A DNA stretch of 64,000 nt from a virus. Positions 1-64,000 of this stretch are shown here, piece after piece. Below the pieces are notes generated by a model that made no database searches, was not told the DNA's origin, and saw nothing but the letters and a program-made list of their open reading frames with translations. Position numbers and translations under genes: made by a program. Where the stretch lies: positions 1 to 64,000 of IMG/VR virus record IMGVR_UViG_3300008740_000712; one strand, written 5' to 3'. Position 1 is the first letter of the stretch, and each line of letters begins with the position of its first letter.

Positions 1-3000
1 CCGTTGAATCCACCAACATCGTTAGTTATGTTCTCTCCAACATTAGCAGGTCTTGCCATGTCTAACCACCCTGTGTCTCCCGGTATCTTAACTTCACAAT
101 GAATATTCTTATTTGCTCCCACTGCACCTGTGTTGAATGCCCCACCTTTTGCGACGAGGTTGGCATCGCCATAGAGAGTGACAGTTGCAAGAGAAACATC
201 ACCAACTTGATTTGAACGGAAATATCGATAATATTCCCTTGTTGTGGTTGCCAGGGAGGAGTAATTGGGGTTGCCACCGGGAGATTGAAGAACTCCACCA
301 TTTACTACGGAACGGTAATCACCACTCAACCCCCCCTTTGATGGGGAGAGGAGTTTGCCTCCGTAAAGAGAAAGTCCATTCGAATATCTGATATAAGATC
401 CAACATCGTTCACACTAATAGAGGAGTCCCACTTGTTGCCTGCATTGGTGACACTGTTTTGAGTGGCATAGGAGCCCGACTGTAATCTATATTTCTCTCC
501 ATCCATAGGTTCATTCGTATTAATATTTCCTGACTCACTGCCACTGAATACTAGAAAACTGTGCTGATTAACGGTTGATGTAGTCAAGTTTGATTTCAGT
601 GGGTGTTTCACTCTGGAGTTGACTGAGGCAGTGTGGGAAACAGATGCATGTTCTCCCACTAAGGAGGTCGCAGGATCAAACGTGACTGTTCCCGTAACAA
701 AGAGGGTTTGATTTTGCGAATTTGCAGAAGTGGACAAAGGTGGAAGTGCCTTTGTTGCTCCGTTTGTTGTTCCTGGTGACGAGAGTCCACTGCCATTCGT
801 GGTTATCTTCGAGACAGATGTGTTTGTCGTAGTTGGGAAACTAATGCCATCACTAAGTTCATAATACACATTTTTATACACATTTGAGACAGAGTATCGA
901 TATGAAGAAGAGCAAGTAGTAAAGTATTTTACACCAGAAAGAGAGAAAAACACACTTCCAGAAAAAGAATCCAAAACAACACCTGCTGATGCGAGTGCAT
1001 TTGAGTCATTATCGTTCACCCACTCCACATAGTTTGTAGTTGTTTGACCTATTTCAGAACCGGTGTGGAACACCCTTGCGTAGTTCCACCCATTCCTCTG
1101 ATCGGCCGCAGTGACTTGATATTTTCCCGTCCTATACATCTTTGTGTAATCCGGAAGATTGTTTCCTGAGTATTTTCCTGCGTCATAATTGCTCAAACTA
1201 ACGAACCCGGAACCGTTCCCGTTGACCTCCGAGTCTGTCCCTGATCCTGGGTTTCCCGATCCTACACTAGCACTGGCCAGATCAACCTCGTGTATAACTG
1301 CTCCATTTACTTCCAACTTCAAACTACCAGTGGCAGCATTGTTGAAAGAGTTTGCCACATAACTCGGACTGTTTGCTGAGACATCCTCATTTAACTCCCC
1401 ATCGATCACTGCTGTGCCGTCAAAGATACCAGCTATATCGAGACTACTAACGTAGTTACCGTTTAGATCTACGGCCGAATTACCAGTGGTTGTTGTTACG
1501 TTGGAGTATCCTCCGATGGGTTTTGATGACCCAAAAGATAATTTAGCATCTTGGCCATTGTCATTAATATCGATGTCATCAAGGACAGGCGCGTCCGAAG
1601 GGGATGCTCCGGTGCCTGCGCCAAAAGAAACAACTATATCGTCAACATATCCTGTCCAGGCCGTGGTTGCCTCTATCTTTAAAACAATGTCATCTCCGTT
1701 GGCAACACCTGTTGTTCCGAAAGACAATCGATTTTCTGCATCGACAGAATTATCAAAAGACAGAACATACGCACCGGAGCCGTCGGATGTATCGTCAAAA
1801 GTGAAAGATTGGGCAACATCCATAAACCCAGTGGATCCTGGAATCTTTATAAATGCTCTGATTCTGCCGGAATTTAGGGCACTGCTGCTTGGCACTATTG
1901 TAGTAGAAGAACCATTTATCGTTAGAACAATGTCCCTCTTGGTTGCTCCAGTGGAATTTCTAAAATATCTAAAGAATGACCTCAACCCGGATTCACTAGA
2001 ATAATCTGGATTTCCGGGAGGTGCGACACCGAGGGGGCCACCTTCGGCATTGTCACGAAAATCACCATCGTTCAAGGTTGCAAGTGGTGAATAGAGTCGG
2101 GCATTATAAAACTGCAATCCGTCAGAGTGGTGTCCGGAGGCAGTCATGTGAGTTTGAGAATTCCAAGTCCCACTATCGACATCCGATTGGTTATCGTATG
2201 ATCCAGATGAAAGACGATAGGATTCTATTTTAAATCTTTCTCGGAGTGCGGTGGAGTTACCTGAAATGTTGTAAATGAGAAGACCTGTTAGGTTTGCTGT
2301 CCCTGCATTATTGAGATCTGATTTGAGTGGGTGAGCAACATTGACCTTGGAGGTGAGGGTGCCACTGAGGAATGTGTTGCCCGATGATGTTGCACTCCCT
2401 GTGATTCTCAAGACTTTTGTCTCGTCCTCTCCGGCACCAGTGTTTAGTGGTGGAAATCCTTGCGATGAGATTGTGCAATTCGTATTTGTAAAGGAAATGT
2501 TTTGTGTCGTATACACATTCTTGTATGCATTGTTGACATCGACGAGGTAATCTGCCGTGATGGATGTGAAGTACTTTACTCCTGAGAGGTATTTGCTTCC
2601 AGATCCTGCTGCATTTGTAAATCTTGCGTTTGTGGCAGTGAGGGCGGTGTTGTTGTTGTCGTTTACCCACTGGACATGGTTCGTTGTTTTTAATCCCCAC
2701 GAACCAGAATGCTTTACTTCCGCATAGTTCCATCCATTTCGTTGATTGGCAGCTGCAATCTTATAATCTGCCGTTCTATGTTGAAAGATGCTGAACTGGT
2801 TTTGACTGCGATCTTGTGCAGACGAGGTTGTCGAGACGTTATAGAACCCTGAACCGGCACCGTTCAGGTGACTGCCATTTCCACTTCCAGGATTCCCGGA
2901 ACCAATAGAGTCTGAGGTCAGGTCGATGCTGTGAAGTTGTGCTCCATTTACAAACAACTGAAGTGATCCTGTTTCAGCATTACCAAATGAGTCTGCGGGA

Positions 3001-6000
3001 TAGTTGACGACAGAGTTGTCGTATGTATCCGTAGCAACATGAAAATTTACCTCCCCATTAATTACGGTAGATCCGTTGAATGTTGCTCTGCGGAGATTGT
3101 TACCAGATGACTGAACTTGGCTCGTATCATTAACATCTAATCCGGCAAAACTATCGAGAGTTGCCACGTTCGTGTATCCCGATATTGTGTTTGCTGCTCC
3201 GAATGATAGTTCGGCAGAAACACCCGTATCTGAGCAATTTATTTTCGATACATCAGGTGCTGGAGAGGGTGCTAGTATTTTTAGGATTTCGTTGAACCTG
3301 TCAACAGAAACACCGATGGAGGTATTGCTTGTAAAATCTGTGAAAAGACCATCCGTATAAGATCCGTCTTCGGCGTTACCAATTGTGGTGGTGCCGCCAC
3401 CTCCACCTGTGGATGAAATAGTTATCTGACCATTGGAGCCTGTCACGAGAGTAACATTAGATCCTCCAATGAGGTAGGGATTGCCGTTTCGAAGTTTCGT
3501 TAAGGAGCCTGTCAGAGCAGTGGCAATGAGATCACCAACTGTTATATCGTTTGTTGTGGTGGCCCCGTTATCAGTTATTTGATCTAATGTTGATGCTGTT
3601 GAGATTCCGGTAAGCTTAGATCCGTCACCGTAGAATGCCGATGCAGACATGTTTATCGATGCAGACAAGTTTCCAATGATCGTGGCGTTGCCAGTGTGAC
3701 TTCCATCCCACTCTGCTGTGACTCCAGTGAGGCTTGATCCATCACCGTAAAAACCTGATGCAGAAACATTTACCGAGGCAGATAACCCTGCAACTGCAAG
3801 TGTTGAGGTTGTTGTGGAACCTCTTCCGGTGACACTCTGTAAAGTGTCTGTTTCCGCATAATAACTTGCAGTTTGTGCAGTGACGACATAGGATGCGGTT
3901 TGGGCAGTGACTGCATTAGTTGCGTTGGTTGCACTAGCAACTGTGCCGACGATATTCCCAGCAGTGATTGCCGTAAGATTTGCACCATTACCATAAAATG
4001 CCGATGAGGACATGCTTATTGATGCAGACAAGTTTCCGATGATGGTTGCATTGCCTGTGTGGGAACCATCCCATTCTGCTGTGACTCCAGTGATATTGGA
4101 ACCATCTCCATAAAATCCCGATGCTGAAATGTTGGTGGATGCAGATAAAGCTGCAACGGAAAGGGTGCCTGTCGAGGTTGCCCCACGAGCAGTTACCGAT
4201 TGGAGAGTGTCTGTCTCTGCGTAGTAAGATGCAGTTTGGGCAGTAACTGCATTCGTTGCATTGGCAATTGCTCCAACGATGTTGCCAGCAGTGATGTTGG
4301 TAAGTGCCGAACCGTTACCTGTGAATGTGGACGCAAGAATGCCAGATGATGCACTCAACTGCCCATCTATGGTTGCATTGCCTGTGTGGGAACCATCCCA
4401 TTCTGCTGTGACTCCCGTGATGTTTGATCCATCTCCATAAAATGCTGATGCAGACATGTTCATTGATGAAGATAGATTTCCTATAATTGTGGCATCTCCA
4501 TTATGTGATCCGTCCCACTCTGCTGTGACTCCAGTGATATTGGAACCATCACCATAAAAACCGGATGCTGAAATGTTGATGGATGCAGATAACCCCGATA
4601 CCGAAAGGGTGCCTGTGGTGGTTGACCCCCTGGAAGTGACACTCTGAAGGGTGTCTGTCTCTGCATAATAACTTGCTGTTTGGGCAGTGACTGCGTTTGT
4701 CGCATTGGATACTGCCCCGTTTACAGCAGAACCAATTATATATGATGCTGTATGGGCCAAGGCAACGGCACCGTCTACATTCACCCCCAGAATATAGTCT
4801 GTCTGGGTTGAACGATCTGCAAGGGTTGAGTGCGATGCTGTTCCAAAGAGAGATCCCGTAAAAGACACCGCAGTGATCGAAGCAGAGGTGGAGTTGCCGT
4901 TATTTGTAATGTATTGCAAAGTAAAATCTGTTGCACTTCTGCCACCAACAGTAGACGCATTTACTGCCTGCGATGCGTAGGAAGCAGAATTTGCAATGGA
5001 CGCAGTGAGGGCATTGGTTATCGATCCGGTCAATGTTGCTGAAGATCCAATTGTAATTTCACTCGTGGTCGTATCAATATCTATATTGGGTCCGGCAAGC
5101 AATGACTTAAACTGCAATTCTCTGCCGACCTTCTGGCTAAACAGTCCGATCCCCGTACCAAGATTTTTAACAGTATTTATTTCACCATCGGCACCTGTTG
5201 TCAGTGTTGCGTTGTCGCACAACTCTGTTGATGTCATGTCGATAATTTTACCATCAACTTTTTGTTGAGAAAGTTTAAAAACACCCTCTCTTGACCTAAT
5301 GCATGTCGCAACAATTTCAAATTTCTGATCTACCTGTCCGAAGAGTTGCCTCGGCTGTCCAACTGTTGTTATTTCATAAAGGATCTTACCATATAAGACA
5401 AAATCACCCTCCCTCACAAAGAGGTTCTGATCTTCTGAGAGTCTCCTTTTGTGAAACCTGACAGTTATCTGAGATCTTCTGTCTATCCCTAGATTTGTGT
5501 TGGTTGTATCCGACCCCTCCCATGAGACTGCGGCAAAGACTCGCATTGGTGGAAGGAATGTCTTTTTTACGGCCTCTCCGTAGAGGTCATGAAAATTACT
5601 GTGCTTTACGCTGACCGGAAAATAGACGACTTGTTGCCCAATCACTCGTTCGAGCATCTCATCATTAACTTGCTTTACTAAGTCCGTTGATTTTTTCCCT
5701 GTGAAGAGTGGTGGGGGTGGATTTGAGGGTCTTTCGGATATTTCCTCACATGCTACCGGTGTTGTTCCGGAACCTCCTGTGGAGGTGCCTGTGCCGTCCA
5801 GAACATTGAGTTCGTTTACAGGATCACATGGAGCAGCAGTTAGTCTAGGGTCGTCTTCGTCTGATACTTTTTTTTGCTCTGGAAAAACACCATCTCGGGC
5901 TCTTATGCAGGTTGCGACAATTTCAATTTGAGTTTCTATTTGCCCAAAGAGAGGTCTGGGTTGTCCGAGGGCGACAATCTCATAGTGATGCTCACCATAC

Positions 6001-6365
6001 AAAACGAAGTCTCCCTCTCTTACAAAAAGATTTTGATCTTCAGTAATTCTCCTCTTGTGGAAGTGAATTACAATAGAGGACTTCTTATCTAGTCCGTAAT
6101 TATTGAGAGAAGTCTGCTCCTGTTCCCTCTCAACATAGGCGCTAATCCTGACAGGTGGCAAAAAAGACTTGTCAATTGCTTCCCCATAGAGATCGTGAAA
6201 ATTGCTGTGCTTTACACTTATCGGATAATACACAACCTCCGATTTAACGACGCGTTCGACAATCTCATCGGTGACTTGCTTTACAAGGTCTTTTTCTTTT
6301 TTTCCTGTAAACAAGGGTGGTGGAGGTGCTTCCGGTTGCTTCCAGACATTATCGTTATCTGACAT
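1..6365 (-). CDS. Partial (3'-truncated by window edge) >2,120-aa protein: two tandem T4 gp14-like neck/head-closure domains fused to a repeat-containing fibre and two ~550-aa repeated domains
   Basis: ATG at 6365 (MSDNDNVWKQPEAPPPPLFTGKKEKDLVKQ...), 9 nt after the neck gene stop and preceded by GGGGG. The manually translated frame is identical at 6365, 5900, 5710, 5290, 5000 and positions 3-57. It is absent from the ORF track, consistent with no stop before the edge. Both domains carry PPPPLFTG, HSNFHDLYGEA, FHKRR.TEDQNLFVREGDFVLYG and ATCIR.R.GVF. Confidence 0.85.
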   Translation of the reverse strand, partial: MSDNDNVWKQPEAPPPPLFTGKKEKDLVKQVTDEIVERVVKSEVVYYPISVKHSNFHDLYGEAIDKSFLPPVRISAYVEREQEQTSLNNYGLDKKSSIVIHFHKRRITEDQNLFVREGDFVLYGEHHYEIVALGQPRPLFGQIETQIEIVATCIRARDGVFPEQKKVSDEDDPRLTAAPCDPVNELNVLDGTGTSTGGSGTTPVACEEISERPSNPPPPLFTGKKSTDLVKQVNDEMLERVIGQQVVYFPVSVKHSNFHDLYGEAVKKTFLPPMRVFAAVSWEGSDTTNTNLGIDRRSQITVRFHKRRLSEDQNLFVREGDFVLYGKILYEITTVGQPRQLFGQVDQKFEIVATCIRSREGVFKLSQQKVDGKIIDMTSTELCDNATLTTGADGEINTVKNLGTGIGLFSQKVGRELQFKSLLAGPNIDIDTTTSEITIGSSATLTGSITNALTASIANSASYASQAVNASTVGGRSATDFTLQYITNNGNSTSASITAVSFTGSLFGTASHSTLADRSTQTDYILGVNVDGAVALAHTASYIIGSAVNGAVSNATNAVTAQTASYYAETDTLQSVTSRGSTTTGTLSVSGLSASINISASGFYGDGSNITGVTAEWDGSHNGDATIIGNLSSSMNMSASAFYGDGSNITGVTAEWDGSHTGNATIDGQLSASSGILASTFTGNGSALTNITAGNIVGAIANATNAVTAQTASYYAETDTLQSVTARGATSTGTLSVAALSASTNISASGFYGDGSNITGVTAEWDGSHTGNATIIGNLSASISMSSSAFYGNGANLTAITAGNIVGTVASATNATNAVTAQTASYVVTAQTASYYAETDTLQSVTGRGSTTTSTLAVAGLSASVNVSASGFYGDGSSLTGVTAEWDGSHTGNATIIGNLSASINMSASAFYGDGSKLTGISTASTLDQITDNGATTTNDITVGDLIATALTGSLTKLRNGNPYLIGGSNVTLVTGSNGQITISSTGGGGGTTTIGNAEDGSYTDGLFTDFTSNTSIGVSVDRFNEILKILAPSPAPDVSKINCSDTGVSAELSFGAANTISGYTNVATLDSFAGLDVNDTSQVQSSGNNLRRATFNGSTVINGEVNFHVATDTYDNSVVNYPADSFGNAETGSLQLFVNGAQLHSIDLTSDSIGSGNPGSGNGSHLNGAGSGFYNVSTTSSAQDRSQNQFSIFQHRTADYKIAAANQRNGWNYAEVKHSGSWGLKTTNHVQWVNDNNNTALTATNARFTNAAGSGSKYLSGVKYFTSITADYLVDVNNAYKNVYTTQNISFTNTNCTISSQGFPPLNTGAGEDETKVLRITGSATSSGNTFLSGTLTSKVNVAHPLKSDLNNAGTANLTGLLIYNISGNSTALRERFKIESYRLSSGSYDNQSDVDSGTWNSQTHMTASGHHSDGLQFYNARLYSPLATLNDGDFRDNAEGGPLGVAPPGNPDYSSESGLRSFFRYFRNSTGATKRDIVLTINGSSTTIVPSSSALNSGRIRAFIKIPGSTGFMDVAQSFTFDDTSDGSGAYVLSFDNSVDAENRLSFGTTGVANGDDIVLKIEATTAWTGYVDDIVVSFGAGTGASPSDAPVLDDIDINDNGQDAKLSFGSSKPIGGYSNVTTTTGNSAVDLNGNYVSSLDIAGIFDGTAVIDGELNEDVSANSPSYVANSFNNAATGSLKLEVNGAVIHEVDLASASVGSGNPGSGTDSEVNGNGSGFVSLSNYDAGKYSGNNLPDYTKMYRTGKYQVTAADQRNGWNYARVFHTGSEIGQTTTNYVEWVNDNDSNALASAGVVLDSFSGSVFFSLSGVKYFTTCSSSYRYSVSNVYKNVYYELSDGISFPTTTNTSVSKITTNGSGLSSPGTTNGATKALPPLSTSANSQNQTLFVTGTVTFDPATSLVGEHASVSHTASVNSRVKHPLKSNLTTSTVNQHSFLVFSGSESGNINTNEPMDGEKYRLQSGSYATQNSVTNAGNKWDSSISVNDVGSYIRYSNGLSLYGGKLLSPSKGGLSGDYRSVVNGGVLQSPGGNPNYSSLATTTREYYRYFRSNQVGDVSLATVTLYGDANLVAKGGAFNTGAVGANKNIHCEVKIPGDTGWLDMARPANVGENITNDVGGFN
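3630..4710 (-). repeat. Intragenic repeats in the fibre part of the neck fusion (AETDTLQSVT.RG x3; S.FYGDGS..TGVTAEWDGSH.G.A x4)
   Basis: Recurring DNA such as cccattctgctgtgactcc and gtgactccagtgatattggaaccatc. The translated motifs repeat. Confidence 0.85.
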
Positions 6366-6374
6366 CTAAACCCC

Positions 6375-7625
6375 CTATCCGACAAATATGCTTAGTGGTA
6401 TCTTTTTCTGAATTGTGCTGACGTTATCGACAAGTTCGGCATCCCCTGCCATCATTCTTCCGTAGGTTTGTTCGTCAAGAACTGCTTTTAACTCTTCCCT
6501 AAGTTGACTTTGTTCTTCTTTGGCCTGTGAAATCAGGTCTGATCCGTTGAGAGTTACTGATTCTCCTGGAATCGGGATGTTTCCGAACTTACCCCTAACA
6601 TGCCCCAATGTTTCTTTGCAAAGAGATAAAGCAAACCTTCTAATCCACTGTTTTCCTATTGAATTTATATTCACATAAGGAACATTTGAGAAAGGCAGGG
6701 TATTCATATTGTTGATGCCGTCTAATCCAACATCCACAGTTTCCGATGTTACCCAAGAGTCTCCCGGAATAGAAAATTCGACCCAAAACTTGCTACCATT
6801 AGAGATGTTTGGAGTTGGAAAAAGTCTTAATTTATTGTTTTTCAACTCATAAGAATAGTGACTTGTTCTGGTGTATATGTTGTCCTCATATGCCATTGCC
6901 TGTAATTTGTTTTGCCAAGCTGGAACGACCTCGAAGGTGGAGTCGTCTGCATACTGTCCATAAGTTGACATATTGCCTACAACCCCGACGCCGCCATAAT
7001 ATCCGTAAAATCTCCACATAGACTTGTTTGATTTATAGTAAACTTTCTTAATAAGAACCTTCCTATTGCCAACAGAACCACTAAAGGGTTCACTTGTTGA
7101 AATTAGGTTCTGTAAATCGTAATCTTGTTGACTGTTTACGACGTTAAAGGAGGCAGAATATACTGTATTGTTTCCTCCGACATTTGCATCTTCCGAAATT
7201 CCATCTGCAACTCTTCTTGCGTAGGCAAAATCAAATGATGGGTACTTTAACGAAACATGAGAGCCTCCCAAGCTTGAGGAAAGTTCTCCAGGAAGCATAT
7301 CTCCCTTGTGGTCAAAAGATCCTGTAGAATTGCCAAGGACATCAGAAAGAATGTTTTTGCTCTGATGTATGTTTACTAAATAAGAATACTCCAAACATGC
7401 CTCTTCATATGCGGCATAAACATTTGCCTCCTTTATCTCGATATCCAAAACATCTCCACCCAGCTTCCTGTAAACATAGGTAACTTGGGCAGCTGCGCCT
7501 GATAGAAATTGTGAAGACGTATATGCCTTTGTTGCCAGAGCAGCTGCAACATTCAGCACACTTCCGGTTTCAGGAAGAACAGAAACACTTGTTCTGCTCT
7601 TGGGAGTTAGGGTTGGTAATGCCAT
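6375..7625 (-). CDS. Neck / head-tail adaptor protein (T4 gp13-like)
   Basis: Located between the capsid and head-closure genes. The C-terminal WIRRFALSLCKETLGHVRGKF...LNGSDLISQAKEE pattern is typical of T4-like neck proteins. SD GGAGGA. Confidence 0.7.
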   Translation of the reverse strand: MALPTLTPKSRTSVSVLPETGSVLNVAAALATKAYTSSQFLSGAAAQVTYVYRKLGGDVLDIEIKEANVYAAYEEACLEYSYLVNIHQSKNILSDVLGNSTGSFDHKGDMLPGELSSSLGGSHVSLKYPSFDFAYARRVADGISEDANVGGNNTVYSASFNVVNSQQDYDLQNLISTSEPFSGSVGNRKVLIKKVYYKSNKSMWRFYGYYGGVGVVGNMSTYGQYADDSTFEVVPAWQNKLQAMAYEDNIYTRTSHYSYELKNNKLRLFPTPNISNGSKFWVEFSIPGDSWVTSETVDVGLDGINNMNTLPFSNVPYVNINSIGKQWIRRFALSLCKETLGHVRGKFGNIPIPGESVTLNGSDLISQAKEEQSQLREELKAVLDEQTYGRMMAGDAELVDNVSTIQKKIPLSIFVG

Positions 7626-7655
7626 TTCATGAGTCCTCCGCGGATTAGTTCAAAG

Positions 7656-7663
7656 TAAGTAGT
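7656..7663 (-). promoter_or_regulatory. Putative late-promoter motif ACTACTTA upstream of the neck gene
   Basis: CTANTTA-type octamer just downstream of the capsid terminator. Similar motifs lie at 10542 and 49280. Confidence 0.4.
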
Positions 7664-7685
7664 TTTTTTCATTGGAAATAGAAAC

Positions 7686-7713
7686 AAAAAACCCCATCAC
7701 TAGGACGGGGTTT
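7686..7713 (-). terminator. Intrinsic terminator after the major capsid gene
   Basis: Minus strand AAACCCCGTC-CTAGT-GATGGGGTTT followed by a T-run. Confidence 0.85.
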
Positions 7714-7740
7714 AATGTTTGTTATGTTTTAGATTAATTA

Positions 7741-9444
7741 TTAACCATTAAAGTCATGCACAATAACAAGTCCGTACATGTCAGGACGTACCATCTTCTT
7801 AGCATAACGTGTCATCACACCTTTTCTTGGCACGAAATCTTCAGTACCAAAAATGGTGGGTGTCACTTGCAACGGGACGTAGGGAGCATAGACATATCCA
7901 CTTTCGAGGAAGCTACTTCCTTTGCGACCACAAAGAATGACGTTACGAGGGAAGTAAGGGTCAACATATACTTCCAATTTGTTGCTGAGACTGCCGACGT
8001 TTACAGCACCTGCGGAGCCTTTGTCTGCGTCTACTTCAACTTTTGCCTTAAATCCAGCAGTGAATTCTAAGATGTTTGCTGCTTCTGGTGAACACACCAA
8101 GAAGTTAGCTCCACCTTTCAAAGTCTTGCGATGGATTTGAGCAGAAATGTCATTGACGGTTTCGAGAAGAGTCTCGTACCACTCACTGACAGTACCGGTA
8201 AAGTCACCACCAAGCATTGCTTCGTTTGCACCTGAACTAATGGCATTGCCAGTAGAACGATCCAAGAAACGGCCTGGACGACGTGACCAGTGCATCTTGC
8301 CACCTTTGGCACCCTTAACCAAATCACCCAAGATTTCTTGATCAATTTCCAAACCGATGTGCTCGGAGAGGACGTTGGTCAATTCAACTTCAGCGTCGAG
8401 GTTATGGTAAGCATTCAAGTCTTGACCCAATTCAGGTGTCCAACGTGCTTTCAACTTGCGAGTTTGAGCAGTAACAGCAATGCTGTCTACCTTGATGTCA
8501 ATCTCGGCAATGTCGGTATTTCCACCAGCATTTGACAAAGTATCACTACCCTCAAGGCCCCACGGAGTGGCACCAACAACAGCGCCAGTGGCACCGCCAG
8601 TAGTGATGTTATCCAATGAAGGATAAGTAACCAGCAAAGCAGCATTGTTGCTACCGATAGTGATGGCACCGGTGTGGGCTGCGACAAAAGTAATGTTTCC
8701 ATCGGAATCCAATCTGGTCAATCGTCGAACGATGGTTCCAGAACCGAAGGGAACATTAACAGCCATAAGGTTGTTTTGATCCAAATCGGTTGGGATGTCA
8801 CCTACAGCAACTTTATGCTCGGACACATTAGTATATGGACTGCCGGACAACAAATCAGGATCTGCATCGATTCTCTTCATCAAAGCTCCGGATAAAGCAG
8901 TAACCGCGTGTTGTGTTGCAATGTCAGCACCAGCTGTCAATGTAATTGTAGCAGAACCAGTAGGTGCTGTATATCCATTGTTTAAGTTATAGAGTCCCTT
9001 TTCGGCATTGGCACCGGCCAAATCAAGGCCGTCTACGATGCCCTTACCGACTTTGCCTCCACCATAGATGGAACCGTCGTTATCACCTAGTGGTCCCAAT
9101 TTGTCACTATCAGTCTTGGTAAAATCCAAGAAGAAAATGAGGCCAGAGGGCAAACTCATAGGTTGAACTGAAACCAGTTCGTTGGCAATCAATCCACCGA
9201 ATACACGACGAACGATTGGAAATGCAACTGCTGCAAAACCTTCTACGTCACCACTGGACATAGCAGATGCTTCGCGAAGCAATTCTTTTGCTTGGTTTTC
9301 AAGCAAAGTTGCCATGCAGTCTTTGTTGCGGTCTTGAAGACCTTCGAGAAGACCAGAGGCTTCCCATTTGGTACGGATAGCAGCTCCCTCTGCGGAGAGG
9401 TTGCGATCAACAATACCTTCTGTTAATTTTTCTAAAATAGACAT
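7741..9444 (-). CDS. Major capsid protein (T4 gp23-like)
   Basis: Motifs VSVQPMSLPSGLIFFLDF, TAQTRKLKARWTPELGQDL.AYH.LDAE.EL, VYAPYVPLQ and GVMTRYAK. Strong SD AGGAG. Confidence 0.96.
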   Translation of the reverse strand: MSILEKLTEGIVDRNLSAEGAAIRTKWEASGLLEGLQDRNKDCMATLLENQAKELLREASAMSSGDVEGFAAVAFPIVRRVFGGLIANELVSVQPMSLPSGLIFFLDFTKTDSDKLGPLGDNDGSIYGGGKVGKGIVDGLDLAGANAEKGLYNLNNGYTAPTGSATITLTAGADIATQHAVTALSGALMKRIDADPDLLSGSPYTNVSEHKVAVGDIPTDLDQNNLMAVNVPFGSGTIVRRLTRLDSDGNITFVAAHTGAITIGSNNAALLVTYPSLDNITTGGATGAVVGATPWGLEGSDTLSNAGGNTDIAEIDIKVDSIAVTAQTRKLKARWTPELGQDLNAYHNLDAEVELTNVLSEHIGLEIDQEILGDLVKGAKGGKMHWSRRPGRFLDRSTGNAISSGANEAMLGGDFTGTVSEWYETLLETVNDISAQIHRKTLKGGANFLVCSPEAANILEFTAGFKAKVEVDADKGSAGAVNVGSLSNKLEVYVDPYFPRNVILCGRKGSSFLESGYVYAPYVPLQVTPTIFGTEDFVPRKGVMTRYAKKMVRPDMYGLVIVHDFNG

Positions 9445-9466
9445 TTTAAGTATCTCCTGTTATAGT

Positions 9467-10507
9467 TTATTTGATTCCTGCCAAGGTTTTCCACCTTGTT
9501 GAGACAGGCATTTGATTATCATTGTTGGTGTTTTTGCGAGAAACCATCTTTTGATCATTTCTGCTCGTAACTTCACTCAATGTCTGAGGAGTACGAGAAC
9601 TACCGGTGCCGACGGCACTCTGTAGTGTTTCATAAACAACCTTTGCCTCTTCAGGCGTGTTGGATTCTCTAATTGCACCAACAATTTTCTCTTTCTGCCG
9701 CTCATTCAGGGAGCTGACTTCTAAAGTTTTGTTGGTGTAGACCAGTTTTGCGTTTTGCAAAAGCAAGTCTTCAAACACTTCGTTCAAAGATTGAAGTGTT
9801 TCTCTTAGTTTCTCATTTTCTTCAACGATTTGTGCGTTGGAAGTTTTGAGGTTTTTATTATCATTTCCTAGAGTATTAATTGACTCTTGGAGTTTGGTAA
9901 ATTCGTTTGCGAGGTTGAGATTTTCGTTTTTCTCGTCTTCGTCCTCTTTGTCGGTGACTTCACTGTCTTCTTCTTCGACCCTCTCTTCTTCGAGTTCCTG
10001 TGCCTTCTTGATAGGTTCAGTTGTTTCCATTTCGGGCATCTTGTGTTGGTCAGAGACTTTCATTTTTTCTGCCTTTACTTTCGGGGCATCATCCTCATTA
10101 AGTGCAGATAAGATTTGAGCAACAATATCGTCTTCCATGAGTTCATCTTCCTCTTCCTCTTCTTCGGGGGGGATGTCTCCAAGGGCAGTCTCTGTTGACT
10201 CCATGTCACCCATCGAAGGATCTTCATCAGATGCAAGATCTGCCAGATCCGAAAGGTTAATTTCGATTTCCTCGTCTTCTTCAGGGCAAGTGCATGTATT
10301 TTCCCCGTCTGTGGCAGCAAGTGGAATATCGTCAATTGGGTTCGTGGTGGGGGAATTATCCAAATCCATCTCTGCTTCCAGAATGGTGTCAATCCCTTTC
10401 TTAACTTCCTCAGAATACTTCTCAATGATTGATTTTTCAGCAGTTTTCATTGCAGCTTCTCTGAGGGCTTTTGCGTCTACGATTGCTTCTTCTAATAGTG
10501 TGCTCAT
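9467..10507 (-). CDS. Prohead core scaffold protein (gp22-like)
   Basis: Very acidic with a coiled-coil C-half, directly upstream of the capsid gene, ending in RWKTLAGIK. SD AAGGAG. Confidence 0.75.
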   Translation of the reverse strand: MSTLLEEAIVDAKALREAAMKTAEKSIIEKYSEEVKKGIDTILEAEMDLDNSPTTNPIDDIPLAATDGENTCTCPEEDEEIEINLSDLADLASDEDPSMGDMESTETALGDIPPEEEEEEDELMEDDIVAQILSALNEDDAPKVKAEKMKVSDQHKMPEMETTEPIKKAQELEEERVEEEDSEVTDKEDEDEKNENLNLANEFTKLQESINTLGNDNKNLKTSNAQIVEENEKLRETLQSLNEVFEDLLLQNAKLVYTNKTLEVSSLNERQKEKIVGAIRESNTPEEAKVVYETLQSAVGTGSSRTPQTLSEVTSRNDQKMVSRKNTNNDNQMPVSTRWKTLAGIK

Positions 10508-10541
10508 GTGCGGATCTCCTTAGAAATAGTACTATACCTTG

Positions 10542-10549
10542 TAAATAGT
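10542..10549 (-). promoter_or_regulatory. Putative late-promoter motif ACTATTTA upstream of scaffold/capsid
   Basis: Lies between a terminator and the scaffold RBS. An identical octamer occurs at 49280-49287. Confidence 0.45.
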
Positions 10550-10577
10550 AGGATAATAACACAAAAACCTTTTTTGC

Positions 10578-10609
10578 AAAAAAAAACCCGACTCGCAGTG
10601 AGCCGGGTT
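10578..10609 (-). terminator. Intrinsic terminator after the 2,346-aa fibre gene
   Basis: Minus strand AACCCGGCTC-ACTGC-GAGTCGGGTT followed by a long T-run. Confidence 0.9.
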
Positions 10610-10635
10610 GATAATTTTATTATTTTAAGTATCTA

Positions 10636-13600
10636 TTACTCTTCAGCTGCCGTAGCAAATGGTGAGGAGTGCCATACACCCTCTTCGCAAAAATAGAACT
10701 TATTGGAAGTATCAAAGTCATCGTATGCTTTGTGCCCAGATGTCGGATACTTGTTGGTGACATATATCATCTGACCATTAAGAGCACAGTTTGCTGCTCC
10801 GTTGGCAGCACCTGCAAGATACTCCAAGATGTCCTGTTGTGTTGCATCGTTTCCATCAAGTTTGCCCAACTGTAGTGAACCATTGATAGTAACCTTGTCA
10901 GTACCGTCAGTTGCTTGATAGGCAGTACCCAATGTAGCAATCTGAGTGCCCGATCCAGCAACAGTCAAGTGGTCACTCAAGACGGTCGTGCCTGCGGCCA
11001 GACTTGTCAGAGTACCAACACTTGTTAGTGATGATGCGACAACAGCACTACCTAGAGTAGTTGCACTCAAGGTGACAGCTCCGTTAATCTTAAACGATTT
11101 TCCACTTGCAAGATCCATGTGTTCACTGGAAGTCCAAGAATCCGTAGCATCAACCCAATTAAAGGTTTTGTCACTATTGGATGATTTCAAAGTAATACCA
11201 CCACCATCTACGGCAGCATCATTACCTTCAGCACCACTCGGACTGTGAGCAAGTTCAATGTTCTTGTCATCAATTTGAACTGTTGTTGAGTTGACAATGT
11301 TTGTCGTACCATTAACAGTCAAGTTTCCAGGAATTGTTACGTTTGCTCCATCTAAAGTAATTGCAGTTGTTCCACCACTACTCTTAATGTCGTTACCCGT
11401 AACAGTCAAATCACCTCCAACAGTCACGTTGTCAGGAAGAGCAAACGTGATTGTGTTGTTGCTAACAGTGGTCGTGATTTCATTCGCAGTACCTGCGAAC
11501 TCAAGAGTGTCAGTACCAACAGTTACAGCATCGTCAGATCCACTATCCGCACCGATTGTTAGTGTACCAGCAGTAGCAGACAATTGACCATTACTTGCAG
11601 TGATGCCCGTACCGGCCATTCCAGCAACAAGATCGGCAATTGACTCTTTCTTGGTAGAATTGTCAGTTGCATCAATTATCGCAATACTATCAGCAGACAC
11701 GGCAACTGTTGCAGCAGTCAACTCATTCAAGTCAAGGGACAAAACACCGGATGTAGGCTTCAAACCATCACCTGCGGTAGCAGTTATCAAGTCAGCAATG
11801 CTTTCCTTTTTGGTAGAATTGTCATCTGCATCAATTATCGCAATGCTATCGGAAGCAACAGCAACTGTTGCAGCAGTCAACTCATTCAAGTCAAGAGACA
11901 AAACACCAGATGTTGGTTTCAAACCATCACCTGCGGTAGCAGTTATCAAGTCAGCAATGCTTTCCTTCTTTGTTGCGTCACTAGCATCTGCGTCCATGAA
12001 GACAAAACTATCGTTAGCAACATTGATGGCAGCAGCACCTACTTCGTTCAAGTCAACAGACAAGACAGCAGAAGCAGCAGCAAGACCAGTTCCTGCGAAC
12101 AAGGTAGCAATGTCGTCGATGCTCTCTTTCTTGGTACTGTTGTCAGTCGCATCTACGAATACAAAGTTATCACCAGAAGCAACAGCAGCAGCACTCAGTT
12201 CATTAGCATCCAGAGAAAGGACACCAGAGGCAGCGGCAAGGCCAACACCTGCGGTAGCAGTCATCAAGTCAGCAATAGTTTCTTTTTTGGAAGAATTATC
12301 ATCTGCGTCAATAATTGCAATACTGTCAGAAGCAACTGCAACAGCTGCTGCACTCAACTCATTCAAGTCCAGTGCTAAAGTGGTAGTTGCACCAAGTGCG
12401 GTTGATCCACCACCAGACAAACCATTACCGGCAGTTATTGTAGTTGTACTATTTGCCAACATAGCATTAGTAACACCACTTGCCTTGATCCTCAGAGCAT
12501 CACTGTTAGTTTCGATAGAACTATTATCAACACCGACAGCAAGAACACCCGAAGAGGCAGACAAACCATCACCAGCAGCAGCAGTCATCAAGTCAGCAAT
12601 ACTCTCCTTTTTGGAAGAATTATCATCTGCATCGATGATTGCAATGCTATCTGCACCAACTGCAACAGCTGCGGCAGTCAGTTCATTCAAGTCAAGTGCC
12701 AGAGAGGTTGATGCACCGAGTGCTGGAGTTCCACCACCGGAAAGACCGTTACCTGCTGTAACTCCCACTGTGCTGTTTGCCAACATAGCATTAGTAACAC
12801 CACTTGCCTTAACCCTAAGTGCATCGCCGTTTGTCTCGATTGAACTATCATCAACCCCAACAGACAAGACTCCGGAACTATGAGCAAGACCATCTCCTGC
12901 GACGGCAGCAGCAACTTTGGCAGCACCATTCGCATCGATAACAGTAGCGTTATTGATCTTATAAGCATTGCCTGATGCCAAGTTCATGTGATCGGTAACG
13001 TCAAAGCTATCAACACCATCGTACAAGAATGAAGCAGAAACTTCACCACCGTCAGTGTCATCTGAGCAGAAGGCAAGACCAGCACCACCAGCAGCAGCAA
13101 TCTCCGCATTTGAAGATCCTGTTGCGAGCAAGAATACTTTGTCCTGAATCTCTACAGCTGTACTGTTGACTGTAGTGGTCGTACCATTTACAATCAAGTT
13201 TCCAGTAATCGTTGCGTTTCTAGTAACAGTTAAATCCTGACCAATTGTCACGTCGTTTGGTTGTGAGAATGTGATCGTATTATCACTGACAGTAGTCACG
13301 ATCTCATTCGCAGTACCTGCGAACTCAAGAGTGTCAGTACCAACAGTCACTGTGTCATCAGAACCTGAATCCGCACCGATTGTTAGTGTACCGTTTGCTC
13401 CAGCCAAGACACCGTTTGTTGCAGTGAGGTTTGAACCTGCGATTGCAGCAACGAAGTCAGCAATGCTTTCTTTCTTTGTTGCATCACTAGCATCTGCGTC
13501 CATGAAGACAAAACTATCGTTAGCAACATTGATGGCAGCAGCACCTACTTCGTCCAAATCAACAGACAAGACACCGGCCGAGGCACCAAGACCTACACCA

Positions 13601-16600
13601 GCAGTAGCAGTCATCAAGTCAGCAATAGTTTCTTTTTTGGAAGAATTATCATCTGCGTCAATGATTGCAATGCTATCTGCACCAACCGCAACGGTAGCAG
13701 CAGTCAACTCATTCAAGTCAAGAGATAAAACACCGGATGTTGGTTTCAGACCATCACCTGCTGTTGCAGTTATTAGGTCAGCAATGCTTTCCTTCTTTGT
13801 TGCATCACTGGCATTTGCGTCCATGAAGACGAAACTGTCGGTGGCAACGTCGATGGCAGCAGCACCTACTTCGTTCAAGTCAACAGACAAGACAGCAGAA
13901 GCAGCAGCAAGACCAGTTCCTGCGAACAAGGTTGCAATGTCGTCAATGCTCTCTTTCTTGGTGCTGTTGTCAGTTGCATCTACGAACACAAAGTTGTCAC
14001 CAGAAGCAACAGCAGCAGCACTTAGTTCATTGGCATCCAAAGAGAGGACACCAGAAGCAGCAGCAAGACCAGTTCCGGCCGCGGCAGTCATCAAGTCAGC
14101 AATGCTTTCCTTTTTGGTAGAATTGTCACCTGCATCAATGATTGCAATACTGTCAGAAGCAACAGCAACGTCGGCAGCAGTCAATTCATTCAAGTCAAGA
14201 GACAAGACACCGGATGTAGGCTTCAAACCATCACCTGCGGTTGCAGTTATCAAGTCAGCAATGCTCTCCTTTTTAGAGGAGTTATCGTCTGCATCAATAA
14301 TTGCTATGCTATCTGCACCGACAGCAACGGTAGCAGCAGTCAACTCATTCAAGTCAAGTGCTAGAGATGTTGATGCACCGAGTGCAGTTGAACCACCTCC
14401 AGACAAACCGTCACCTGCGGTAACTCCCACTGTACTATTTGCTAACATGGCATTGGTAACACCACTTGCTTTGACTCTAAGTGCGTCACCGCTTGTCTCG
14501 ATTGAACTATCGTCAACACCAACAGATAAGACACCAGAACTGTGAGCAAGACCATCTCCCGCAACAGCAGCAGCTACTTTAGCAGCACCGTTTGCATCGA
14601 TAACAGTAGCGTTATTGATCTTATAAGCATTGCCTGATGCCAAGTTCATATGATCAGTAACGTCGAAACTATCAACACCATCGTATAGGAACGAGGCAGA
14701 GATAGCACCGTCTAGGTCGTCAGAGCAGAATGCAAGACCGGCACCACCAGCAGCAGCAATTTCTGCATTGGAAGAACCTGTTGCGATCAAGAAGATCTTA
14801 TCTTGAATCTCTACTGTAGTACTATTAACTGTAGTGGTTGTTCCCTCAACGGTCAAATTACCATTAACAGTTAGATTATTACCAACAGTCACGTTATTCG
14901 GAAGACCAAATGTGATCTTGTTGTCAGTCACAGCAGTCTCGATTTCGTTAGCAGTACCTTCAAAATCAATGGTATCAGTACCAACAGTTACATTATCAGG
15001 TGATCCTGAATCAGCAGTGATGGTTAGTGTTGCAGAAGAACCTGCTAAGACACCGTTTGTTGCAGTGAGGTTTGCACCTGCGATGGCAGCAACGAAGTCA
15101 GCAATGCTTTCCTTCTTTGTTGCGTTACTGCCGTCAGCATCGATGATTGCAAAACTATCGTTAGCAACACTGATTGTTGCAGCAGCTGCTTGGTTTAAAT
15201 CAACAGATAAAACACCAGAAGTAGCAGTAAGACCAGTTCCCGCAGTGGCAGAGATGACATCAGCAATTGCCTCTTTCTTGGTAGAATTGTCATCTGCATC
15301 GATGATTGCAATGCTATCGGAAGCAACGGCAACAGTGGCAGCACTCAACTCATTCAAGTCAAGAGACAAGACACCAGATGTTGGTTTTAATCCGTCACCC
15401 GCGGTAGCAGTTATCAGGTCAGCAATGCTTTCTTTCTTTGTTGCATCACTAGCATCTGCGTCCATAAAGACGAGACTATCAGCAGCAACATTGATGGCAG
15501 CAGCACCTACTTCATTCAAATCAACAGACAAGACACCAGAAGCAGCAGCAAGACCAGTTCCTGCGGTTGCGGCAATGAGGTCAGTGATACTCTCCTTTTT
15601 AGAGGAGTTATCGTCTGCATCAATAATTGCGATGCTATCTGCACCGACAGCAACAGTAGCTGCACTCAGTTCATTCAAGTCGAGTGCCAAGGACGTTGCA
15701 GCACCGAGATCAACCTCACCACCACCAGACAAACCATTGCCCGCTGTGACTGTGACTGAATCGTTTGTCAACTTACTGTTCGCAATAGAACCTGCCAACA
15801 TTGCATTGGTAACACCGAGTGCCTTAACATTGAGTGTATCACCGGTTATCTGAATGGAACTATCATCAACCCCAACAGACAAGACTCCGGAACTGTGAGC
15901 AAGACCTGCACCTGCAACAGTAGCAGTAACCTTCTCAGCACCACTTGCGTCAATGACGGTAGCGTTATTGATCTTATAAGCATTGCCTGATGCCAAGTTC
16001 ATGTGATCAGTGACATCGAAACTGTCAACACCATCGTACAAAAATGAAGCAGAAACCTCACCACCGTCGGTGTCATCAGAACAGAACATAAGACCAGCAC
16101 CACCGGCAGCAGCAATTTCTGCGTTGGAAGATCCTGTTGCAAGTAAGAATACTTTGTCCTGAATCTCCACAGCTGTGCTGTTAAACGTGGTTGTTGTTCC
16201 CTCTACGGTTAAATCACCAGTGACAGTTAAATTGTTACCAATTGTCACGTTATCTGGCAATGCGAATGTAATCGTATTATCACTGACAGTAGTCGTAATT
16301 TCATTCGCAGTACCTGCGAACTCAAGAGTGTCAGTACCAACAGTTACAGTATCGTCAGATCCACTATCTGCACCGACTGTTAGTGTCGCAGAAGAACCTG
16401 CTAGGACACCGTTTGTTGCAGTGAGGTTTGAACCTGCGATTGCAGCAACGAAGTCAGCAATGCTTTCTTTCTTTGTTGCATTACTGTCGTCTGCGTCAAT
16501 GATTGCAAAACTGTCGTTAGCAACATTGATGGTAGCAGCAGCTGCCTCGCTTAAATCAACAGATAAAACACCAGATGCGACACCAAGACCGGTGCCTGCG

Positions 16601-17676
16601 GCAGCAGTGAATACGTCCGAAAGTGACTCTTTCTTTGGATTATTGCTGTCATCTGCGTCGATTATTGCAATGCTATCATTAGCAAGAGATACCGTTGCGG
16701 CATTTAAACTATTCAAGTCTAAGTTTATTGTAGAACTTGCACCAAGTGCAGTTGCTCCACCGCCGCTCAAACCCGTTCCTGCTGCGAATGTCACAGAAGC
16801 ATTTGCCAACATAGCATTGGTAACACCACTTGCTTTGACTCTAAGTGCATCACTGTTTATTTCGATGGATGAACCATCAACACCGACTGCGAGAACACCG
16901 GATGAAGCAGCAAGACCGTTTCCGGCAGCGGCAGTCATCAAGTCAGCAATTGCTTCCTTCTTCGTGACATTGCTATCGTTTGCATCAATGATCGCGATGC
17001 TATCGGCAGCAACATCTACAGTCGCGGCAGATGCTTCGTTCAAGTCAACAGACAAGACACCAGAAGCAGCACCAAGACCAGTACCTGCCATTGCAGTTAC
17101 AACATCAGCAATTGCTTCCTTCTTCGGTGCGTTGCTATCATTAGCATCAACAATTGCGATACTATCATTTGCAACATCTACGGCGGCAGCTGCCAATTCA
17201 TTTATATCCAAACTAAGTGCGGTGCCACCACCACCTGCAAGTCCGGCACCTGCTGCTGATGTAGCAATCTGTGTTACACCATTAGAATTTATTGTGACCT
17301 GACCAGACAAAGATTTGTTATCCCAACTGTTAGAACCATCATAGATCAAAACTTGACCAGAAGATGGTGTTGAAATTGCCGTGTCGGATGCGGCAGCGAT
17401 TGTCGAAATCGTTGTATCTTCCAACTTCTCAATTGCCTTTTGGACTGTATCTGTAGATCCACCCCAAGCAGTATTGGTATCGTCATACCCCAACTTACCA
17501 GCCATTGCAGACGCGGTTAAACCAATCGTCCCCAATGTTCCATCAGTCGCAGATGCCGTTATGACATGGCCTATTGCAACATTCTTTAATTTTAACTTTG
17601 CGGTTTGATTGTCAAGGACTTCGAATACCGTCGTATTCGATCCTGTAATTACCGCTAAACCTCTAGGTTGTACCAT
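10636..17676 (-). CDS. 2,346-aa Ala/Asp/Gly/Ser-rich repeat fibre protein (probable virion head/tail fibre)
   Basis: 20 copies of a ~53-aa unit (SLDLNEL.AA.V.V..DSIAIIDADDNS.KKESIAD) in four blocks. Located next to the head genes. SD GGAGG. Confidence 0.75.
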   Translation of the reverse strand: MVQPRGLAVITGSNTTVFEVLDNQTAKLKLKNVAIGHVITASATDGTLGTIGLTASAMAGKLGYDDTNTAWGGSTDTVQKAIEKLEDTTISTIAAASDTAISTPSSGQVLIYDGSNSWDNKSLSGQVTINSNGVTQIATSAAGAGLAGGGGTALSLDINELAAAAVDVANDSIAIVDANDSNAPKKEAIADVVTAMAGTGLGAASGVLSVDLNEASAATVDVAADSIAIIDANDSNVTKKEAIADLMTAAAGNGLAASSGVLAVGVDGSSIEINSDALRVKASGVTNAMLANASVTFAAGTGLSGGGATALGASSTINLDLNSLNAATVSLANDSIAIIDADDSNNPKKESLSDVFTAAAGTGLGVASGVLSVDLSEAAAATINVANDSFAIIDADDSNATKKESIADFVAAIAGSNLTATNGVLAGSSATLTVGADSGSDDTVTVGTDTLEFAGTANEITTTVSDNTITFALPDNVTIGNNLTVTGDLTVEGTTTTFNSTAVEIQDKVFLLATGSSNAEIAAAGGAGLMFCSDDTDGGEVSASFLYDGVDSFDVTDHMNLASGNAYKINNATVIDASGAEKVTATVAGAGLAHSSGVLSVGVDDSSIQITGDTLNVKALGVTNAMLAGSIANSKLTNDSVTVTAGNGLSGGGEVDLGAATSLALDLNELSAATVAVGADSIAIIDADDNSSKKESITDLIAATAGTGLAAASGVLSVDLNEVGAAAINVAADSLVFMDADASDATKKESIADLITATAGDGLKPTSGVLSLDLNELSAATVAVASDSIAIIDADDNSTKKEAIADVISATAGTGLTATSGVLSVDLNQAAAATISVANDSFAIIDADGSNATKKESIADFVAAIAGANLTATNGVLAGSSATLTITADSGSPDNVTVGTDTIDFEGTANEIETAVTDNKITFGLPNNVTVGNNLTVNGNLTVEGTTTTVNSTTVEIQDKIFLIATGSSNAEIAAAGGAGLAFCSDDLDGAISASFLYDGVDSFDVTDHMNLASGNAYKINNATVIDANGAAKVAAAVAGDGLAHSSGVLSVGVDDSSIETSGDALRVKASGVTNAMLANSTVGVTAGDGLSGGGSTALGASTSLALDLNELTAATVAVGADSIAIIDADDNSSKKESIADLITATAGDGLKPTSGVLSLDLNELTAADVAVASDSIAIIDAGDNSTKKESIADLMTAAAGTGLAAASGVLSLDANELSAAAVASGDNFVFVDATDNSTKKESIDDIATLFAGTGLAAASAVLSVDLNEVGAAAIDVATDSFVFMDANASDATKKESIADLITATAGDGLKPTSGVLSLDLNELTAATVAVGADSIAIIDADDNSSKKETIADLMTATAGVGLGASAGVLSVDLDEVGAAAINVANDSFVFMDADASDATKKESIADFVAAIAGSNLTATNGVLAGANGTLTIGADSGSDDTVTVGTDTLEFAGTANEIVTTVSDNTITFSQPNDVTIGQDLTVTRNATITGNLIVNGTTTTVNSTAVEIQDKVFLLATGSSNAEIAAAGGAGLAFCSDDTDGGEVSASFLYDGVDSFDVTDHMNLASGNAYKINNATVIDANGAAKVAAAVAGDGLAHSSGVLSVGVDDSSIETNGDALRVKASGVTNAMLANSTVGVTAGNGLSGGGTPALGASTSLALDLNELTAAAVAVGADSIAIIDADDNSSKKESIADLMTAAAGDGLSASSGVLAVGVDNSSIETNSDALRIKASGVTNAMLANSTTTITAGNGLSGGGSTALGATTTLALDLNELSAAAVAVASDSIAIIDADDNSSKKETIADLMTATAGVGLAAASGVLSLDANELSAAAVASGDNFVFVDATDNSTKKESIDDIATLFAGTGLAAASAVLSVDLNEVGAAAINVANDSFVFMDADASDATKKESIADLITATAGDGLKPTSGVLSLDLNELTAATVAVASDSIAIIDADDNSTKKESIADLITATAGDGLKPTSGVLSLDLNELTAATVAVSADSIAIIDATDNSTKKESIADLVAGMAGTGITASNGQLSATAGTLTIGADSGSDDAVTVGTDTLEFAGTANEITTTVSNNTITFALPDNVTVGGDLTVTGNDIKSSGGTTAITLDGANVTIPGNLTVNGTTNIVNSTTVQIDDKNIELAHSPSGAEGNDAAVDGGGITLKSSNSDKTFNWVDATDSWTSSEHMDLASGKSFKINGAVTLSATTLGSAVVASSLTSVGTLTSLAAGTTVLSDHLTVAGSGTQIATLGTAYQATDGTDKVTINGSLQLGKLDGNDATQQDILEYLAGAANGAANCALNGQMIYVTNKYPTSGHKAYDDFDTSNKFYFCEEGVWHSSPFATAAEE
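11600..17250 (-). repeat. Hierarchical intragenic repeats: ~159-nt units arranged 4/4/6/6 between ~0.7-0.9-kb spacer modules
   Basis: For example, aaaccatcacctgcggtagcagttatcaagtcagcaatgct occurs at 11762 and 11921. The spacer FCSDD.DG..SASFLYDGVDSFDVTDHMNLASGNAYKINNA occurs three times near-identically. Confidence 0.9.
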
Positions 17677-17743
17677 TTTTTATCCCTCCGTTCGTTTAAG
17701 AACTTTTTAATTAATTAATTAATCTAAATTAAACCCTTTTGTA

Positions 17744-18154
17744 TTATACAAATTTATCCGCATTCCACTGTCCGTCGCGGCAGAAGTACCATCGATGCCC
17801 TTTGCCGAAGTAAGTGCCACAATCTGCCGTAACTGTTGTCGAACCAACTGTTGCACCCGCAGTAAGACCTGCGGAATTCAAATAAATCATATATCCATTG
17901 TATTGTGTCGGGTTTCCTGCTAAAGTATTCAAGATAACCACGTCACTTTCAGTAGTGCCACTGTATCTTGGTATTTGCATTGAACCGTTTATCTTAACAA
18001 CGTCTGCAACATTGTTAGTTCTTCGTCCTAGCTCGGCGCTGCCTGAAATCCCCAATTGGAATCCATTAACAGTATTACCGAAGACAACTTCTCCATCGTC
18101 CATAAAACTATGGACGGTACTGCTTCCCGAAACTACTTGTAAACCCCTTCTCAT
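17744..18154 (-). CDS. 136-aa hypothetical virion-associated protein; minimal member of the RGLQV.SGS / YFC..G.W family
   Basis: SD AGGAG. Its N- and C-terminal motifs are shared with the 2,346-aa and 337-aa proteins. Confidence 0.75.
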   Translation of the reverse strand: MRRGLQVVSGSSTVHSFMDDGEVVFGNTVNGFQLGISGSAELGRRTNNVADVVKINGSMQIPRYSGTTESDVVILNTLAGNPTQYNGYMIYLNSAGLTAGATVGSTTVTADCGTYFGKGHRWYFCRDGQWNADKFV

Positions 18155-18173
18155 TTTTTATATCTCCTGTTTT

Positions 18174-20210
18174 TTAAAGAACTGTATCTGTTTTGATAGT
18201 AAACTCATCAACATAATAGGATGTGTCTAGTCTCTGTCCCGTACTCGAACTCAGTGCAACCCAATACCCATTGTGTGTGCCGTTGGGAACCCTGACTCTC
18301 TGTGTTTCATCGAGATTATCGTCCCACCAGTGCCTATAGTTTGCTGCATCGTTATAGACGTAATACGGTGAAGAACCTAATTCAGCATAAGATCCTCCGG
18401 GTTCACGAGCATAGCATCTAATCTTGTCGTAATTATGACCAGCCGGAATTACTTCCAACTTCAACTGATACCATTTGTCTCTCGCAATAGTTACACCTGA
18501 CCAAGACAAGTCTTTGTCTCCAGAACTTTCGAGAGTTGTTCCATCCAACCACTCATCTGCGTTTCTCATGCTCAAACGTATTGCTGGTGTATCTCCCATG
18601 TCATTGCCGTCTTTGAACGTACCAAACTTTAGGGCATATCCCTTAATGTTGTCCATTTGATGCCCAAAGGGTGAAGTTGCCTTAGCAACTAGGGCAACCT
18701 GACTTCCTGCATGTCTTGCATCGTCGGTTTCTTCTGCACGAACCCACATAGTCATCTGTACTGCCTCTGTTGACTTCATCTTATAATATGCACCCCCATC
18801 TACAGAAGACTTGACAAATGCACCACCACCAACTTCGTTAAGTTTTACGGGCCCTACAACTCCAGATCCTGTGTTTTCCATTTTGTACCTTCGGCACCCG
18901 GTGCCTTGGCTCTCTCCGGATAGAGGATTTGATAACAAACTGTGAGCATATGCGAGTCCGATTTTTCCACCGTCGAATTGCGGCAGGTAAGTCGAAGAGG
19001 ACATAACCATATCGAGTCGATCTGCCAAATACATTTCCATTTGCTGTCGTCTGACGTGTGAAAGAGAATCATCAAAACCAAAATACTCATGAACTCCATT
19101 GATGTAGTCGTCGGTCATATCGTTTGAATCAATATCACCACCACCTGCGGAGGGAGATGCACCAATCTTAACCCCCATGTAAGAGCTATCATTCTTCGGG
19201 GCAGTGTTGTCAGTAGCACTCTTCTTAACTTGTGCTTGCTGCTCTCCAGCAAGATACATGCTTGCAGTAACTTGTTCGGCAGGGTTAGTCTGGTTGTCGT
19301 ATGTCATTGATAAAACGTGCCAACCTGTTGCCAAGTCTGTAGTGGTTCCCCTTGTTTCCACCGTATCGCTATTGTCCTTCTCTCTATAGAAGAATGTTGT
19401 CGTCCGGTAATCCGATCCTCCGTCATGAACCAGTCCGACGGCAAATGTGTCGTGTTCGCTGGAGTACAGTTGGTGAGGGTACGTTGCGGGGTAGGTGCAG
19501 AGAAGGGGGTAGGTTCTATCATCCTGATGGTGTGCTCCTTGTCCACCTTCATCTGCTTTGTAGGTCATTGTCATAAACGTCGAACGGCCGCCGGGGAAAC
19601 ACTTGGTGGTGGTGGAATCGGCACCATCTTGAGTAATATTCCCAGAAACCCAAGTTGAATATCCATCCATGTTTTCACCGTACCTGTCACCGCTGGTTGG
19701 TCCCAATCCGGAATAGTATGCTATAGTTCTATCTCCATGATACCTGGAGTCTCCCATCATGAAATTCTGGTCGTCTCCGTGGATTCGATGGTTTGAATTA
19801 GGAATGCCAGCATCAAATGAGCTAGAAAGCCTCCCAATCCTTTGGTATTCATTTGCCAGTGGATAGAGGTGTCGAGTTGAGATACGGTCACTTCCCTGAT
19901 CCCAAGCTTTGCCGGTGTATGTGAATGATTTGGAATTTCCTGAAACATCCCATATTACCTCAATCGCACCACTTCGGTGGAATTCGAAACTTCCTGTTAC
20001 TACTCTCTCATGTGTTTCCCAATAGTATCCACGAGTTGAAACGCATCCCGGATCGAACTTATACCAAAATGCCAACCGGGCATTGCCAGAAAGTGAAATA
20101 TCAAGGGCCTTATCTTGTCCCGAAACAGTAATGCCATTGTAGGGGTCAGATCCCGAAATGGATCTGGGGTCGTGAGGTTGACCCACGAAAGTAAAATCTG
20201 ATTTTGCCAT
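18174..20210 (-). CDS. 678-aa ConA/LamG-like beta-sandwich protein, paralog 3 (putative receptor-binding/adhesin)
   Basis: N-terminal VGQPHDPRSISGSDPYN, plus HVLSMTYDN, FDDSLS..RRQQMEMYL and IKGYALKFGT, shared with two neighbours. Confidence 0.7.
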   Translation of the reverse strand: MAKSDFTFVGQPHDPRSISGSDPYNGITVSGQDKALDISLSGNARLAFWYKFDPGCVSTRGYYWETHERVVTGSFEFHRSGAIEVIWDVSGNSKSFTYTGKAWDQGSDRISTRHLYPLANEYQRIGRLSSSFDAGIPNSNHRIHGDDQNFMMGDSRYHGDRTIAYYSGLGPTSGDRYGENMDGYSTWVSGNITQDGADSTTTKCFPGGRSTFMTMTYKADEGGQGAHHQDDRTYPLLCTYPATYPHQLYSSEHDTFAVGLVHDGGSDYRTTTFFYREKDNSDTVETRGTTTDLATGWHVLSMTYDNQTNPAEQVTASMYLAGEQQAQVKKSATDNTAPKNDSSYMGVKIGASPSAGGGDIDSNDMTDDYINGVHEYFGFDDSLSHVRRQQMEMYLADRLDMVMSSSTYLPQFDGGKIGLAYAHSLLSNPLSGESQGTGCRRYKMENTGSGVVGPVKLNEVGGGAFVKSSVDGGAYYKMKSTEAVQMTMWVRAEETDDARHAGSQVALVAKATSPFGHQMDNIKGYALKFGTFKDGNDMGDTPAIRLSMRNADEWLDGTTLESSGDKDLSWSGVTIARDKWYQLKLEVIPAGHNYDKIRCYAREPGGSYAELGSSPYYVYNDAANYRHWWDDNLDETQRVRVPNGTHNGYWVALSSSTGQRLDTSYYVDEFTIKTDTVL
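20135..20189. repeat. 55-nt direct repeat copy 1 (2 mismatches to 22186-22240)
   Basis: cattgtaggggtcagatcc[c/t]gaaatggatctggggtcgtg[a/g]ggttgacccacgaa. Confidence 0.9.
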
Positions 20211-20239
20211 TTTTAATAATCTCCTTTATTATTTAATTT

Positions 20240-22261
20240 CTATATTGTGTCTACCATACATGCAAATCCATCAACAAAATATTTGGTTGCGACTCTCTCA
20301 CCATTGGTGGACTTCATCGCAACCCAGTATCCGTTATGTATCCCGTTTTGGGATCTAACCCTTGCGTCATAATCGGGATCATTACACCAGAATCTGTAAT
20401 TTGCATCTTCTCTTAGAACATTCCAAGACGTGTTACTGCTCCCGTCTGCCAAAGCGTGCCAGGTTGTTCCGTCAGTACTTGCGTGGCAAGTGATCTGATC
20501 ATATGCTAGTCCGGAGGGAGTTACTGTCAATCTTATTTTAAACCAGGCATCGGCAGCGAGAGACACCGATCCGTGAGATACCTCTATATCTCCGCAACTC
20601 TCTATTGTTGTTCCGTCTGTCCACTGATCTCCGTGACGCAAGCTTAACCGAAGCTTTAACGTATTATTTTCCTTTGTACCGTTAAGGAAGGTTCCAAACT
20701 TTAGGGCATATCCTTTGATATTATCCACCTTGTGTCCAAAGGGTGAAGATGCTTTCGCAACAAGGGCAAAGTGACTACCATCGTGACGGTTGTCAGTCAA
20801 TCCCGTACACCTAACCCATGCCTCAAGTCTAATTGCTTTTGAACTCGGTGTTCTGTAGAAAGCACCACTATCGGCAGAAGATCTCAAAAACGCGCCTGCG
20901 GCAGTTTCGTAGTGAATCGTCGGAGATCCAGATGATGTAAGCATCTGCTCGTATGCTCTGCAATATTCTCCGTTGCCTGCCAACGCGTTTGACAGTCTTG
21001 TGTGTAAATATGCTTTTCCCTTTGGTCCACCAGTAAACTGAGATAAGTGGGATGCACCGGATTGCTCCAAATCTAGTCTGTCGCACAAATATCTCTCCAT
21101 CTGTTGTCGTCTAATATCCGAAAGTGCATCGTCAAATACAAAAAACTCATGGACCGCATTATAATAATCTTGCATATTGGAGGTATCAAGTCTTCCCCCA
21201 CCTTGGTTAGCAGTGCCACCAATCATGATGTTTGGTCTGTATGTCCTTGGACTTTGACGACCAGTGTCTTCGTCACTCGTTGCCCAAAAAGATTGTACCG
21301 ACTGTTTTTCACCGTCAGAACCTGTGATGGACGTGATGCCAAGACTGTTCCTGTATGCATTAAGCGACCAGTTGTCTCTCTCCGTCTGATCCGCATCACC
21401 TTCTTTGGTGTCATTTTGGTTGTCATATGTCATTGATAGAACATGGAAAGTGTCTGGCCAATAATAGTCATACCTCTCAGTACCAAACCGCCAAATGCTG
21501 TCGTTGTCCTTAGCGTACCCAGTCATGGATCTTTTTGCTACCTCAAGTGGAGCCAGTGTTTTGTCTCCATCTATACCGTACCAGTCCTCTGGCCCGTGGA
21601 CCAATCCCATTGAGAATGGTCCGGATTCACCGTAATCAACCCCATTGTTGCCCGATGTCGGGTATGTGACAGAGAGGGGAAAGGTGTAATCCGCTTCGTG
21701 ATGAGCACCTGGTCCAACATTTCTCAACCTCATCGTAGTGAAGAGGGAGTACCCACCTTCAAGAGTTTTATTCGTGTCTGCGGCCATAGATCCTGATGCC
21801 CAGGTTTGTATGTTGGTGTCTCCACTGTTTTGCGTCGAACTTCCATTAATTGTCGAGTTAATCATTTGAACCCCTCTGTACGTACCATCGAGGTCGTTGG
21901 ACCCCACCATGCAATTTTGAGAATCTCCAGTGATGATGTGGTTGGTATCATTATACACGTTAAGTCCGCTTCCGGTGAGGATTGGTCGGCAATCGTTAGT
22001 CCTGTAGAGGTTCCTCTGAATGGAGGAAAAACCGGGATCTTTAGAATTTCCCGAAATGTCCCTGAGCATCCACAGGGAACCGTTGTTGTTGTCAACAAGA
22101 GTTCCTGTTACAAAGTTTCCAACATCACAGTTGTACCATGCTGCAAGTCTTGCATTGCCAGCACCGTCTTGGGTTCTGTTGAATGCATTGTAGGGGTCAG
22201 ATCCTGAAATGGATCTGGGGTCGTGGGGTTGACCCACGAATACGAATTTAGAAGCAGTCAT
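20240..22261 (-). CDS. 673-aa ConA/LamG-like protein, paralog 2
   Basis: Same motif set as 18174..20210. SD GGAGG. Confidence 0.7.
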   Translation of the reverse strand: MTASKFVFVGQPHDPRSISGSDPYNAFNRTQDGAGNARLAAWYNCDVGNFVTGTLVDNNNGSLWMLRDISGNSKDPGFSSIQRNLYRTNDCRPILTGSGLNVYNDTNHIITGDSQNCMVGSNDLDGTYRGVQMINSTINGSSTQNSGDTNIQTWASGSMAADTNKTLEGGYSLFTTMRLRNVGPGAHHEADYTFPLSVTYPTSGNNGVDYGESGPFSMGLVHGPEDWYGIDGDKTLAPLEVAKRSMTGYAKDNDSIWRFGTERYDYYWPDTFHVLSMTYDNQNDTKEGDADQTERDNWSLNAYRNSLGITSITGSDGEKQSVQSFWATSDEDTGRQSPRTYRPNIMIGGTANQGGGRLDTSNMQDYYNAVHEFFVFDDALSDIRRQQMERYLCDRLDLEQSGASHLSQFTGGPKGKAYLHTRLSNALAGNGEYCRAYEQMLTSSGSPTIHYETAAGAFLRSSADSGAFYRTPSSKAIRLEAWVRCTGLTDNRHDGSHFALVAKASSPFGHKVDNIKGYALKFGTFLNGTKENNTLKLRLSLRHGDQWTDGTTIESCGDIEVSHGSVSLAADAWFKIRLTVTPSGLAYDQITCHASTDGTTWHALADGSSNTSWNVLREDANYRFWCNDPDYDARVRSQNGIHNGYWVAMKSTNGERVATKYFVDGFACMVDTI
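22186..22240. repeat. 55-nt direct repeat copy 2
   Basis: Matches 20135-20189 at 53 of 55 positions. Confidence 0.9.
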
Positions 22262-22279
22262 TTAATTTTCCTCCGTTTA

Positions 22280-25200
22280 TCACTTGTCATCATCGTTAAG
22301 ATCTGTGTGAATTTCCAAATTATCTATATAATACTTAGTCGAGAGTCTATCTCCGGTACTAGAACTTAATGCAATATAGTATCCATTATATCTAGCATTG
22401 TAATCCGGCACCTTAAACGTGCCGGATGCTTTTGTGTCACTCTTTTTGAACCTAAAGTTGTTATCTAACGCATCAATTGTCTCTTCGTGCAGCAATGTCC
22501 AACTCTGGTCTTCTCTCAGTCTATAATATGCCTTTAGGGTATCATTGCCATCAGAGGTTTCAACGGTGGTGTAGTATCCAAAAACACCGTTTCTGTTTTC
22601 CTCGATAGACCATCCGTCACTTGAAGTCACCGCATTGTTGTATCCCATCTCATCGGTAATATTGACTCCGGACAATTGGGGTTCACCCATTTTCCAGAAT
22701 CCAAGGCACTTCTCCATAGTGTTGCGTCCATCAGAACCTGATACGAGAAGGTGATCGTTGCCCATAGACCCGGTGTTATATAAGGTTCTGATCTTTCCTT
22801 CCGGCAATCGGCCTGACCATAGAGATACTTGTCCAATTTTACCATAGAAATTCTCCACATGGGCAGCTGTCCAGTCGGATGTCTTTCCATAGCTACATCC
22901 GTTTCCGATCATCGGGAAAGACTTTCCAGTTGGGTCATCTGCAAAGAAACTCCATCCGTCAGTAGATCCGTTGTTCACACCGTTAAGTGACGTTGACCCT
23001 ACCCTTTCACCGTTTATGAAAAATTCACAAAAAGCATTGTCCTTGTTGGCATTTCCGACGAGGCCCGTAGTTACAGTCACTGCGACATGTTGCCACTCAC
23101 CAGTTGATACCTGCGAATTTGATCGCATGGCATAGATGTCATCCTCTCCAGTCCCCTCATCCTTCTCATAATTTCCAGAAGTGTAAGCGAGGTATCCGTC
23201 ATGTCGTATTCCAAAATGGGAAGTGGGGTAGTAGTTACCACCATTGTGATACCAATCCTTGCTAGACATTTGTACGATGGTGCTTGCAACATATGTGCTG
23301 CTACTTCCACCGGAATCACCAAACTGCGTTGGCATGACCCATGCAGAAATAGTAAAGCTACCTCTCTTAGCGTCGAAAGTGACAGGAGAAGAATACCAAG
23401 TGGTGTTGCCGTGGGACTTTTGGTTCGTTATAGCACCCCCTCTAGGTAGAGCATGGGCCTGGTTTCCGGACTCATCTAGGCAATTTCCTAATACCCTTGT
23501 TGAATTAACAATTTCTTCGCAGACAATATCATTATTTGTTGCTGAGTCTGGGTATGTCATTCCTGCAATTTTTGCATCTCCATATGGGGTTAGTGTCCAG
23601 TCGTGAAAGGATTCTCCATACTTGGAATAATCATCAAAGTTGGAAGTTAATCTATAATACGCAATCAGTGTTTCGTAGTCTATGCCCTTTACCTCGTTGA
23701 TGCCTGCGGGAGTACCGCCATTGTACAATGTCGTAACATTTCCGGAGGTAATAACCTTATTCCAAAATGCAAATTCCTTGAATCGACCTGTGAAGCTTAC
23801 ATTGAGGTCATCGTTGTTCCCAATGCGGAGTCCCTTGTTTCTAATCGGATTCGGTGTATCGTTATTTCCAGCATCGGTGCCGCCACCGACGATGGTTCCG
23901 CTGCCCTCTGAAGATCCATCAACATAGAGTATTGGTGCCGTTACTTCGGAGTATTTTCCTCCGTAATTAAACGAAATAGCTATGTGATGCCATGAGTTGT
24001 TGGTCGGTGCCCAATTCCATGTCCATCTTGCGAAATTTGTATTAGAACCATCTGGTGTGTAGGCAACTTGAAATTCCAGTTTCTCATTAGTGACACTCCA
24101 ATATAACATACACCCCTGATTTCCTATATCGAAAATGCGAGGTGCTGATTGTCCCAATCCAGACCAATTGGAATAAACCCAACCAGAAAAAGAGAATTGG
24201 CCAGGGTTAATTGCTTGGCCAGGTTTTAGAAGTTTGTTGTTCCACGGTCTGGACCTGCCATTGTGAAGCATGTCTCTTCCTTTTAGACAATCTCCGGAAC
24301 CGTCAAAGTTGGTATAAGAACTTCCAGTATTGGGCACATCCAATGCCCAATAACCCTTTGGAGTGCTGCTATGTACCTGGAATGCGTTTCTGATATATCC
24401 CCTATTGTATGCTTGCTGTATTTGCGCGGAGGTCAACATCTCATTCCATATGCCCCAATGCAAGAATGATTGGCTTCGTGCGTTGTGATTGTTGTCTGTA
24501 TCGATACCCAACTCCCAATTGAAGTTAGTGTTCGTGTAACTTAGGTTGCTACCAGGAGCAGAAGGTTTTGAATCCCAAGGGATGTGTCTCCCGTTGATAT
24601 AGAGTTTTATTTCCTGATCTCCGGGATAATCGTCACCGGAGTCCCACTGTGCTGCTTTTCTCAAAACCAGTGCAACGTGGCACCAAGATTGCAAATCCTC
24701 TCGTGGAACTGAATCTCCTGCGGTATCAAAATTCTTCTGGGAACCGCCATACCCGATATTGAAGTGAAAATATTCTGAGCTTTTGTTGTAGTAGAGCCTC
24801 AATCTAGTTCCACCTGAGTCTTGTCCTCCTCCGAAAAGGCAGTTCCAATCTTCGGTAAAATTCTGCATTTGGACCCACCCCATGAAAGTTAAATCCCCGT
24901 TGTTCGTTGAGGTGTTGGTGTTCCACCAATTATAGTTTGTTCCCGATCCTAATTTCAGTTGACTATCACTATCATTGTACATATAGGTTGCAGCAGAGGT
25001 TGAACCTGTTAGGGCAGATTTAAAAATACATCTGCCAGACTGCACCGTTGGCATCGTCATACTGCCACTATTATAAACTGCGGCTGCTTCGTTGTCGTCC
25101 AAGATCTTATTCCATATAGCTGCATTTCTAAAACATCCGTCTTCCCAGATGCCGGACCCACTAATATTTCCTCCGAAAATCGCGCGGCCGCCGTAGGTTT

Positions 25201-27391
25201 GAGTTCCCGACCACGTAAGAGTATTGCTGTTTCGAGCCGTATCAGCTGCCGTCAATTTCTTTCCGTTTAAGTATAGGATTGGTGCCACGTTGTCAGCACC
25301 ATCAAGGGCAGCTTTTCCAGTGACTAGCACATGATTCCAAGTGTTGTAGTCTATTTTGGAATTATCAAAATACATGTGGTTATTATTCCAAGTTTGATAC
25401 TTATATCCGCACCAGATTCTATCATAAGACTTGTAGTATCCGATTGCCAGAGCATCGTTTGTTCCCATCTTGAAAATCGAAGGCCAATCTTCGGTGTTTC
25501 TAGCACCATTGTAGATCCAAGTCGAAACTGTAAATTCCCCATTTGCTCCACCGGAAGATGCTCTCAAATTTTCATTCCAATAAGAAGATGCGGTTAGTCG
25601 GATTCGGCCGGAAGAATCATAGTGGGTAATATTGCCAGAGAGCATTTCATTTCTCTCATATGTGTTTTTCATATACCTGTATCCGTTGTAAAAGTCGGCC
25701 GATCCTGTTCCCATGACCGTATTCCAGTATGCTGCTGTTCCAATTGAGGCAGATACAGTAGTGTTGTTGGCCAACACACTTACGTCTCTATAATTTGGCA
25801 AGGTTTCGCGTTTCACATATGATCCCGAAGTTATGACATCCATTCGCATCTGATACCAACTGGACTCTGACAAATTGACATCTGTAATTGTGAGATCTTG
25901 ATCTCCGAATCCAGAAGAGCTGCCGTCATATTGTCTTCTGGCATCTCTGCTGGACAATCTAAACTTGAGGTGCGTATCTGATACTGTGTCGTCATCCACA
26001 TCGACACCATCCTTGAGTGTGCCAAATTTCATGGCATACCCCTTAATGTTGTCCATCTTGTGTCCCCACGGTGATGTTGCGTGAGCAACGAGAGCAACTT
26101 GCCCTCCGCCATGCTTTGCACTACTTCCCGTGTCTTCGACTCTAACCCAAGCTCTAAGAGAAACTGATCCCGTTGCCTCTGTCAACAAACCGGATGCCGC
26201 GGTGTTTTTCCAAAAAGCTCCACCAGCTGTTTCGTGATGAATCTTTTGGTCATATCGAGTTGGTCGCGCTTGTGAGAATTTTCTTGAATATTGTGATGAA
26301 TAACTGTTCAATGAAGAGGACGGTTGGGTATTTAAAGCTGAGTTTGGAAATGAGATTCCCGTACCTCCACCGTCAAATGTAGACATGGCATAAGTTGGTC
26401 CCATTGTGAGGTCGTATTTATCACAAAGATACCTCTCCATTTGTTGTCTTCTGGTGTCAGATAAGGCATCATCGAAAGCAAACATTTCACCAATTTCATT
26501 TTGACCCGAAGCATTTGTTTTTCCGCCACCCCAGTCATGATTGTATCCACCGAAAGATACCGTCTTCTTGTCTCCAAAATGGCCAGGACGATTTGCGTCT
26601 GTTACGTTGGTGAAATCCTCACCATAATTCCAGTTCCCGTTATGGTAAACGTCGATCTGGTAACTAGGGTCGTATACTGATGCGGTGGTGAAAACCAACG
26701 AAAGTGCGTGGTATCCGGAATCAAAGGAACCAAAATTACCAAGCTTATATACGTCGGTGCCGTCTTGTTTTTGATATCCAACCCAAGTTCCCTTTACGTC
26801 TGTCGATGCGTCTGCGTCGTGCCAAAGACCTAGTGAAAAAGTGCCATACTTGCCGTCGTTTCCGTCGGCATCACCGTTGTTTCCTGTGCCATAGGTGACA
26901 GTAAGTGGTCTTGTGTTGTTGGTTCCGTAAGAATTGTATTTCATTGTCGTGAAAATTGATGTTGGGCCCTTCAGTTGACTTGCAGAAGTTGAACCTGATA
27001 TCCAGGGTGATACCTGCCACGATCCAGGATCCATATCTGTTCCTGCTACGGGATTGTTTTTTAGAAAAAGAGATTTTTCTGTTTCGTCAATGTTTCCACC
27101 TATTGTGTATTCTATACCACTTGAACCGATAGAAGAGTTGACAGCTGGTATAAGGTCGTCTGTTGCCCTAAGTGCTCTGGTGCCGGTGCTCCAGTCAAAT
27201 TGAGAAGAATCAAAAATTGTATTAATAGTCTCATCTCCTGCTGAATTAGCTGTTCCCGTTACATACAGTCCTGGCTGGATGTTGTACCAACATGCTAGTC
27301 TTGCCGAACCGGATGCATTCCAGGGGTCAGACCCCGAAATTGATAAAGGATCGTGTGGGGTTCCCACTATAAAAACATCACTTTTAGCCAC
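22280..27391 (-). CDS. 1,703-aa multi-LamG (concanavalin A-like) protein, paralog 1
   Basis: GTG start with SD GGGAG. It has the paralog N- and C-terminal motifs plus several LamG units (FTVSTWIY..W.HV.VT..LY.NG..F...A.WN..L...E...LYN.G). Confidence 0.8.
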   Translation of the reverse strand: MAKSDVFIVGTPHDPLSISGSDPWNASGSARLACWYNIQPGLYVTGTANSAGDETINTIFDSSQFDWSTGTRALRATDDLIPAVNSSIGSSGIEYTIGGNIDETEKSLFLKNNPVAGTDMDPGSWQVSPWISGSTSASQLKGPTSIFTTMKYNSYGTNNTRPLTVTYGTGNNGDADGNDGKYGTFSLGLWHDADASTDVKGTWVGYQKQDGTDVYKLGNFGSFDSGYHALSLVFTTASVYDPSYQIDVYHNGNWNYGEDFTNVTDANRPGHFGDKKTVSFGGYNHDWGGGKTNASGQNEIGEMFAFDDALSDTRRQQMERYLCDKYDLTMGPTYAMSTFDGGGTGISFPNSALNTQPSSSLNSYSSQYSRKFSQARPTRYDQKIHHETAGGAFWKNTAASGLLTEATGSVSLRAWVRVEDTGSSAKHGGGQVALVAHATSPWGHKMDNIKGYAMKFGTLKDGVDVDDDTVSDTHLKFRLSSRDARRQYDGSSSGFGDQDLTITDVNLSESSWYQMRMDVITSGSYVKRETLPNYRDVSVLANNTTVSASIGTAAYWNTVMGTGSADFYNGYRYMKNTYERNEMLSGNITHYDSSGRIRLTASSYWNENLRASSGGANGEFTVSTWIYNGARNTEDWPSIFKMGTNDALAIGYYKSYDRIWCGYKYQTWNNNHMYFDNSKIDYNTWNHVLVTGKAALDGADNVAPILYLNGKKLTAADTARNSNTLTWSGTQTYGGRAIFGGNISGSGIWEDGCFRNAAIWNKILDDNEAAAVYNSGSMTMPTVQSGRCIFKSALTGSTSAATYMYNDSDSQLKLGSGTNYNWWNTNTSTNNGDLTFMGWVQMQNFTEDWNCLFGGGQDSGGTRLRLYYNKSSEYFHFNIGYGGSQKNFDTAGDSVPREDLQSWCHVALVLRKAAQWDSGDDYPGDQEIKLYINGRHIPWDSKPSAPGSNLSYTNTNFNWELGIDTDNNHNARSQSFLHWGIWNEMLTSAQIQQAYNRGYIRNAFQVHSSTPKGYWALDVPNTGSSYTNFDGSGDCLKGRDMLHNGRSRPWNNKLLKPGQAINPGQFSFSGWVYSNWSGLGQSAPRIFDIGNQGCMLYWSVTNEKLEFQVAYTPDGSNTNFARWTWNWAPTNNSWHHIAISFNYGGKYSEVTAPILYVDGSSEGSGTIVGGGTDAGNNDTPNPIRNKGLRIGNNDDLNVSFTGRFKEFAFWNKVITSGNVTTLYNGGTPAGINEVKGIDYETLIAYYRLTSNFDDYSKYGESFHDWTLTPYGDAKIAGMTYPDSATNNDIVCEEIVNSTRVLGNCLDESGNQAHALPRGGAITNQKSHGNTTWYSSPVTFDAKRGSFTISAWVMPTQFGDSGGSSSTYVASTIVQMSSKDWYHNGGNYYPTSHFGIRHDGYLAYTSGNYEKDEGTGEDDIYAMRSNSQVSTGEWQHVAVTVTTGLVGNANKDNAFCEFFINGERVGSTSLNGVNNGSTDGWSFFADDPTGKSFPMIGNGCSYGKTSDWTAAHVENFYGKIGQVSLWSGRLPEGKIRTLYNTGSMGNDHLLVSGSDGRNTMEKCLGFWKMGEPQLSGVNITDEMGYNNAVTSSDGWSIEENRNGVFGYYTTVETSDGNDTLKAYYRLREDQSWTLLHEETIDALDNNFRFKKSDTKASGTFKVPDYNARYNGYYIALSSSTGDRLSTKYYIDNLEIHTDLNDDDK

Positions 27392-27418
27392 AATTAGTTT
27401 CTCCCGTAATCATAAAGT

Positions 27419-28432
27419 TTAAGCCCAATCATATGGATCTTCCGTGTGCGTACTCACTGTCCAGTCGTTAGAGAATGTACTCAAGTCAATATCAGAAAAG
27501 ATCTTATTAAAACCAGTGGATGCTTCATAAGTTAATTGACCTGTTGTCTCTGCCGAAAAGGAGAATGACGAAATATCAACTGGCTCGTCGGGGAATCCCT
27601 CCGCAGCCGTGAAAGATAGCAACTCGGTGCTCACTGTCCAGTCGTTAGAAAATGTACTCAAGTCAATATCAGAAAAGATCTTATTGAATCCCGTGGATGC
27701 TTCATAAGTTAATTGATTTGTTGCCTCTGCCGAGAAAGTGAAGGATGATATGTCAACCGGCTCACCTATGAATCCCTCCGCAGACGTGAAGGACAATGAC
27801 TCGGTGCTTACTGTCCAGTTGTTAGAAAATGAACTCAAGTCAACATCAGAAAAGATCTTATTGAATCCTGTGGATGCTTCGAAAGTCTCCGTATTGGTAG
27901 TCGAAGCTGAAAATGTTCTGCTCGAAACATCGGGTGACGATACGGTGCCGGGCCATCCCTGACCATGTTCGAAAGATAATGTGCTGGAAAACCTAGTGAC
28001 CCAAAAATCGGTGACGTTGCTGACCTCGGCATGATCGTTGTGCAAATCTGCGAACCAGATTCCGTTTCTACAGAAGTAGAGACAGTCACCCCTAGAGAAG
28101 TATGAGACAGCTGTTGCATCGCCTGAAGTTATTCCAGAACCACTCATATAAAACATTCGACCGTTGTAGTCTCCGGCAGCTAATCCGCTACCGGCAAGAG
28201 TAGTCAACAGGGAAGAATCATCTGCTGATGTATAGTGTGGAACTCGGAAAAGTCCGGCCATGAATGAACCAGACGAGATGTGATTATCCTCTGGCCCGAG
28301 GGAGACAGACCCACTGACACTAAAGGCACCTGCATTAGATGCCCTATTGAACTCAACCTCTCCTGAGTCGAGCAATTGATGCACGACATTGCTGCCGGAC
28401 ATGACTTGTAATATTCTTACCTGGTTTGCCAT
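27419..28432 (-). CDS. 337-aa hypothetical protein: YFC..G.W module plus C-terminal 59-aa acidic repeats
   Basis: N-half is homologous by eye to the 136-aa protein. C-half has ~2.5 tandem repeats. Confidence 0.75.
   Translation of the reverse strand: MANQVRILQVMSGSNVVHQLLDSGEVEFNRASNAGAFSVSGSVSLGPEDNHISSGSFMAGLFRVPHYTSADDSSLLTTLAGSGLAAGDYNGRMFYMSGSGITSGDATAVSYFSRGDCLYFCRNGIWFADLHNDHAEVSNVTDFWVTRFSSTLSFEHGQGWPGTVSSPDVSSRTFSASTTNTETFEASTGFNKIFSDVDLSSFSNNWTVSTESLSFTSAEGFIGEPVDISSFTFSAEATNQLTYEASTGFNKIFSDIDLSTFSNDWTVSTELLSFTAAEGFPDEPVDISSFSFSAETTGQLTYEASTGFNKIFSDIDLSTFSNDWTVSTHTEDPYDWA
27450..27900 (-). repeat. 177-nt (59-aa) tandem repeat, ~2.5 copies
   Basis: The [c/t]actgtccagt[c/t]gttaga anchor occurs at 27455, 27632 and 27809. 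Unit: T.EASTGFNKIFSD.DLS.FSN.WTVSTE... Confidence 0.9.
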
Positions 28433-28562
28433 TCACGAAGTTCCCCCTTTGAAAACGCACGATTTCACTTATAACTAGGGGCAACATACCTGTATTTACT
28501 TAACTATTTTGGGAAATTGGGATATGCTTTTTATATCCCTAAAAATAATTTCGAGATCGGAT

Positions 28563-31500
28563 CTACCCGCAGTGATAGGTGCATCCAACGAAGGCTGCTT
28601 TGTAAGTTTGACCGTTGTGTTGTATCTCTTCACACTCGTAAGTAGTTGAGTTTAAATCGAAAAGACAATCTTGGGTGATTTTTGCTACTGTATAGTTGTG
28701 AAGAATGTCATCGTCCTGCTTCATTCCATATCCGGGAATTTCACAAGTGGTAATATAATCACCGTTCTCAATGTTGCCATTGATATTGGTGACGAGTACC
28801 TTCCCTTCTCCAAGAGCATTGTAGTTTATGGCGGGAAGATTCGGGTCTAAGTCTTTCAACTCATGCTCATTCATAAAGTCAGTAAACACACCAGCTACTT
28901 TAGGATCTTTTTGCTGCTGACTTAATCCAACCTGTATCCACGAACGGGATGGACCTCCTGAAGAAATGAGTTCTCCAGTTGAGGAAAGTATCATTCCTGG
29001 TTTCCAATCTCCGTATTGTTCTCCGGACTTTTGCTGAGAAACGTGGGCACCGGTAAATGTAGCATAAGTTACTTCACTGTGAATATACCCCAATAGACTA
29101 TTGGAATCATAAAACTCAACAAACCTTTCGCTGGAATCAAAGTCGTTGTTGGAATCTTCCTGATCATGCCGGAGTCTTAATACCGTCCTTGTTCCAGCAT
29201 CTGTTGTTTCTTCGCAACGGATTTGAGCAACGAGGGTTGAGTTACCGTCAACGCACAACGGTGCGACGGGGGTGGTGGTTCCAATACCCACATTACCCTC
29301 GGCAGTGATTCTCATTCTTTCTGCCTCGGTGCTGTCGCTTGTGGAGAAAGCAAGTGCATTATCTCCAGTATTGATAGATCCTGCCATAAGTCTAGTAAGA
29401 CTACTGTTGACATGACCTATGGAAAAGTAGGGGCTGCCATCAGAGGTTCCTCCGGCATAGAGAAATCCCGTGTTCTCACCGGTGGTGGTGTTTACTAATG
29501 TAAGTTTTTCACTAGATATATGATCTGTCGTTCCAATTGCGACACTCTGATCGTTGATGTGTAGGGAATTTGCTGGAGCATCTCTATCTATTCTGAGAAC
29601 ATTTGTGTCGGTGGTGCTGTTGCTTCTCACCCCAATGTTCAACATGCCGTTGCCAAATCCAGAAGCAGCATCACCGTCATAATCCATGAACGCACCATAT
29701 GTCATAACTTGGCTTCCGTCGGTGTCCTCTGCGAACTCTAATCTACCGGAGAAGTTACTAGCTGAAGAGTTGTCTGCTCCCAAACGGATAGAGACGGTGC
29801 CACCGTCGGCATCACCTTCGATAGAAAGATTTGCGTAGGGAGTTGAAGTGCCAATTCCTACTTTAGCATCATTGACAACCAGTGTATCATTAAAAGTTCC
29901 GTTGTCAGAAACACTACCAAGTGTTATCTTCTGATCTCCGGCATCCCATCCGATCCAACCTCTCTCATTACTGTCTTCTCCAAATCCAAAGAAAGCATCT
30001 GCTCCGGTTCCTGCTTCGAGAGTAACCCTGTTTATAGTGCTGGAATCTGATAAGTCGAAGTCTCCTCCGATAGCAAGAGCAACAGTGGGATCACTTTTAT
30101 TAATACCAACTTTACCCGCATTGGTGATTCTGAACCTTTCCGTACTCTCATTAACAATGTGCAAATCATCGTCAGATCCGTCATTAGTTATTATCCAATC
30201 ATTAGTTCCACTGCGAAGGTGAAGTCTGGAGTCTCCAGATGAATGATCTTGGTGTATTGTTATGTTTGCTGCTGATGTTGAACTATTCTTATAAACCTCT
30301 AGTTGTCCATAGGATACGGAAGTAGACAACCCTATCCCAAGAGAACCGGAGTTATCCAATATCATCTTCACTTCTTCGTCAACTTGATTACCTTCTTGAG
30401 TCGCAAAACACAAGTTTGAAGCTCCGGTGCTGCTGGCATATCCACCCGCAATGGTTGGATTGCCAGAAGAATTTATGCCCAAAGAAATATACTCCGTACT
30501 CTCATCTGCACCCCACACGACCATTGTGTTGAAGTTATCTCCACTCCCCTTTATTCTCGCGACTTCATTTCCGGTTACTCCAGAAGAGTTGACTTGGAAT
30601 TTTCCAAATTGAACTGTGTCTGATGTTCCCACCGATTGTCCGATGGCAACATCGTTAGAATTTACGGTAACACCTGTTCCGGCACCGACTGCTAGGGCAG
30701 TTCCTCCACCACCAGTTAGTCCATTTCCCACGGTAGCAGTTGATATCTTTGCAGCAGTAACGGAATTTGCAAGAATCTTCGCACTTGATACAGCATTGTC
30801 GGCAATCTTTGCAGTGGTGACGTTTGAATCGACAATCTTTGCTGTCTCAACACAGTCAGATGCCAGTGATCCGGCAGGTATGCTCGTCAAAGCACTACCA
30901 TCTCCACTGAACTTGGTTGCAGTAAGAAGACCAGTGCTGGAATTGAATGTTAGATTTGTTCCACTTTTTGGAGCAAGATCCCCAGTTGCAGCAGTTGTGA
31001 AGAGAACATTGCAAGAAGTATCCGAAGACTCGTCGGCAACTGTAACTGTTGTTGCAATTGCTGCGGTGCCAGTAGTATCTTGATTGCCTGATTGATTAAC
31101 ACCTGGAAGGTTAATGTTGGCAGAACCATCGAAACTTACACCTCCGATGGTTCTTGCCGACTCAAGAGCAGTAGCAGTTGCGGCAGTTCCAGTGGTATCT
31201 TGGTTTAGAGTTCCGACAACAAAGTCTAAATTATTATTTGTTGAGTCATAAGAGACATCAATGCCGGTTTCAGTACCATTAAGCATTGCTCCTACTGTAT
31301 CTTCTATAAAAACTTGTAAAGTTGCACCGTCTACAGTGATCGCATCTGCCTCAAGAGTACCGTCGATGTCTGCATTGCCTTCGACATAAAGATTGCCATC
31401 ACCGGGATCTGTTGAGGTTGTACCAACTCGGAGAGCATCTATTCTGGCATAGTCATTAACAAAAAGATCACCCTCGATGGTTGTATTGCCTTCGACATGC

Positions 31501-32810
31501 ATGTGACCATTACCAGGGTCAGTTTCAGTTTGCCCGACTCTTAAAGAGTTTAGCAGAGCATAGTCAGTGACGTTCACAAAACCATAAAATATCGTATCTT
31601 GATTGGTCATCAACATCGTTTTGTTGTTAGTTCCTGCATATGCGCATATGGCATTGGTGTAGAGTTCGATTTTAGTTAGCGAGGAACGTTCTCTCACACT
31701 GTTTACATCCAAGAATCCATCTATTTCTACACCAGCATTTGTGATATTCACCACTTCATCAGATGCGTGGCCTGCATATAATTTTATCTCCTCGTCATCA
31801 AGAAGTATTTTTGTAGTTGTGGGACTATCCGAATTTCGTCTAATCTTGTCTACATAGAGGTCCGCGGAGGCAGAAATATTACCAACAAAATCAAAACCTA
31901 GTCCACTGTCTTTAATGGTAATTGTGCTAGTTCCGTCATTTCCTCCAATGAGGGGAGTGTGGAGAGAGGTGCCTGCTGTGATGGCCGAACCTGAAATATC
32001 TCCGTCAGAATGAAGAGCAAATGGGTGTCGGACAAACTCAATTTTATCAATAGCAAATTCACTCGCAGTGGCGCTGGCATGGGTTAGTCCGACAAAACGT
32101 ACATAAAGAGTTTTGCCAGCATATCCAGATAAATCCACTTCTGCTCTCTTCCAATCTTCATCCTTGGCATCATGCTCGTCGGAAAGTGCCGATACTGAAC
32201 TCGGTGAACCGTCGGCATCTTTGGTCATTGTGGCCTGGGTCCAAGAGGACGCGTCACCACTTAGATACACCCTTAGTGCGTTAGCATTCATTGTGTTATA
32301 CTGAGTATATCCGTAATAGTAGAAAGACAACCTTCCAACGGCATCGAAACGACTAAAGCTCCTTTGCATAACGTAATATTTGTCATACCTGGGCCCAGCA
32401 GTTTCTGTGAATGCAAAATTGTTTCCAGAGTGAGCACTTTCTGGTCCTTTAGAATTTGATGTTATTGTCGTTTGTATACACCATTCAAATCCATTATCTA
32501 CATTACTGCCATCCTTATTTCCTGTTCCGTTTGTCCATGTGCCGTCTGTAGCAGGGTTGCCAGGTGTCGAAGATACTGACAACCCCTCGAAGTCTTCTTT
32601 AAAAATTGTTGCAGATGCATTGTACGAGCTTGGGGGTGTCGTTACCGTGATTCGGTCAGTCGCACGAATGCTCCCGGAAACATCAAGGGTGCCAGAAACC
32701 TGAATTAAGTCATCAGAAGAGTTGCCGAGGGTTACTTTTCCATCTTCAGTGAATCTAAACCCCCAGCTGCCAGACCCTTCCTGTCTGTAACCAATTGCCT
32801 TCTTTGCCAT
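28563..32810 (-). CDS. 1,415-aa fibre/spike protein with MAM-like domain and C-terminal intramolecular-chaperone (peptidase G2/IMC-like) domain
   Basis: MAM-like FKEDFE...GP..AHSG..F.FTET...LSFYYYG...WKRAEVDL...AIDKIEF. Repeated G.VGIGT.TP fibre motifs. C-terminal FTGAH...NALGEG...NG.IENGDYITT..IPGYGMKQDDD.LHNYTVAK. Confidence 0.75.
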   Translation of the reverse strand: MAKKAIGYRQEGSGSWGFRFTEDGKVTLGNSSDDLIQVSGTLDVSGSIRATDRITVTTPPSSYNASATIFKEDFEGLSVSSTPGNPATDGTWTNGTGNKDGSNVDNGFEWCIQTTITSNSKGPESAHSGNNFAFTETAGPRYDKYYVMQRSFSRFDAVGRLSFYYYGYTQYNTMNANALRVYLSGDASSWTQATMTKDADGSPSSVSALSDEHDAKDEDWKRAEVDLSGYAGKTLYVRFVGLTHASATASEFAIDKIEFVRHPFALHSDGDISGSAITAGTSLHTPLIGGNDGTSTITIKDSGLGFDFVGNISASADLYVDKIRRNSDSPTTTKILLDDEEIKLYAGHASDEVVNITNAGVEIDGFLDVNSVRERSSLTKIELYTNAICAYAGTNNKTMLMTNQDTIFYGFVNVTDYALLNSLRVGQTETDPGNGHMHVEGNTTIEGDLFVNDYARIDALRVGTTSTDPGDGNLYVEGNADIDGTLEADAITVDGATLQVFIEDTVGAMLNGTETGIDVSYDSTNNNLDFVVGTLNQDTTGTAATATALESARTIGGVSFDGSANINLPGVNQSGNQDTTGTAAIATTVTVADESSDTSCNVLFTTAATGDLAPKSGTNLTFNSSTGLLTATKFSGDGSALTSIPAGSLASDCVETAKIVDSNVTTAKIADNAVSSAKILANSVTAAKISTATVGNGLTGGGGTALAVGAGTGVTVNSNDVAIGQSVGTSDTVQFGKFQVNSSGVTGNEVARIKGSGDNFNTMVVWGADESTEYISLGINSSGNPTIAGGYASSTGASNLCFATQEGNQVDEEVKMILDNSGSLGIGLSTSVSYGQLEVYKNSSTSAANITIHQDHSSGDSRLHLRSGTNDWIITNDGSDDDLHIVNESTERFRITNAGKVGINKSDPTVALAIGGDFDLSDSSTINRVTLEAGTGADAFFGFGEDSNERGWIGWDAGDQKITLGSVSDNGTFNDTLVVNDAKVGIGTSTPYANLSIEGDADGGTVSIRLGADNSSASNFSGRLEFAEDTDGSQVMTYGAFMDYDGDAASGFGNGMLNIGVRSNSTTDTNVLRIDRDAPANSLHINDQSVAIGTTDHISSEKLTLVNTTTGENTGFLYAGGTSDGSPYFSIGHVNSSLTRLMAGSINTGDNALAFSTSDSTEAERMRITAEGNVGIGTTTPVAPLCVDGNSTLVAQIRCEETTDAGTRTVLRLRHDQEDSNNDFDSSERFVEFYDSNSLLGYIHSEVTYATFTGAHVSQQKSGEQYGDWKPGMILSSTGELISSGGPSRSWIQVGLSQQQKDPKVAGVFTDFMNEHELKDLDPNLPAINYNALGEGKVLVTNINGNIENGDYITTCEIPGYGMKQDDDILHNYTVAKITQDCLFDLNSTTYECEEIQHNGQTYKAAFVGCTYHCG

Positions 32811-33214
32811 TAGTCATTGATTCCCGAACCAGTCATATTAAGGACATCGGGGATAAGGGTCAATTCAGCCGCCAGTTGATAAGTTGTTGCAGAGGCAGAT
32901 GATAGATATACTCTTGAGCATCGAACATCTAATTTGAGACGGCTGAGTGGATTGTTTGCACTTGCTCCGGCCGGTGGTATATCTATGAAATGCTTATTTG
33001 TTAAAACATTCCCGTTGGTGTCCGTGTCGAAGTGGACTCGCAAAGTATTGGAGGCGTGTGTGTTGCAAATTGTGACTGCCTTGGTTACGAAGGGAAACTC
33101 GATCTTGACCTCGTTCCCTGCTCCAATGCTTCCTCCAGCCAAGTATGGTCTGCCAGAAATCTGGTATGCACCTGCTTGCATAGGGCCTGGTTTGTAACTA
33201 TATGAGTTTGACAT
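32810..33214 (-). CDS. 134-aa hypothetical beta-rich structural protein
   Basis: SD GGAG. TAATG overlap with the next gene. Y.PG...GAYQISG.P start. Confidence 0.7.
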   Translation of the reverse strand: MSNSYSYKPGPMQAGAYQISGRPYLAGGSIGAGNEVKIEFPFVTKAVTICNTHASNTLRVHFDTDTNGNVLTNKHFIDIPPAGASANNPLSRLKLDVRCSRVYLSSASATTYQLAAELTLIPDVLNMTGSGIND

Positions 33215-33231
33215 AACTTTTCTCTCCGTCT

Positions 33232-33444
33232 TTAATTAGTTTTGTTCTTCTTCTTTTCATTCTTTTCATGCTCTCTTTTGAGTCTTTTTTTCATTTCCCG
33301 GTTTTTGTCCGAGGGTTTTTCATAATACCGTCGGTTTCTTATTTGTTCAATAATCTTGAATTTCTTAACCTTCTTGCAGAATCTTTTTATAAATCTTTCT
33401 GCTGATTCGCCGGGCTTTGGTTTCATTTTAATATTTGTTGTCAT
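33232..33444 (-). CDS. rpsU: Phage-encoded 30S ribosomal protein bS21
   Basis: ...KPGESAERFIKRFCKKVKKFKIIEQIRNRRYYEKPSDK.R... matches the bS21 pattern ES.E..LKRFK......I..E.R.R.YYEKPS. The start is likely ATG 33444, which forms an ATGA overlap with the upstream gene. Confidence 0.9.
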   Translation of the reverse strand: MTTNIKMKPKPGESAERFIKRFCKKVKKFKIIEQIRNRRYYEKPSDKNREMKKRLKREHEKNEKKKNKTN

Positions 33445-33824
33445 GATCCTGCCAATCTTTTCCAATTTGGATTGTAAATTTTCGATATATCAACTCCAGG
33501 ATCTCTGGGATCTTTGCCACCGAGGGGGTTCGAGGCTTGCGATCCAGCAGATGCTTGCGGTGGTGCAGGAGTGGTTCCTTCGAAAATGTTTGTTCCCCCG
33601 ATGCGCTTGGTCTTCATGGCTTCAATGACTTTATTCGTCTTTTTCTTGATCTCTTCATAGGAAGGTTTCTCGACACTCTCCTTAACAACGACCTGTTGTG
33701 ATGGTTGGATTCCTTCTGTAATTTGCTGCACGACAGACTTCAGGAGTCCCTCCTCCAGCAACATCTCAGTGATGCATTCTTTTATAATAGGTTCTAAAAC
33801 TTTCTTCAAATCAGATTTCTTCAT
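33441..33824 (-). CDS. 127-aa hypothetical head-assembly-region protein
   Basis: MKKSDLKKVLEPIIKECITEMLLEEG start. Fits the operon. Confidence 0.7.
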   Translation of the reverse strand: MKKSDLKKVLEPIIKECITEMLLEEGLLKSVVQQITEGIQPSQQVVVKESVEKPSYEEIKKKTNKVIEAMKTKRIGGTNIFEGTTPAPPQASAGSQASNPLGGKDPRDPGVDISKIYNPNWKRLAGS

Positions 33825-34083
33825 TACCTGCTCCGTTATCTGCCAATGCTTTTACCTTTGTGGCCAAGATTTCCATCTTGTCGGGGTTGCCGAGGATGCT
33901 CAAGACCTTTTCGTATTCGCCTTGTTTGACACCTTCTGCGAGTTCACCCAACATACCGATGACATTTGTCTTTAGTTGTTCGGGAGAAACATTGTATAAT
34001 CCTGGAACATTGATCATGTCTTGCTCTAAGAAAGAAATCTCTTCCATGATAATTTCCTTCAATTTGCCTTTAGTTATTTTCAT
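33811..34083 (-). CDS. 90-aa hypothetical protein (MKITKGKLKEIIMEEI N-terminus)
   Basis: SD GGAGGA lies 6 nt before ATG 34083. Confidence 0.7.
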   Translation of the reverse strand: MKITKGKLKEIIMEEISFLEQDMINVPGLYNVSPEQLKTNVIGMLGELAEGVKQGEYEKVLSILGNPDKMEILATKVKALADNGAGNEEI

Positions 34084-34705
34084 TATCATTCCTCCATATA
34101 ATGTCGTTTAAAATTCTGTTTATTTTATCTGCTTTCGTGAAGATGTTCGGCTCTCCACTTACAATTTTGCTCTCTCGCAGTCCCATGAAGGCACCGGTTG
34201 TGGATGGTTCAGAAACAAAGTCAAAGCAAATAAGTTGGAAGTCGTCCTGCACCATAGTAGATCCTCCCTCAGACTCCGTGACCGAACCAAGACCTCTTGA
34301 AGAAATTCCTAACTTGACGTTTGACTGAACAAGTGATTTCAAGATCTGACCGGATGGGGTATTGAGGATCTCTACCTTTCCCTTCACATCGTTGCCATCC
34401 CACCAAATGTCAGTGACGATGTGGGAAGCATTCTTTAAATTAATGACTGAATCATCTGGGTGATCGAGTTCACCGACTGCTCTTCTTTCTCTGACGAGTT
34501 TGCTGTATGTCTCTACTTCTCTTTCCAGTATTGGTCTGGGGTAGACTCTGCCGTTGCCATTCTTGGCATTTGCTCTTTGCATTACTCCAGAAAGAATTAG
34601 GGCATTGTTCTCCTTAATTCTTCTTTTCTCATCTTCGGTAAGCAGGTCTTCGCAGATTCCCCCCTCACATAACTCAAAAAATTCTCTTAGCAAATACTTC
34701 GACAT
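34070..34705 (-). CDS. Prohead core protease (T4 gp21-like)
   Basis: Motifs GVMQRA...N.NGRVYP, GELDHP, SHIV, GISSRG.GS and DFVSEPST. Confidence 0.95.
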   Translation of the reverse strand: MSKYLLREFFELCEGGICEDLLTEDEKRRIKENNALILSGVMQRANAKNGNGRVYPRPILEREVETYSKLVRERRAVGELDHPDDSVINLKNASHIVTDIWWDGNDVKGKVEILNTPSGQILKSLVQSNVKLGISSRGLGSVTESEGGSTMVQDDFQLICFDFVSEPSTTGAFMGLRESKIVSGEPNIFTKADKINRILNDIIWRNDNENN

Positions 34706-34732
34706 CTCTTTTCCTCTCTGTCAGTTTGTTCC

Positions 34733-34749
34733 AACGGGCATTACCCGTT
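34733..34749 (-). other. RNA hairpin AACGGG-UAAUG-CCCGUU immediately after the micro-ORF UGA
   Basis: Perfect 6-bp inverted repeat starting 4 nt after the TGA at 34756-34754. Confidence 0.7.
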
Positions 34750-34753
34750 CGAG

Positions 34754-34804
34754 TCAGCATCCTTTACGGCATCTTCTCACTGGTTGTAGCATCCATTTTT
34801 TCAT
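34754..34804 (-). CDS. Putative micro-ORF MKKWMLQPVRRCRKGC* (extends to 34721 if UGA is read through)
   Basis: Perfect SD GGAGGT 7 nt before ATG 34804. Nested in the +1 frame of the 3' end of 34764..35081. Confidence 0.5.
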   Translation of the reverse strand: MKKWMLQPVRRCRKGC

Positions 34805-35081
34805 GCCTAATACCTCCATCACCCACAATTTGGATAAGAAAGTAACTTACCCCAGATGATACGCAACCCAAAAGGAGTGGCGTAGTTGGACCTCTATCAA
34901 ACATAAATAGTGAAGTGTGGGGTGAAAATGCCCACAAAAGCACCCCAACCCAGAATCCAATACACATCGGACAACGAAAAAAATGGTACTTCGGCCTTAG
35001 TTTATCGAAAAGTGAACCATAAACTAAAATATTGGTCATCCCGTAAGAACAAAGGATGAAATAAATCATCTCCTCAAACAC
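34764..35081 (-). CDS. Small membrane protein with CPMC motif (DUF1360-like)
   Basis: Hydrophobic segments with FFRCPMCIGFWVG, resembling the DUF1360 C.xC...W pattern. Confidence 0.65.
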   Translation of the reverse strand: MFEEMIYFILCSYGMTNILVYGSLFDKLRPKYHFFRCPMCIGFWVGVLLWAFSPHTSLFMFDRGPTTPLLLGCVSSGVSYFLIQIVGDGGIRHEKMDATTSEKMP

Positions 35082-35623
35082 TATCTATAACCTGGTGTAT
35101 ACCTTCCGTGTGTATCTCTGGTGATGCTTCCCTTCTTCGTGCTGTGGGGGACTTCACCCAACTCTGTTGAGTCTTCCTCTTCCGGATTGAGCAACCTATC
35201 CTGCTCTTGTTGTCGGTAAGCTTTGTCGTATGCGAAATATGGACGTTCCTCTTCCATAAATTTAGATATTGTAAGGAGAACCAAATTATCAGCATCTGCT
35301 GTTTTGGATTCGGGAAACTTTCCCTCAATGGCCCCATAGACGTTGCCACCCTGTACTGTTTCAGGGAGTATCATCCCCTTCTTAACAAGAAAATCAAACA
35401 TTCTATTTTGTGCGCCATAAACGATGTCACTCATCATTTCCTTCGGAAATGCAACAATCTTCTTTTTTTCGGGCATATAAACTATATCTATATCAATGTG
35501 GTCAAAGATCATGACATCTCCGCCCATAGACTTTCTCGCATTCAGTTTTATACTAATGTCCTCGACAACAGGGTCTGATTGTCCCTTGTTGTCAGGAAGA
35601 TCCATTTTAATTTCTATCGTCAT
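35081..35623 (-). CDS. 180-aa hypothetical protein
   Basis: Continuous ORF in the operon, overlapping its neighbours. Confidence 0.7.
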   Translation of the reverse strand: MTIEIKMDLPDNKGQSDPVVEDISIKLNARKSMGGDVMIFDHIDIDIVYMPEKKKIVAFPKEMMSDIVYGAQNRMFDFLVKKGMILPETVQGGNVYGAIEGKFPESKTADADNLVLLTISKFMEEERPYFAYDKAYRQQEQDRLLNPEEEDSTELGEVPHSTKKGSITRDTHGRYTPGYR

Positions 35624-36440
35624 GATTCTCTATTTCCCTTACCAAATCCTGAAATTTTAAAACGTCCTTCAGCATTTCTTCGTTTATTGGTTTTTCTCCA
35701 TGTGATTCCAAGATCGACAAAACCTTGCCGGCAGCTGTCTTCATTTGAGAATCGCACAAGGCATTGTCGGACATCAATCCTTCAATCTTTCTTTTGATCG
35801 TCCCGACCTCTTCATTCAAATATGTCTTCAACTCTAATCCATTGTCAGAAAAAGAAGAGATATACTTCATCAAGAGTGTTTTCTGATTCTCGGACAAAAC
35901 TCCGGAATACTTTTCATTGAATTTTTCCAAAAACTTATTCATAACCAGTTCGTCAATTTGCTCCAACCTCTTCTCCCCTCTCTTGTCTTCGCAAATCATC
36001 TCTTCTATGACTATATTCTCCAACAGAACTCGATCTCGAATGGATGCGTCTGAACTAAACATTTGAGAAATTGTAGCAAGAGACTTAAAGGAGGGGACAA
36101 AAGTGCTAAAAACTCCTGTGTCAAGGTTTTTGTTTATCATTTTTATCAGAGCTGTTTGTTCTGAAAACAGTTTTGTTTTGTCCAGATTGTCATGTCTTCG
36201 TTTTGCCTCTAATATGATCTTTTCTGCAACGGACTTTTCTATCCCCCTGCACTCCAATATAGATCGATAAATTTCGTGCTCTTTAGCAATTTCGGTATCT
36301 TGAAAAAATTCCTTAATAATTTTCATTGCTCTTTGTTTTTTATCGGCATCCTTGTTAATTATCGATTCAGTTATAGTTAATGTAATTGCTTCATAGATGA
36401 AAGCTACATTTCTCTTTTTATTGTGCTTATTCCTCATCAT
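35607..36440 (-). CDS. Helical hypothetical protein downstream of portal (head-assembly region)
   Basis: SD GGAG 6 nt before ATG 36440. Starts M.R.KHNKKRN.AFIYE. Confidence 0.7.
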   Translation of the reverse strand: MMRNKHNKKRNVAFIYEAITLTITESIINKDADKKQRAMKIIKEFFQDTEIAKEHEIYRSILECRGIEKSVAEKIILEAKRRHDNLDKTKLFSEQTALIKMINKNLDTGVFSTFVPSFKSLATISQMFSSDASIRDRVLLENIVIEEMICEDKRGEKRLEQIDELVMNKFLEKFNEKYSGVLSENQKTLLMKYISSFSDNGLELKTYLNEEVGTIKRKIEGLMSDNALCDSQMKTAAGKVLSILESHGEKPINEEMLKDVLKFQDLVREIENHDDRN

Positions 36441-38364
36441 CGTTGTCTCCAATCTTTTGTTTCTCCAAACCTTCTACAATTTGTTTTATTTGATTCCTGG
36501 AATTGAAGAGAATTTTCTCTTCGTCTTCTTGGTAATTAGTTGTTTCGTTCTCATAAATTCCATTATCAATCCCTGTATATAACGTAGAGATGTCTGTCAA
36601 TCCTGGTAAAATGTTTCTCTTTGTGGAACTGGCAGTCTCTCTGCTGAATTTGGACTTCATGCTTTTTTGTCTGGCAGCATTTCTTTTCCCTATCTCACCC
36701 TTCTTGACACGGGTTTTTCCCTTCCATCCTTTTTTCGTATACTCTTGCCCCACTTTCACCTCTTCATCTTCCTCAAGTTCATCGGGGGCAGCAAGTAGAG
36801 TCTCCTCTTCTTCCGGCTCTTCTTCGGTATCACCCATGTCTCCTTCGAGATCGTCTCCGAGATCACCGCCCAGATCGTCACCGCCCATGCCACCTCCTAA
36901 GTCGTCACCACCCTCTTCGGGAGGTTCTTCGGCCGCGGTCAGGGCAGCAATAAGTTTCTTATCATAAAACATCTCTCTTTGCATACGGATAATTTCCTCG
37001 TCAGTTAATCCGAACAAGTGAGTGGCAATCCATCGATGACTAAAGAACCCCTCTGTTGCGGCCGAGGCAACGTCAAACTTTGTTCTCCAGTGTTCTAATT
37101 CCTGCAACTCAGCAATCTTAGATGGATTGTTGAGAGAAAGTTTAAAGGATACCAAATCATCGCCCCTGAAACCGAGAGTGTAAAGGTGAACAATGCCAAT
37201 CTTCTCAATCTCAGATAAGACACTTCTCTGCAATCTCTGTATGGTTCTGGCAAAACGAACATCCTTTTGTGCGAGGGTCGTCTTTTCTTCGTCGCCACCC
37301 TCTCCGCGGGAGAGGTATGACTGAGGGATCTTGAGAGCGGAGAATAATTTGTCTCTCAAGTATTTTACATCGTCTATGTCTCCTGTAAATGTTCCTCCTG
37401 GTAGATTCTCTATTCGGGAAGAGGCATCTCCTCTGACTGGCAAAAAGTAATCTTCCTCTACAGATAGGGGGTTGTATCTAAGATCAACCCTTCCTGTATT
37501 GACATCAACTACTTGATTTCTCTTCATAGAAGTCATTACTTTTTGCATATATTGTTCAACATCTTGGGGGGAGATGTTGCCAACATCAATGTAAAATACT
37601 CGTCGTTCCGGGGAACGAACGATTCGGTAAGCCATCATAGCATCTTCCAGTAAGGTAAGTTGCCTCCAGATCCTTCTTGCCGGCTCTAAAATAGAAGAAC
37701 CGTAGGGAACATATTTGTCATTTCCGAGGACGCGGAAGTGGGCAACTTGCCAGTTCTCGAAGGTGATACCACCTGAGTTCCACTGGAATTGTATATAATT
37801 CGGGTTTGTTGGATCTTCTCCCTCTAGTCTCTCCACTTCTTGTGGTGGCAGTCCAACCACGTTAGTGACCCCCAGAGTTTCGTCGATATCCATATAGAGA
37901 AAATAGTCTCCATATTTACACATCGAACGGCACCAACCGTATAAATTAAATTCTATGTTTAAAACATTGTGATAAAGATTCTGAAGGATTGTTCTGATCT
38001 CTTCGTTTTTGCAATTTATTTTGAGCATCTCTTGTAGAACTGTTGATGTCGTCATCTCGTCGGCATAAATATCCATTGCCGAGGCAATCTCAGGAACATA
38101 CTCCATTTGATCAAAGTCCGTATACCTCTCTGATCTATTTCTATTCATCATGTTTTCTGAATAGAACCTATCCATCGGGTTGTATGTCGTCTTTTGGAAG
38201 TTTAGTCCCTGTGCTGATTTAAATTTATACTTGTCTAAATCTCTGCGGCGTTGACGCCGGTACATCTGGACTCTCCTGTTTTGGAGTGGTCCTGAAAGTA
38301 ATCTCGTTAGGCTCCTAAAAAGTGGTGATTGATTGTTTCTTGGATTCTTTGTTTGATCTGCCAT
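36427..38364 (-). CDS. Portal protein (T4 gp20-like)
   Basis: Motifs EDAMMAYRIVRSPERRVFYIDVGN, EDYFLPVRG and IDDVKYLRDKLFSALKIP, followed by an acidic/Gly tail. Confidence 0.95.
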   Translation of the reverse strand: MADQTKNPRNNQSPLFRSLTRLLSGPLQNRRVQMYRRQRRRDLDKYKFKSAQGLNFQKTTYNPMDRFYSENMMNRNRSERYTDFDQMEYVPEIASAMDIYADEMTTSTVLQEMLKINCKNEEIRTILQNLYHNVLNIEFNLYGWCRSMCKYGDYFLYMDIDETLGVTNVVGLPPQEVERLEGEDPTNPNYIQFQWNSGGITFENWQVAHFRVLGNDKYVPYGSSILEPARRIWRQLTLLEDAMMAYRIVRSPERRVFYIDVGNISPQDVEQYMQKVMTSMKRNQVVDVNTGRVDLRYNPLSVEEDYFLPVRGDASSRIENLPGGTFTGDIDDVKYLRDKLFSALKIPQSYLSRGEGGDEEKTTLAQKDVRFARTIQRLQRSVLSEIEKIGIVHLYTLGFRGDDLVSFKLSLNNPSKIAELQELEHWRTKFDVASAATEGFFSHRWIATHLFGLTDEEIIRMQREMFYDKKLIAALTAAEEPPEEGGDDLGGGMGGDDLGGDLGDDLEGDMGDTEEEPEEEETLLAAPDELEEDEEVKVGQEYTKKGWKGKTRVKKGEIGKRNAARQKSMKSKFSRETASSTKRNILPGLTDISTLYTGIDNGIYENETTNYQEDEEKILFNSRNQIKQIVEGLEKQKIGDNDDEE

Positions 38365-38367
38365 TTA

Positions 38368-39963
38368 TTATCCCTTATATAACCATGAGTACTCTGATCT
38401 CTCTCTCAGAGCCCTCTCTCTTTCGGTTCCCCTGTCGTGGTCTAGTGTTCTAGTATACCCTGTTTGGCCAGGAATTTTAGTACTTATTTTAGTATTTGTC
38501 ACAACCATTGCATCAAGACAAGCCTTGTTATATTCCTCCGCACGTTTGTTCGCAATCAGGGCAGTATCTCTGACCCAACAGGCAATTGCAAGAGACATAA
38601 CGAGGTCGTCGTTGTATCCCCTCATTGCTTGGGGTTTACCATGAACCCAAACAAAAGTTCGGATTTCATCCAATACCCGATTGGAATATAGGATAAGTAG
38701 TTTGTTTCTGACGAATTCTTCCAATTTTGCAATAATCAGAGGTCTGGTTTTCATGGACGTGGTGAAGCCAGGGACAACATTTGTTCTATTTTCTGCCCCA
38801 ACGGGGTCTACCGATTCGTGTGTAGTTTTGTGGGAATAATATAAATTTGGGTAATTCTTTTCTATTAATTTTTCCAAAATATTGAAACCAATATTGTTAT
38901 TTTCAACAACTAGCAAACATTGACCATATTCGTTTGCCGTGGACGCAAGGAGATTTGCAAACATCTCTGAATTTGGTTTTCCCTTGTACTCTGCAACGAC
39001 CTCCATCGTTTCCAACTTTATGACGTGAAACACCGAATAGTCTTTTCCATCTCCCCTTGCAACGTCGGCAACGAGAAGATACTTATTCTCCTGTTTATAC
39101 TCTTCCCAAATCCATAGGTTGCGATCAAATGCTGTCCTGTGCTTTGGTTCAATAACGGCACCCATGATTCTTTCAATATCATCGGGATGAATAACTGTCT
39201 CCCCCGATGCGAGGAACGAACATTCCAGTTCTTGTGCTATTTCTCTGCGTGACATGTTTCTTGTTTCTTTTTCGAACCATGCTCGATCCCTATCGGGGTG
39301 GGTATCCCAGTTGAGAGTTGTGTGATGGAAATCGTTGACTTGGTTTTCTGAATCTATGAATGTCTTGTGAAACCAATTTCCCACACCGTTTGGTGTAGAG
39401 AGAGCAATGCACCTACCACCAGTTGATAAGGTTGGATACAGACCGGTCCAGAGATCGTCAAGTCCCTCAACGAAAGCAGCTTCATCGACGACGAGCAGGG
39501 ATAGTGCTTCCGAACGGCCTGCATCACCGGAAGTGGAAGTTGCTTTAATTTGGGAACCATTCGATAATTCAAAGGAGGTTCTGTTATCCACAGAGATGGT
39601 CGAAGTCAACAACCATGTGGGCAGATTCTTAATAATCTGCTTTACTTTTTTAACGAGATTTGTGGCAGTTCCGAGTTTGGTTGCAATTACCAAAACATTC
39701 TTATCTTTGTGAAACATCATCAACCACGCAACATATGCAGCAGTGACGGTCGATATGCCCAACTGCCTTGCCTTCAGGATGACATTAAATCGATAATCAT
39801 TAAAGTCTTTTAGGAGTTGGGTTTGAAAATCATATGTTTTGAACGGTATTTGCCCACGCATTGGATGGGTGATACGAGCATAGGTGTTTGTGAAATAGAC
39901 TGGATCTTTGCCAGATTGGAGAATCTCGCTAACAATCTCTTTTTTTGTTAGCTGATAGCTCAT
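38368..39963 (-). CDS. Terminase large subunit (T4 gp17-like)
   Basis: Walker A LKARQLGIST, Walker B VVDEAAF, coupling motif ALSTPNG, and nuclease ADVARGDGKDYS...DDLVMS. Confidence 0.96.
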   Translation of the reverse strand: MSYQLTKKEIVSEILQSGKDPVYFTNTYARITHPMRGQIPFKTYDFQTQLLKDFNDYRFNVILKARQLGISTVTAAYVAWLMMFHKDKNVLVIATKLGTATNLVKKVKQIIKNLPTWLLTSTISVDNRTSFELSNGSQIKATSTSGDAGRSEALSLLVVDEAAFVEGLDDLWTGLYPTLSTGGRCIALSTPNGVGNWFHKTFIDSENQVNDFHHTTLNWDTHPDRDRAWFEKETRNMSRREIAQELECSFLASGETVIHPDDIERIMGAVIEPKHRTAFDRNLWIWEEYKQENKYLLVADVARGDGKDYSVFHVIKLETMEVVAEYKGKPNSEMFANLLASTANEYGQCLLVVENNNIGFNILEKLIEKNYPNLYYSHKTTHESVDPVGAENRTNVVPGFTTSMKTRPLIIAKLEEFVRNKLLILYSNRVLDEIRTFVWVHGKPQAMRGYNDDLVMSLAIACWVRDTALIANKRAEEYNKACLDAMVVTNTKISTKIPGQTGYTRTLDHDRGTERERALRERSEYSWLYKG

Positions 39964-39969
39964 GGATTG

Positions 39970-40158
39970 TTACTTGTCCCTTCTTCCTTTTCGGACATCG
40001 AGAACATGTTGTCTCAAATCCTTTAATAATTTTGACGCGTCCATTGCCTTTTTTCGCAACCTAGTTCCCGGTGCATCCATGCCTCGGTCAAACTTTTCAC
40101 TGTCGGCAACTGCGACGGTCAATAAATCTAAAATCTCTCTCAACTTCTCTGTTGTCAT
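39970..40158 (-). CDS. Histone H1-like Hc1-family small basic protein
   Basis: D.EKFD.G..A.GTRLRK......K..K..R..V resembles the Hc1 core (G.KAAGTR.RK). SD GGAG. Confidence 0.65.
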   Translation of the reverse strand: MTTEKLREILDLLTVAVADSEKFDRGMDAPGTRLRKKAMDASKLLKDLRQHVLDVRKGRRDK

Positions 40159-40160
40159 CT

Positions 40161-40535
40161 CTAATCATTCTCCATTCGTTCGATCCACTTTTCCTCTCTG
40201 CCTTCAACATGTTGTACATAACATTTGAAGCAGCACCTAAACTTGTTCATGTAAAGGTCGTCTTTTGCACTAAAAGAATATTCCTCACAGGAAGGACAAG
40301 TCCTCTCTTCTCTCCTAGTAAGTAGTTTTTTCGAGATTAAAACACCCTCATGTTCCACTAGGTCGTCCTTAGAACGATTTTCCCTCTCTAACTTAGCAAT
40401 TTTCTTGAGTTGTTCAATGTATTCTTTTTCTTTTTTTTCGTCCCAATTGCTTCTGGGGTTCTGAACTGTTTCGTCTCCATACTTTTCCGCGATTGCCATT
40501 TCGTATTGGCCTAGGTTTGTGCCGTCGTTTTTCAC
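40161..40535 (-). CDS. Zn-finger hypothetical protein
   Basis: CPSC...CCFKC motif. The likely start is GTG 40535 with SD GAGGT; the track's longer start overlaps the upstream gene. Confidence 0.65.
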   Translation of the reverse strand: MKNDGTNLGQYEMAIAEKYGDETVQNPRSNWDEKKEKEYIEQLKKIAKLERENRSKDDLVEHEGVLISKKLLTRREERTCPSCEEYSFSAKDDLYMNKFRCCFKCYVQHVEGREEKWIERMEND

Positions 40536-40540
40536 TTCTC

Positions 40541-40978
40541 TTACCTCGTAATTTGGACAGAAGCATAAAAAATGCCCACAGAAAGGAGAATCCCGGAAAG
40601 GGCACCACCAGCAAACCAAAAAGAAGAGTAGTCTTTACTTTCTTCTTCGACAATCTTGAGGAGCCTGTCGTTCTCCTTTTTCTGCGTTTCGATAATAAGG
40701 TCTTTCTTGCTGACTTGAGCAGATAGTTCCGCTTTTTCTCTTGCAGTGTCAAGTTCACATTTTGATCTTGTTTTGTCTTTTTCATAATCAACTTTGACCT
40801 GACACTTCTCTATTTCAAATTCCCTCTCGGCAAGAATCTTTGCACCTGTCTTAGAATCAATCAAGATCCCAGTGAAGGGTGCTTTTGTGTCCTTTTTTAT
40901 AACCACGATCTGTGATTCGTCAGCAAAGGATGCTGTTGTAAATGTAAATATCGCAATGAGTGCTAAAATTCTCTTCAT
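40541..40978 (-). CDS. Exported protein with signal peptide, coiled coil and C-terminal TM (possible spanin-like component)
   Basis: Signal peptide MKRILALIAIFTFTTASFA and C-terminal FWFAGGALSGILLSVGIFYA. No lipobox Cys. Confidence 0.5.
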   Translation of the reverse strand: MKRILALIAIFTFTTASFADESQIVVIKKDTKAPFTGILIDSKTGAKILAEREFEIEKCQVKVDYEKDKTRSKCELDTAREKAELSAQVSKKDLIIETQKKENDRLLKIVEEESKDYSSFWFAGGALSGILLSVGIFYASVQITR

Positions 40979-41340
40979 TAGTTACCAAATTCTTTCATTA
41001 GTTCTTCCGCAATTTTGTCGATGTCGTCTGTCAACTCTTTTTCTCGTGCTTCGATTTTGTTATCGACATTCGTTTCATCTTTCTTTTTCTTCTTTTCGAT
41101 CTTTCTCATGTCGGTGGTGTGTTTGTCTGCTGCCTTGGTTTTTGCAGCATCTCTTTCGTCATACACCTTCGTAAGTTTGTCTAAGGACTCTTGGTGATCC
41201 TTTTGTGCGGAGGTGATTAAACCGAGAAGAGTTGCTATCTTAGACCTGTATACCACGAAGGCAACAAGCAAAGATAGCAGCACAAGTGGGATGTACCAAT
41301 AATGCTTTAGGAATAACCATACTCTTCTCAATGTCATCAC
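40978..41340 (-). CDS. N-terminal TM + charged coiled coil (i-spanin-like)
   Basis: YWYIPLVLLSLLVAFVVY followed by a K/E/D-rich helix. Lies directly after the holin-like gene. Confidence 0.55.
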   Translation of the reverse strand: MMTLRRVWLFLKHYWYIPLVLLSLLVAFVVYRSKIATLLGLITSAQKDHQESLDKLTKVYDERDAAKTKAADKHTTDMRKIEKKKKKDETNVDNKIEAREKELTDDIDKIAEELMKEFGN

Positions 41341-41580
41341 TTATGCCTTCTTCCATGCAACGGCCAAGTCAACTGCTGCCTGACTGCCAATGTATACTAA
41401 GGAAATAGCAACCCAATCACCGGATGCTAATCCACCTGTGAGTAATAGTGCTGAACCTGTCAACCATACGAGAAGTTTTCTCGATGTTATCTTGCTCACT
41501 GCTTGGTCAAGTAGCCCACCTTCGGGTACTGCCGCTGTCAATGCTTTCATTGCTGTGCTTGTTTTCTTTCTTGTAGCCAT
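41341..41580 (-). CDS. Holin-like small membrane protein
   Basis: 79 aa with two hydrophobic segments after SRKLLVW and a basic C-terminus. SD AGGAG. Confidence 0.55.
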   Translation of the reverse strand: MATRKKTSTAMKALTAAVPEGGLLDQAVSKITSRKLLVWLTGSALLLTGGLASGDWVAISLVYIGSQAAVDLAVAWKKA

Positions 41581-41592
41581 AGTTTGTTTCTC

Positions 41593-44500
41593 CTAACTAT
41601 TAACGCAAGCATAACCATCAACTTTATCGATGTCGATAGTCATGTCCACGCAGTCTTTTAAACTGTCGAGGTGGGAAATGAGGATAACATTTTTAAATTG
41701 TGATTTTACCAAGTCGATAATCCTGATAAAACCTTCCATGTTTTCCTCATCAAGTGCCGTTCCCGGTTCATCGAGAATGAAAATGTCTCCCTTTGGTAAG
41801 GATGACACGTTCAATAACGCAAGACGGATTGCCATTGCAGCAAGAGTCTTCTCGGCACCTGAACCCAACTCAATAGGTCTAGCATCATACTTTGGATGCT
41901 TAATATAAATATCAAGCTTTTCCTCTGAGTTCTCAAAGAAAACTTCAAATTCTACAATGTTAGACAAAATCTTCGATATCTCCTCGTTAATAATCGGTAA
42001 TTTATTTTTGATTATTTTATAGGAAATTCCGTTTGGATGCATACATCTCATGAAAAGATCATAAGCAGCATACTTCTTTTGGTATTCCTCAAGTTGTTCT
42101 TTCTGCTCGTTCAAGTTTTTAATCTTCTCCTCAAATGTCCCCTCCTGCTTATGAAGTGAGATTAGTTGCTGTTCGCAACATTCAATCTCCTCTTCAACAG
42201 AAAGAAGCATCTCCTTCTTCTGTTTTACCATACTTTCGAGATTATTTAAGTTCTCAATTATTTCTTTGTTTGCGTTGTATAGTTCAAGCTTATTATTAAG
42301 TTCGGACAAGGAAGTCATGTGACCCTTGATAGTTCCATTGTTCTTCTCCATGCTCAATTGAAGTTTTGTTATCTCTGTCTCCACACCGCCTCGGACAAGC
42401 ATAAGTTGATTATACTTCTCGATATGTTCCTGTAACTTGTTGGGGTCTTCTTGTTGAAGTTGTCCCCTCTTCTTTGTAACAAGAGAGTCAAAACTTATAA
42501 ACTGTGATTCAAGGTCTTTTAATTTGGATTTAGACTCATGGGCATCGCATATAAATCTACAATGACTGTATTCGTCTCCACATGGAACCTCTTCCAGCCT
42601 AAGAGACTTCTGTTTTGCGGAATCAATATCTCTTGAAATTCGATTCATTGTTGTAGTAAGAACAGACACTTCGTCGTTTAGTTCATCAAGTTTCCTCTTT
42701 CTTTCCTTTTTATCTTCGTACCCAAAAGATGCAGAGAACTCTGTGATAGAATTTAACTTTCCTCTCTTGAGAGAAATGAGGTTGGCATGTTCCTTGTTCT
42801 TGTCTCGACACTCCTCAATCACAATTTGCTTTTTCTCAATTAACGACATCAGGTTTCCAATATCGATAATCTCCCTGGGGATGCTGTCAATCTTTTGCTG
42901 GATTGAAGTGATGTCCTTCTTTATCCGCCGGGTTTTGGCCTTCAATTTCTTACAATCTGCCGATTGATCGGAGATAGAGTTGGCAATCTTCATCTGACTG
43001 ATGGTGGCATCTTCGAGTTCATCAGCATAGTTTCTCTGTTCCAACTTCCTGAGAAGTGCTTTTGTCTCTGCTGCCTCTTCTTTTGCAAGAAGATGTTTCT
43101 TGTTGAAAAACAGAAGATCGAGAAACTTGGCAAGGATCTTTTTACGGTTCTTGTTACCCTCCGATACAAAGGTGAGAGAACCTAACTGAGATGACATAGA
43201 GGTGGTGAGGAAATCCTCAAGGGTTCCGAACTGTTTTCTAATGTTGTTATCAGTGTCCGTTCTCGTTAGTCCGTTCAATGATTCGGTTTCTCCCGATGAC
43301 AAGTCGTTAGACGAAAAGTCTAACATGGTCTTGGCTTCGGTTGACTCAACACCGTGAAGTCGTTTCTTATACTTTTCCAAGGTTCTGTCAACCAAGAACA
43401 ACCGATCATTAACTTGGATGGTTGCTTTGCCGTGGGCATAGTCTTTCTGTTGGTTGATGATACCTACACTCTTCCTCTCGTTCTTGGAGGTGCTATTAAA
43501 TAAAGTGTAAAGCAGTGTATCGACGACACTACTCTTTCCTGAGAAGTTCTTTCCGAATACACCGATGACACCACTCAGCATGTCGAAGTCTAATGAATTA
43601 CCCTCACCGTAGTTAAAGAAGTTATCGAACTCAAGTTTCTTCAAGCTCCAATTAACATAACGAGACACATCCTCTGATTGCTCTACCTCGGCATTGTATT
43701 TCTTGTTGAGGTTAAAAACCTCTTGTAAAGTTTCCTCGTCGGGATTGTAATCCGTAAGGTATTCACGGATAAACTTTTCCTGCACACCTGTGTCTCGAAG
43801 GTTGCCCTCTTCGGCAAAGATGTTTTCATGTTCGCCAGAGGATGAACCAATGGTAGAGTTGTTAAAAACAACACTTTCTGGTTTGAACCTTGATGCAACA
43901 ACGGACTTTGCCTTCATGATAGCATCAAGTGGCAATTTGTTCTTTGCTTGCAACCTAACTCTCGCACCAGGTGGCAAGTCAGTTCCACGAGGGAGTTTTC
44001 CCTTGGGAGTTAACACAATTGTGATGAAAGGCTTTGGATTAGGGATCGCATAATGAGTGCAGGTATACTTATCCCTGTTCTCGATATCCCAAATTACAAA
44101 ACCCTTATCATTTGATTCACCAAAGTTTTGCTGAACTGTGGATCCGGGATATCTAATCTTGCCCTTCTTATCGAGAATTTGGTTTGTTTTGTGGATGTCC
44201 CCCAGGAACGCATAGTCGAAGTTTTGAAGGGTTTTTAAATCCACCTCCCCGTTCTCCATAGTCCAACCTAAGTCGGTCTTACAACCCGACACAGACCCAT
44301 GAAACAGGGCAATATTGATCTTGTCATCGTTAGTCGGTTCAATCCAATTATCTTTATCGAAAACTGAGAGGACGTTTAGTGTAATCTCTTCGTTCATCTG
44401 TACCTCTTGTGAGTCTCGATGGATGAAGAGATTGGGGTGTTCCAATGCTTCTGCAACAGGAGTTACTGCATCAAGACGGCCTTGGTTCTTCAAGTTTCCG

Positions 44501-44745
44501 TCGTGGTTCCCAAGAATGACATGTGTTGGTGCGATGTCTGCCAAGGATGACAGGAAGTCACCGCACATGTCGAAGTACTCAGGGGACAGTTGTGTCTTTG
44601 TGTGAGCAATATCACCGCAATGAATGATATAATCCACTTTCTTCTTTTTTAATAACTTGTACATACGAGAAAAGATTTCTCGATATTCTTTGTGATACTT
44701 ATAATTTCTTATGTGTGTATCTGCAATATGTGCTATTCTAACCAT
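41593..44745 (-). CDS. Single-chain Mre11/SbcD nuclease - Rad50/SbcC ATPase fusion (gp47+gp46-like)
   Basis: Phosphoesterase motifs HIADTH, GDIAH, GNHD and GDIH; Walker A GKNFSGKSS; coiled coil with central Cys cluster; signature GSGAE; Walker B ILDEP; LISH. Confidence 0.92.
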   Translation of the reverse strand: MVRIAHIADTHIRNYKYHKEYREIFSRMYKLLKKKKVDYIIHCGDIAHTKTQLSPEYFDMCGDFLSSLADIAPTHVILGNHDGNLKNQGRLDAVTPVAEALEHPNLFIHRDSQEVQMNEEITLNVLSVFDKDNWIEPTNDDKINIALFHGSVSGCKTDLGWTMENGEVDLKTLQNFDYAFLGDIHKTNQILDKKGKIRYPGSTVQQNFGESNDKGFVIWDIENRDKYTCTHYAIPNPKPFITIVLTPKGKLPRGTDLPPGARVRLQAKNKLPLDAIMKAKSVVASRFKPESVVFNNSTIGSSSGEHENIFAEEGNLRDTGVQEKFIREYLTDYNPDEETLQEVFNLNKKYNAEVEQSEDVSRYVNWSLKKLEFDNFFNYGEGNSLDFDMLSGVIGVFGKNFSGKSSVVDTLLYTLFNSTSKNERKSVGIINQQKDYAHGKATIQVNDRLFLVDRTLEKYKKRLHGVESTEAKTMLDFSSNDLSSGETESLNGLTRTDTDNNIRKQFGTLEDFLTTSMSSQLGSLTFVSEGNKNRKKILAKFLDLLFFNKKHLLAKEEAAETKALLRKLEQRNYADELEDATISQMKIANSISDQSADCKKLKAKTRRIKKDITSIQQKIDSIPREIIDIGNLMSLIEKKQIVIEECRDKNKEHANLISLKRGKLNSITEFSASFGYEDKKERKRKLDELNDEVSVLTTTMNRISRDIDSAKQKSLRLEEVPCGDEYSHCRFICDAHESKSKLKDLESQFISFDSLVTKKRGQLQQEDPNKLQEHIEKYNQLMLVRGGVETEITKLQLSMEKNNGTIKGHMTSLSELNNKLELYNANKEIIENLNNLESMVKQKKEMLLSVEEEIECCEQQLISLHKQEGTFEEKIKNLNEQKEQLEEYQKKYAAYDLFMRCMHPNGISYKIIKNKLPIINEEISKILSNIVEFEVFFENSEEKLDIYIKHPKYDARPIELGSGAEKTLAAMAIRLALLNVSSLPKGDIFILDEPGTALDEENMEGFIRIIDLVKSQFKNVILISHLDSLKDCVDMTIDIDKVDGYACVNS

Positions 44746-44757
44746 ATATAAAAATTC

Positions 44758-45702
44758 CTATATCCCAAGAGCCTCGATGATTAACATCTGCTCTTGGGTC
44801 ATTATTTGTGCCGATTCTTTCCTCTCCTGAAAGACAGATCTTGGCATTGATCCGACATCATCAAAACCCGAAGTATCTATTTTATACACTTCGAAGTCAT
44901 ATGTCAAGAGTTTTTTTATTATTTTTGTTTCCTTTGATGAGGCATCTGCATCGAGTGCCATGTAGATCGGAGTATCATGTTGCACCAACTTCTTGAAAAG
45001 TTTAGAGTCTTCACGAAGTGTTGACCCCAAGAGTGGAACTGAGTTTCCTGCTACAATGGCATCGAAGACACCTTCTACAATAACTAAATCGTTGGTCCAA
45101 TCGACAAAGAGTTCATTGAAGACAACATCCTTGCTTGCGGGAGGGTTCTTGTACTTCATCCAATTGTCATCGTATGCTCGTGCAATGAAGTAATTCAAAT
45201 CTCCTTCGGCATCGAATGATGGGATGATTATGCGACCTGAGAATTCTCCCGCATCACAGTATCCTATTTTCCAAGTGAGAACATCATCGTTTGTTATCTC
45301 TCTCTTTTTCAAATACTTTTTCGGATAGATTGCAGTTGGTTTGCAATGCCTCGATGTGAGACTTTTAAAACTATCGGGCATAGAGATAATATCCTTTATC
45401 TCGACTTCTTCGACTTCTGTCTTAAAGAGGTCTTCTAGGGATGCCGCATTAGCTAAATCTATCTTGTCATCCAGTTTCTCCCAGTCGCGGCGGGACTTGA
45501 AGTCACCATACCGACGAACAAGTCGGTGGATGCCCCTAGAACTATAGTCGCAAATCCAGCACTTAAAAGCATTCAGTTCAAGGTTGACTGACATCTTCCT
45601 CTTGTGGTGCTTACATTTTGGACAATAAAATAAAATTTCATCCCCGGATCGGTAATACCCTCCGAGGACTCTTTTAAGAACATTAAGTTTCTCTGTATCC
45701 AA
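44758..45702 (-). CDS. DNA primase-like protein (Zn-binding + TOPRIM)
   Basis: CPKC...C..C zinc finger, RIIIP.FD..G....F.AR, TOPRIM VIVEGVFDA and ALDADA. Confidence 0.85.
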   Translation of the reverse strand: MDTEKLNVLKRVLGGYYRSGDEILFYCPKCKHHKRKMSVNLELNAFKCWICDYSSRGIHRLVRRYGDFKSRRDWEKLDDKIDLANAASLEDLFKTEVEEVEIKDIISMPDSFKSLTSRHCKPTAIYPKKYLKKREITNDDVLTWKIGYCDAGEFSGRIIIPSFDAEGDLNYFIARAYDDNWMKYKNPPASKDVVFNELFVDWTNDLVIVEGVFDAIVAGNSVPLLGSTLREDSKLFKKLVQHDTPIYMALDADASSKETKIIKKLLTYDFEVYKIDTSGFDDVGSMPRSVFQERKESAQIMTQEQMLIIEALGI

Positions 45703-46201
45703 GAAAACCTGCCTTTGCTACAATATAACTATCTGCTTTATCGAATGAACCGGGTTTGGGATTACCAAACTTGGTATATTCTATCACAAAATCATCCACA
45801 CTTTCAGCTACAAAATTGAGAACAAACTCTTTTGCCCTAATTCCCCTCGGAACTTTTACTCCGCAATGCTTTCGTGCTGTGGTGGAAACAATAAATTCGG
45901 GATTAAATCCGAATCTCTCCCTACAAATCCAACTAATTATCCCGTTGAACTTTGCGAGTGTTGTGATGACTTTTGCCGACGAGCCTCCAGTGCCAAAGAA
46001 ACTACTGACAGGCTTTTCGATGATAACTCGAACAGTATCATCAAACTGTGTGCTACATAACTCATTTTTTACTACCTCTGCCTTTGTAAAGTGATCCTTG
46101 TATTTTCTCAAGTCCCATGCATTACAATACACTATTTTGCCATCGTTGTCAAGTAGTGTTGCTCCAACGATGGATGTGCTAACATCCAGTCCCAATATCA
46201 T
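45683..46201 (-). CDS. RuvC-like Holliday junction resolvase
   Basis: MILGLDVST start, IIEKP, and C-terminal DKADSYIVA. Confidence 0.8.
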   Translation of the reverse strand: MILGLDVSTSIVGATLLDNDGKIVYCNAWDLRKYKDHFTKAEVVKNELCSTQFDDTVRVIIEKPVSSFFGTGGSSAKVITTLAKFNGIISWICRERFGFNPEFIVSTTARKHCGVKVPRGIRAKEFVLNFVAESVDDFVIEYTKFGNPKPGSFDKADSYIVAKAGFLGYRET

Positions 46202-47280
46202 AAATCAAGTTTTAGTTTGAAAGTATAACTATCTCTTTCTCTTTTTCTTATTGGTTTTGCCATTTTAGCAGTAGCAATAAGGTTCCTGTCCTCGTCATAA
46301 ATGCCGATGGTTGAAATGTAGGTGGTTTTCTCGAACGACCCTGTATCATTATACACCGTATTAGTTATATTTTTAATTTCTAATTTTGGATTTTCGATGT
46401 ACGAGTAAGAACCTGTCGTTTTCATAAGTGGCTGATCTTTTAAAATAAATGTCGGATTAGAAGAATTGTTAAGCTCACCCTTATCGGCATGAGCAAACAT
46501 GGTCATGACGGGAATATCATTTGTCCCCTCGAACTCTACTGCAAAACTTGAACTCGGAATGCCTGTTTTAGTGGTGCCAAAATGTTTCCACCTCGGATTA
46601 TCCGCACCACTGCCGTAAGACTCAGTATGGCCGGTATCGATTGCCCATGCTCCAGTCAAGAACATGAACCCTTCTCGATATAAAACAACCCCAGCTACAG
46701 ATCCCGATCCATTGCTACCAGCTGGTCCTACTTGAATCATCTCTCCGTTTCTATTAACATCATGCAATTCGGCGGCAAGTGTTCCGGAAATATAGAACCT
46801 ACACTTTGAAGTTCCCTTCTTTATTTCCGATCCCATGAAGATGGTGGGGATTGCCACAAGACTAGCATCTTGTTGTGCCTTGTTTCCAAACTCAGTCGTA
46901 TCAAATGCGAAGTGGCGACTGAGTGGGGTATACGAGTTGAAAGAATTGCATAATCCCATTACTCTTTCGTTACGATTGTTGGCATATGGGCCAACATAGT
47001 TACTCACAACAAGCGAGGATGTTTGTGGAAGGGAGCCTGTAAATTTGGTTCCGAAGATTGCCTCATCGAAACTCAACTTCTTGATAGTCTTTAGGAAATA
47101 TCTATCTCCCTTTTTATAAGTAAAGGGCACAGTGCCAGCAACTCCCCCGTAGAGAGATATGCTCGTGTCGGTCGTGTTATCCAGATACACCTGTCCGTCA
47201 TAAATAAAGAACTCACTTCGAGGGTGAGTTCTCAACCTATTCACCATTATATCACTGGACTTGAACTCGTAGAAAGACAC
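46198..47280 (-). CDS. Baseplate/tail-associated structural protein
   Basis: C-terminal TYISTIGIYDEDRNLIATAKMAKPIRK...FKLKLDL (tail-collar/baseplate-type IGLFD...LIAVA pattern). GTG start with SD AGGAGG. Confidence 0.6.
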   Translation of the reverse strand: MSFYEFKSSDIMVNRLRTHPRSEFFIYDGQVYLDNTTDTSISLYGGVAGTVPFTYKKGDRYFLKTIKKLSFDEAIFGTKFTGSLPQTSSLVVSNYVGPYANNRNERVMGLCNSFNSYTPLSRHFAFDTTEFGNKAQQDASLVAIPTIFMGSEIKKGTSKCRFYISGTLAAELHDVNRNGEMIQVGPAGSNGSGSVAGVVLYREGFMFLTGAWAIDTGHTESYGSGADNPRWKHFGTTKTGIPSSSFAVEFEGTNDIPVMTMFAHADKGELNNSSNPTFILKDQPLMKTTGSYSYIENPKLEIKNITNTVYNDTGSFEKTTYISTIGIYDEDRNLIATAKMAKPIRKRERDSYTFKLKLDL

Positions 47281-47289
47281 GGTGTCCTC

Positions 47290-48312
47290 CTAGTAGTCTA
47301 ATCTTACACGGAGAATCATCTCATTGGTCGGATCTTTCTTTAGTGGTTCTGATAACTTTGCGACTGCAAGAAGTTCATTGTCTGCACTATAAAGACCGAC
47401 GGTTGTGATGTAAGATGTTGGATTATCCAACGTGTTATTCTTTACCCTGATTCTACTTCCCGACGTATATGTTGGGTTGGCAGAATAATTGTATTCATTA
47501 TGGTTGACCCGACAAAAATAAATTGAAGAATTTAATTCCGTCGTATTGTTGAATGTGAGGTCATGTACTCTGTGTCGAAAATGATCTGCACTCTGTTGAA
47601 TGGTTTTTGTGGGCAATGTTGTGAGAATATTGTTCGTAGCTCCATTCATTTGCGCGGTGCCGAAGATGGAAGCAGTTAAGACTGCAACTCCCGCCTGATA
47701 ATAGAGCAATCCTACTTTCGTAGTATCAGCATATAAGATGCCATACTCGCCAGCTGGTGAATTTGTTTTGTAAGAAGTTGCGGCACCGGTATCCTTAATC
47801 GTATTTAGTCCACCTGGTTGTGCAGCAGTATATACAGATGCCGTTCCTATTGTTAATGAGAAGGTTCCCTTCTTAATCTCATCTTTGACCAGTAATCTTG
47901 AAAAATTAAGAAAATAAACTTCATCAAGTTTTGTACCACCAGTTAAGTCACCATCCTGATCAAATCTCATGATAGATCCAGTAACGTCGTGGCCAACGAG
48001 GACTTGTGCCATCTGGTTGTAAATTGCTAATTTTTTGCTCTCTTGGTTTACACCGACACCACCACTCATAGCACTCTTGGGTGAATACCCGCAAGTTATG
48101 TCGAAAATATGATTCGACGAAGAGGACAGATAAGGGTAGTCGTAGACTGACTGAAACATTCCGTGGGAATAGTTCTTAATGTTAGTCTCTGCGATCATGT
48201 GTGCCCCGTAAGTTCCAGAAAGTATTGTTCCTGTGAGGGGGATGGATTCATGTAACAGTGTCCTCGTGGAAGACATGTCGTCATTTAAAAAAGGTTTATA
48301 AATAGTTGCCAT
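47290..48312 (-). CDS. Baseplate/tail-associated protein, paralog of 46198..47280
   Basis: C-terminal YITTVGLYSADNELLAVAKLSEPLKK...LRVRLDY. Confidence 0.6.
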   Translation of the reverse strand: MATIYKPFLNDDMSSTRTLLHESIPLTGTILSGTYGAHMIAETNIKNYSHGMFQSVYDYPYLSSSSNHIFDITCGYSPKSAMSGGVGVNQESKKLAIYNQMAQVLVGHDVTGSIMRFDQDGDLTGGTKLDEVYFLNFSRLLVKDEIKKGTFSLTIGTASVYTAAQPGGLNTIKDTGAATSYKTNSPAGEYGILYADTTKVGLLYYQAGVAVLTASIFGTAQMNGATNNILTTLPTKTIQQSADHFRHRVHDLTFNNTTELNSSIYFCRVNHNEYNYSANPTYTSGSRIRVKNNTLDNPTSYITTVGLYSADNELLAVAKLSEPLKKDPTNEMILRVRLDY

Positions 48313-48326
48313 CAGTTATTCTCCTG

Positions 48327-49259
48327 CTATTGCTTCTTCACAAATCTTACTGGAATGTCAATTGAGGCACCAGTAGTTGCTCCCCGTACTCTCACGAGGG
48401 AGTCGATATACTTGACCGTGACAGAGGCAGATACTCCGCCAGACTGTCCACTCATAGATTTTGAACTTCCCAAAGTATCAAATAGGTAGTCACTCGTATT
48501 TAGTTCTACCGACGATTGTAGGAGAAATTCCAAAATTGTTCCTCTCGGACCAGAGATCGATTGCTTGTTGCTTGTTGATGTGTCCCCGTTTTCAGAAACA
48601 AAATCAGGGTCTGTTCCCAAAGTTAGAAAATAACTTGCAACATTGTCGTCATCGATATACGAAATTGTTGCGACAGTGCCACCCTGTGATGCCACCTTTG
48701 CTAGACGGTTATCGATCTCAATGGTGAATTGCGTTTCGAGAAGGTCGGAATCTATATTGAATTTGGGGGAAATTTCTGTAGTGTCCAATCCCTGATCAAC
48801 TCGAACATAGGAACCTCCGGTCAGTGTTTCACCATTAACAATGCCCTGTACGGGCTTAAGTGGTGATCCAGTTTGCCCAACTGCTTCTTCGGTATCCTCA
48901 TCGACTGCGACGATAAAAACTCCGTCCGAGTGTCGGGCTGTGTCGGTCGAGTACGACTCGTTTAGTTCCATGATAGGGAGATATAATAAGTTATTTCTCG
49001 GAATAGAGATGAGTCTGCTCTTCATGGAGGAACCGTTGTTGGTAAATGCTTCCAGCACTGGTGCTCTCAAGATCTCTAAATCATAATAGGCACTTCCACT
49101 TGCATGTGCCCTGTTGTAAAGTTCATAATTAACCTCATCGTCACCAAGAGCAAACTTTGCGATCTTAAACGAACCGTCACCTTTTGCCAATCGAAAACGA
49201 CCGGTGTCAGTTAGCACCGCATCGAGAATAATATCACCTGAGTTGTCTAAAAATGCCAT
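48327..49259 (-). CDS. Baseplate/tail-associated protein
   Basis: N-terminal DAVLTDTGR..LA.G.G.F.I.KFALGDDE.NY, a tail-collar (DUF3751-like) LT..G pattern. SD GGAGG. Confidence 0.6.
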   Translation of the reverse strand: MAFLDNSGDIILDAVLTDTGRFRLAKGDGSFKIAKFALGDDEVNYELYNRAHASGSAYYDLEILRAPVLEAFTNNGSSMKSRLISIPRNNLLYLPIMELNESYSTDTARHSDGVFIVAVDEDTEEAVGQTGSPLKPVQGIVNGETLTGGSYVRVDQGLDTTEISPKFNIDSDLLETQFTIEIDNRLAKVASQGGTVATISYIDDDNVASYFLTLGTDPDFVSENGDTSTSNKQSISGPRGTILEFLLQSSVELNTSDYLFDTLGSSKSMSGQSGGVSASVTVKYIDSLVRVRGATTGASIDIPVRFVKKQ

Positions 49260-49279
49260 CTATACATCCTCCACGTAGA

Positions 49280-49287
49280 TAAATAGT
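49280..49287 (-). promoter_or_regulatory. Putative late-promoter motif ACTATTTA
   Basis: Intergenic, ~20 nt upstream of the start at 49259, and identical to the motif before the scaffold gene. Confidence 0.45.
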
Positions 49288-49312
49288 AGTTATATCACAA
49301 ATAAAGCACATG

Positions 49313-52060
49313 TTAAATTACTTCATCCGTCGGTTTCTCAAATTCTTGAGTAAACTTGAAATTTAAATCCATCTTCTTGCCTGAGTTCTTTGACGTTACT
49401 CTTACTTTAAACTTCTTTCCCCACACAGAACTGCCCTTTGGACCCATTACCGCATTAACCACTTTGTTGGCAGACTCCACGTCTACATCTGTTCTGGCCG
49501 GATCAATAACCATATTAGACATCAAGGGAGAGATCCTTATGTACCTCTTCAGATCTCTTAGGGTGTTCTTCTCCTTCTTCGTTGCGGAGTCATAGGAGTA
49601 GTTTCTTATCACAGGATAAACGAACTTGTCCTTAACAATGGTCACTTGGATAACTTCAGATGGATTTGAAATATTGCCATGATTGTCAATTGATCTAAAA
49701 AGATAATAGTAGGTCTTGTTTGGTTCAATCTTGTCGATAAAGGAGGTGTTGGGGGTTCTTGTTCTTAATCCACCAACGAAGTCTTTTGGACTAGATGGTG
49801 GAATGGTTGTTCTGTACACTTCATAGAATCTGCTTATGCCGTCTTGAGAATACCAAATCTTGTCTTGCCCTTTTCTATTTTGAGATTTCTTTAATTTATC
49901 AATTCTCTTCTGTTCGGAGTCAGAGAATACAAGTGGAACCAGAAGTCGATTTCCGACGGAACCATTGAAGTTAAACCCAATTGCGTCGTCTTTGTTGAAG
50001 AACGGATAAACATTTACATCCGGAACAGTGGGGGGATCACTCAAAATCAAGTTGGTGGTTTCTGCAATCTTGTTCTCAATCACCTTTAAGGATGGTGTCT
50101 GGTTCACCTTTACTGCAACGTCATACTTATACATCTTCTTATCCGTGTAAGAGTAGGAATTCCCTATTACCAGATTGTAAGAATATATTTCATAAGTATA
50201 GTTCTCGTTTACTTTGACTTGAGTATCCACAAATCTAAATGTCTCTAGGTCTGATTTGTTTAGGAAAAAATAATTCTTTATTGGTTCTCCGGCCGGAGTT
50301 CCAATGTGCTTGGCCACACGATACAGCACAACCTCAGAGTGTGCTTTTTCTCCGTTAATCATCTCTTCGTATGTTCTAAAATTCTGCCTTATGTATTCCT
50401 GTATCTTTGCGTAAAAAGCAAGGTTCACAATCTTGTTGAAAAAGAACATGTTCCTTTTGTTCGACAAATTGTTCAGGGCATAATCGTCCCCAAGCATTGT
50501 GACACTCTTATCAAACAACTCCTCAGTTGAACTGTTGTCGGAGAAAATTTCGTTTGACAAATCCCACACTTTCTTTTGTAGAATCTCGGTATCTCTGGCA
50601 CCGCTTGGTTCAGAGGTATTCACTACAAACTCAAGCATTGAAGATTGCTTAGAAAGAATTAACTGAACCATATTTTTAGTGAATTCATCTTCCATTTTAG
50701 CTGTCTGTAATATATCAACGAATCCCGAATCTGGGTCGATTGTGAATTCTATCTCATTATACATTGGGAAAAACTCTCTTTTATAGTCTGCCTGTAGCAT
50801 CTCCTTTATTTGTAAAAGTGGGAAAATAACATTTGAACTTTGTGCAACGACTTCATCAATCTTCCCCCCTTTCTTTGCTTCCAGAAACTTTAATCCATAT
50901 TTCTTTAGATATTCTTGTAAAGTTGATTCCTTCACAGCACTCTTAAACATGCCGCGGGGAGTCCTTATAAATGGATTCTCACCCTCTATTATTCCCCCAA
51001 GTGTATTTTGATCTTTGACTTCCTGCGTTGTGCTGTCAGAAACAACCTCTGATAGAAAGTTGTAAAGATTGGGAAGAGCATTGTGGGGCACATCACTATC
51101 TGCAAGAAAGTCTTCGTACTTCTCGTTATAGAAATTGTAAACAGATCTCGACGTAACGAAATTCTTCTTCGGACTGGACTGTTCTCCTTCTGTTATGTTC
51201 TCATAAACTGGAGTTGTATTTTCGTGAAAGTGATCTGTGTAGATGACATCTTCCTGTATGGTTGGTTCATAATTTCGATGATTGTAGTTGCCACCCAACA
51301 TATATGCTTTCCACAAAAATCTATTAAATTTTGATCGACTTCTTTTTCTGCCGCGCAGGGAACGGAGTCCTCTCTCTAACTTGAATTTCCGTTTGTTGGG
51401 TAACAGAAGAATCCACTCAGATGTTTCTCCATAATCGGAATCAGTAGAAACATTAGCAGGTTCGGAAAACATAAAGACATATGGTGCATGGCCATGCATG
51501 GTCACATGGTCTTGGCTGCGGCGGTTTCGGTGTTGCTGTCCACGGGATGTCATTCTAGATGTCATATCTGGAGTTATCAAACTGTTCTCGATGGTCATGT
51601 AATACTTTGCTGCTCTTCCTCTAAGGGGATCGTCGATAAAAGTCTCCGACGGGTTTCGGAGCACGTTGCGATAATAGTACACCCGACCCCTATCTTCGTG
51701 GTTCGCAGACTCCACCATAAGAACCTTGTTGCCCGAACCTTTGGTTTTTTTAATAGTCTGCATCAATCTTCTCCAGACTCGTCTTCTCTCCAGAGAGTCG
51801 TCGAGATCAAAGTCAATTCTCATGTCTCTGGACGAATAATCAAATGTTCTATTATTTCTTCTTGCTGCTCGTAACAACATCAAGTTCTGTCTTGCAGAAA
51901 GTCCCGATCTTGAGTTTCGATACCTTCTGGTTCGTTGTCGTTTTCCGGTGTATGTAGATCTGGCATCGTTTCGGGCAACGTAAGCATCGACACTCTCAAT
52001 TGGTTTTTCAACCTCATCTGGGGGTGCTAGTAGTTTTTCAACAAACTTCTCTTTCATCAA
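49313..52060 (-). CDS. 915-aa hypothetical protein; Arg-rich N-terminus, FN3-like C-terminal segments
   Basis: FN3-like patterns F.D..V.....Y.YEI and YYYLFRSIDNHGNISNPS. ATGA overlap with the upstream gene. Confidence 0.7.
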   Translation of the reverse strand: MMKEKFVEKLLAPPDEVEKPIESVDAYVARNDARSTYTGKRQRTRRYRNSRSGLSARQNLMLLRAARRNNRTFDYSSRDMRIDFDLDDSLERRRVWRRLMQTIKKTKGSGNKVLMVESANHEDRGRVYYYRNVLRNPSETFIDDPLRGRAAKYYMTIENSLITPDMTSRMTSRGQQHRNRRSQDHVTMHGHAPYVFMFSEPANVSTDSDYGETSEWILLLPNKRKFKLERGLRSLRGRKRSRSKFNRFLWKAYMLGGNYNHRNYEPTIQEDVIYTDHFHENTTPVYENITEGEQSSPKKNFVTSRSVYNFYNEKYEDFLADSDVPHNALPNLYNFLSEVVSDSTTQEVKDQNTLGGIIEGENPFIRTPRGMFKSAVKESTLQEYLKKYGLKFLEAKKGGKIDEVVAQSSNVIFPLLQIKEMLQADYKREFFPMYNEIEFTIDPDSGFVDILQTAKMEDEFTKNMVQLILSKQSSMLEFVVNTSEPSGARDTEILQKKVWDLSNEIFSDNSSTEELFDKSVTMLGDDYALNNLSNKRNMFFFNKIVNLAFYAKIQEYIRQNFRTYEEMINGEKAHSEVVLYRVAKHIGTPAGEPIKNYFFLNKSDLETFRFVDTQVKVNENYTYEIYSYNLVIGNSYSYTDKKMYKYDVAVKVNQTPSLKVIENKIAETTNLILSDPPTVPDVNVYPFFNKDDAIGFNFNGSVGNRLLVPLVFSDSEQKRIDKLKKSQNRKGQDKIWYSQDGISRFYEVYRTTIPPSSPKDFVGGLRTRTPNTSFIDKIEPNKTYYYLFRSIDNHGNISNPSEVIQVTIVKDKFVYPVIRNYSYDSATKKEKNTLRDLKRYIRISPLMSNMVIDPARTDVDVESANKVVNAVMGPKGSSVWGKKFKVRVTSKNSGKKMDLNFKFTQEFEKPTDEVI

Positions 52061-55000
52061 TATACATCTCCACTCTGCTCTTCAATGTCAGTATTTCTCA
52101 TACTTCTATTTGGAACGACTCCCGTTCGAGCAGAAGAGTTGCGGTTTTCTTCTGACTCTCTTTCGTCGGATATTAAATTACAAACCATGTTCCCTCTGGA
52201 AATGGTAGTTGATGTCCTCGACAGTCTTCTTCTCCTTGACTCTGGTATTTTAGATAGTTGCAAGGCATTCATCCTTCTTATCTGATCATCTGGTATTCTA
52301 CCTCCGTGGCCTCTTCGTATCATATCTTCCAATTCTTTTGGAGATAATTTACTGTAATCGAGTGCAAGATCTGATTTGGTTGCCTTAGATGAAAGAGAGT
52401 CACTTTGACGGGAATCGGCAATGGTCAGGGCATCGGAGTCTCCTCCTCCCTGTGATAGTGATTCACCATAATCATCAAGAGGTAGTTCATCTCCATCAAA
52501 CTCTATCTCCCTCTGTATATCCAGTACGAAGACTTTATTATAAACATTTAGATCAAATCCGGGAGTTGGGCGATGACCAAGTTTACGATTCGAGTATGGC
52601 ACCACCTTACACAAAACCCTTTTGCCCGACAAGTTGTCGTAAGTCCTCTTTGTTAGTAGTCTCCACATTGGTTTGGTTCCAGAATATCCAGAAAGATACA
52701 TTACTTTTGCAAGTTTACCCATTGTGAATTTGTACTCCAAAAAACCATCAATAGCATAATTCCTAGCCATATCTTCCAAGAATTCACCAGTTACTTTTGT
52801 TGAACTATTATCAGACTTTCTCAAAAATAATGCCTTTAATTGATTTGGCAGCCTGCTCCATAGGTAGGAATTCATTATTGCTGGATTTCCTTTTAGGTTG
52901 GTTATCGAGAAAGAGGTCTGTTGACTTCTTCTCGACATTGCCCTCAACTTATTTCTCAGCATCGGGTTGGACTTAAACGAGTTCGATCTCGACAATCCCA
53001 TAGATAATACTTTTACTGCCCTAAACGGGTTCGATTGATTGATCTCCCTTTCCCTCTCCTTGAATTGCCTTCGGTTCCTGAGAGGACTCACGTTTCTTAC
53101 TATTTGCTCTGACTTTAAACCTGCTAAGTAGTCGTAAAATCCAATAGTCTGTAGTGCTTGCCAACGGTTTATTCGGCCGGATCTATCTCTCACTTGTGGG
53201 GGATAGAGTGAGAGTTCACCTGCTTTCCCAGTTCTGGAGATGGTAAAATTATACTCATCGGATAGCATACTGTTTCGTTCGAGAACATTTTTTGCCATCG
53301 AGTCGGTAACAATCCTTTCCATCAAAAGGGAGTATCCATTAATTTTTCCCACAGAAGAGATTGAGAATCTCCTGAGTATATTGTTTCTTGAATGTTTTTC
53401 TCCCGTATCGAGAAAGTCGTAGACAACACCACTATCGATAAAGGACACGGGAGTCAAGAAAGAATGTGATGTCTTCGAGATGGTATCGTTGGTGGTTAAA
53501 CTCTTTCCTCCGATAGTCAAATTGATGTTTACACCCTGATCTGAAAAGAATCTTTCATTTTCGGACTCGATCCTGTCATCATACTCTGTGTTGCTGATGG
53601 TCTTTAGTCCGAGATCCCCACCATCTCCAGCATCTATGTCCAGATAATTAAATCCAAATTTTCTTGTCATATTGGAATCAAAAGTTTCGTCAAACCTCTT
53701 TGAAGCAGTAAAAGTTTTTGTGGGAGTTCGTCTCTCTCCATCTATCGACTTATTTGTTGTAGACTCGGATGTGGAGGAAGAAATGGTTGGTTTTGAAGGA
53801 AGTGCCGCGGCATCTTCCACCCTCTTCATAAAAGATTCGACCATCTTAATTATTGATAATATATTGGTGGGATTACCAGTGATGGGAGACATCGAGTACC
53901 TCATGGAAGATGCCATTTGTGATTTCCTATCCTCTGGAAAGTTCGATGTGAATCCAGAAACAAGATCGATTATGGTAGACGGTGCTGTAATCCAGGGGTA
54001 GTTCATTGGTGATCCATACCTTTTTCTCGCAACCTTAGAAAATCTCCTGGTAAACTTATTGGAATATGCTTCATAGTGACTTTTGTCAGGTGCTTCGGTT
54101 GTTCCTGCCTCGACTGCCAAATCAATATGGGGATTAGATATTTCTGCCTTTTCCAATGTTGGACCTGTGAGGATACTAAAATTATAATATTCGTTCAACT
54201 CCCTGAGTAGACCCTTTAATTCTGAAATCTGCTCTATCAAATATGGCTGTATTGTATCTGTCACTTCGACTGTGACCTCGTATTGATAAAATCCGTCCGT
54301 GATGCCAGAGAAAGTCCTATCCACTCCAGAAAAAGTCCTCATACCCCACGTTCCACGAGCAAAAATTTCCTCTTCCACAAACGATGCTTGCGAATTGTTC
54401 ACACTCTGAATCTCTCCTGTGGTTTTCTCACCAGTCCTCAATAGAACAAGGGGTGGTTCATTTTTATCAAACACCTCGCCCTTTGACTGTTCTGAACCGA
54501 CCCTGTTAGAAGATAGACTTGCCGGTTTGACCCTCACTCTCCTCACCTCAAGATTCTCAATCACCGATCTGTTCAAAATATCTTTTCTCTTGCTCCAGTG
54601 AAGTCTCGAAAACAGGGGTCCGTAGACGGAATTACGAAGCAGAATATTAGAAGTATTGATGCTGAATAGGAATCTCACGTTGTCTTCCTCGTCTTTTGTA
54701 TGCTGCAACGGTGTAAAATACGAATGCACCCTCTTGGGTTGGAGGTTGTCTCTTGAAACCTTGTTCTTTGATGACACGGAGAGAGACAAGTCCCTGAACT
54801 CTGTCTGTATTTGTCTTATCGACATGATTTCTCTCTCGTCAATAATCTTCGGATTTCTAATTGTTTTCGTGATCAATACACTATTTGGTCCCCTAGAGTC
54901 TGTCAGATACCTTCCCCTAGTGGGAGAATACCTTACGGAACCATCGTAAGGTCTGCCATTTTTGAAGAAAACTTTAGATCTACGAATTGCTTTACGGGAA

Positions 55001-55653
55001 GATATGACTCTCTCCAAATCCACCGATCCGTTAAAGGACTCTAGTCCTGCTTTTGAAGTATCTACACCAAATGTTTCCCCGAAATCACGGACATCCATTT
55101 TTACATAACTGAAGATACTGACATGTTCTTCTATTTGGTCTAGTTCAAATTTTGTTTCATAATAAATGTTTGCTACTTCGGTATTGTCGATTTCTATTTT
55201 CTCTGATCTTATAATGTCCCTAACACTTCCCTTAAAGTCTTTAGACAAATTAAGGATTCGGACCTCGACGTGGTTGTCTATTAGTCTGAGAATTCTGTCT
55301 TTTTCTCTCTTTAATCCTGATCTGGATTTTTCTAGTAACCTCGGTTTTTTCAGTCTAATGACCTCTTCTGCCAGTGACTCTCTCTCTAGTCTTCCGACAG
55401 TCTTATCACAAAGTCCCACGGCATCACTACCAAGAGACAGAATGTCAGTTACTTCCGGGTTTTTAGAAATTACCACAACGAGCTTTAATAAATTGACCAA
55501 TTTTTCATTGTTGAACCAGGTGCCTTCCAATTGTTCGTCGAGTTGATCTCTTGTGAGGATCTCCACATCGATGCTGCTCTTTGTCAGCACCATACGGGAA
55601 ACATTTGCCGTGGGCAACTCATCTCCGATTAAAGATAGGATCTTATCCGACAT
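52057..55653 (-). CDS. ~1,198-aa hypothetical protein of the baseplate region
   Basis: Long ORF. The likely start is ATG 55653 (MSDKILSL), which forms a TAATG overlap with the upstream stop. Confidence 0.7.
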   Translation of the reverse strand: MSDKILSLIGDELPTANVSRMVLTKSSIDVEILTRDQLDEQLEGTWFNNEKLVNLLKLVVVISKNPEVTDILSLGSDAVGLCDKTVGRLERESLAEEVIRLKKPRLLEKSRSGLKREKDRILRLIDNHVEVRILNLSKDFKGSVRDIIRSEKIEIDNTEVANIYYETKFELDQIEEHVSIFSYVKMDVRDFGETFGVDTSKAGLESFNGSVDLERVISSRKAIRRSKVFFKNGRPYDGSVRYSPTRGRYLTDSRGPNSVLITKTIRNPKIIDEREIMSIRQIQTEFRDLSLSVSSKNKVSRDNLQPKRVHSYFTPLQHTKDEEDNVRFLFSINTSNILLRNSVYGPLFSRLHWSKRKDILNRSVIENLEVRRVRVKPASLSSNRVGSEQSKGEVFDKNEPPLVLLRTGEKTTGEIQSVNNSQASFVEEEIFARGTWGMRTFSGVDRTFSGITDGFYQYEVTVEVTDTIQPYLIEQISELKGLLRELNEYYNFSILTGPTLEKAEISNPHIDLAVEAGTTEAPDKSHYEAYSNKFTRRFSKVARKRYGSPMNYPWITAPSTIIDLVSGFTSNFPEDRKSQMASSMRYSMSPITGNPTNILSIIKMVESFMKRVEDAAALPSKPTISSSTSESTTNKSIDGERRTPTKTFTASKRFDETFDSNMTRKFGFNYLDIDAGDGGDLGLKTISNTEYDDRIESENERFFSDQGVNINLTIGGKSLTTNDTISKTSHSFLTPVSFIDSGVVYDFLDTGEKHSRNNILRRFSISSVGKINGYSLLMERIVTDSMAKNVLERNSMLSDEYNFTISRTGKAGELSLYPPQVRDRSGRINRWQALQTIGFYDYLAGLKSEQIVRNVSPLRNRRQFKEREREINQSNPFRAVKVLSMGLSRSNSFKSNPMLRNKLRAMSRRSQQTSFSITNLKGNPAIMNSYLWSRLPNQLKALFLRKSDNSSTKVTGEFLEDMARNYAIDGFLEYKFTMGKLAKVMYLSGYSGTKPMWRLLTKRTYDNLSGKRVLCKVVPYSNRKLGHRPTPGFDLNVYNKVFVLDIQREIEFDGDELPLDDYGESLSQGGGDSDALTIADSRQSDSLSSKATKSDLALDYSKLSPKELEDMIRRGHGGRIPDDQIRRMNALQLSKIPESRRRRLSRTSTTISRGNMVCNLISDERESEENRNSSARTGVVPNRSMRNTDIEEQSGDVY

Positions 55654-56762
55654 TATTCTTCCTCTTCTCCGCATTCAGCAGAAGTTGGGTTTGGTGGAAC
55701 CTTATTATAAATACTTTCTGACGAAGTTTGTTCTTCTTTAGTACCCATGTCCTTTAGAGATTTTCCTGACATTCGTGCTATCTGATCCGGATCTAATCCT
55801 GCTGCTAGGGACGAACCCACCAGTCCGTGGGGGGAATCCTGCTCGTCCTGTAGGAACTGACCTGATATGCCAAATGTTCTTATCTCATCCATGTCCGTCA
55901 TAGTAGAGTTGCTTCCAATTGCTCTTCGGAGGAAGTCCATGTCGATTCCCATGTCCGACTCAATGGATAGGAAGTTCTCTACATATGTTTCATCCACATC
56001 TTCATACTCTTCCTGTACATCGTCCAAGAGAACATCATTGACAACCATCTGTCGTTCTTTCTTGAACTTCAGGGGAACTAGATTCTCTTGCCCATTTTCT
56101 TCATCGACTAAAAACACCTCGACTTCGAACTTATCGTTAGACAAGGGAGAATTACTTTCCTCTACTTTTATCAAAAGTTCACCATCACTTTCGTCAATGG
56201 TCAGTGCGGTTCCGTCTTCGAAAAGGTGTCCATAAACATCTGCATTGAAATCTGGCTTTGATGTCGATTTTATCTTATACTTCAAATCTTGTAAATTTAT
56301 TTGCGGTATCATGATATAGTTCATGTTCCCCGTATCATTTACGACCCTTGTGCTTGATTCGATTCTTGAGAAGTAACTCTTGACACTCCAAGCAGGTGCA
56401 TAGTCTTTTGTTGTATCCGACTTGCCCAGTGCGTTGAGGAGGGAATAGCTCTTCTCCTTTACTTGTTGAATGTTTTCTGGAGTTATATTTCCATTTGTTC
56501 TTCTTATTTTATCGATTTTCTTATTTATGTCGGTTTCTATGCCAATATGGGCACTCTGAATCTTCATTCTTGGGGCATCTTTTATCCTAATACTAGCACT
56601 GTGTGCTTGCTCTGATACAGATCCCCACGAGGCGTCATATATGATGTCGTCATCAAAAAATGCGTAATACTTCGGACGGAACTTTCCATTGGCATACCTC
56701 TTCTTGCCAAATTGGGTTAGATTTATCTCTATCACTTCTTCTTTTTTGTTAAAAAACTCCAT
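55653..56762 (-). CDS. 369-aa baseplate-region protein, N-terminus related to 48327..49259
   Basis: INLTQFGKKRYANGKFRPKYYAFFDDDIIYD mirrors LT..G...L..G.F.....A..DD...Y. Confidence 0.6.
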   Translation of the reverse strand: MEFFNKKEEVIEINLTQFGKKRYANGKFRPKYYAFFDDDIIYDASWGSVSEQAHSASIRIKDAPRMKIQSAHIGIETDINKKIDKIRRTNGNITPENIQQVKEKSYSLLNALGKSDTTKDYAPAWSVKSYFSRIESSTRVVNDTGNMNYIMIPQINLQDLKYKIKSTSKPDFNADVYGHLFEDGTALTIDESDGELLIKVEESNSPLSNDKFEVEVFLVDEENGQENLVPLKFKKERQMVVNDVLLDDVQEEYEDVDETYVENFLSIESDMGIDMDFLRRAIGSNSTMTDMDEIRTFGISGQFLQDEQDSPHGLVGSSLAAGLDPDQIARMSGKSLKDMGTKEEQTSSESIYNKVPPNPTSAECGEEEE

Positions 56763-59700
56763 TAACTAATACCTTTAAACTTTTTTGGTTTTCTCGGTGG
56801 ACTCTTCTTCGGAACAGGAGAACTCCTATAGGGGTTTCCAGCCTTCTTTTTTGGACCTCTTTTTGGCCTGTGTGGTGAAGTCACCTTTCTTGGTGCTGAA
56901 ATTTGTTTTGCCAACTTCTCAATATGCTCCTTGCGAGCTTTTTTCTTTTCCGGTTCTGGTGGTGGTGGGGGAGGGGGTTGTGGTGGTGGTGGGTTTTCCA
57001 TCTCCAACTCCATTGAGATGCTCGCATTCTCGATCAAACTAAAGAAATCATACGGCCAATTGTAACTATATTCTGGAACCAATGCAGATGTTCCTCCCTT
57101 TAAGTCAAACTTGAACCTGTCATCGTCACCGGCATCTTTAGTTGTTTCAAAGTAATTTGTTTTTGCCCTTCTTTTCACCTTAAAGATTATGAAAGATAGA
57201 TCCCCAACAATGACTTCTCTAAGTTGTTCATTGGAACCGAAGAAATTATGTCTGTTTATGTCGTGAGATATTTCGATCTCCGATGTTTCAAAATTGACAG
57301 CAATGTCAGGAGAGATATTTTGCCAGATGTTGTTTAAGTCTTCCTGATCGAGTGTGTGTGATACTTCCATGAAATACATAGCATAAGGTTTCCTAATGTT
57401 GGTGTCTTTTCTCATGGGATCAAAGTGTGGTGGTACTATATATTTTTTCAGTCCATCGATCATCCTAGATATGGAAGTCTCTCGGATTTCCTCTCCGGAA
57501 AATGAGTCCTCTTTTTTAACTGCGATTTTGCCCAAAGACTCTTCATAGGTTTTTCTCTGTTTATCAAATTCAGTTCTTTCTATTTCTATTAAATTATTCT
57601 CTACTGCAAACCTTGTGCGGTTTGATATGACTTTAAAGAATTCACCGATGGAGGACTTGACCCCCAGATCACTGGAGTATCTTTGTAAATTAGGAGTGTT
57701 GAACCTTACCGTCGTAATCAATATTCGATCAGCCGTTGAAACCTCTTTGTAATAATCACGGTATAATTCGTAACTTGTTTCAGGCGAGTTTTTAGATGAC
57801 TTTACATAAGGTATGATACATATTGCCTCACTTATCTCCTTCGAACCCCTAACTCTGCCAATCTTTTTGGAATCGGCAGTAAATCCAGTATTTCCTATGA
57901 TAGAACCAATTTTTTTAGATTCATCCTGATATGCGGCTGGTGAGAAACTTTCCTTTATTTCGAAGAAAATTCCGTTTTGGGAAGATGGGGTGACTCCGTA
58001 ACTTGTCCACATCGTTCTTGGCAATTCCAGATCCTGATCCAGATTTATCCCGTGGGCATTCCATGCTCTTCCGTCGTTTGACGAATACGAGGAACTATAA
58101 TCTGCCACCGATGCCGTAAAATCCAGTACCGGTGTTTCAAACTTTGTTGAGATGACCCACCTTTTATTTTCCTCCGATACGTCGTTGGAGACTGTTGATG
58201 GTACGGCAGTATCTCCAGAACCGAGGACTTGGAACGTCGTCGTGGGATCAAATGTTCTGCCAAATAAGTCCACAGAAGAGGCAACAGTCGATGCTGATTC
58301 TTTCTGGTTTTGCGTGAATTCGTTCTTAATAAAGTGAGTACCGTATGTAGAAACCCTTGATTCCTCTACCTCGTTGACATACTCAACATTCGCATTGGAA
58401 AAGATTTCCTCTACTCCATATTTCCCGGATACAGAGGGAGTGAAGGACACTCTTGCAATTGCTGTACCGTAAAAAGACGGGGGAGTATAAGCACAATATG
58501 CGGGATCATGAGGGAAGTCAATCGGGAGTCCATATAATTTACCATGCTGTTTGTAATCATAATAAGATTTGAACTCCAACGAAGCAGAAAACTGTGGTGA
58601 AGATATTGGTGTCTCGTCTGGATTGAAAGTCCCTATGTGGTTGCCTTGTTTCAGGTATGCAGAACCAGTGTGCATAAATATGTAAGACTTTCCAGATGCC
58701 TGTGAAGGTAGGTGATCGTTGCTCTCACTCTGTCTCGGTGAGGAGAACACGAACAGGGACTCCCCCTTGTTGTACGGATGCTCAGATCCACTTATGATTT
58801 TCAGAGTTCCCCTAATAGAATCCCTGAGTGCTGTTCCACCATACACATAGTCGGACGACATCCCCTGCAATGTTCTCACGGGCAGGAATGCTAAGCTGCC
58901 TGTGCCTGAACAATTGCCATCGAGTGCGGTAACGCACAACGCACCCTTGGCATTCAGGTGTGGGGATCTGTCCGAATTATCGGCACTTCCAGAGTAGATT
59001 GCCCCGTCGATGCCGAAAGATAGGTAAACTTGGTTTTCTGTTCCGTGGTCGTGATGTGAGGATTCGATAGAAAGCAAAGATCCCAACCCCAATGAATACC
59101 TTTGCCCGTATAAGGAACCTTGGGCACCGAACTCGACAGGGTGGTTGCTTGCTGAGATTGCTGATCCGGTGAGCCAATCTAAGTTTATTTCAGCTGTTTT
59201 GCTGAATTCTAATCTCGGAGGTCCGTCTCGAACAGTCGCAACAATCACTGGTTCCCCAAACTCATTATTAACTACACTGCCAACATCATCACGTTCCGGA
59301 ACATCTTCGTAGTCCTGAAATACTTTTCCTTCAAAAAGGTGAATTGCTCCAGCTTTTCTGTTGGGACTGGAAGTGGTGTTTGGTAGTGAAGTAACGGCAA
59401 AGTAGTACTTCTGGTTTGGTGCGGTCCCATTCATACATGCAGACACCACAGAACCAAATTTGTCGTTGTTGCCACCGTCTGACAACTTATAGTAAGCAGA
59501 AGCAGTTCCATGAAGGGAACCGGAGTACCACAGCATTATGTCACCCCTTTCGGCACCACTGGTTCCACCAGCTGGGGCCCGGCCGCATCCACCGACTAGA
59601 AGAATTCCATTCATGCTGGAACTGTTTTCGGTAGTGGTATCCTTGAAATCCAAATTGATCATGTCGTATGTTCCGGGATATCCCATTCTAGCATTGTGGT

Positions 59701-62700
59701 GGTTCAAGGCACTCTGACTATTGAGTCCAGCTCGTGACTGGTCGAGTCCCACATTGTGAATGATGTGAGTCTCTTTTATCCCATTGACTGAGGAACTCTC
59801 ATTTAAGAAGAATACTCCAGTGTTGTGCGATGTGGATATGGACGCGGTGAGTTCTGATGATGGATCTAACCCTCCACTCATTGGGGATTTGAGATTAACC
59901 GCAATACCCCCATGTGCCGAGTCCGAGGTTATAACGTGGTATCCGTCTCCGTCTAGTTTTGGAAGTATACGGGTTTCGACACCGTAAGCATACAGTACTC
60001 TGCCTGCGCTGGTTGGGGTTATAAGTGACCCGGTGACATCATCGTAGTCCACAGGATCGAACATATGCTGTCCCGTGGATTGTGATGGTCTATATTTGTA
60101 GACTCTTACCGATCCAAGAACACCGTGGGTGTAATCCTGCTGGTTGCCGATGGCACAAAAGATGCCTTGACTTCCCGAACATGCAGAAATTCTTCTGGGC
60201 AGATCACCTGTGCTGTCGTTGTCCCAAGTTATTGTATCGCATATTTCCCAGCCATCAGGGCCGAGTTTGTTCTTATAGAGGGATAGTCTATTTGGAGTAG
60301 ACTGTTCTTTTTCTCCGTAAGCAAAAGCAGCACAATAATACCCATCAGAACCAGAGAAGAAATCCGTTGCTGTTCCTCCAGCATCGTTAATAAAGGTATC
60401 TCCAGTAACATCTGAATATCCCTTGTAATTGACAAAACGATCCATCTCGACATTATCTCTAAGGACAACATCCATGTAATATGTCTTGCCGGCCTCAAAC
60501 TCTTGAAATTCTTTTTCTGGTTTTGAGATAAAATAATTTAATGTGCCTTCATCAAGGAAGAAGTCAACCGTTTCTGCCAAGAAGTTGTGCATTGCGAGTT
60601 GATAATTTGGTTTTGATGTGCCACCCCACATGGCATAGTATGGAAAAGTTGGGGACACCGGTTCAGTACTAACGTAGGAGGGAGTAAATCTGATCGGAGT
60701 TGATTCCGGAAGGTTGCCTTTTGGGTCATACAGAGTCTCGAATGGGAGTCTGTAGTCTGGAGTTGTGGTTAGGGAAAATTCCCTTTGAGGATTTTGTGCA
60801 GTTGTGGTGACAGTTGTCGCAGTTGGGACACTACCAGTGTAGACTGGGTAATCGACAGCATAACCCGATTTTATAGAGTTATATAGAATTCCCGGAGACA
60901 TAAATGCTTTTGCGAGAGCTTGGAGTCCCTGTGCTGGCTGTTGCGTGTTGGAGTCATCCTTGTACCCTCTGATGCTATCAGAAAAGGAGGAACTTAACTC
61001 GTGCCCTATCTGAACTGTTCTAGTTGCGGGGAAAAATCCATTATATGGTAAGAGTTTTTTTACTGCATTGCATTTAATCTTCAATTTCGATACCATCATT
61101 TCCGGATGATCATCGATAACCTGCTTGGCATGAGTCATCGGTTCGGTGGTCATGTGAGTGTCGAAGAAGTTTTCAGTACCGGTGTCGGCAATGTCACCTG
61201 TTGGCAGATTTGCCCCCTGTATACTAAAATATTCTGCCGGTGGTTTGTTGAAATTTAAATCTGAAAGATACTCCCCGATGTGATTTGATATTCTAAATTC
61301 TGGTATGATTCCCATGCCTACCGTAAGGGGTCGGTGGTTTTCCCTAAAAGAATCATAAGTTTCATGGCCAGGAGTTCTTTCTGCTATCTTCTCCGTTAAT
61401 CTCTCGACGTAATCAGTGAGAACATACCCGGATGAAGAAGATACATTTATGTTAGTATGTTCGACGAAACAAAGTGACGGTTGCGGGTCAATAGTGTAGG
61501 CACTCTCATCCGTGTCATGCATCAACTCACCCAATGCGGAAGAGTAGCTTGCAGATTGGGGAAATGAGCTTGCTCCATCAGTCTGCAACGGGAAGAATGC
61601 CAGGCTCTCCTTTTGTCGCGACAAAGCTGTTTGAGTTATTTTTAAATTCCGTATTGCCCAGTGGTCGTACTGGTATCCGGAGTAAGAGGTTTGAGCAATC
61701 CTTATTTCTGCACCGGTGTCTGGAAATACATTTCCACTGGAATCGACAATCTTTAGGCCGTTTGTGGGAATGTTACTCGACAAGCTTGTCCACATTGTGT
61801 TTGTGGCAAATTTAGTATAACCATCGTTTCCGAAGCGTGCCACTGTTGCCAGAAGGATTGCGTCTTCGGTGTTTCCAGTATTGCACTTCACCTTAGCAAT
61901 GGACCACGAGTCAAGTGAGTTGAGTCTATATTGTATAATTAAGTTCTCACCAGAATCAGGGTTCTCCAACCCAAGGGCATTGTAGGTTCCCTGAATAACA
62001 TCAAAATCCAGGTAAACTGTTCCCTTGACAACATTATTGAATTGCAAAAATCTTGCGGTAACTGACGTGTTTGTTGTGCCGAAAAGGAATGCCCAATTGC
62101 CTGCGGTTTCATCAAAGAGGACTCTTGATGATGCATCGGAAATAAAGTCTGTTGGAAGTGTCGTATTGAAATCGTACTCTGTCGTCAGTTCTCCCGTTAT
62201 TGACAACCCAGTGGTGTAATTTAAAGAATTTTTTGCTCCGGTGGTTCTCAATCTTGTTGGGTGATAGAACTTATTCTGCTTTCCGAATTGCTTATCATAC
62301 CCATAAGAACCGGTGCCGGACTCCTCGTCGTATTTCTCCCTTTTTCGCACTCGTTTAAGCCCCGAATATCTCCCGATTGGGAAAATAACTTCCGAGTACT
62401 TAACCCCGTTCACTTCTCTCAACGGATTGTTGGATATATTTGGATCAGGGTTTATGTACAGTTTTTTCAAACTATCATAAAAGGTTCCCTTCTCACCAGA
62501 AGAGATGCCTAAAAATGTTTCAACATCTACACCCTTCTGACTATCGAAGTAAACCAGTTCATTCGAAAACGTGCTTTTCATCTCATATTCTGCGTTTGTT
62601 GGATCGTCCCTCAATTTAACTCTGTGCTTGATCGGAAAGTATTTTGTTGTTACAGGAGTCTGAGTTATTGAGGTTATTGATTCTGGATTCTTGTTGTCCT

Positions 62701-63868
62701 CTCTCAGAAAGGAATATTGATTTGTTTCCCTAAGATATTTGGGATGTTGGTTGTCGTGCTTTCGGGTCTGTTCCCACGAGGAATGGCCATAACCAAAATT
62801 GTGATTATTGTTAGCAGAACTTGTAAAACCCTGAGATGTTGCGGTCAGAGGATCGTAATCATCCGTGATCGCTATTCTTCTCGGCTTCACCTCTAGTGCA
62901 AGATCATTGCTGTCTCTCTGGTATCCATATGCCACACTGGAAGTTACATTCTTATTGATCCAACTATACCCTAATTCACTTTGGGGGATGGCATGTTGAA
63001 CATAGTAATTATCATAAGAGCTTGTCGAGGATATTGGCAACTCGATGCCTCCGACTAATTTTGACAACGGGTTTCTGTTGACACCATGAAGTGAACCTGA
63101 TTGTATTGCCGAGTTTGAGGACGGCATATGGGTGGCAAGATTCCTTCTGTTAGCAATACGAACACTCTCATTCCTGAACGGTGTTGCATTGTAAACGGAA
63201 AACTCCTCTCCCGATGGGTTCAAAAAACCCCTAGACATAGTGTATCTGTCACCTGGTGCCGAGAACCTGCTTACAATAATTGATTTGTGCTTCGTTCTCT
63301 CTGGCAGATCAAACAAAGAATCCCTTGCTACAGGAAGGCTGTTGACGACATTTGATTCGAACGACTTTCTCTCCTGGAATTGTTGATAACTCTCCACACT
63401 TTCGGCAAAGTGTCGAGGGTTAGTGGTCCTTCCAACAGTTTGAACAACCTCGTAATTGTTAGAAAAGTTTCCAATGGCAATCGAACCCGTTGAGGTTCGA
63501 ATGTTGCGTATATTTACTGGCCTTTTGGCAAACTCATCCCTGTAGTAAATTGCCCTCGACTGATCGTTACCAAGTTGGTCAGAACCATATATCCTGAGTT
63601 GTCCCGATGATGGTACAATAGAGAATGCTTCTCCCCTAACAGATCCTTCTGTAAACAGTTCCTGGTGTCTTCTTTGGTGTCCTCCCACGAATTCGTTGGT
63701 AAACGGACCCTGCATAGAGGCATCACCGAAGGTTCCATATGAATCCATATGTAGGTTGGTAACATCAACACCTGATTTAAATTGGGCAAGAGTGCTATGG
63801 TATCCTCCGTCTGCGGAGGAACTATGCATCGTGAATGGGGCTCTATTTCTTGCTTTTTCTTTTGTCAT
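56762..63868 (-). CDS. 2,368-aa baseplate-region protein with reelin-like beta-sandwich, propeller-like middle and Pro/Lys-rich tail
   Basis: Long ORF with ...E.L..QY......W...IRIAQ....DHWAIRNL.I, a Gly/Ser-rich repeat-like middle, and C-terminal PPPQPPPPPPPEP-KKK... basic tail. Confidence 0.75.
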   Translation of the reverse strand: MTKEKARNRAPFTMHSSSADGGYHSTLAQFKSGVDVTNLHMDSYGTFGDASMQGPFTNEFVGGHQRRHQELFTEGSVRGEAFSIVPSSGQLRIYGSDQLGNDQSRAIYYRDEFAKRPVNIRNIRTSTGSIAIGNFSNNYEVVQTVGRTTNPRHFAESVESYQQFQERKSFESNVVNSLPVARDSLFDLPERTKHKSIIVSRFSAPGDRYTMSRGFLNPSGEEFSVYNATPFRNESVRIANRRNLATHMPSSNSAIQSGSLHGVNRNPLSKLVGGIELPISSTSSYDNYYVQHAIPQSELGYSWINKNVTSSVAYGYQRDSNDLALEVKPRRIAITDDYDPLTATSQGFTSSANNNHNFGYGHSSWEQTRKHDNQHPKYLRETNQYSFLREDNKNPESITSITQTPVTTKYFPIKHRVKLRDDPTNAEYEMKSTFSNELVYFDSQKGVDVETFLGISSGEKGTFYDSLKKLYINPDPNISNNPLREVNGVKYSEVIFPIGRYSGLKRVRKREKYDEESGTGSYGYDKQFGKQNKFYHPTRLRTTGAKNSLNYTTGLSITGELTTEYDFNTTLPTDFISDASSRVLFDETAGNWAFLFGTTNTSVTARFLQFNNVVKGTVYLDFDVIQGTYNALGLENPDSGENLIIQYRLNSLDSWSIAKVKCNTGNTEDAILLATVARFGNDGYTKFATNTMWTSLSSNIPTNGLKIVDSSGNVFPDTGAEIRIAQTSYSGYQYDHWAIRNLKITQTALSRQKESLAFFPLQTDGASSFPQSASYSSALGELMHDTDESAYTIDPQPSLCFVEHTNINVSSSSGYVLTDYVERLTEKIAERTPGHETYDSFRENHRPLTVGMGIIPEFRISNHIGEYLSDLNFNKPPAEYFSIQGANLPTGDIADTGTENFFDTHMTTEPMTHAKQVIDDHPEMMVSKLKIKCNAVKKLLPYNGFFPATRTVQIGHELSSSFSDSIRGYKDDSNTQQPAQGLQALAKAFMSPGILYNSIKSGYAVDYPVYTGSVPTATTVTTTAQNPQREFSLTTTPDYRLPFETLYDPKGNLPESTPIRFTPSYVSTEPVSPTFPYYAMWGGTSKPNYQLAMHNFLAETVDFFLDEGTLNYFISKPEKEFQEFEAGKTYYMDVVLRDNVEMDRFVNYKGYSDVTGDTFINDAGGTATDFFSGSDGYYCAAFAYGEKEQSTPNRLSLYKNKLGPDGWEICDTITWDNDSTGDLPRRISACSGSQGIFCAIGNQQDYTHGVLGSVRVYKYRPSQSTGQHMFDPVDYDDVTGSLITPTSAGRVLYAYGVETRILPKLDGDGYHVITSDSAHGGIAVNLKSPMSGGLDPSSELTASISTSHNTGVFFLNESSSVNGIKETHIIHNVGLDQSRAGLNSQSALNHHNARMGYPGTYDMINLDFKDTTTENSSSMNGILLVGGCGRAPAGGTSGAERGDIMLWYSGSLHGTASAYYKLSDGGNNDKFGSVVSACMNGTAPNQKYYFAVTSLPNTTSSPNRKAGAIHLFEGKVFQDYEDVPERDDVGSVVNNEFGEPVIVATVRDGPPRLEFSKTAEINLDWLTGSAISASNHPVEFGAQGSLYGQRYSLGLGSLLSIESSHHDHGTENQVYLSFGIDGAIYSGSADNSDRSPHLNAKGALCVTALDGNCSGTGSLAFLPVRTLQGMSSDYVYGGTALRDSIRGTLKIISGSEHPYNKGESLFVFSSPRQSESNDHLPSQASGKSYIFMHTGSAYLKQGNHIGTFNPDETPISSPQFSASLEFKSYYDYKQHGKLYGLPIDFPHDPAYCAYTPPSFYGTAIARVSFTPSVSGKYGVEEIFSNANVEYVNEVEESRVSTYGTHFIKNEFTQNQKESASTVASSVDLFGRTFDPTTTFQVLGSGDTAVPSTVSNDVSEENKRWVISTKFETPVLDFTASVADYSSSYSSNDGRAWNAHGINLDQDLELPRTMWTSYGVTPSSQNGIFFEIKESFSPAAYQDESKKIGSIIGNTGFTADSKKIGRVRGSKEISEAICIIPYVKSSKNSPETSYELYRDYYKEVSTADRILITTVRFNTPNLQRYSSDLGVKSSIGEFFKVISNRTRFAVENNLIEIERTEFDKQRKTYEESLGKIAVKKEDSFSGEEIRETSISRMIDGLKKYIVPPHFDPMRKDTNIRKPYAMYFMEVSHTLDQEDLNNIWQNISPDIAVNFETSEIEISHDINRHNFFGSNEQLREVIVGDLSFIIFKVKRRAKTNYFETTKDAGDDDRFKFDLKGGTSALVPEYSYNWPYDFFSLIENASISMELEMENPPPPQPPPPPPPEPEKKKARKEHIEKLAKQISAPRKVTSPHRPKRGPKKKAGNPYRSSPVPKKSPPRKPKKFKGIS

Positions 63869-63907
63869 ATGCTTTAACGATTATACCCTTCATTGGTTAT
63901 TTTTTAA

Positions 63908-64000
63908 CTAAGCAATCCTTTTGATGTTCACAGTGGATCCTGGGTTTGCGCGAAAATTAGTGCTCGTTTGCGAATCTATCGAGATCTGGATCGTGTCCGC
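63908..64000 (-). CDS. 3' end of an upstream gene (...ADTIQISIDSQTSTNFRANPGSTVNIKRIA*)
   Basis: Open frame from the window edge to TAG at 63910-63908. Confidence 0.5.
   Translation of the reverse strand, partial: ADTIQISIDSQTSTNFRANPGSTVNIKRIA

What the first reader, a model, noticed from the sequence alone, without database searches (positions are those of the whole stretch)
5270..6365. Neck/head-closure protein duplicated in tandem and fused to a >1,750-aa fibre
T4-like head-closure (gp14-type) proteins are normally single domains encoded alone. Here one ORF, unlisted in the track, starts with two complete copies about 202 aa apart, joined by Cys-containing linkers (APCDP, VACEE, ELCDN). 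It then continues in frame into a repeat fibre and large duplicated domains. Inference: the neck ring itself would carry collar-like appendages, and a tandem dimer would halve the number of chains needed per ring. This would be an unusual neck architecture.
Basis: partly seen in the sequence, partly recalled or inferred. Interest (0 to 1): 0.75.

Follow-up and report, generated by a model that had tools for sequence, protein, structure and literature searches.

The report
Doubled neck-ring protein fused to fibre
In this uncultured marine T4-like phage, the small protein that normally closes the head and joins it to the tail (the T4 gp14 equivalent) carries two copies of its ring-forming domain and is fused to a fibre of about 1,800 residues, so the neck ring carries its own appendages; I found no paper describing this layout, though this scan has already met it in other genomes.

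Summary
A minus-strand ORF (6365..3, cut by the contig end) opens with two copies of a ~160-aa domain that are 58% identical (E 9e-80). It then runs without a stop into a repeat fibre and two ~500-aa paralogous distal domains.

A 99.8%-identical contig supplies the missing end, giving 2,181 aa in total.

An AlphaFold model of one copy (pLDDT 88) matches T4 gp14 best (VIA-align Z 11; Foldseek E 4e-6). It also matches the stopper/head-closure proteins of many other phages.

The gene sits in the gp14 slot: major capsid protein, gp13-like adaptor, this gene, then sheath. Thousands of related phages have a stand-alone 162-aa orthologue there.

Five further independent contigs carry the same uninterrupted fusion, so it is not a misassembly.

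A tree shows one ancestral duplication. Both copies are under strong purifying selection and keep 95 of the 105 positions conserved in single-domain orthologues.

The most likely reading is three chains building a pseudo-six-fold stopper ring with built-in collar fibres. The chain count is untested: the tandem AlphaFold model failed. Six chains in a twelve-domain or two-layer ring remain possible.

The function of the distal domains is unknown.

This scan found the same architecture before on other DNA (e1-5806245, e1-5810478).

The parts
3..6365 (-). Neck-fibre gene. 2,121 codons lie in the window and the last 60 codons lie beyond the contig end; the full length is 2,181 aa, read from the near-identical contig L009.
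6371..6375 (-). GGGGG Shine-Dalgarno site 5 nt upstream of the ATG at 6365. It overlaps the TAG stop of the upstream adaptor gene.
5871..6365 (-). Stopper/head-closure domain, copy 1 (residues 1-165). It has an N-terminal PPPPLF arm, one helix and a beta-sandwich core.
   Evidence: HMM envelope; AlphaFold pLDDT 87.9; T4 gp14 match, Z 11.0
5742..5870 (-). Conserved inter-domain linker (residues 166-208). It has an acidic start, the motif DPRLTAxxCDPxxE, a Gly/Ser/Thr stretch and a second Cys.
5265..5741 (-). Stopper/head-closure domain, copy 2 (residues 209-367). It has no internal start codon.
3336..5168 (-). Ser/Thr/Ala/Gly-rich repeat fibre (about residues 400-1010) with PF06598 repeats and 244-300-nt direct DNA repeats.
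1809..3272 (-). Distal domain, copy 1 (residues 1032-1519). Its fold is unknown. Relatives exist elsewhere as separate ~710-aa phage proteins.
3..1604 (-). Distal domain, copy 2 (residues 1588 to the end), 38% identical to copy 1.
6375..7625 (-). Upstream neighbour: gp13-like head-tail adaptor (PHROG 211, Ad2).
   Evidence: T4 gp13 carries the same label
7741..9444 (-). gp23-type major capsid protein.

Best explanation
This gene is the phage's only gp14-type stopper (head-closure) protein. One ancestral tandem duplication gave each chain two ring-forming domains, and the chain continues into a fibre of about 1,800 residues. After DNA packaging, the stopper domains assemble under the gp13-like dodecameric adaptor. 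There they close the channel and give the tail terminator its docking surface, as T4 gp14 does. Both copies keep nearly all family-conserved positions, so they most likely sit side by side in one ring. Three chains would then fill six ring positions (a pseudo-hexamer), and three long appendages would project from the head-tail joint like a built-in collar or whiskers. What is shown: the duplication, the fold, the gene position, the uninterrupted fusion, and purifying selection on both copies. What is inferred: ring assembly, three chains per ring, and outward projection of the fibre (by analogy with the gp14 C-terminus, which runs along the outside of gp15). A role of the distal domains in binding the host or other surfaces is also only inferred.
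For: Tandem copies are 58% identical, E 9e-80. AlphaFold on copy 1 gives pLDDT 87.9 and pTM 0.78. The top Foldseek hit is 9mkb_0 at E 3.9e-6, and that chain is T4 gp14. VIA-align gives Z 10.5-11.0 to T4 gp14 over 131-139 residues. It gives Z 7-10.8 to the phage 812, Chi, Pam3, T1, lambda and SPP1 stopper-layer chains. hhalign against T4 gp14 lines up the YYP, (L/I)(Y/F)GE, EGD, (Y/F)EI and GQ motifs at E 0.0014. Gene order is capsid protein, Ad2 adaptor, this gene, a 479-aa gene, a 271-aa gene, then sheath. Single-domain relatives have capsid protein, Ad2, a 162-aa orthologue, the 271-aa-like gene, then sheath. Mel-JY01 has the same slot. No second copy of the domain exists in the 119-kb contig. 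Six independent contigs carry the intact fusion. In the tree, the copy-1 clade (support 0.975) is sister to the copy-2 clade (0.995), and both nest inside single-domain sequences. dN is 0.04-0.25 while dS is saturated in both copies. Of 105 positions conserved in single-domain orthologues, 95 are kept in both copies; only 2 changed in copy 1 alone and 6 in copy 2 alone. T4 gp14 is a hexamer on a gp13 dodecamer, has weak gp14-gp14 contacts, and has a C-terminal tail on the outside of gp15 (PMC12929629, PMC12929587).
Against: Pfam and PHROGs show no sequence-level match to the gp14 families. The profile comparison gives only 17% probability. The AlphaFold model of the tandem region failed (pLDDT 55.7, pTM 0.33), so nothing shows how the two copies pack. 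Stopper rings are not always hexamers: phiKZ gp99 is a 12-mer with two conformations (PMC13250141). Phage fibres are usually trimers, and three chains 120 degrees apart cannot easily form one. No virion proteomics or image exists for this uncultured phage.
Confidence: 0.8

Rival explanations
1. Same protein and same role, but six chains per neck. The twelve domains would form either one 12-membered ring with two alternating conformations (as in phiKZ gp99) or two stacked six-membered rings, giving six fibres.
For: The phiKZ stopper is a dodecamer with two conformers, one of which holds the whiskers (PMC13250141). The stopper fold resembles tube proteins, which stack (PMC12929629). The 45-60-residue linker could span either arrangement.
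Against: The closest structural match, T4 gp14, is a hexamer. No ring gene is lost in the tandem clade relative to single-domain relatives. The two copies show no complementary loss of conserved positions, as different layers would predict.
Confidence: 0.3
2. The long ORF is an assembly or frameshift artefact that joins a stand-alone neck gene, a second copy and a fibre gene.
For: The ORF is cut by the contig end, and the fibre contains long DNA repeats that could confuse assemblers.
Against: The same uninterrupted layout occurs in six contigs from different metagenomes at 65-100% identity, and in about 57 protein clusters. The copies are diverged at DNA level. Copy 2 has no start codon of its own.
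Confidence: 0.02
3. The tandem domains no longer act as the stopper. They merely anchor a fibre to the neck as decoration, while an unrecognised protein closes the channel.
For: Phage 812 and phiKZ necks carry separate decoration proteins. The contig is incomplete (119 kb), so another stopper could lie in the missing part.
Against: The gene replaces the single-domain orthologue in exactly the same slot. Conserved positions and purifying selection are as in single-domain orthologues. No other copy lies in the contig.
Confidence: 0.07

Closest known systems
T4 gp14 (head closure Hc2, neck stopper; PDB 9MKB, 9LU4-9LU7)
   Same: Same fold (Z about 11). Same gene slot after the gp13-like adaptor. 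Shared short motifs. An acidic stretch after the core, like the gp14 C-terminal tail.
   Different: gp14 has 256 aa, one domain per chain and no fibre. There is no Pfam or PHROG sequence match. Here there are two domains per chain plus about 1,800 aa of extension.
T4 fibritin (wac) collar and whiskers
   Same: A fibrous appendage at the neck. The wac gene lies next to genes 13 and 14 in T4.
   Different: Fibritin is a separate trimeric coiled-coil protein that binds gp13 domain III non-covalently (PMC12929629). Here the fibre is covalently part of the gp14-like protein, and fibritin families gave no sequence match.
phiKZ stopper gp99 (12 copies, two conformations, one set holding the whiskers)
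   Same: A stopper layer in which alternating subunits do different jobs, including holding neck appendages. Its chain matched the model at Z 7.3.
   Different: gp99 subunits are identical single chains, and the whisker is a separate protein.
Tandem tube-fold proteins that turn three chains into a six-fold ring (T4 gp27-type baseplate hubs)
   Same: The same proposed principle: duplicating a tube-like domain so that a trimer mimics a hexamer (general knowledge; phiKZ gp101 and T4 gp27).
   Different: Those sit at the baseplate, not the neck. The geometry here is not shown.
Extended head-closure proteins labelled 'head closure knob' (549-590 aa) and single-domain-plus-extension relatives
   Same: A stopper fold with a long C-terminal extension.
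   Different: None of the BFVD matches is labelled as having a tandem stopper domain, and the extended forms listed there are far shorter (549-776 aa); in the relatives collected here, a second stopper domain goes with the longest extensions (up to 2,479 aa).

Membership tests
gp14-type stopper / head-closure proteins (T4 gp14, lambda gpFII, SPP1 gp16) | Stopper fold: an N-terminal helix plus a beta-sandwich core related to tail-tube proteins | tested here: met
   Model pLDDT 87.9. Z 10.5-11.0 to T4 gp14, 9.1-9.2 to the lambda neck chain and 7.3 to the SPP1 connector chain. Foldseek E 3.9e-6.
gp14-type stopper / head-closure proteins (T4 gp14, lambda gpFII, SPP1 gp16) | Gene lies between the head-tail adaptor and the tail terminator/sheath genes | tested here: met
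   T4 has the order 13-14-15.
gp14-type stopper / head-closure proteins (T4 gp14, lambda gpFII, SPP1 gp16) | Sequence match to the curated T4 neck-protein families (Pfam, PHROGs) | tested here: not met
   No Pfam hit at E <= 0.1 and no PHROG hit at E <= 0.01 for either copy. hhalign to T4 gp14 gives E 0.0014 and probability 17%.
gp14-type stopper / head-closure proteins (T4 gp14, lambda gpFII, SPP1 gp16) | Forms a 6- or 12-membered ring under the adaptor and closes the DNA channel | not testable with these tools
   The tandem AlphaFold model failed. No multimer prediction or model coordinates were available.
gp14-type stopper / head-closure proteins (T4 gp14, lambda gpFII, SPP1 gp16) | One ring domain per chain | tested here: not met
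   Two domains per chain.
T4 fibritin (wac) whiskers | Sequence match to fibritin families | tested here: not met
   Pfam and PHROGs scans of the whole protein found only PF06598.
Chlorovirus glycoprotein repeat (PF06598) | Score above the Pfam gathering threshold | tested here: met
   58 bits against a cut-off of 27, four stretches.
Pseudo-hexameric tandem tube-fold trimers (gp27-like) | The two domains of one chain related by about 60 degrees in one ring | not testable with these tools
   The tandem model has low confidence.

The most novel reading that the evidence does not exclude
Three tandem-domain chains build the six-position stopper ring, so the neck itself converts six-fold to three-fold symmetry. 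It would carry three covalently attached appendages of about 1,800 residues. This would be a new way of building collar fibres, and the covalent pairing would pay part of the entropic cost of a ring that is weak on its own in T4.
Probability: 0.45. Interest if true: 0.7.

Novelty: new variant of a known kind. Interest (0 to 1): 0.6.

Why it matters
Neck proteins are treated as small, invariant plumbing.

- **A different way to carry appendages.** A widespread clade of uncultured marine T4-like phages has turned the stopper into the carrier of a giant appendage. That is a different solution from T4's separately encoded fibritin.
- **A symmetry adaptor at the neck.** If three chains make the ring, this is a symmetry adaptor at the neck, something known so far at baseplates.
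- **Annotation.** It also explains why these genomes seem to lack a gp14 annotation, and why a 2,000-aa 'hypothetical protein' follows gp13.
- **A tractable test system.** The family holds single, single-plus-extension and tandem-plus-extension forms, with at least two independent duplications. It is a tractable system for asking how ring proteins tolerate fusion.

Tried and rejected
- **Family scans.** Pfam and PHROGs on each copy and on the whole protein found nothing for the neck domains.
- **PDB by sequence.** A single sequence and a profile gave only chance hits.
- **Circular join.** Joining the contig ends continues the frame into an unrelated acidic protein, and the contig has no terminal overlap. 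I rejected this; the real C-terminus came from L009.
- **Tandem region model.** AlphaFold on residues 1-385 with 42 tandem homologues gave pLDDT 55.7 and pTM 0.33, so I did not use it for fold search or geometry.
- **Distal domain.** The ESM Atlas (best score 0.75, below the useful range), PDB by sequence and Pfam/PHROGs gave no assignment. The homologue search shows only unnamed ~710-aa phage proteins. No paralogue lies elsewhere in the contig.
- **Pfam accessions precomputed for relatives' extensions.** They could not be reproduced or named.
- I took context from IMG/VR loci instead.
- **Literature.** Searches for a tandem or fibre-fused stopper found no description.
Full report
**What is there**

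The window is the first 64 kb of a 119,130-bp contig. On the minus strand an ORF starts at ATG 6365. A GGGGG ribosome-binding site precedes it and overlaps the stop of the upstream gene. The ORF runs without a stop to the contig end, 2,121 codons.

Residues 5-181 and 207-384 are 58% identical (E 9e-80). A profile built from homologues finds two full domains, at 1-165 and 209-367. Downstream come three further parts:
- A Ser/Thr/Ala/Gly-rich repeat region, about residues 400-1010, with four PF06598 repeats.
- A glycine run.
- Two paralogous ~500-aa domains, 38% identical, E 7e-86.

IMG/VR contig L009 is 99.8% identical in DNA over 5,886 nt. It supplies the missing 60 codons, so the protein has 2,181 aa and ends right after the second distal domain.

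**Is it real?**

The two copies are too diverged to register as DNA repeats. Copy 2 has no start codon. Five further independent metagenomic contigs carry the same uninterrupted tandem plus extension, from 873 to 2,479 aa. The large protein database holds about 57 clusters with two copies plus an extension. A misassembly or frameshift is therefore excluded for practical purposes.

**What the domain is**

Pfam, PHROGs and PDB sequence searches are silent. With a 49-sequence alignment (A1), AlphaFold gives a confident model: pLDDT 87.9, pTM 0.78.
- Foldseek's best PDB hit is chain 9mkb_0 (E 3.9e-6). I confirmed this chain is T4 gp14 by searching the PDB with the T4 gene 14 product.
- VIA-align gives Z 10.5-11.0 to T4 gp14 in four entries.
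- It gives Z 7-10.8 to matching chains in neck and connector entries of phages 812, Chi, Pam3, Pa193, T1, lambda, SPP1 and others. The phage 812 stopper entry itself (8qgr) scores 8.4.
- A profile-to-sequence comparison with T4 gp14 is statistically weak (E 0.0014, probability 17%). It does line up the family's short motifs.
- BFVD matches include proteins labelled neck protein, head-tail joining protein and head closure knob.

**Context**

The genes run leftward on the minus strand: terminase, portal, prohead protease, several giant structural proteins, a gp23-type capsid protein (7741-9444), a gp13-like Ad2 adaptor (6375-7625), then this gene. In L009 and L003 it is followed by a 479-aa gene, a 271-aa gene and the tail sheath.

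In relatives with the single-domain form, the order is capsid protein, Ad2, a 162-aa orthologue, a protein similar to the 271-aa one, then sheath. Cultured Microcystis phage Mel-JY01 has a 174-aa orthologue in that slot. T4 itself has wac-13-14-15.

So the tandem-fibre gene stands exactly where the single stopper gene stands. No other copy of the domain is found in the contig.

**Family survey and history**

- A search at similar length found more than 4,164 clusters. The listed ones are almost all about 162 aa and 60-76% identical.
- A search for longer proteins found 183. About 54 of these score double (two copies), and more than 100 have one copy plus a C-terminal extension.
- An exhaustive search of 50%-identity representatives found 495.

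In a maximum-likelihood tree of 379 domains, all copy-1 sequences form one clade (support 0.975). All but one copy-2 sequence form its sister clade (0.995). The pair (0.875) nests within single-domain sequences. This indicates one duplication in the ancestor of this phage clade. A distant protein (P0351, 753 aa, 21% identity) has its own pair of sister copies, which indicates an independent second duplication.

**Constraints on the two copies**

- Against close relatives, dN is 0.04-0.13 in both copies while dS is saturated. Copy 2 is the more conserved.
- Of 105 positions that are at least 80% conserved in single-domain orthologues, 95 are unchanged in both copies. Two changed only in copy 1, six only in copy 2, and two in both.
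- The N-terminal PPPPLFTGK arm is invariant in both copies.
- The linker is not a mere spacer. DPR, CDP and a second Cys are conserved across the 42 aligned tandem proteins, as is a Cys after copy 2. One relative lacks the first Cys.

**Mechanism**

In T4, gp14 is a hexamer on the gp13 dodecamer. Its loops close the channel. Its own subunit contacts are weak, and its acidic C-terminal tail runs along the outside of gp15. Fibritin is a separate protein bound to gp13 (PMC12929629, PMC12929587).

Three observations point the same way. Both copies keep the same conserved positions. The adaptor and the terminator candidate are unchanged between single and tandem phages. No ring gene is lost.

The most economical model follows from these. 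The copies alternate in one six-position ring made of three chains, and the C-terminal fibre leaves from the outside of the neck-tail joint. I put this at about 0.45-0.55.

The alternative is six chains, either as a 12-ring with two conformers, as in phiKZ gp99 (PMC13250141), or as two stacked rings. I put that at about 0.3.

I could not settle this. The AlphaFold model of the tandem region was poor, and the tools give no multimer prediction.

**The appendage**

Its fold and its oligomeric state are unknown. The distal domain also occurs as separate ~710-aa proteins in many marine phage contigs. It has no match in Pfam, PDB or the Atlas.

Most ~900-aa tandem relatives end in two 'YFNENGVW' cap modules. 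In this clade those modules are instead on the separately encoded 479-aa protein just downstream. In L007 they are fused to the neck protein, and the separate gene is absent. This suggests that the 479-aa protein belongs to the same appendage.

**Comparison and novelty**

By fold and position this is a gp14-type stopper. By curated sequence families it is not a recognised member. It breaks the one-domain-per-chain rule.

Extended head-closure proteins exist in databases. I found no paper describing a tandem stopper or a stopper fused to a fibre.

This scan has already reported the same architecture on other genomes, with the same reading. The present window adds:
- the complete protein length;
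- the tree, with one ancestral duplication and one independent duplication;
- the conservation test on the two copies;
- the link to the 479-aa cap protein.

Noticed in passing
L009:6077-7516 (the gene just beyond the window's left end); also window 10651-10776: A 479-aa protein lies immediately downstream of the neck-fibre gene and ends in two 'K(F/Y)YFNENGVW..SPF' cap modules. The same module ends most ~900-aa tandem relatives, the 873-aa L007 neck protein (which has no separate 479-aa gene) and the window's 2,346-aa structural protein. It looks like a shared fibre-end module that is sometimes fused and sometimes encoded separately.
   Followed up: partly
P0351 (753 aa): A distant homologue (21% identity) also has two stopper domains plus an extension. 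Its two copies are each other's closest relatives, which indicates an independent tandem duplication in another phage lineage.
   Followed up: partly
L001:6001-6333 (Flavobacterium phage immuto_3-5A, MW353176.1 133212-133544): The stopper orthologue of this cultured phage is not annotated. The record instead lists two small ORFs of 39-42 aa on the opposite strand over the same stretch, which is probably a mis-annotation.
   Followed up: no
P0273, P0271, P0277, P0287: Some relatives carry the stopper domain at the C-terminal end after an N-terminal extension of 110-550 aa, the opposite polarity of fusion.
   Followed up: no
window 1-3 / contig end: The window starts at base 1 of a 119-kb contig with no terminal overlap. 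The genome is therefore incomplete, and the tail genes (terminator candidate, sheath) lie beyond it.
   Followed up: yes
window 65055-67300 of the contig (outside the window): Another gene, on the minus strand of the contig at about 65-67 kb, shares the fibre's TAQTASY.../repeat segment (41-62% identity over 34-78 aa).
   Followed up: no
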